A DNA stretch of 63,144 bases, counting the filler, from Reclinomonas americana ATCC 50394 (taxonomy: Eukaryota): assembly GCA_048213135.1 (NCBI GenBank). It is 51 parts of 51 records of this genome, joined end to end, with 100 filler letters (N's around TTAATTAATTAA, not from the genome) between each part and the next. Parts side by side here need not be neighbours in the genome. Positions count along the whole stretch, not along the records: positions 49,663 to 50,800 come from AFZH01026355.1; positions 50,901 to 52,036 come from AFZH01026356.1; 49 more parts are not named here. One strand, written 5' to 3'. The translations under genes and the position numbers were made by a program. Below are positions 1 through 63,144 of the stretch, piece after piece; positions within the stretch are counted from its first letter, which is position 1, and each line of letters opens with the position of its first letter. A model generated the notes under the pieces. The model made no database searches, was not told where the DNA came from, and was given only the letters and a program-made list of their open reading frames with translations.

Positions 1-24900: not shown

Positions 24901-26042
24901 ACTGTTTGGAGAGCGTGCGGATGAATATCGAGGAGTCGATACGTCGGCGGAGGGACCTGTGAGTGTGGTTGAAGCCGTATTACCGTGTCTGCGTGAGTTG
25001 GCGCAGTTTGAAGGACGCAGCATGCGGCATGTCACGAGGGTGAGTTTGCAACAGTCTCTGTGTGTGACTCCCCCCCACTCACCACTCACGCAAAGCACAG
25101 GAAGTCTTCTTCCTGCGTTCAGGTCTCTGCTCACGGCTGATGCGAGCCGTGCTGGCCAACGTCGAGACCATTCGACTCGCGCTCGTTCCATATCTGCTCA
25201 GCGTGCCAACCCGCGACGCAGATCTGTTGTTCCGCCTGTTGCAGAATACGCTGCAGGTGAGACGCACAATCAGTGCACTTTTCTCCCGCGTGTGCATGCG
25301 TGTTGTGCTTGAATGCTGATCATCATCCCCTGCTGGCAGTTGTGGGAGTACACGTTTGTGGTGCAACAGTGCGTGTCGGTGCTGTGCTTGGAGATCAGTC
25401 TCATATCGGTGCACGATGTGGAGAGTCCGCCACGTGTGCTCACACTGCTGCTGGCGCTGCTGCGCGACGATCCACGGCGGTTTGCCACCTGGCTCACCGA
25501 CACGAGTGCCGAATCGACGACAGCATCGTCGACATCGTCTTCATCTCTGTCGCCGCACTTGCGACGGATATACAATGATTTGCAGTTCTTGTTCTCGCAC
25601 AAGGAGTTGTCGATGGAGGATGCGCATTTCGCACTTCCATCGACGTACTGGCCGAACCGGGAGCGCTTTGCGTCGTCGACGGCAGAGGATGCCAGCGACG
25701 TATTCGCCGAGCAGCTGGCCGATGTCGGCACACGATTAGAGAAGGCGCGCGACCTGTATGTACAGTTGAGTGCCTTCATATCTGGCCGTTTGCTTGATCG
25801 CTTGTGTGCGCATGCTGACAACGCCACCGTCAGGATACTTGACTTGTTTTTGGGCGATCAAGCGCAGGTGCCGCTGCCGGGCACTGACCTGGCGCCTCGT
25901 ACGGTGTTTCTGCAATGGGTGTTTGAGAGTGCGGCCGAGGCCAAGTCGCCGACAGGTCGGAGTGGAATGCCGTCGAACTGGACCAGCCTGGTCTCGGTGT
26001 TCGATGTGCTGGTCAAGTGGCTCGAGAACTCGAGCGTGCATC
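24901..26042 (+). CDS. Hypothetical helical protein (spliced fragment)
   Basis: Long Leu-rich exon preceded by small exons. Confidence 0.45.
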
Positions 26043-26142
26043 NNNNNNNNNNNNNNNNNNNNNNNNNNNNNNNNNNNNNNNNNNNNTTAATTAATTAANN
26101 NNNNNNNNNNNNNNNNNNNNNNNNNNNNNNNNNNNNNNNNNN

Positions 26143-27079
26143 ACAAGCGCTGCTCTCGGAACACGAGTCGCTGGCCGGCTCTCTGCAGGCACAAGCCAGC
26201 ACTCCCACCATCAATGGCTCCTCGTCGCCGGACTCGGTCGACGACGAGTCGAGCAACTCGAATTCATCGAGCGGTGCGTTCCCCTCCTATCCTCCCAGTC
26301 TCTCATCAATCTGCCCTCACACACATTCTCCCCTCTCTGCAGACTTGTCGTCCAACGCCGTCGAAGTCGTCAGCCCGGCGTTGATTGCTCAGTTGCACCG
26401 ATGGATGGAGACTCACTGGGCGCGTATCGAAGCCGCCGTGCTGGCCACGGACGGTAGCGTCGTGTCACACGGACTCAACGGCAACATCCACCACGAGGCC
26501 GACGCACTGTCGCAGGCCCTCGATGCTGTGCCGGTCACCGCCGAACACGTCGGCCTCATTCGCTCCATTCTGGTGCGCGCGTGGGTGGAGAAAGGGGGCG
26601 AAGGGTCCTCTATATCCCGAGTCTCACACGCGTGTGTGCAGGGCAAGAGCGCGCGTTCGTGTAGCTCCGTCCTGGCCCTGCTCGTCACCGAGTGCAATCG
26701 CCTCTCGCGTGGCCTGGACGTACAACGGCGCTCCATTCACGTGTGCGACGAGGTCACCGAGGCCTCGCACGAGGCGCGTGTGGCCGACCGCGCACTGCGA
26801 CGTGCACTGGTGCGTGGCAAGGGATCTTCTTTTCTTGTTGTGCGCTTGTCGGCTCACCACCATGTGCAGGTCGACTTGGAGGAGCAGCAAGACGACGGCG
26901 CCAGCCAACCTGTGCTTGCCATGCTGGCCACGACGGTGGAGGAACGCCGCGAGGCACTCGGCAAGGCGCAGGAGAGATTAGCCCTGTGCAGTCACGCCCT
27001 CACGCTGCTGGAGAATGAGGAGTGGGTGCCGGAGCTCACGCTGCGGTCTCAGCGTGCTGTCGAGGCACTTGGTCAGCAG
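26143..27079 (+). CDS. Hypothetical protein (spliced fragment)
   Basis: Coding-like exons with GTGCG donors. Confidence 0.45.
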
Positions 27080-27104
27080 GTTCGTGAAAAGGAGTGAGAG
27101 GGGA

Positions 27105-27179
<75 letters not shown>

Positions 27180-27364
27180 GAGGAGAGGTAGTAGTAGTAG
27201 TACGTAGTACGTAGTACGTAGTACGTAACGGTAACGGTAGTACGGAAGGTAACGGTACGGAACGNNNNNNNNNNNNNNNNNNNNNNNNNNNNNNNNNNNN
27301 NNNNNNNNTTAATTAATTAANNNNNNNNNNNNNNNNNNNNNNNNNNNNNNNNNNNNNNNNNNNN

Positions 27365-28078
27365 CCGACGCCGCCGCCCCGCCCTTCTTCTTCGGCAGCA
27401 GCGCCTTGTGCAACAACGGCGGCACACCGCCACTGGCAATGGTGACGCTCTTCAGCAGCGTATTCAGCTCCTCGTCGTTGCGCACGGCCAACTACAACAA
27501 GAGGAGTGAGCTGCATGCACAGACAAAGAGAGAGAGAGAGAAGGGCAAGGACGGACCAGAATATGGCGTGGCACAATGCGGCTCTTCTTGTTGTCGCGCG
27601 CTGCATTGCCGGCCAGCTCCAGCACCTCGGCCGTCAAGTACTCCAGCACGGCGGCGACGTAGCTGATAATAACAATCAAACCCGAACAAACCACGAAGAC
27701 AAGAGGGAGATGATGAGTGGCGGGGATGGAGGCAGCGAGGGGGAAGGCGAGAGCAGTGGTGTGTGACGCAACACAGGAGCCAGTGAGCCGATGCGCTCGC
27801 CATAGTTTCCCTCACGGAGAAACCGACTACATGATTGCACATGAGATGTGGTGAGCAACGCACTCTCTCTCAGACACGCGCACATACGCACAGGCAGAGC
27901 AAGAGACAGACGTACCCAATGCGGCCGACAGGGAACTGCAACCCTGCACACACACACACACACAAAGCAACACAGTCAGTGATCATGACTGACTGCACAA
28001 ACACACACAGAGACACGCACCTGCACGAGCGCTCTGGCTGCTCTTCTTGGTGGTAGTGGCACCGCTCAGCTTGCCCAT
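27365..28078 (-). CDS. H2A: Histone H2A with four introns (3' end truncated)
   Basis: [92 protein letters not shown]...LLPKK. Confidence 0.97.
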
Positions 28079-28185
28079 TCTCTTCTCTCTTCTTGCACAA
28101 AATGTGGATGAAAATAGAGATCGACGTCGACGTCGACATCGATTTGTCACTCTCTCCTTCACACTCACACACTCACACACACACA

Positions 28186-28429
28186 ATGGCTTCAGGCTCA
28201 GGTGCTGCTGCTGCTGCGGCCGCTGCATCCGCAGCCAGTGCGACTCGCTCATCGACCAATCCCATGTTGCGCACACGCACACACTTGTCACTCTCTCTGT
28301 GTGTGTGTCTCTCTCTCTCACACACACATGCAGTGTGTTCTTTGATGTCTCCATTGGCAACGTGCCGCAAGGGCGCATCAAGATGGAGCTGTTTGCCGAC
28401 ATTGTGCCCAAGACAGCTGAGAACTTCAG
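28186..28429 (+). CDS. Cyclophilin (PPIH-like), first two exons
   Basis: [36 protein letters not shown], with an intron at 28266-28333. Confidence 0.92.
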
Positions 28430-28636
28430 GTGTGAGAGAGAGAGAGAGTGGGAGTGTGTGTGTGACTATGCATGACGCGTTCTTATCTCTGCCTCTTGTC
28501 ACAGATNNNNNNNNNNNNNNNNNNNNNNNNNNNNNNNNNNNNNNNNNNNNTTAATTAATTAANNNNNNNNNNNNNNNNNNNNNNNNNNNNNNNNNNNNNN
28601 NNNNNNCGTGCTCTGGCCTCGACCGAGCTCGAGTGC

Positions 28637-29062
28637 ATGCTCGACCATTCGTTGCCGTTCCCACTGGTGCAACTCAGTTGCGCTATTGCTCCGCCGGACT
28701 CTCGCAACTCGGCGCCTTCAATTGGGGTGCTTCGCCACCTGATCGACGCTCTGGTCGTTGGAGATGGTGATCGCTCGTACCGTAAGAATTGTGCTCGTCG
28801 ATGCCGTTCCGAGTTGCCGCTTGTTCGGATGCTGGTACCGGGTGGCGTTTTGCGTGGCTTGTCGAGAACGACTCTGCATCGAGTGCTGCTTTACGAGATC
28901 TATCACGTTCTGCTGGCCGACAAGTTGCGGGCCAGCATGGGTGTGGTGTTGCCATCGGACTTGTGGATGCACATCGTGCTCTTCGTTTGGTTGCCACGGC
29001 GATGGGAGCGCGCACTATTATACAAGGCACGTCGTCTCGCTGAAATGGAAAATAAATGGTGA
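28637..29062 (+). CDS. Unknown multicopy protein, C-terminal part (paralog of 3743-4094)
   Basis: Long stretch of identity with the ORF at 3774. Confidence 0.7.
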   Translation: MLDHSLPFPLVQLSCAIAPPDSRNSAPSIGVLRHLIDALVVGDGDRSYRKNCARRCRSELPLVRMLVPGGVLRGLSRTTLHRVLLYEIYHVLLADKLRASMGVVLPSDLWMHIVLFVWLPRRWERALLYKARRLAEMENKW

Positions 29063-31089
29063 TTCAGTCCACTCCTGTTGGTTCTCTCAGAGCACAGCAA
29101 CAAGTCGGATCCTCTATCGATAACGCCCGTGTTTACAGATGTGACGCACCCTGTCGCTGAGCGTGCGCCGTCAACTTGAGATGTCCTGTGTCAGCCTCAA
29201 ACACACACACCGACACACACCATAACACGCACACTCGAGAGAGCTCGTCGAGGATGTCATCTCCACCATGCCCACCGTCCACTCTGTCTCCGGCAGAGGT
29301 TTACGAGCAGCTGCTGCAGAAGGCTCGCCTGATTGGCCAGACGTGTGCCACTGTGCATGTGCTGGAGAAAAAGGTTGACACCAATGTGCTTGAGCGTGCA
29401 GCTCGGAGAGTGTATGTTGCGTTGTGTCGCAACACCGGAACGGAGCCTGTACCAGCACCAGTCACCAGCAGACAAGTGCGTCGCACGTGCGCAGGTGCTC
29501 CACCGTCCATTGTGAGCTGACATCATCCACACAATAGGTTGCTGACCGAGGAATGTATTATCGCCACGACGCAGCGCCGGCGCCGGCATCTGCGATTCTG
29601 GTGCATGCCGCGTGCGGGCGTGTTGACGACATGATGACCGCGCTCTCGCAAGATGAGTCGGCGACTTCCAGATCGGCTTTGCGATACGAATACTCTTTGC
29701 CGCCGCCCCCTTACGACATGATTGCCACGTTCTCGCAAGATGAGTCGGNNNNNNNNNNNNNNNNNNNNNNNNNNNNNNNNNNNNNNNNNNNNTTAATTAA
29801 TTAANNNNNNNNNNNNNNNNNNNNNNNNNNNNNNNNNNNNNNNNNNNNGCAAGTAGATCACTGACGGCAGAGGTACGCCACTGTCCAGAACCTCGGCCAG
29901 ATGCAGTCGCTGGTCATTTTCAAAGGCGGGATAGTCGGGGAAGCACGTGACGTGGCTCAGCAGTGGAATGTCGGGAAGCAGGAAGGTGGATGGCGCCGCC
30001 GGTGGCAGCGGCACAGCCAGCGGCTCATGTGCGGCATGCTGTGCAACAGGCAGCGGTGGTGGCGGTAGTGGGGGTGGTGGTGGCGGTGGCGGAGGAGGAG
30101 GAGCGAGAAGCGGAGCGGCGGGCACCTGGTGCGGCGGACTGAATGACATGTAGTCCAACAGACTGGTGTCCTCGCCGGCGGTCACCGAAAACGACGACGG
30201 CGAGGAGGGATCGATGGCCAGCTGCGAGTGGTGCGGATCCGACCGTCGTGGAGGCGACGGCCGCAGGAGAAGCTGTCGCACAAGCTCCACACGCTCTGCG
30301 CATAACGAGAAGTGACGTGAGTGTGAATGCAGGGGTTGTCACACACAGACACGCGCGCACACAGTGTCTGCTGACCTGGATCATGAACAGCAAACTCGTC
30401 CCACATGCGAGCAAAGTCGGCGGCTGATGGTGGAGCAAAGGGCAGACCGACAGTCTGCACCGCCATCCACGTACACAGCTCGTTCTGGATCTGCTGGAGA
30501 CCCTCCAGTGTTCGAATGTCGACTGCAATTGCACATGCCTGCAAAACAACAAAGATCTTTCTTAAGTCTCTCTCCATGTCAACATCTCGAGTGCTAGGAT
30601 GCGCAAACCTCTGGCGGTCTGAATGAAGTCACGTACTCGTAGAGCGCACCCACAGGGTCTCTCGGCAGGTGCAATGCGACGGTGTCGTAGGCACTACTGC
30701 TGCTCTCAGGGGCAGCGGCAGACTCTGCCATCGCGAAACCATCACCGGTGTCGTTGGCGCTCACTGTCACAGCCGATTGCAGCCATGCTCTGTCGTTGTT
30801 GGATCCGGCAGAGGACGGGCGTGATGCCTCATCGGACAAGTCGGATCGTGCACTCTGTTGACGGCGGAGGGCATTGCGTACTCCGCCAGAGAGGCGCGAC
30901 GATCGCTGCGTGTTGGGCGAGGTGCCGGCACCTACGCCTGCATTCATCGACTCCTCCGTGTTGGCGTCCGAGCGTGTTGATTTCCACGGNNNNNNNNNNN
31001 NNNNNNNNNNNNNNNNNNNNNNNNNNNNNNNNNTTAATTAATTAANNNNNNNNNNNNNNNNNNNNNNNNNNNNNNNNNNNNNNNNNNNN

Positions 31090-32030
31090 TGGTGGCATCC
31101 AGCGACGGCAGCCAGTGCCTCGCATTGCGAAGTACGGCGAGAAGACGCTTGTCGTGGGCCACGAAAATCGTGCGCAGGTCGTTCAGCGTTCGACCGGCGG
31201 CCGACAGTTGTGCCAAGGCGTCGAGGGTGGCGTCGTCGAGCGCCAGAATTTCACCCTGCGTCAACTCCACAATGGCCTGCATCACCGGTTCGTTGGTCGC
31301 CGTGCACCACAGTGACGAGTCATCGCCACCGCGGCCGGCCGTCAGCGCCGACGGAGGGCAGTGTACCACCCGCATGCCATGCAGCACGTGCTCCATCAGT
31401 CCCACATCATGCGGCGTTTCTCGTTCGTGCAACACAAACACCGGCTGTGAGGCGTCAAAGCGCGCTCGCAATGCGTCCAATAGCGCCAGCGTAGCACCAC
31501 ACGCAGTGACTCCCATGCGCGCCAGCACGGAGCCACTGGTGAGCGACCGTCGATGCAAGTGCTGGGCGGCCACCGCCGACACCACAAAGGCGTTCAGCGG
31601 GAAGCGCGCATTGATCTCGCACACCAGCAGCTGGCCCGTGCGGCGGCATTGCAACAAGTCCGGTCGCAGCGTACCCGGTGCGAGGTACGGCACACCGCGG
31701 TGCGCCTCCATCACCCGCACACTCAGCGGCAGCATGTGCGGCGTCGAATACCACTGTTGTACGGCGGCACTCACACCGGCCACCACCGCATCGTGCACCT
31801 CGGCCATGCGCGCGAGCACCGCCGGGTGCACCAGCACGGGCATGGCGGAGACTGCGGTCAGTGAGGCGCTGTACGCCGGATTGGTGTGAGGCAACTGGGT
31901 GGAGAGGGCGGCGGCCAGCAGTTTTTGCTCCTCCAGCATGCATGCATCGTCGCCGGGGCACGATTGCAGGGGTTGTGGCAAGCGTTGCGGGTCGCCGTTG
32001 CAGGCGAACAGGGACGACGAGGGAAGCATC
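31090..32030 (-). CDS. ATP-grasp / glutathione-synthetase-like ligase fragment
   Basis: GTLRPDLL, LLVCEINARFPLN and LNDLRTIFVAHDKRLLAVL. Preceded by a pyrimidine tract plus CAG acceptor and a host-type microsatellite. Confidence 0.65.
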
Positions 32031-32329
32031 CTGAAAGGAGGGAGGGTTATTTTCGGTCGTGACAACACGTGGGTCTGTATGCAAATGTTCGAGTGCAGGG
32101 AGAAGGGAGAGGGAGGGAGGGAGGGAGAGGGAGAGGGAGAGGGAGAGGGAGAGGGAGAGGGAGAGGGAGAGGGAGAGGGAGAGGGAGAAAGAGAAGGAGA
32201 AGGAGGGAGAGAGAAGGAGGGAGAGAGAANNNNNNNNNNNNNNNNNNNNNNNNNNNNNNNNNNNNNNNNNNNNTTAATTAATTAANNNNNNNNNNNNNNN
32301 NNNNNNNNNNNNNNNNNNNNNNNNNNNNN

Positions 32330-33470
32330 TGGTTTCGAGCGCGAGTGCGTTCTGGCGGTAGTCCTCCAGCGCCTCGCTGAGCGTGCCGAGCTCGTCGGGG
32401 CAGGGCGGAGCAGGGATCTTCTGGGCGAAGTCACCGGCCTGCATGCCGGCTAGCGCCGTCTGCAGCTGAACCAGCGGCCTGGTGATGCGGCGCTGCACGC
32501 CCCGCCAGCTCACGACGCAGATCGCGAGCAGAGCGAGGAAGAGGCCGCCGGTGATGGCGAGGCGGGTCCAGGCCCGCGCCAGTGTCGCCTGCGTGACGTT
32601 CTCCATCTCGTCGAAGGCCTGGCCGACGGCGGCGAGGATGGTGTTGAACGGACCATTGCACTGCTTGGTCCATTCCTCGGCGCCGACGACCGGGCTGCTG
32701 CCCTGGCCGACGCGGCCGATCTGCTCGTCCATCAACTTATTCGCGGCGGTGACCTCGGTGTTCATCGCATTGACCTTGCGCACCAGCTCGGCGCCTACGC
32801 CCGGGCGCGCGGCCAACTGGGTCAATTGGGCGACGCCGGCGTCGGAGGCGCCACGCATCTCGCCGAGCCGGCGAAGCTGCGTCGCATCCATCGGCTTGTT
32901 GCTGCCGAAGACCGGCCGCAGCACCGAGCACTGCGTGCCGTAGCTCGACCGGACCCGCCAGCCGGCGGCCTTGAAGTTCTGCAGGTCGGCGAGCGCCGGA
33001 TCGGACATGCGCACTGCCGTCGAGGTCGCGTTGGAGGCCGTTGTCATCGCGGTCTCGATATCGCCGACGCCGTTGTACCAGGGCATCGTCGCGGCAAGGC
33101 TGCGCTGCGGCTTCGGCTTGGCAGCCTCGGCATAGATCTCCGGCAGCTTGCCCGCGGTCGCCTTCTCCTTCTGCTCGATCGCATCGGCGAGCGCCTTGCG
33201 GTCGGCGAGGTCGGTGCTGCGCAGCAGCGCCATGGCGCTGGCGAGCGCGTCGCGATTGGCCTGCTCGATCTTCTTCAGCGTCGGCGCCGGATCGTCGGCG
33301 ACCTGGATCGCGGTCTGGGCCTGGCCGCGATTGGAGCGGATCGTGTTGCCGGCGTTGAGGAGGGCTTCGTCGGCCGCGACCAGCTCGACGAGGCGCCGGC
33401 TGGTCAGGACGTCCTCGACGGCCTGTTCCGCGAGAAAGGCGAGCGCGCCGAGGCCGGGCACGCACAGGCA
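32330..33470 (-). CDS. Bacterial methyl-accepting chemotaxis protein or sensor (periplasmic domain, TM, HAMP)
   Basis: A TM helix followed by RITRPLVQL...MQAGDF...IP...DELGTLSEALEDYRQN. High-GC bacterial codon usage, no introns. Confidence 0.85.
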
Positions 33471-33570
33471 NNNNNNNNNNNNNNNNNNNNNNNNNNNNNN
33501 NNNNNNNNNNNNNNTTAATTAATTAANNNNNNNNNNNNNNNNNNNNNNNNNNNNNNNNNNNNNNNNNNNN

Positions 33571-34646
33571 CAGCGGGCGCGCGTCGTGGAACCCGACCCG
33601 TCTTGTGCGTTCAGCATCAGGCATTGCCGCTGCACCTGCACCCCATTCACCTCCTCCAGTCGGTGTTCGTGCGACGCGAACGGATGGTTGAGGGACAGTA
33701 CGCGGCGCCATCCGTGCACGCGACAAGGCGCGTCCAAGAAGCCGGCGTCGGCGCCGAGCACACCACTCATGTTGTCGAACTGGAACACGGTCGAAATCGC
33801 CTGCCAAAACACAGAGTGAGGAGACGATAAAAGAGAGGGGCGGCGAGGCAAACACACAATCGCACCGAATAATCAAACAGCCACAGATAATCACTGTCGC
33901 CAGACAGCAGGGCGCTCTCGTGCCGCTGTGCCGTCACCACGAATCCCACAGGGTCACGCACAAAATCGCGCACACTGCCATCCAGCCGCACCGGCTGTCG
34001 CGTGGCGGCATTCTCCTCAAAGTTCAAATGGCTCTTGTCGATCGGCGACGACGGTGGTACGTCACGTCGCGGATGGAAGGTGGCGTCAATCTGCCCACCG
34101 GTTGAGCGTTAGTGCCACGACTTCTTTTAGCAGACACGCGTTGCAACTGTACCACAAACACACCTCCTCCTCCTGCTCCTGCGGGCTGAGAGCGCGTGGT
34201 CTGGGCACGCTCTGCTTAAAGTACCGCTGGAACAGCTGAGCCTTGACCGGATTGAGGTGCGGGCCGGCGTCCGTGTGCAGAGTATTCGCACCGAGGCCGT
34301 ACACAGGCGTAGCGTCGCCAGCGGCCTCGGCGCCAAATGGCGACGTAGAGCGCCACGGCTCACGCACACCACTCTGATTGAAGGAGGCCAGTGGGTCATT
34401 GGCGTGTGCCGGCAAATCGATAGCCACCGGCCGCTTCCGATTCGGCGAGTAGAACGAGGCATCCGGCGCCGCACTGCTGGCGTGCGTCGAATCACCGATT
34501 TTCACGCGACTGAGAATGTCGCGAATCTGTGCCGGCGATGCGTGTGGCGGCAAGTGCAGATGCGTCTTGGGTCGACGGCGTCGCGGTAGCCGTCGCTCCT
34601 CCAGTTCTCGAGGTGTCAGCACTCGACGCAGAGGAACGCGCAACAT
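33571..34646 (-). CDS. Protein with a degenerate GGCT/ChaC-like domain
   Basis: Spliced YLWLFDYS|AIS...APCRVHGWRRVLSL...SHEHR resembles WxFGYGSL...IxGYxRRF...SxxHR. Confidence 0.35.
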
Positions 34647-36050
34647 GGACTCGGAGGACTGTCAAGCGAGAGTGAGCAAGATGACTCGCACTCCACGTCG
34701 ACTACTCAACNNNNNNNNNNNNNNNNNNNNNNNNNNNNNNNNNNNNNNNNNNNNTTAATTAATTAANNNNNNNNNNNNNNNNNNNNNNNNNNNNNNNNNN
34801 NNNNNNNNNNCAGGTTGGGTGAGCGCGAGTAGGCGCCAGTGAACTTGGCCTGTGTGCCGATGAGAACAAAGGAGACCGGGGGTGTTGCGCAATGCGCGGC
34901 CAAACACACACACACCGCCATGTCAATCATCGAGTTGCCACTGACAGAGCCTCGCGACGATGGTCCGCCGGGTGACGAGCGTGAAGAGAATGTCTGTGGC
35001 GAAGAGAGGTACACGGTGAGGAAACGGCGAACAAGAACACGTACTGCGCGATGCGTCACGCACCGACGCGTCAAACGTGTTGCGATCTCGATCAATCGCC
35101 ACGGAAACACCACTCCGCGAGAGCTGCCACACATGGTCAGCAAGGAGGCAAGGCAGCAAAAGGCAACGGTGAACATCACACTTACCGGTTGCGACCACGC
35201 GTCAGAATCCTGCACACTCAAGTCAGTCAAATGTCTGAACTCGCAACAGAAAGCTCACACCATCAACGCACCATGCTACTCGAAAGCATCGACGTGGTTC
35301 GCTGCGGGAATAGAAGAGGAGGTGAGACAACAATCGTCGGTTTCGATTCACAATTCACAAACTCACCCCGCTGGCCATGTCGGGTGTGGCTATTCCACTG
35401 CTGTTTGCGACCTTTCGTGAAGAATAGCGCATCGAGGCGCCCATATCGAGTCCATCTAGAGGCGAAAGTTAACAAAAGGGGGTGTCATACGGTCCGAAAT
35501 AACGCGCGCAGTGAAAAACATACCTTCTTCGTCGGGCACGAGCAGCATTGCTGGATCGGGGCTGGTGCGAATCTCCAACGAAAGGTCCGACATGAACCCG
35601 GGGGGAACGCGCCCCGTCAAGTGGAGATAACGCCGTTGTTTCCACAGTTCCTCGGCCTGCACAACGAAAAGTGAGCAGTGGCTACACCACGCTCGTGACA
35701 ACAAGAACACGGAAACGCACTTGTGCAAAAGCCACTGTGAACTGCGACTTTTCCAAGCACGTGTTGGCTGGCGGAGTTCGCGAGGTGCGCGTGAAGCATT
35801 GGCCGAAAATCGTAATGAACACGAGCATACCACCAGCTGAGAACAGTCAGGCTCACCGGTGAGACAATGGTACAACAAAATCAGCTCTGTTGCACTCCAA
35901 TCGCCGACGCACCGCCAATGGCGCCGATGATGGCAATCTCCACCAGTGAANNNNNNNNNNNNNNNNNNNNNNNNNNNNNNNNNNNNNNNNNNNNTTAATT
36001 AATTAANNNNNNNNNNNNNNNNNNNNNNNNNNNNNNNNNNNNNNNNNNNN

Positions 36051-37063
36051 GAGGGCGGTGGCAGTGGCAGTGATTTTGATGTGTTGGAGCAGGAGGAGAA
36101 TGTGCGTCTGCGACATCGGATGAAGGAGCTGGAGACGGCACTGGCGCGCTTTGGGTACACGGTGGGAGAGAATGGAGGAGGCGGTGGTGGCAGCAAATCG
36201 TCTGCTCCCCCTGCCATGCTCTCGCCTGTCTCTGCGGCTGCTGCCATGGCTGGTGAGCTCCATCACGTCGTGTCTATTCTTGGAGTGTGTGTGGCTCACG
36301 CACAATGGTAGGCGGTGAGGCGAATCGCCTGCCGAGAAAACTCAGTCCGCGAGACAACGGCGGCCTGGATCGTCCGACGGGAATGCCACGGCGACAGAGT
36401 GTCGCACTGCTCACACCATCGAATGGATCGTCGCAGCCGTCGAGCAGTTCAAACAGTCCCACAAGATCGCCATCCACGTGCGTCTGTCGCGCTTGCCGCC
36501 GCCGTCTCCCATTCTCCCCTCGCCCTGACTTCCGTGATCCCCTCACAGTTCGTTCATCGACATTGAGGTGCTGAAGAAGAACGTGGCCGAGCTGAATGCT
36601 CTCTGCGGAGAGGACGAGTGCGAGGTGCACACGGACGCCCGTGGACAGGCCCGGTTCGAGAAGAGACCGACCATACCCATTGTGTTTTTCAAGAACGGTA
36701 TCTGTGTCAACTCGGGACCGTTCCGGCCGTATGCGTGGCCGATCACGCAAGGCTTTGTGTCGGACCTGATGGACGGGTACATTCCGTACGAGTTCAAGGA
36801 CTCGCACCCCGAGGGTGTGCTGTTGACGGTAATTGACAATCTCAAACAAGACCGCGCGCCACCGAAACCCGGAGTGGAGAAGGTGATTCTCCTTTGCTTG
36901 CGCGGAAAGGCAGTTGTGTGTGACTCACAGCTTGGCTCAACCAGGCACCGGATCCGTCGTTCCACGGCATGTTGGTCGACGAGCACAAGCCGCTGGATAA
37001 GAAGCGCTTGTTGGAGAAGCTCCCGAAGCAGGTGGTGAAGAACGGGAAGCTGATTAACCTGCG
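36051..37063 (+). CDS. UBXN11: UBX domain protein 11 (SEP domain region)
   Basis: IxELN, IPIVFFKNGI, GPFRPY, DLMDGYIPYEFKDSHPEGV and LEKLPKQVVKNGKLINLR. Confidence 0.85.
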
Positions 37064-37301
37064 GTATGTGATGGAGAGAGAGGGGGGGGAGAGAAGGGAG
37101 AGAGAGAGAAGGGAGAGAGAGGGGGAGAGGGAGGGAGAGGGAGGGAAGGAAGGAGGGAGGGAGAGAAACAGAAGGCGAGAGAAGCTGATNNNNNNNNNNN
37201 NNNNNNNNNNNNNNNNNNNNNNNNNNNNNNNNNTTAATTAATTAANNNNNNNNNNNNNNNNNNNNNNNNNNNNNNNNNNNNNNNNNNNNACACTTCCTCA
37301 C

Positions 37302-38178
37302 CTGCACACCCAGACGATCGACGTCCGACAACTGGCGCGACACAATGGCCTCGCGCAGGCGCGCCCATCCAGCCTCAGAGTAGTTGACACGATAGAAGCC
37401 AGCCTGTTCGATACACCTTGAGTCAGCGCTGACACACTCTCTCCCCCGCTTGTGCTCTCGCACGCACCTGCTCCACGTTGAACTTGCGAACGCCACTCGG
37501 CACCACCACCGTGGTCTGCTTCTCGCCAAACACAACTGCACCAGTGCTGCCATTGTTGGCCGTGTAGGTCAGCGGCACCAACCAAGTCCTGCGCACTCAC
37601 GCGCGTCAGTAAACACGCCACACACACACAGGTTGCCATTTCAGCCCGCGCGCACGCAACTGCTTGTCGCTCTCCTCCGTGTACTCCTTGGGCGAGGAGA
37701 AGAAGCGGCGCTGCGTAATGGTGTACGTCTCACCGTCGGCACCCTCGCTCACCGTCAGCACCGGGTAACCCGTCTGCAGCGTCCACGAGTCGGCCATTTG
37801 CACAATGTCCTGCCCGCTGGCATCCGACAGCGCCTGCCACAGATCGCGGGTTTGCGCATTGGCGTACTTGTGGCGATCGAGGTAGATGCGCAGGCCGTCG
37901 CGGAAGGTCTCACGAGTGAGGAACTCGGCAAGCATGCGGTTGAAGGAGCCGCCCTTGGAGTACGAAATGGCGTCGAAGATTTCTGTGCGGGATAGAACGA
38001 GAGAGTGAGTAGCCAGAGAAACCACCACAGGAAAGAAAGTGACATGTCACACCTTCGATCTCAGCCGCCTTGTACACCGGCACCTCAATCGGATGCGACG
38101 ACGCGAGAGCATCGAGTTGGAAGGCGCGGTTCATGTCCAGAGACACAAACTGGCGCCAGATGTTCCTGGGGGACAACA
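37302..38178 (-). CDS. M1-family (puromycin-sensitive-type) aminopeptidase exons
   Basis: LDALASSHPIEV, EIFDAISYSKGGS, DLWQAL, SWTLQTGYPVLTV and GFYRVNY. Confidence 0.95.
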
Positions 38179-38552
38179 TTGAAGTGAGGGCAAGGAGAAG
38201 GCAAAGGGAACAGAGGGAAGAGGGAAAGAGGGAAAGAGGGGAAAGTGAAGGAATAGGATGAGAGGATGGGGAATGAGGGCAAGGAAAAGAGACGGGAAAG
38301 TGAGGAATAGGAAGAAGGGAAGATCGGAAGAGGGGAAGAGCGGAAGAGGGGAGAGTGAAGGAATAGGAAGAGAGGGAATGAGGGAAAAGAGAGGACCGAG
38401 AGGAAGAGAGAGAGAGAGAGAGAGAGAGNNNNNNNNNNNNNNNNNNNNNNNNNNNNNNNNNNNNNNNNNNNNTTAATTAATTAANNNNNNNNNNNNNNNN
38501 NNNNNNNNNNNNNNNNNNNNNNNNNNNNAAAAGTGGGTGCAGGCAGACGAAC

Positions 38553-38781
38553 CCAGCAATCATGGTGCCCATCGACAGGCCCATGTTCTTGTAGCCGTAC
38601 ACCATGTTGCAGAGCAGCTTGGAGGCGGCCGCCACCGAGATGCGCTCCTTGTTGCGCAGCTCGTACAGACGGCATTCCATGCCCAGCACGCGCTCCCAGA
38701 ACGTGCAATCCGCAGCACCGCCGGCCATCGTGCCCAGCAGGTACGGGTTGATCTCGATGATCTTCTTCACCGAGGCCGAGG
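38553..38781 (-). CDS. PSMB5: 20S proteasome subunit beta-5 exon
   Basis: [50 protein letters not shown]...[10 protein letters not shown]. Confidence 0.97.
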
Positions 38782-39600
38782 CTGCGGGAAGAGGGAGGGT
38801 GAGGGGAGAGAAGGGGAAGGAGGGGAAGGGAGAAGGAGGGATAAGAGGAGACGGAAAGGCAAGAGAATGAGAATGTGTGGACAAGGAGAACAGCGAGTGC
38901 TAGAGAAAAAGAAAAGCAGGAAGTGACCAGAAGCAAGGAGGGGCGAAGAGGAGACGAGAGTGGAAAAGGCAAATGAATGGATTGCGAGGGGAGAGGGAGG
39001 AAGTGAAGAGTGAGCAAGGAGTAGAGTGGACGGAGGGAGTGCAGCGAACAAGGAAGGAAGACCAAGAGTTAAAGAAAGGACATGTGATGAGGCAAGGGGA
39101 AGAATAAAGACAGCCCGCGTAAGCGAGCGAGAAAGCGAGGGACAAGGAATGTGAAGCAACAAACGGAGACAAGACGAAGAGCTGAAGATGATTTGGGAGC
39201 TGCAAGCAGGGGGAATAACATAGCGAGTCTGCATTAAGCGAGCGAGAAAGGTAGGCGTGAGATGAAAATGCGAGGTACAAGGAGAGGAGAAGAGTGCAAG
39301 TGAGTGAGAACGAGAGACAATGAAAGGGAGGGGAAGCAAGAGTATTCGCGTTCATAAGAGATGACTGGCGAGCAGGGAAGGGAGACGTGTGTGTGTGAGA
39401 GAGAGAAAGAGAGAACACGTGAGATGAGAAAGACGGGCAAAGAGAAACGACAGGGTGGCAGGGAGGGAATGTGTGTGTGTGCGAGAAAGAGAGAATATGA
39501 CACGCGAGATGAGAGAGAGAGAGAGAGAGCAACGGAAACGGGAAACCCGACGGACAACGAAGGGGAAGGGAGTGCGTAGTAAGCGTGTGTGTGTGTGTGT

Positions 39601-39665
<65 letters not shown>

Positions 39666-40806
39666 NNNNNNNNNNNNNNNNNNNNNNNNNNNNNNNNNNN
39701 NNNNNNNNNTTAATTAATTAANNNNNNNNNNNNNNNNNNNNNNNNNNNNNNNNNNNNNNNNNNNNGGGGAGGAGAAGGGGGATGAGAAGGGGGAGGAGAA
39801 GGGGAACGAGAAGGGGAACGAGAAGAGGGATGAGAAAGGGGAGGAGAAGGGGAGGAGAAGGGGAACGAGAAGGGGAACGAGAAGGGGAATGAGAAGGGGA
39901 ACGAGAAGGGAGAGGAGAAGAGGGATGAGTTGAGGGATGAGAAGGGGTGGAGAAGGAAGTGGAGAAGGGGGAAGGGGAGAGAGAGAATGGGCAACAGAAA
40001 AACACAAGAAGGAAAAAAGGAAGAATTACAAGGAAGAAAAGACGACGCAACGAAAAGAACAAGATGCACAAGCAGAACAACAAGAAGCACACCAACAACA
40101 ACACCAACGACAAAGTCCAACAAACAAGAGCAAGAGACAACGCGCGCGCGCGCGCCATGTCCACACACACTCTCTGCCACACACTCTCACACGCAACGAT
40201 CGCGATCCCGATCCACTCGCCACCTCGCTGCTCTTCTTCGCACGGCGCCTGCTGTGCGTCTGCTCAAGCCACTCCGGAGGCATCGGCTAACACAAGAGAC
40301 AAGAGACAAGTGAGAGAGAGAGAGAAAGTGTGAGCATGCCGCGCAACAACAAACAAACAAACAGACGCGCGTGTGTGATAAAAGAGAGAGAGTGGGAGAG
40401 TGGGGAGAGAGTGTGTGTGTGTGAATGAGAGTGAGAAGCAAGAGAGGAGAGGGGGAGAGTGTGCGAGTGAGAGAGTGTGTGAGAGTGAGTGAGAAACAGG
40501 CGAGTGTGTGTTTTGTGTGCGCTTTGTGTGTGCGAGAGAGGGAGTGTGTGTGTCTGTGTGAGTAAGAGAGGAGGAGAGTGTGTGAATGAGTGAGAGTGTG
40601 TGCGAGAGAGTGTGTGTGAGAAACACGTGAGAGAGTGTTCGAAAAGTGTGCGTTTTGTGTGTGTTTTGTGTGCGTTTGTGTGTGCGTTTGTGTGTGCATA
40701 TGTGGAGAACACAAGGAGAGAGTGTGCAAGTGAGCGAGAGTGTGTGTGAGAGTGAGCGTGTGTGAGAAAAAAGTGTGCAATAATGTGTTTTGTGCGCGAT
40801 AGTGTG

Positions 40807-40869
<63 letters not shown>

Positions 40870-41002
40870 AGGAGAGAGAGAGAAGAGTGTGAGAAGTAAG
40901 AGNNNNNNNNNNNNNNNNNNNNNNNNNNNNNNNNNNNNNNNNNNNNTTAATTAATTAANNNNNNNNNNNNNNNNNNNNNNNNNNNNNNNNNNNNNNNNNN
41001 NN

Positions 41003-41715
41003 CTGACGCCGCCGCTCCGCCCTTCTTCTTCGGCAGCAGCGCCTTGTGCAACAACGGCGGCACACCACCACTGGCAATGGTGACGCTCTTCAGCAACGTA
41101 TTGAGCTCCTCGTCGTTGCGCACGGCCAACTACAACGGGAGAAGTGAGTTGCATGCACGGACAGACAGATACAGAGAGAAGGGCGAGGACGGACCAGAAT
41201 ATGGCGTGGCACAATGCGGCTCTTCTTATTGTCGCGCGCTGCATTGCCGGCCAGCTCCAGCACCTCGGCCGTCAAGTACTCCAGCACGGCGGCGACGTAG
41301 CTGATAACAACAATCAAACCCGAACAAACCACGAAGACAAGAGGGAGATGATGAGCGGTGGGGATGGAGGCAGCGAGGGGGAAGGCGAGAGCAGTGGTGT
41401 GTGACGCAACACAGGAGCCAGCGAGCCGATGCGCTCGCCATAGTTTCCCTCACGGAGAAACCGACTACATGATTGCACATGAGATGTGGTGAGCAACGCA
41501 CACTCTCTCAGACACGCACACACACGCACAGGCAGCGCAAGAGACAGACGTACCCAATGCGGCCGACAGGGAACTGCAAACCTGCACACACACACACACA
41601 AAGCAACGCAGTCAGTGATCATGACTGACTGCACAAACACACACAGAGACACGCACCTGCACGAGCGCTCTGACTGCTCTTCTTGGTGGTAGTGGCGCCA
41701 CTCAGCTTGCCCATT
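41003..41715 (-). CDS. H2A: Histone H2A, second copy or allele of 27365-28078
   Basis: Near-identical sequence and the same intron positions. Confidence 0.95.
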
Positions 41716-41817
41716 CTCTTCTCTCTTCTTGCACAAAATGTGGATGAAAATAGAGGTCGACGTCGACGTCGACATCGATTTGTCACTCTCCTTCACACAC
41801 ACACTCACACACACACA

Positions 41818-42061
41818 ATGGCTTCAGGCTCAGGTGCTGCTGCTGCTGCGGCCGCTGCATCCGCAGCCAGCGCGACTCGCTCATCGACCAATCCCATGTT
41901 GCGCACACGCACACACTTGTCACTCTCTCTCTCTCTGTGTCTCTCTCTCTCACACACACATGCAGTGTGTTCTTTGATGTCTCCATTGGCAACGTGCCGC
42001 AAGGGCGCATCAAGATGGAGCTGTTTGCCGACATTGTGCCCAAGACAGCTGAGAACTTCAG
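41818..42061 (+). CDS. Cyclophilin, second copy or allele of 28186-28429
   Basis: Same exons as the first copy. Confidence 0.9.
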
Positions 42062-44715
42062 GTGAGAGAGAGAGAGAGAGTGGGAGTGTGTGTGTGTGAC
42101 TATGCATGACGCGTTCTTCTCTCTGCCTTTTGTCACAGATNNNNNNNNNNNNNNNNNNNNNNNNNNNNNNNNNNNNNNNNNNNNTTAATTAATTAANNNN
42201 NNNNNNNNNNNNNNNNNNNNNNNNNNNNNNNNNNNNNNNNTCTTTTTCTTCTCCTGCCACTCCCTCTTTTTTCCTCCCCCATTCCTTTCCCTCTGCTCCT
42301 TCGCCTCTTTCTCTCGTTCTTCTCCTCCCACACCCTCTCTCTTCTTCTTCCCCACTCCTGTCCTTCTTCATCCCTCCCCATTACGCATCCTTTCCTTCTT
42401 CGCCTCTTTCTCGCTTGAGCTCCTTTCCTTCTTCATCCCTTCCTCCCTTCCCCGCTCAATTCCTTCTCCATCCTTTCTTTATTCACTCATCCTTCCCTCG
42501 AGGCCTCATTCGTCATCCCTACTCTCTTTCTCTTCTCTCTTCTCTCTCCACCCACTTCGTTCTCACGGCCGTGCTATCCGCCGCTTGTCCCGTTTTCTAT
42601 TCTTCCGATCCGCAACGAGTGAATGTCTTCGTGATCGTGTGTGTGGTTACTGTTGTCGCCATTTTGAGCCGTTGGCTTGCAGAACACATAAGGAAGATGA
42701 ATCTTCGTGTACTTGACGCAAGAAGCGGTGTCGGTGTGTGGAGAGGCAGAGAGAGAAAGACTGGTCGTTAAAGAGATGAAGAAAAGAGAAACCTCCACAC
42801 CGCAGCAGGCCATCGTCCTGTTTCTCTCTCTTGTTTCTCTCTCCTCACGTGCACGCTGCGTGCTCTCACTCATCAGCATGGTTTCCTGCTCGCACAGGCG
42901 CTCTGGTTGATGATGTAAGAAACACTCATGGAGCGCGACTCGCACCTCCACGTCCTCCATCTGGACGATTGTTGATCCCAATTCGCCTCCACCGAATGTT
43001 GTTATCGGCCCTCAGTCATTGCTGTTGTGCCGTTTCATCATCTTCTCCTTCAGGAAGAGGAGGAGGAGAAGGAGAAAAGTAGATGACCTGCTGGATGTGG
43101 CGACATTGGCATCTTTTGGAGGTACGTTCGTACTTGCGCCGTGGGGTGTGCATGGGAAATCAACCGCGTCTGTCTCTCTCTCCTCACTCATTCATTCATT
43201 GTGTCTGTTCAGCAGCACGATCCGTGATCCCCCGCTCCAATGGAGAGTTTTCTCTCTCCCTGTCTCCACCATCGCCTGTGCATGCATCGCAAGGCTCGGA
43301 CGTCTCTGTGAGTTGTCCCTGTTGCATTGTTCCTTCTCCCTCTCTCGCTCTCCTCACTCACTCGTTCATTCATTCATTNNNNNNNNNNNNNNNNNNNNNN
43401 NNNNNNNNNNNNNNNNNNNNNNTTAATTAATTAANNNNNNNNNNNNNNNNNNNNNNNNNNNNNNNNNNNNNNNNNNNNGAAAGTTCGTGACTAGCTCGAA
43501 ATTGTTGTCCAACTCGGCGAGCATCGAGATAATGGCATGCAGAGAGCGGCCCAGTTTTCTGACTGCCTCTCCCGTGGTGCCCTCAGCACCGGTGCCCCCG
43601 TCTTCCGCTGTGGCATCCACGAGCCGGTGCAAAACGTCAGCTCCAGCCGCCGCCAAGTGCGCCGACATATCTCGATACTGCGCCAGCACTGTGCACAGCG
43701 AGTGCGAATCAGCACCACTGTCGCCGCTCTCGTAGTGTCGTCCGTCCATGCCGCTCCCACTGTCACTCCCGCCACCAGAGTTCAAGTGCTGCAAAATGTG
43801 ACGCAAAGCGCGCAGCTCACGCTTGCGCGAATTACTCGCAACTCTGGCCGGTGTGCCTGCATGCAGTCCAGTCGACGTCGTAAGGAAGAATCGGTACAAT
43901 GGTGCAACTTCGCTGGATGACATTTTGAGTAAGGAAGGGATGTACCTTGAAACACGCGACACAAGGCCGACGCGACAGCATTTGCGGAGGCCGAGGTGGT
44001 CGACGCGAACACGAGTGGTGCCCATTGGACCAAGAACAGCTTGCAGTCGTCTTGCCACAATGCCGTTGACGGTGCCCGACGACAATCGATGAGAGCAATG
44101 GCAGCGTGTGTTGCAACGCTGCTGGATGACCCGGAACTAGAGGAAGCGCCTCCTGCAGCTGCGGCCGCAGTGCGGGTCGAACTGGTCACCACCGCCTTGT
44201 GCAAGCTCAGGACGGACAGTGCCAGGTTCACATCGATCGCGCCTCGCTCAGCGCGAAGGCAATCAAGCTTGTCAGCATCGCAACGAGCTGACTGCCGAAG
44301 GTCGGAAATCGCCTGCTTCGCGAACTGCCTCACGGTGTCCTTGCTGGACCCATTGGAAACAATGCCAGTAAGAACACAGAGAGAGAGAGAGAGATCGCGC
44401 GCACCAAGAGCAAAGCACAGTGACGCACATCAATCGTTTGGCAACATCATCAGGCCCCGTATCGTCGAGGAGCTCCAGCAACAAGAGATTCAGCGCCTCG
44501 CAATCGGTGTCACGGTCGGCCAGAGTCGCCGCTGCACAGCTGTGCGAGAAATACGCCCTTGAAGACCGCGACATCGCCAATGCGTTTGCGATGGCAGCAA
44601 AAAATGTTCGCAGGGNNNNNNNNNNNNNNNNNNNNNNNNNNNNNNNNNNNNNNNNNNNNTTAATTAATTAANNNNNNNNNNNNNNNNNNNNNNNNNNNNN
44701 NNNNNNNNNNNNNNN

Positions 44716-45689
44716 CGGCCTGTTCTCGTACAACTCTGGCTTCTACCAGCAGATCACCGGCTTCACTGTGAGCGGCACCGCCAACAACTTTGTGGCTGCC
44801 ACGCAGTACACGGCCAAGATCCGCGTCACTGTGAACAACAACACCACTGCCTCGGCGGCCGGCTCCATCCAGGCCACCACCGACAACAACGGCTCCGTGC
44901 CGGCTGCGCCCACCAACGTGGCGTACTCGCGCCTGTTCTCGACTGGCGTGCGCCTCAACTTCTCGACCCCGATCAGCGTCGGCGGCTCCAACACTGCCAC
45001 CTCGAGCGCCACGCAGGGCAACCTGACGACGCCGACCCCGAACTTGAGCGCCTACCGTGTGGTGTACTCGACCACCAGCGCCTCGTCGGTGACTGCGGCC
45101 ACTGCCGGCTCTGCCGTCAACATTGACACCAGCTCCATTCCGTCCACCAACGGCACTGGCGCTGCGGCGTCGTGGAGCAACAACCTGTCGACCTACTACA
45201 TTGACGTGACTGGCCTGCCGGCTGGCACCTCGGTCAACCTGCAGATCTGCGCCAGCAACCAGTTCTCGATTGCCTTCCCGACCTCGCCCTTCAACCCGGC
45301 TGGCACCACCGCCAACCCGGTGACGTGCGCGTTCAGCACTGCCATCAACTTCACTACTCCGGCTGCCAGCGGTGTCGTGCCGAACCCGCCGACCAGCCTG
45401 ACGGTGACGCAGTACGGCCTCACCAACATCTTCCTGCAGTGGACGATTCCGCAGAACTTTGGCTCCAACGCCGTGACGGTGTTCACGATCTTCCGCGGCC
45501 AGGGCAGCGCGACCCCGGTGTCTGTGGGCACGGTGACCCTGCCGGCTGGCTGGGCGACCACCGCCGCTTACACTGCCGACACGACGCTGACGGCCAACAC
45601 GTCGTACACGTACCAGGTGTACGCCACTGCCACGTCGACCAACTCGGCCACGGCTGCTGGCCCGATCACTCAGACCACTCACAACACCA
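44716..45689 (+). CDS. Ser/Thr-rich surface protein with fibronectin type III domains
   Basis: VPNPPTSLTV...IFLQWTIP...FTIFRG...LTANTSYTYQVYA and VPAAPTNV...YRVVY...VTGLPAGT. Strong C-ending codon bias. Confidence 0.85.
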
Positions 45690-46544
45690 GTTGCGTGAAA
45701 GGGGGGAAAGTAAGGGAGGGGGGCGGCAAGGGAAAGAGAGAAAGAAAGAGGAGAGGGGAGTGGGAGAGAAAGACTGATAGAGAGATAGGGAATCATCTGC
45801 TTCTTTTTGAGTATCAGTATCTCATCCACCACCACCTCCCTTCTCCTCCATTNNNNNNNNNNNNNNNNNNNNNNNNNNNNNNNNNNNNNNNNNNNNTTAA
45901 TTAATTAANNNNNNNNNNNNNNNNNNNNNNNNNNNNNNNNNNNNNNNNNNNNCCGAGCGCCTGCATCTGGCGCCAGTTCAGCACCGAGCACGGATCCAAG
46001 CGCATCGTCACTGAGCTGCCGTGCGAGGTGACAGCCTCCGCGCCGAAAATGGCGGCGGCCTCCGCCGCGTCGCTCTCCAGTGCGGCGGAGTTTGACTGCA
46101 AGGCAGCGAGTGAGATTAAGAAGGCAGAGACAGGCTTGCGGAGACGTACCATCTCGTCGTCAATCTCCAGCGACATGGCGGGCATGAGCTCGTCACCCGA
46201 GTCGTCGCCATCCTCATCATCCTCCTCTTCCACTTCTTCATCGTCGTCGTCGTCAGCGTCGGCAGAGGAATCCTTCGCGGACGACTTTGACTTCTGCATG
46301 GACAATCAAGATAAGCACGAGGAGACGCGAGGCGACGCAGAGAGGGCACTCGACGCACCGACGCAGGAGGAGGGGCGAACTTGGCTTGGTGCTCGTCCAC
46401 AATCAGGCGCATCATCTCCAGTGGAGTTCCCCGCCGCCGTGAAATGAGGTCGTTCATGCGCTCGGTGATGGTCTGCGGAACGGCGAGTGAGAGAGGCAAA
46501 GGGGGGAAGGGAAGGAAAGCAAAGGAGGAGAGGGAGGAGCAGGC

Positions 46545-46740
46545 CTAGACGACGCAGGAGGAGACGATGCAGCAGGAGGAGACGATGCAGGAGGAGGAGA
46601 CGACGCAGCAGAAGGAGACGACGCAGCAGGAGGAGGAGACGACGCATCAGGAGTAGGAGACGACGCAGGAGGAGGAGACGACGCAGGTGGAGGAGACGCA
46701 GCACGAGGAGGAGACGACGCAGCACAAGGAGGAGGACGCC
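46545..46740 (+). repeat. Minisatellite of 18-21-bp units (GAGACGACGCAGGAGGAG variants)
   Basis: Directly visible tandem array, probably intronic. Confidence 0.85.
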
Positions 46741-47189
46741 ATCAACAAGCACGATAAGCACCAGCACGACAACAAGACAACCATTGGATCCAACATCGAC
46801 AGCACAGAAAATCGAATCCCCCAACACCCTTTCTCCCTTTCCACGAACTCACCCAATCCGTCTCACACAACAAGAGCGGCGCTGCACGAATCCCCGTCAA
46901 CGCATACTTGTGCTTCCCAATCGTAAACGAAAACGCGCCATCGTCACTCGCATCGTACGCGAAATCTAAGAGTGAAAGAGAAAGGGTCAATGCAAACTAA
47001 AAATACAAACATGGAAGACAAGGAAGAGTGGGGGAGTTGCACAAAGAGAGTGTGAGAGAGTGAGTGAGTGAGAGAAAGGGCGTGTAAGTNNNNNNNNNNN
47101 NNNNNNNNNNNNNNNNNNNNNNNNNNNNNNNNNTTAATTAATTAANNNNNNNNNNNNNNNNNNNNNNNNNNNNNNNNNNNNNNNNNNNN

Positions 47190-47559
47190 TTGTCGGAGAA
47201 AAGCTGGAGAACGTCACGGTCGAGAAGGTGAACTGCAAGCCTGTGCATGAGGTGTAGGAGCCCGACACCACTTCCAGAGCCACCGTGCTGGCCGCCGTGC
47301 TCGGAGTGGCGCACGTGATCTGCGTATTGCTGACCCACGTCGCCGTCGCCGTCGTCGAGCCAAACTTGCACACCAAATCCGTCGTCGGCGCAAAGCGGCT
47401 GCCCGTCACCGTCACCACCACGCCCGATGTGTTGGCCGCCGATGTAGTCGGTGTGAACGACGTCACACTCAGCTCGCATGTCGCCGACACATTCGTGACG
47501 GCAAGCGAGAGGAGCACGACAATTGACAGGGTGCAGAGCTTCAGCCAAGGAAACTGCAA
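47190..47559 (-). CDS. Secreted IPT/TIG-domain protein, N-terminus
   Basis: Signal peptide, then SVTSFTPT...VTVTGSRF...LVCKFG...ATWVSNTQITCATP...VALEV...FTF. Confidence 0.85.
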
Positions 47560-48426
47560 GGGTTGATTACGTCAGCAAAACATCGCTACACACGCGGCGA
47601 GGTCAAGCACACCAACTCGCCATTCTTGTTGGTGTCCCCCGGAGGAAATGCCTATCACTCTGACCACGCGCGCCCCCGGCTTTGATGTTGTCTGAGATCG
47701 AGAGACCCTCCGCACTTGACACCAGCTGCTCTCTCACATGTGAGTGCGCGATGTCCCCACCCTGACCTCAGAGAGTCTGCGAATGAAAAACGGACGTACC
47801 GTAGACAGCGCCGAGAGCGAGTCGTCAGCAAGACTCTCTTCCCAGTTTGTCGCAAAGAAACGAAGCAGGTGGCGACTCATGTCGTGATCAGCTGCCATGA
47901 AATGTCTTGCCTTCTTCGCAGATGTTTGCGCTGCTCGACGTATCGATGGAGTCGGTTGCGCGCGAGCAACTGAAAATCTCCGCGGGAAAGTAATCGCGTT
48001 GAGTGCGGCGTTACTCTTTGCTCATCTTTGGTTTGCCGTGTCGCGCGCCTATCAATCTTGTTCGTGTAACACAAGTCGCTAACACCAGACGACCGCTGTT
48101 GCAGCAACATGGCGGAGGAAAAAAGTGAGTTCGACATGGCAATGGCCAACGACGGGCACAACACACGCGCTTCACAGTGCATGGCCCCTGGCCCAGTTTT
48201 TGTTCGTCGTCCGTTTGGTGCCTCGGTCACTCGCCTGAGAACCGGAGGGCAACCAGTTGGCAGCCTGTTTTTCATCAGAGTGTCGTGGATCCTGATCACT
48301 CTCGTCTTGGCATCCACCTTGATTTTNNNNNNNNNNNNNNNNNNNNNNNNNNNNNNNNNNNNNNNNNNNNTTAATTAATTAANNNNNNNNNNNNNNNNNN
48401 NNNNNNNNNNNNNNNNNNNNNNNNNN

Positions 48427-49562
48427 GCTGTGGATCCTGCAAGAGCTCATGGACGTGTTTATGGATCATGCCGTGTCATATCCCGACACAGTGGACATTG
48501 TGGGCGAGGTGCGCCAAGTCTGCTAAGCGTGACGATGCAAGAGAGTGAGTGACACTGATCTTTGCGCCCTGCAGGTATTTTGCCTGATCTCCACATCCCA
48601 CGAGGACGGTCGGCGCATCCCAGACCTTATTTTGGACTATGCGCTCGAGGTCTGCGCTTTGTCGCATGTGTGTTCTCTGCACTTCGTCTCACGTCGGCTT
48701 GTGCAGCTGTTCAACACTGAACCTGATCGGCCGAACGCGCCGCTGGAGACGAACGAGGAGGCGTGGAACAATGTTCGCGTGTGCCTCCGCTTCTTGCTCA
48801 TGTGCTCGCTACACGACGCTCTCGACGTGCATACCACCACACCGAAAGTGTTCCTGTTGGTGCGTACGCGTTCATCCTCTCGCTGAAATTGGTTTCATGC
48901 ATGCCTCGACTCACCGCTCCGCAGTGCCTACTGTGTGTCGGTCGAGGCTACCTGTTTACAAAGAGCACGCTGCACGCGTTGGTGATGAATACTGTGCATG
49001 CCATCTCGTGCCTCGCCGGTACTGAATCCGTGGAAGTTTGGAAGTTGCGTGTTCTTGTTGTCGCCCACTCGAAGCTGTGGCTGTGTGGTCTGACCTCACG
49101 CGCACTCGCACACGATGTGCAGTCAAGTACGAACCAACCTGCAACGTGATTCGCGGATTGTTACTCTGTTCTTTGGTCGCGAGGACGACGCACTGCTGAG
49201 CGATGTCAGCGCACTGGCCGTGCCAATGAGCAAGGAGTCGGGTGTGCCGCCGGCCGATGTATGCATGCGGAGCCTGGAGAGTCTCGTGCAACTGTTTTGT
49301 GAGACAGTGCGGTTGTTTGGCCTGGTGCAGCCAGCAACCACGGCGCGTTGGTTGCAAGAGTGTCTTGAGTTGCGGGCTGTTTGCCGGCGTTATTGGATGC
49401 GGATTGTGCACCTGACAAGAGATTGTGTAGATCGTCCACCACACTGGCGTTTGAGATGCGTGCCACGGGTGTGCAGTCTCGGAGTCTGGTGCTGTTCGGT
49501 GTGCTGCTGAATCCACCGCTGTCGGATGGAGTCTGGAGGAATCTGCTGTCGATCTTCCAGCT
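48427..49562 (+). CDS. Neurofibromin (NF1/IRA)-like protein, C-terminal HEAT-like region
   Basis: WNNVRVCLRFLLMCSLHDALDV, GYLFTKSTLHALVMNTVHAI and AFE...VQSRSLVLFG align by eye with NF1 motifs WDDIAILARYMLMLSFNNSLDV, GPLSLRASTHGLVINIIHSL and AFQ...LQPRALVVFG. Confidence 0.7.
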
Positions 49563-49662
49563 NNNNNNNNNNNNNNNNNNNNNNNNNNNNNNNNNNNNNN
49601 NNNNNNTTAATTAATTAANNNNNNNNNNNNNNNNNNNNNNNNNNNNNNNNNNNNNNNNNNNN

Positions 49663-50473
49663 AGCCCGCGCGCCGCCTTGCGACGGGCGCGGCGTCCCTG
49701 GCCGACTGCATGAACATGCTGCCGAAGCCGACATAGGTCGGCGGCTCGCCGGCATCGAGGAATGCCGTCAGCTCCGCTGGCAGGGGGCGCTCATCCGGCA
49801 GGATCCAGGCGCCGGTCTGGACGGCGTCGCAGAGCTCCGTCTGCCGCCAGGGCCAGAGAACCGGATCCGATGCCAGAAACGGCTTGTCCGTGAAGATGTG
49901 GTCGCGGGCATTATCGACCGGCGGCAGGCCGACCGAGGCGCGGTGTGCCGCGAGCGCCTCGCCGAACAGGGCATTCATGGTGCGGGCATTGAAGTCCCAC
50001 AATACGCGATGGTCGGTCACGTCCGGCGGCAGGGGATGGCCGGGATAGGGAAACGGCCGATGGTGGTGCGACGGCAGGAAGAGCGGACAGAATGTGACGT
50101 GGCGATAGGTGATGCCCATCAGTTCCGCGACCGACCGCGCCGCGCTCGCCGACGGGAACAGGCCGGTCGCGACGATCGCATCGCAGCCCACTGCCGCCAC
50201 CGAGATGGCGCCGAACTGCGCCGCCATCATGTCGGAGGCGAGCTTGTGGAAGTCTGCTGTCGAAGATGGCTTGGCCCGCTCGCTCACCCATTGGCGGATC
50301 GGCATGAAGGCCGGCGCGAGGGACACCCCCGCCCGCGCCAGCAGCTCGGCGAATTCCTGGTCCGGCGGGGCGGAGACCACGGCTTCGGCGCCAAGCTTCT
50401 GCAATTCAACAGCCAGCGCCACCAGCGGTTCGACATCGCCGCGCGAGCCGTAAGTCGATAACAAGACACGCAT
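49663..50473 (-). CDS. Bacterial GT1 glycosyltransferase of the GtfA/Rgt group; candidate rifamycin glycosyltransferase
   Basis: MRVLLSTYGSRGDVEPLVALA, DAIVATG, QTGAWILPDERPLPAELTAFLDAGEPPTYVGFGSM. RBS AGGGAG at 50481-50486 and an RAE-like element upstream. Confidence 0.85.
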
Positions 50474-50532
50474 TTTGCTACTCCCTTTGGCCTGGGGTTC
50501 AGGCCGAGGGCAGCGTTGCTAGGACATGGAGG

Positions 50533-50551
50533 GGGGCTTGCCGCAAGCCCC
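50533..50551. promoter_or_regulatory. RAE-like (rifamycin-associated element) 19-bp palindrome
   Basis: GGGGCTTGC-C-GCAAGCCCC, a perfect 9-bp inverted repeat 60 nt upstream of the glycosyltransferase ATG. Confidence 0.8.
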
Positions 50552-50580
50552 GGGGCGCGTTAGACGATGATAGTGGCAAG

Positions 50581-50607
50581 AGGCAGGGGCGTTCCCCTGC
50601 CTTTTTT
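50581..50607 (+). terminator. Intrinsic terminator
   Basis: AGGCAGGGG-CGTT-CCCCTGCCT hairpin followed by a T tract. Confidence 0.8.
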
Positions 50608-50906
50608 GTTGCCGCTGAAGCTCCTTGCGAGCTGGCGTTGCAACCTCCGGCGACCGCTTCGACCACTCCCGGCAGCACGGAGCGGGCGCGGTTCATCGCC
50701 GTCCTGAGGCTGTTGTCGCGGCACGACGTAAGCTGATTGCCTGAGAATGCCCTAGTCCTGGCCGGCGCCTTCATGGCCGGGCAGGCGCAGGCGGTAGACG
50801 NNNNNNNNNNNNNNNNNNNNNNNNNNNNNNNNNNNNNNNNNNNNTTAATTAATTAANNNNNNNNNNNNNNNNNNNNNNNNNNNNNNNNNNNNNNNNNNNN
50901 CATTCT

Positions 50907-61890: not shown

Positions 61891-63144
61891 CTCCTCGACA
61901 CGCACACAAGCANNNNNNNNNNNNNNNNNNNNNNNNNNNNNNNNNNNNNNNNNNNNTTAATTAATTAANNNNNNNNNNNNNNNNNNNNNNNNNNNNNNNN
62001 NNNNNNNNNNNNCAACAACACCATCAACAAAGTAAATTTGGCTTCGCCGACCGTCCCCACTCCTCCACCATCATCATCCGCACACGCCGCCACTTGCTGC
62101 TGCTCACAACACCACACACTTGCACGATCCCGGTGTTGGTGAAGGACTCTTCCACGGGTTCGGTACATGCTTGGTCTTTGAACAAGCAAGTCAGCAACAA
62201 AGGCGCATGTGCAGCAGCACAAACACACACACCTCGTCAAACAAGGGCGACAGCGGGTCCGACTGTTGTTGACCCTCCACAAAGTCGACAATCCTGTGCA
62301 TTTTCACACGCGCATGAGGCCCTGTGCGCTCTCCCTTGGGTGTGCACGCAAGGCGGAAACGCAACTTGCCACACACTTCGCTGTTCTTTTCGCTATTCCG
62401 CGCACTCTCAATGTCATGCACCAACTCCTACTCACACACACAGAGAGAGAGCGCGCGTGTGTGAGATGATGACGAAACGCATTATCTCGCACGCGCATGT
62501 GTGTGCGTGGAAGAGCGCGGGCAACTGACCTCATTCTCCCGGTTCTTTCTTTCCAGCTCCTGACGTATTTGGAACTGCGAGAGAGTGTGTGAGTGAGCGC
62601 GTGGTTGTTTGCATGACAGTGTCCGTATGTGCAAAGTGTGTGCGCGCGTGTGCGTGCGTGCATGTAAGAGCGCGCAAGGCATAGACACGAGAGTGTGTGT
62701 GAGAGAGCGTGTGCGTGGCAGAGAGAGAAGAGTGTGCGAGTGTGAGAGAGATGGCCGGCATGACACACGCAAAGTCATACACACACACGCGCGCGTAACA
62801 AGCACGCACGCGCACTTGCACACCAGCAGCATCACACAACACGCATCACTCTCTCACACACAACACACAACACAGAGAGAGAGTGGACACTTATGCAAAC
62901 AAGTTGCAGACATTGTGTGTATGCGCGCTACGAGACACACACCTCCATGATTGCTTATTGACACAGTAGAGACGATCGACGGAGAACACAACAAGCGCAC
63001 GGAGGAAACGAGAAAGAAAAAGAGTATGCAACAATGAATTTTTGTCAAAGACACATAACACAAAGTCCGCACAAACGAAAAGGTATGCCTCTCACTCATT
63101 GACAACAGAGTGTTGCACGCGCAAGACACTGACTCTGTGCTTTG

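Follow-up and report, generated by a model that had tools for sequence, protein, structure and literature searches.

How rifamycins are sensed at arr, helR, rox, rph and rgt in actinomycetes, including Mycobacterium abscessus, has been a question since the RAE was described in 2014, and in the available text of a January 2026 paper the mechanism of the RAE is still given as unknown (PMC12802891). Published RAE loci carry an identical 19-bp palindrome, which published accounts treat as the site of an unknown regulator accompanied by two sense-oriented promoters, and an opposite-strand -10 element, a GG start and a self-terminating hairpin go unmentioned in these accounts. In the literature on the RAE covered here, no opposite-strand promoter, terminator or small RNA is described. 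This study was concerned with an RAE copy that also lies upstream of an Rgt-like gene, in DNA of Reclinomonas americana ATCC 50394. The original prediction for this copy was that the palindrome doubles as back-to-back -35 boxes and drives a divergent mini-transcript of about 35 nt. The question raised by the locus is whether the palindrome is promoter architecture and not simply an operator.

On balance, we think it probable that the RAE serves two promoters as a common -35 region, within a compact and nearly mirror-symmetric two-way cassette that moves together with rifamycin-resistance genes. The evidence for the parts of this account, and for the alternatives to each part, is given below.

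Materials and Methods

The window, meaning the whole stretch of 63,144 nucleotides that was analyzed, consists of 51 pieces of about 1.1-1.2 kb and the 50 spacers that join them, each of the form N44-TTAATTAATTAA-N44. The RAE locus is on the piece at 49663-50800, which is 1138 nt long, has a G+C content of 67.5% and is bounded by N spacers at both ends.

An exact-RAE scan using one genome per species identified at least 105 loci. The oriented set (n = 82) was composed of 81 loci among the matches listed plus the window, each oriented by its adjoining resistance gene. A further 24 loci among the matches listed had no assignable gene and were left out of the oriented counts. The oriented loci were distributed over five gene groups as follows.

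Rox: 47 oriented loci among the matches listed, assigned on the basis of FAD_binding_3
HelR: 15 oriented loci among the matches listed; 14 of 14 tested match the NCBIfam HelR/HelD models
Rgt-like: 9 oriented loci among the matches listed, the window included
Rph: 8 oriented loci among the matches listed, assigned on the basis of PPDK_N
Arr: 3 oriented loci among the matches listed

These loci were gathered by the exact RAE and may share common descent. Selection is argued here because of the pattern of conserved versus free columns and not because of identity as such. In addition, 20 RAE variants with 1-2 mismatches were collected from genomes of the family of genome G001, in which 293 of 401 genomes (a tally that includes genome G072) have an RAE match. 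For the hairpin beside the RAE, a covariance model, R1, was built from six clean copies and used to search 100 sources.

Results

The RAE locus in the window

The RAE scan of the window returned a single match, and 0.03 matches are expected per shuffle when up to 3 mismatches are allowed. The palindrome and the gene next to it are as follows.

50533-50551, no strand: RAE, exact 19-bp palindrome GGGGCTTGCSGCAAGCCCC, the predicted -35 region of both promoters (motif match and family geometry)
49663-50473, minus strand: 5' part of an Rgt-like rifamycin glycosyltransferase gene, 270 codons, cut by the contig end (Pfam Glyco_transf_28; NCBIfam NF000354)
50482-50486, minus strand: Shine-Dalgarno sequence GGGAG, 8 nt 5' of the ATG at 50473 (read from the sequence)

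The reading frame starts with the ATG at 50473 and is open to the end of the piece over its 270 codons. The NCBIfam model NF000354 (glycotrans_Rgt) matches the frame with an E value of 1.9e-84, residues 1-265 corresponding to profile positions 1-262 of 411; the score is under the full-length cut-off because the gene is truncated. The encoded glycosyltransferase is 64% identical over 265 aa to the RAE-linked glycosyltransferase of locus L043. Its ATG is 60 nt from the RAE, and a distance of up to about 100 nt was taken to indicate an RAE-controlled locus.

The short strings from which the original prediction was assembled are all present in the positions it gave. TTGCCG (50538-50543) is followed on the plus strand, after 17 nt, by TAGACG (50561-50566), and the minus strand has TTGCGG (50546-50541) and TAGCAA (50521-50516); the predicted hairpin and T tract are also in place. 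A scan for sigma-70 consensus promoters on both strands of 50300-50800 found no promoter, and the hexamers of the window are degenerate. Therefore, the case for promoters is made from the comparison of the family and not from the window copy alone.

Conserved -10-like elements on both sides of the RAE

The flank of the RAE that is distal to the resistance gene has a distinct pattern of conserved and free columns. In the oriented loci among the matches listed, the conserved columns are T12 (89%), A13 (98%), T16 (70%), T17 (96%), G24 (89%) and G25 (91%), and any base occurs at positions 14-15. The hexamer TANNNT is found at distal offset 12 in 72 of these 82 loci and NANNNT in 78, and at any other offset from 1 to 40 TANNNT is found in at most 5 of 81 loci among the matches listed. 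After alignment, T17 is invariant in all 80 rows (among the matches listed). On the gene side, NANNNT is found at the mirror offset of 12 in 73 of 82 oriented loci among the matches listed, mostly as CAnAAT, and TANNNT in only 6. The RAE variants have the same layout, as all 20 carry TAnnnT in one flank (in one case shifted by 1 nt) and CAnnnT in the other. Exact RAE copies are also found outside the Actinobacteria, in genomes titled Myxococcota, Acidobacteriota, Chloroflexota, Pseudomonadota and others, and the distal element is kept in 20 of the 21 oriented loci with non-actinobacterial titles among the matches listed. The center base of the palindrome relative to the gene is G in 53 and C in 29 of the oriented loci among the matches listed, which is uninformative.

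The original prediction that the RAE lies between back-to-back promoters is supported by outward-facing -10-like elements at mirror offsets. Its choice of TAGACG as the -10 element, with a 17-nt spacer, is not; TANNNT occurs at offset 10 in none of the 82 loci, and the conserved register is 2 nt downstream with a spacer of 19 nt. On both sides, 19 bp separate the TTGCSG half-site from the -10 hexamer. The corresponding positions in the window are as follows.

50516-50521, minus strand: sense -10 position, TAGCAA versus CAnAAT in the family, with the A at -11 kept and the T at -7 lost (73 of 82 loci have NANNNT at proximal offset 12)
50563-50568, plus strand: divergent -10 position, GACGAT versus TAnnTT in the family, with G in place of the T at -12 and with the A at -11 and the T at -7 kept (72 of 82 loci have TANNNT at distal offset 12)
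50508-50510, minus strand: predicted start of the sense (rgt) transcript, proximal flank positions 23-25 (from the family alignment)
50575-50576, plus strand: predicted start of the divergent transcript, the conserved GG at distal flank positions 24-25 (from the family columns)

The cassette was defined by NANNNT 12 nt from each edge of the RAE. In the window, the far hexamer GACGAT agrees with NANNNT but has G at -12, the gene-side hexamer TAGCAA retains the A at -11 but lacks the T at -7, and the GG at 50575-50576 is followed by the hairpin and T tract. The positions of the starts are suggested by the family. In 7 of the 20 RAE variants an ATG occupies proximal flank positions 24-26, an arrangement typical of leaderless mRNAs, and the sense transcript would accordingly start 24 nt from the palindrome. 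By symmetry with the sense start, the far start would be the conserved GG. The center of the palindrome is about 33 bp from both predicted starts, and the RAE would therefore be the -35 region of both promoters.

It is very probable that the anatomy of the cassette is that of two outward-facing promoters on one -35 region, the far one of which makes an RNA consisting of hardly anything beyond a terminator. The resistance mRNA would begin about 24 nt from the palindrome, driven by a sub-optimal gene-side -10 element (CAnAAT in the family, 50521-50516 in the window). The far-side -10 element is near-consensus (TAnnTT in the family, 50563-50568 in the window) and would start a transcript at the GG (50575/6 in the window), and the first bases of this transcript would form the 5' arm of a GC-rich hairpin that is followed by a U tract. 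One observation counts against this two-way reading: all 19 of the 19 bp of the palindrome are conserved, which is more than sigma region 4 needs and is typical of a site for a dimeric DNA-binding protein.

The hairpin and the predicted divergent RNA

The original prediction also included a strong hairpin and T tract beside the RAE, and both were confirmed. These features are located as follows.

50580-50603, plus strand: stem-loop of 10 pairs with a 4-nt loop, and an outer helix of 50573-50579 with 50609-50615 (fold, terminator scan and model R1)
50602-50612, plus strand: T tract TTTTTTGTTG after the stem (sequence and terminator scan)

The window hairpin has a folding energy of -27.9 kcal/mol (z -5.7), which none of 200 shuffles equaled, and it is the best-folding of the 80 copies compared among the matches listed (z -5.8). 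The terminator scan lists it on the plus strand, where it has the GC-rich stem-loop and U tract of an intrinsic terminator; in the minus-strand reading the stem is followed by TCTTGCC and not by a U tract. The divergent product is thus predicted to be a self-terminating RNA of about 30-40 nt, and in the window of about 34-38 nt, ending at about 50610. This predicted length agrees with the mini-transcript of about 35 nt originally proposed.

An alignment of RAE-bearing upstream regions, originally proposed as a check on conservation of the distal -10 element and terminator, gave a partly positive answer. The -10 element is conserved, at offset 12 and not 10, and the hairpin covaries, but a hairpin with its 5' arm at distal flank positions 22-28 was detected in only 35 of 80 loci among the matches listed, with all five gene groups represented. 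The same detector found 0-10 hairpins in 20 dinucleotide-shuffle sets and 4 of 80 on the gene side. When each locus was folded with its own arms the energy was -17.1 kcal/mol, versus -15.2 kcal/mol with arms swapped between loci, and none of 2000 permutations did as well; the gene-side control gave 386 of 2000. The R1 search returned 71 matches at E values of 1e-6 or less, among which the window ranked 37 of 71 (53.7 bits, E 1.9e-11). In the R1 alignment of these 71 matches, which was fitted to the structure and leans towards it, 91.1% of cells pair versus 76.5% in shuffles. In the same structure-fitted alignment, double-sided changes occur in 96 cells versus 36 (0 of 500 shuffles) and affect 9 of the 10 pairs, and pairing falls to 54-69% when the partner is slid by 1-3 columns. 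A search of Rfam over the hairpin gave chance-level matches only (E 0.7-1.0).

An alternative explanation of these features is that the hairpin terminates or insulates the upstream gene, with the distal TAnnnT belonging to the sense promoter as an A/T-rich upstream element and not forming a promoter itself. The distal hexamer is at about -54 to -59 of the sense promoter, a region in which UP elements sit. In 30 of 62 loci among the matches listed, a Pfam-supported upstream gene reads towards the RAE, and in some loci the longest stop-free upstream frame ends within about 120 nt of the RAE. Thus, the hairpin could also, or instead, end the transcript of the upstream gene. We nevertheless consider this explanation unlikely for several reasons. 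First, the hairpin is found at a fixed distance from the RAE and with similar sequence beside unrelated upstream genes, and it therefore belongs to the cassette. Secondly, at least 5 T within the 9 nt after the hairpin are found in 16 of 35 cases in the reading that leads away from the gene, versus 0 of 35 in the opposite reading. Third, the conserved columns form TAnnnT with G or C allowed between, and not an A/T tract. Lastly, an orphan transcription start site (TSS) on the far strand has been published for M. smegmatis (PMC6448022; see below). The direction of the upstream gene made no clear difference: by a hand tally, 15 of the 30 loci whose upstream gene is co-directional have the hairpin, and so do 5 of the 13 whose neighbor is divergent. 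Wobble pairs also did not separate the strands. The model-fitted alignment has 50 G-U versus 16 A-C cells, but a strand-neutral detector gave 12 versus 7 (p 0.36) and favors neither strand, as the terminator explanation would allow. Because this strand-neutral result was not significant, wobble pairs were not counted as strand evidence.

It was further suggested originally that loss of the small RNA could act as the inducer. In this explanation, the tiny divergent RNA would be a short-lived regulator that represses the resistance mRNA by pairing, and less of it under rifamycin would lead to de-repression. The hairpin and a purine-rich 5' arm are conserved, and the 3' arm (CTCCTT type) resembles, in our own reading, an anti-Shine-Dalgarno sequence. 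However, pairing of the predicted RNA with the 5' region of its own locus gave -25.8 kcal/mol, no improvement on the -26.2 kcal/mol obtained with other loci, and 1615 of 2000 permutations equaled or surpassed the true assignment. The bases that might pair are, moreover, already engaged in the stem of the RNA itself. In addition, there is no matching Rfam family, and in the available text of PMC10719064 the induction of helD/helR is reported as transcriptional. A regulatory role of the RNA by pairing is very improbable.

RNA-library contigs (Logan) from four public runs (X15-X18) were also placed on the window; these contigs carry no start, end, strand or level information. The contigs of X15, a polyA RNA library, cover 49680-50525 and 50563-50800 plus about 840 nt beyond, and the bare stretch at 50526-50562 is not evidence regarding termination at the T tract. 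The whole of 49680-50800 is covered by one contig in X16. A 35-nt RNA is outside the reach of such libraries.

Published 5' ends in mycobacteria

Published TSSs at two mycobacterial genes, helD and arr, were compared with the predicted geometry. At M. smegmatis helD, the RAE is about 20 bp downstream of the P1 start and over the -35 of P2 (PMC10719064). The gene (MSMEG_2174) starts at 2250877, and its plus-strand TSSs are at 2250847 (P2) and 2250785 (P1) (Martini 2019 Table S2, PMC6448022). The same tables list an orphan minus-strand TSS at 2250780 in both data sets, with converted/non-converted ratios of 30 and 15.6 (PMC6448022). The distance from this orphan TSS to P2 is 67 bp, or 24+19+24, as the two-way geometry predicts, and the P2 TSS fits proximal flank position 24. 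The position of the RAE in M. smegmatis used here was derived from the wording of the review, "~20 bp downstream of P1" (PMC10719064). The orphan TSS is where the far start of the proposed mini-transcript would be expected.

Minus-strand starts that agree with this geometry are also listed at arr. In M. smegmatis (MSMEG_1221, start 1290581) a minus-strand TSS is found at 1290484, which is 97 nt before the ATG, a distance identical to that at helD, and the accessible tables contain no sense TSS for this gene in log phase (PMC6448022). For M. abscessus arr, a minus-strand TSS is listed 93 nt before the ATG (PMC4974804 supplement). The M. abscessus TSS table gives an identical upstream string for the first TSS of several two-TSS genes, apparently a table error (PMC4974804).

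The published data also contain a point against the two-way reading, as P1 (2250785), on the sense strand, is much stronger and only 5 nt from the orphan TSS (PMC6448022). The far promoter may be stronger than the sense promoter, as its better hexamer would suggest, but 5'-end coverage is about equal, at 41 and 56 for the orphan TSS and 42 and 65 for P2 (PMC6448022). We judge it highly likely that the divergent promoter and its mini-transcript are real and functional in the family.

Discussion

Comparison with known systems

The arrangement closest in its possible working is the helD/pps alarm of Bacillus subtilis. According to the available text of PMC12802891, rifampicin is sensed there by two interfering promoters without a regulator; the few polymerases that carry the drug become arrested preferentially at the busier antisense promoter, so that the sense promoter is released, and induction is lost in a resistant rpoB mutant. 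The RAE cassette likewise has two close promoters, one productive and one non-coding, before rifamycin-resistance genes. However, the B. subtilis promoters as described in that text are convergent, with 39 bp between starts and collision, whereas the RAE promoters are divergent with about 67 bp between predicted starts. The shared -35 region and the non-coding unit with its own terminator are also unlike the B. subtilis alarm. The collision logic is not transferable unchanged, because the RAE promoters are divergent and would compete for the palindrome. Thus, the RAE cassette is not a member of the B. subtilis type of alarm, although it may work similarly.

A second related case is the tandem rpoB promoters of M. 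smegmatis, where rifampicin raises expression by preferentially silencing an adjacent interfering promoter (Zhu 2018, as described in the accessible text of PMC10719064). These promoters, as described there, face the same way and have neither palindrome nor terminator, in which the RAE cassette differs.

The third comparison is with divergent promoters of the MerR type. Those promoters have over-long spacers of 19-20 bp, with the operator in the spacer between the -35 and -10 elements. The RAE cassette also has 19-bp spacers and divergent overlapping promoters around a palindrome, but the RAE covers the -35 itself. The neighbors of the RAE cassettes that were examined included no gene of the MerR family.

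Promoter competition or a dedicated regulator

Occupancy of one promoter would preclude that of the other, as each requires the same 6-9 central bp of the palindrome. The divergent unit may be a self-contained decoy promoter, and decoy traffic would set the basal state of the resistance promoter. The built-in terminator would keep the divergent transcript from an antisense run into the upstream gene. By analogy with B. subtilis helD/pps, induction by rifamycin may be a shift in promoter competition when part of the polymerase pool is drug-bound. Simple competition alone does not predict induction, because an arrested polymerase at the divergent promoter keeps the shared region occupied.

Whether RNA polymerase alone, without a dedicated regulator, is the rifamycin sensor can be answered only tentatively; we hold this to be possible, somewhat short of an even chance. 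In a broader proposal, which we offer as a conjecture that is real but less likely to be correct than not, the RAE cassette would be a horizontally portable sensor that needs no regulator, with RNA polymerase serving as the target of the drug and also as its detector. In such a sensor, the divergent promoter would only load, fire and release polymerase within about 35 nt, and the drug-bound fraction of polymerase would decide which promoter wins. This could come about through arrest at the busier promoter. In an alternative route, dinucleotides from abortive cycling at the GG start would stabilize a weak sense promoter that has a GC-rich discriminator. If true, a portable sensor would explain the failure so far to find an RAE-binding protein and the function of the cassette after transfer between phyla.

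The competing explanation is that the RAE is bound by a dedicated dimeric regulator, which switches on the resistance promoter in the presence of rifamycin; the divergent promoter would then be a by-product or be co-regulated, and polymerase would not be the sensor. The palindrome is a perfect one of 19 bp with all positions conserved, including the outer G/C runs outside any -35 hexamer, and positions 4 and 16 change together in many RAE variants of the G001 family; single-arm changes, however, are also common. Deletion of half of the RAE abolishes induction and does not give constitutive expression (PMC10719064 and the Hurst-Hess preprint, in their available text), a result that an activator site and a core promoter element explain equally well. 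An unknown regulator is favored in the accessible parts of the same two sources. Against such a regulator, the literature searched contains no report of an RAE-binding protein from 2014 onwards, and both -10 elements are kept in genomes titled Myxococcota, Acidobacteriota, Chloroflexota, Pseudomonadota and others. Also, no recurrent regulator family is found beside the cassettes, the Pfam-supported neighbors belonging to many unrelated families. A dedicated regulator is a credible possibility that we would not call probable, and we regard a dedicated RAE-binding protein as being as likely as a sensor made of polymerase only.

Significance

With the conserved divergent promoter and built-in terminator of the two-way cassette favored here, the question of sensing comes down to a small number of point mutations and a single in vitro transcription experiment. 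Should polymerase by itself be the sensor, targeting a regulator would not block induction, and the cassette would be a compact, host-independent rifamycin-responsive promoter. The presence of the cassette, including both -10 elements, in genomes titled Myxococcota, Acidobacteriota, Chloroflexota and Pseudomonadota shows that inducible rifamycin resistance has spread together with its control region beyond the Actinobacteria.

Composition of the window and ends of the RAE contig

The window (1-63144) is made up of 51 short contigs, each about 1.1-1.2 kb long, which are chained through 50 N44-TTAATTAATTAA-N44 spacers. The pieces are separate contigs joined by spacers, and therefore features on different pieces are not genomic neighbours. 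The contig that carries the RAE, the 19-bp palindrome found upstream of rifamycin-resistance genes, occupies positions 49663-50800. Near-identical copies of this contig, defined by the presence of at least half of its sampled words, are contained in 16 public runs. Copies were recorded in 20 rows from 17 studies, and the studies are labelled freshwater, marine, wastewater, silage, soil and tobacco, among others. The source organism either has a very wide distribution or is a frequent contaminant.

The first 21 nt of the contig (49663-49683) are found in the opposite orientation and at a different place in the RNA-run contigs covering 49680-50525, which then run on into other sequence; the left tip of the window's contig looks like an assembly artefact. 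At the right end lies a reading frame fragment that is too short for naming, which may represent the 3' end of a gene that lies upstream and is directed towards the RAE, as at many other loci.

50752-50800, minus strand: frame with high GC3, open to the contig end, stop at 50752-50754

RAE loci outside the Actinobacteria

The published accounts consulted describe the RAE as an actinobacterial element. Among the matches listed in the scan of one genome per species, 80 exact-RAE loci have a record title, and for at least 23 of them this title is non-actinobacterial (L006, L009, L011, L012, L018, L023-L025, L038, L043, L047-L050, L056, L057, L059, L061, L073, L075, L077, L078 and L080). The titles name Myxococcota, Acidobacteriota, Chloroflexota, Dormiibacterota, Verrucomicrobiota, Sphingomonas and Rhodanobacteraceae; assignment is by record title, and many of the records are MAGs, for which mis-binning is possible. 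The Myxococcota records include an isolate, Minicystis rosea DSM 24000.

Start sites and 5' UTR of the resistance mRNA

In the published M. smegmatis table (PMC6448022), position 2250785 of NC_008596 is a strong sense-strand start, helD P1, located only 5 nt from the orphan start on the opposite strand. The family consensus of the oriented RAE loci contains no -10 element fitting helD P1. This start may be particular to the species, or it may represent a processed end.

At most loci, positions 18-40 of the flank towards the resistance gene contain a GC-rich discriminator of the CGCCGGCC type, with which the 5' UTR opens, together with a small GGCCGAAGCC-type hairpin. This hairpin also looks to be kept between gene families.

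about 50490-50515, minus strand: window counterpart of the discriminator and small hairpin region

rgt stubs behind the cassette

Among the matches listed, 13 of the 73 loci with a non-glycosyltransferase resistance gene (Rox, HelR, Rph) have a stub of the rgt glycosyltransferase gene after the cassette, which comprises the RAE, its outward-facing -10 elements and the far-side hairpin and T tract. These loci are L003, L004, L020, L021, L029, L037, L046, L055, L063, L069, L081, L091 and L093. On the gene side, the stub lies 58-62 nt past the RAE, starts with MRV(L)LSTYG.RGDVEP and decays thereafter. In 11 of the 13 loci it ends after 14-95 codons, before the real resistance gene; the frame is open up to the end of the available DNA in L020 and L055. 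The cassette appears to be a copy taken from rgt along with the rgt 5' UTR and initial codons. The stub may function as a short upstream ORF.
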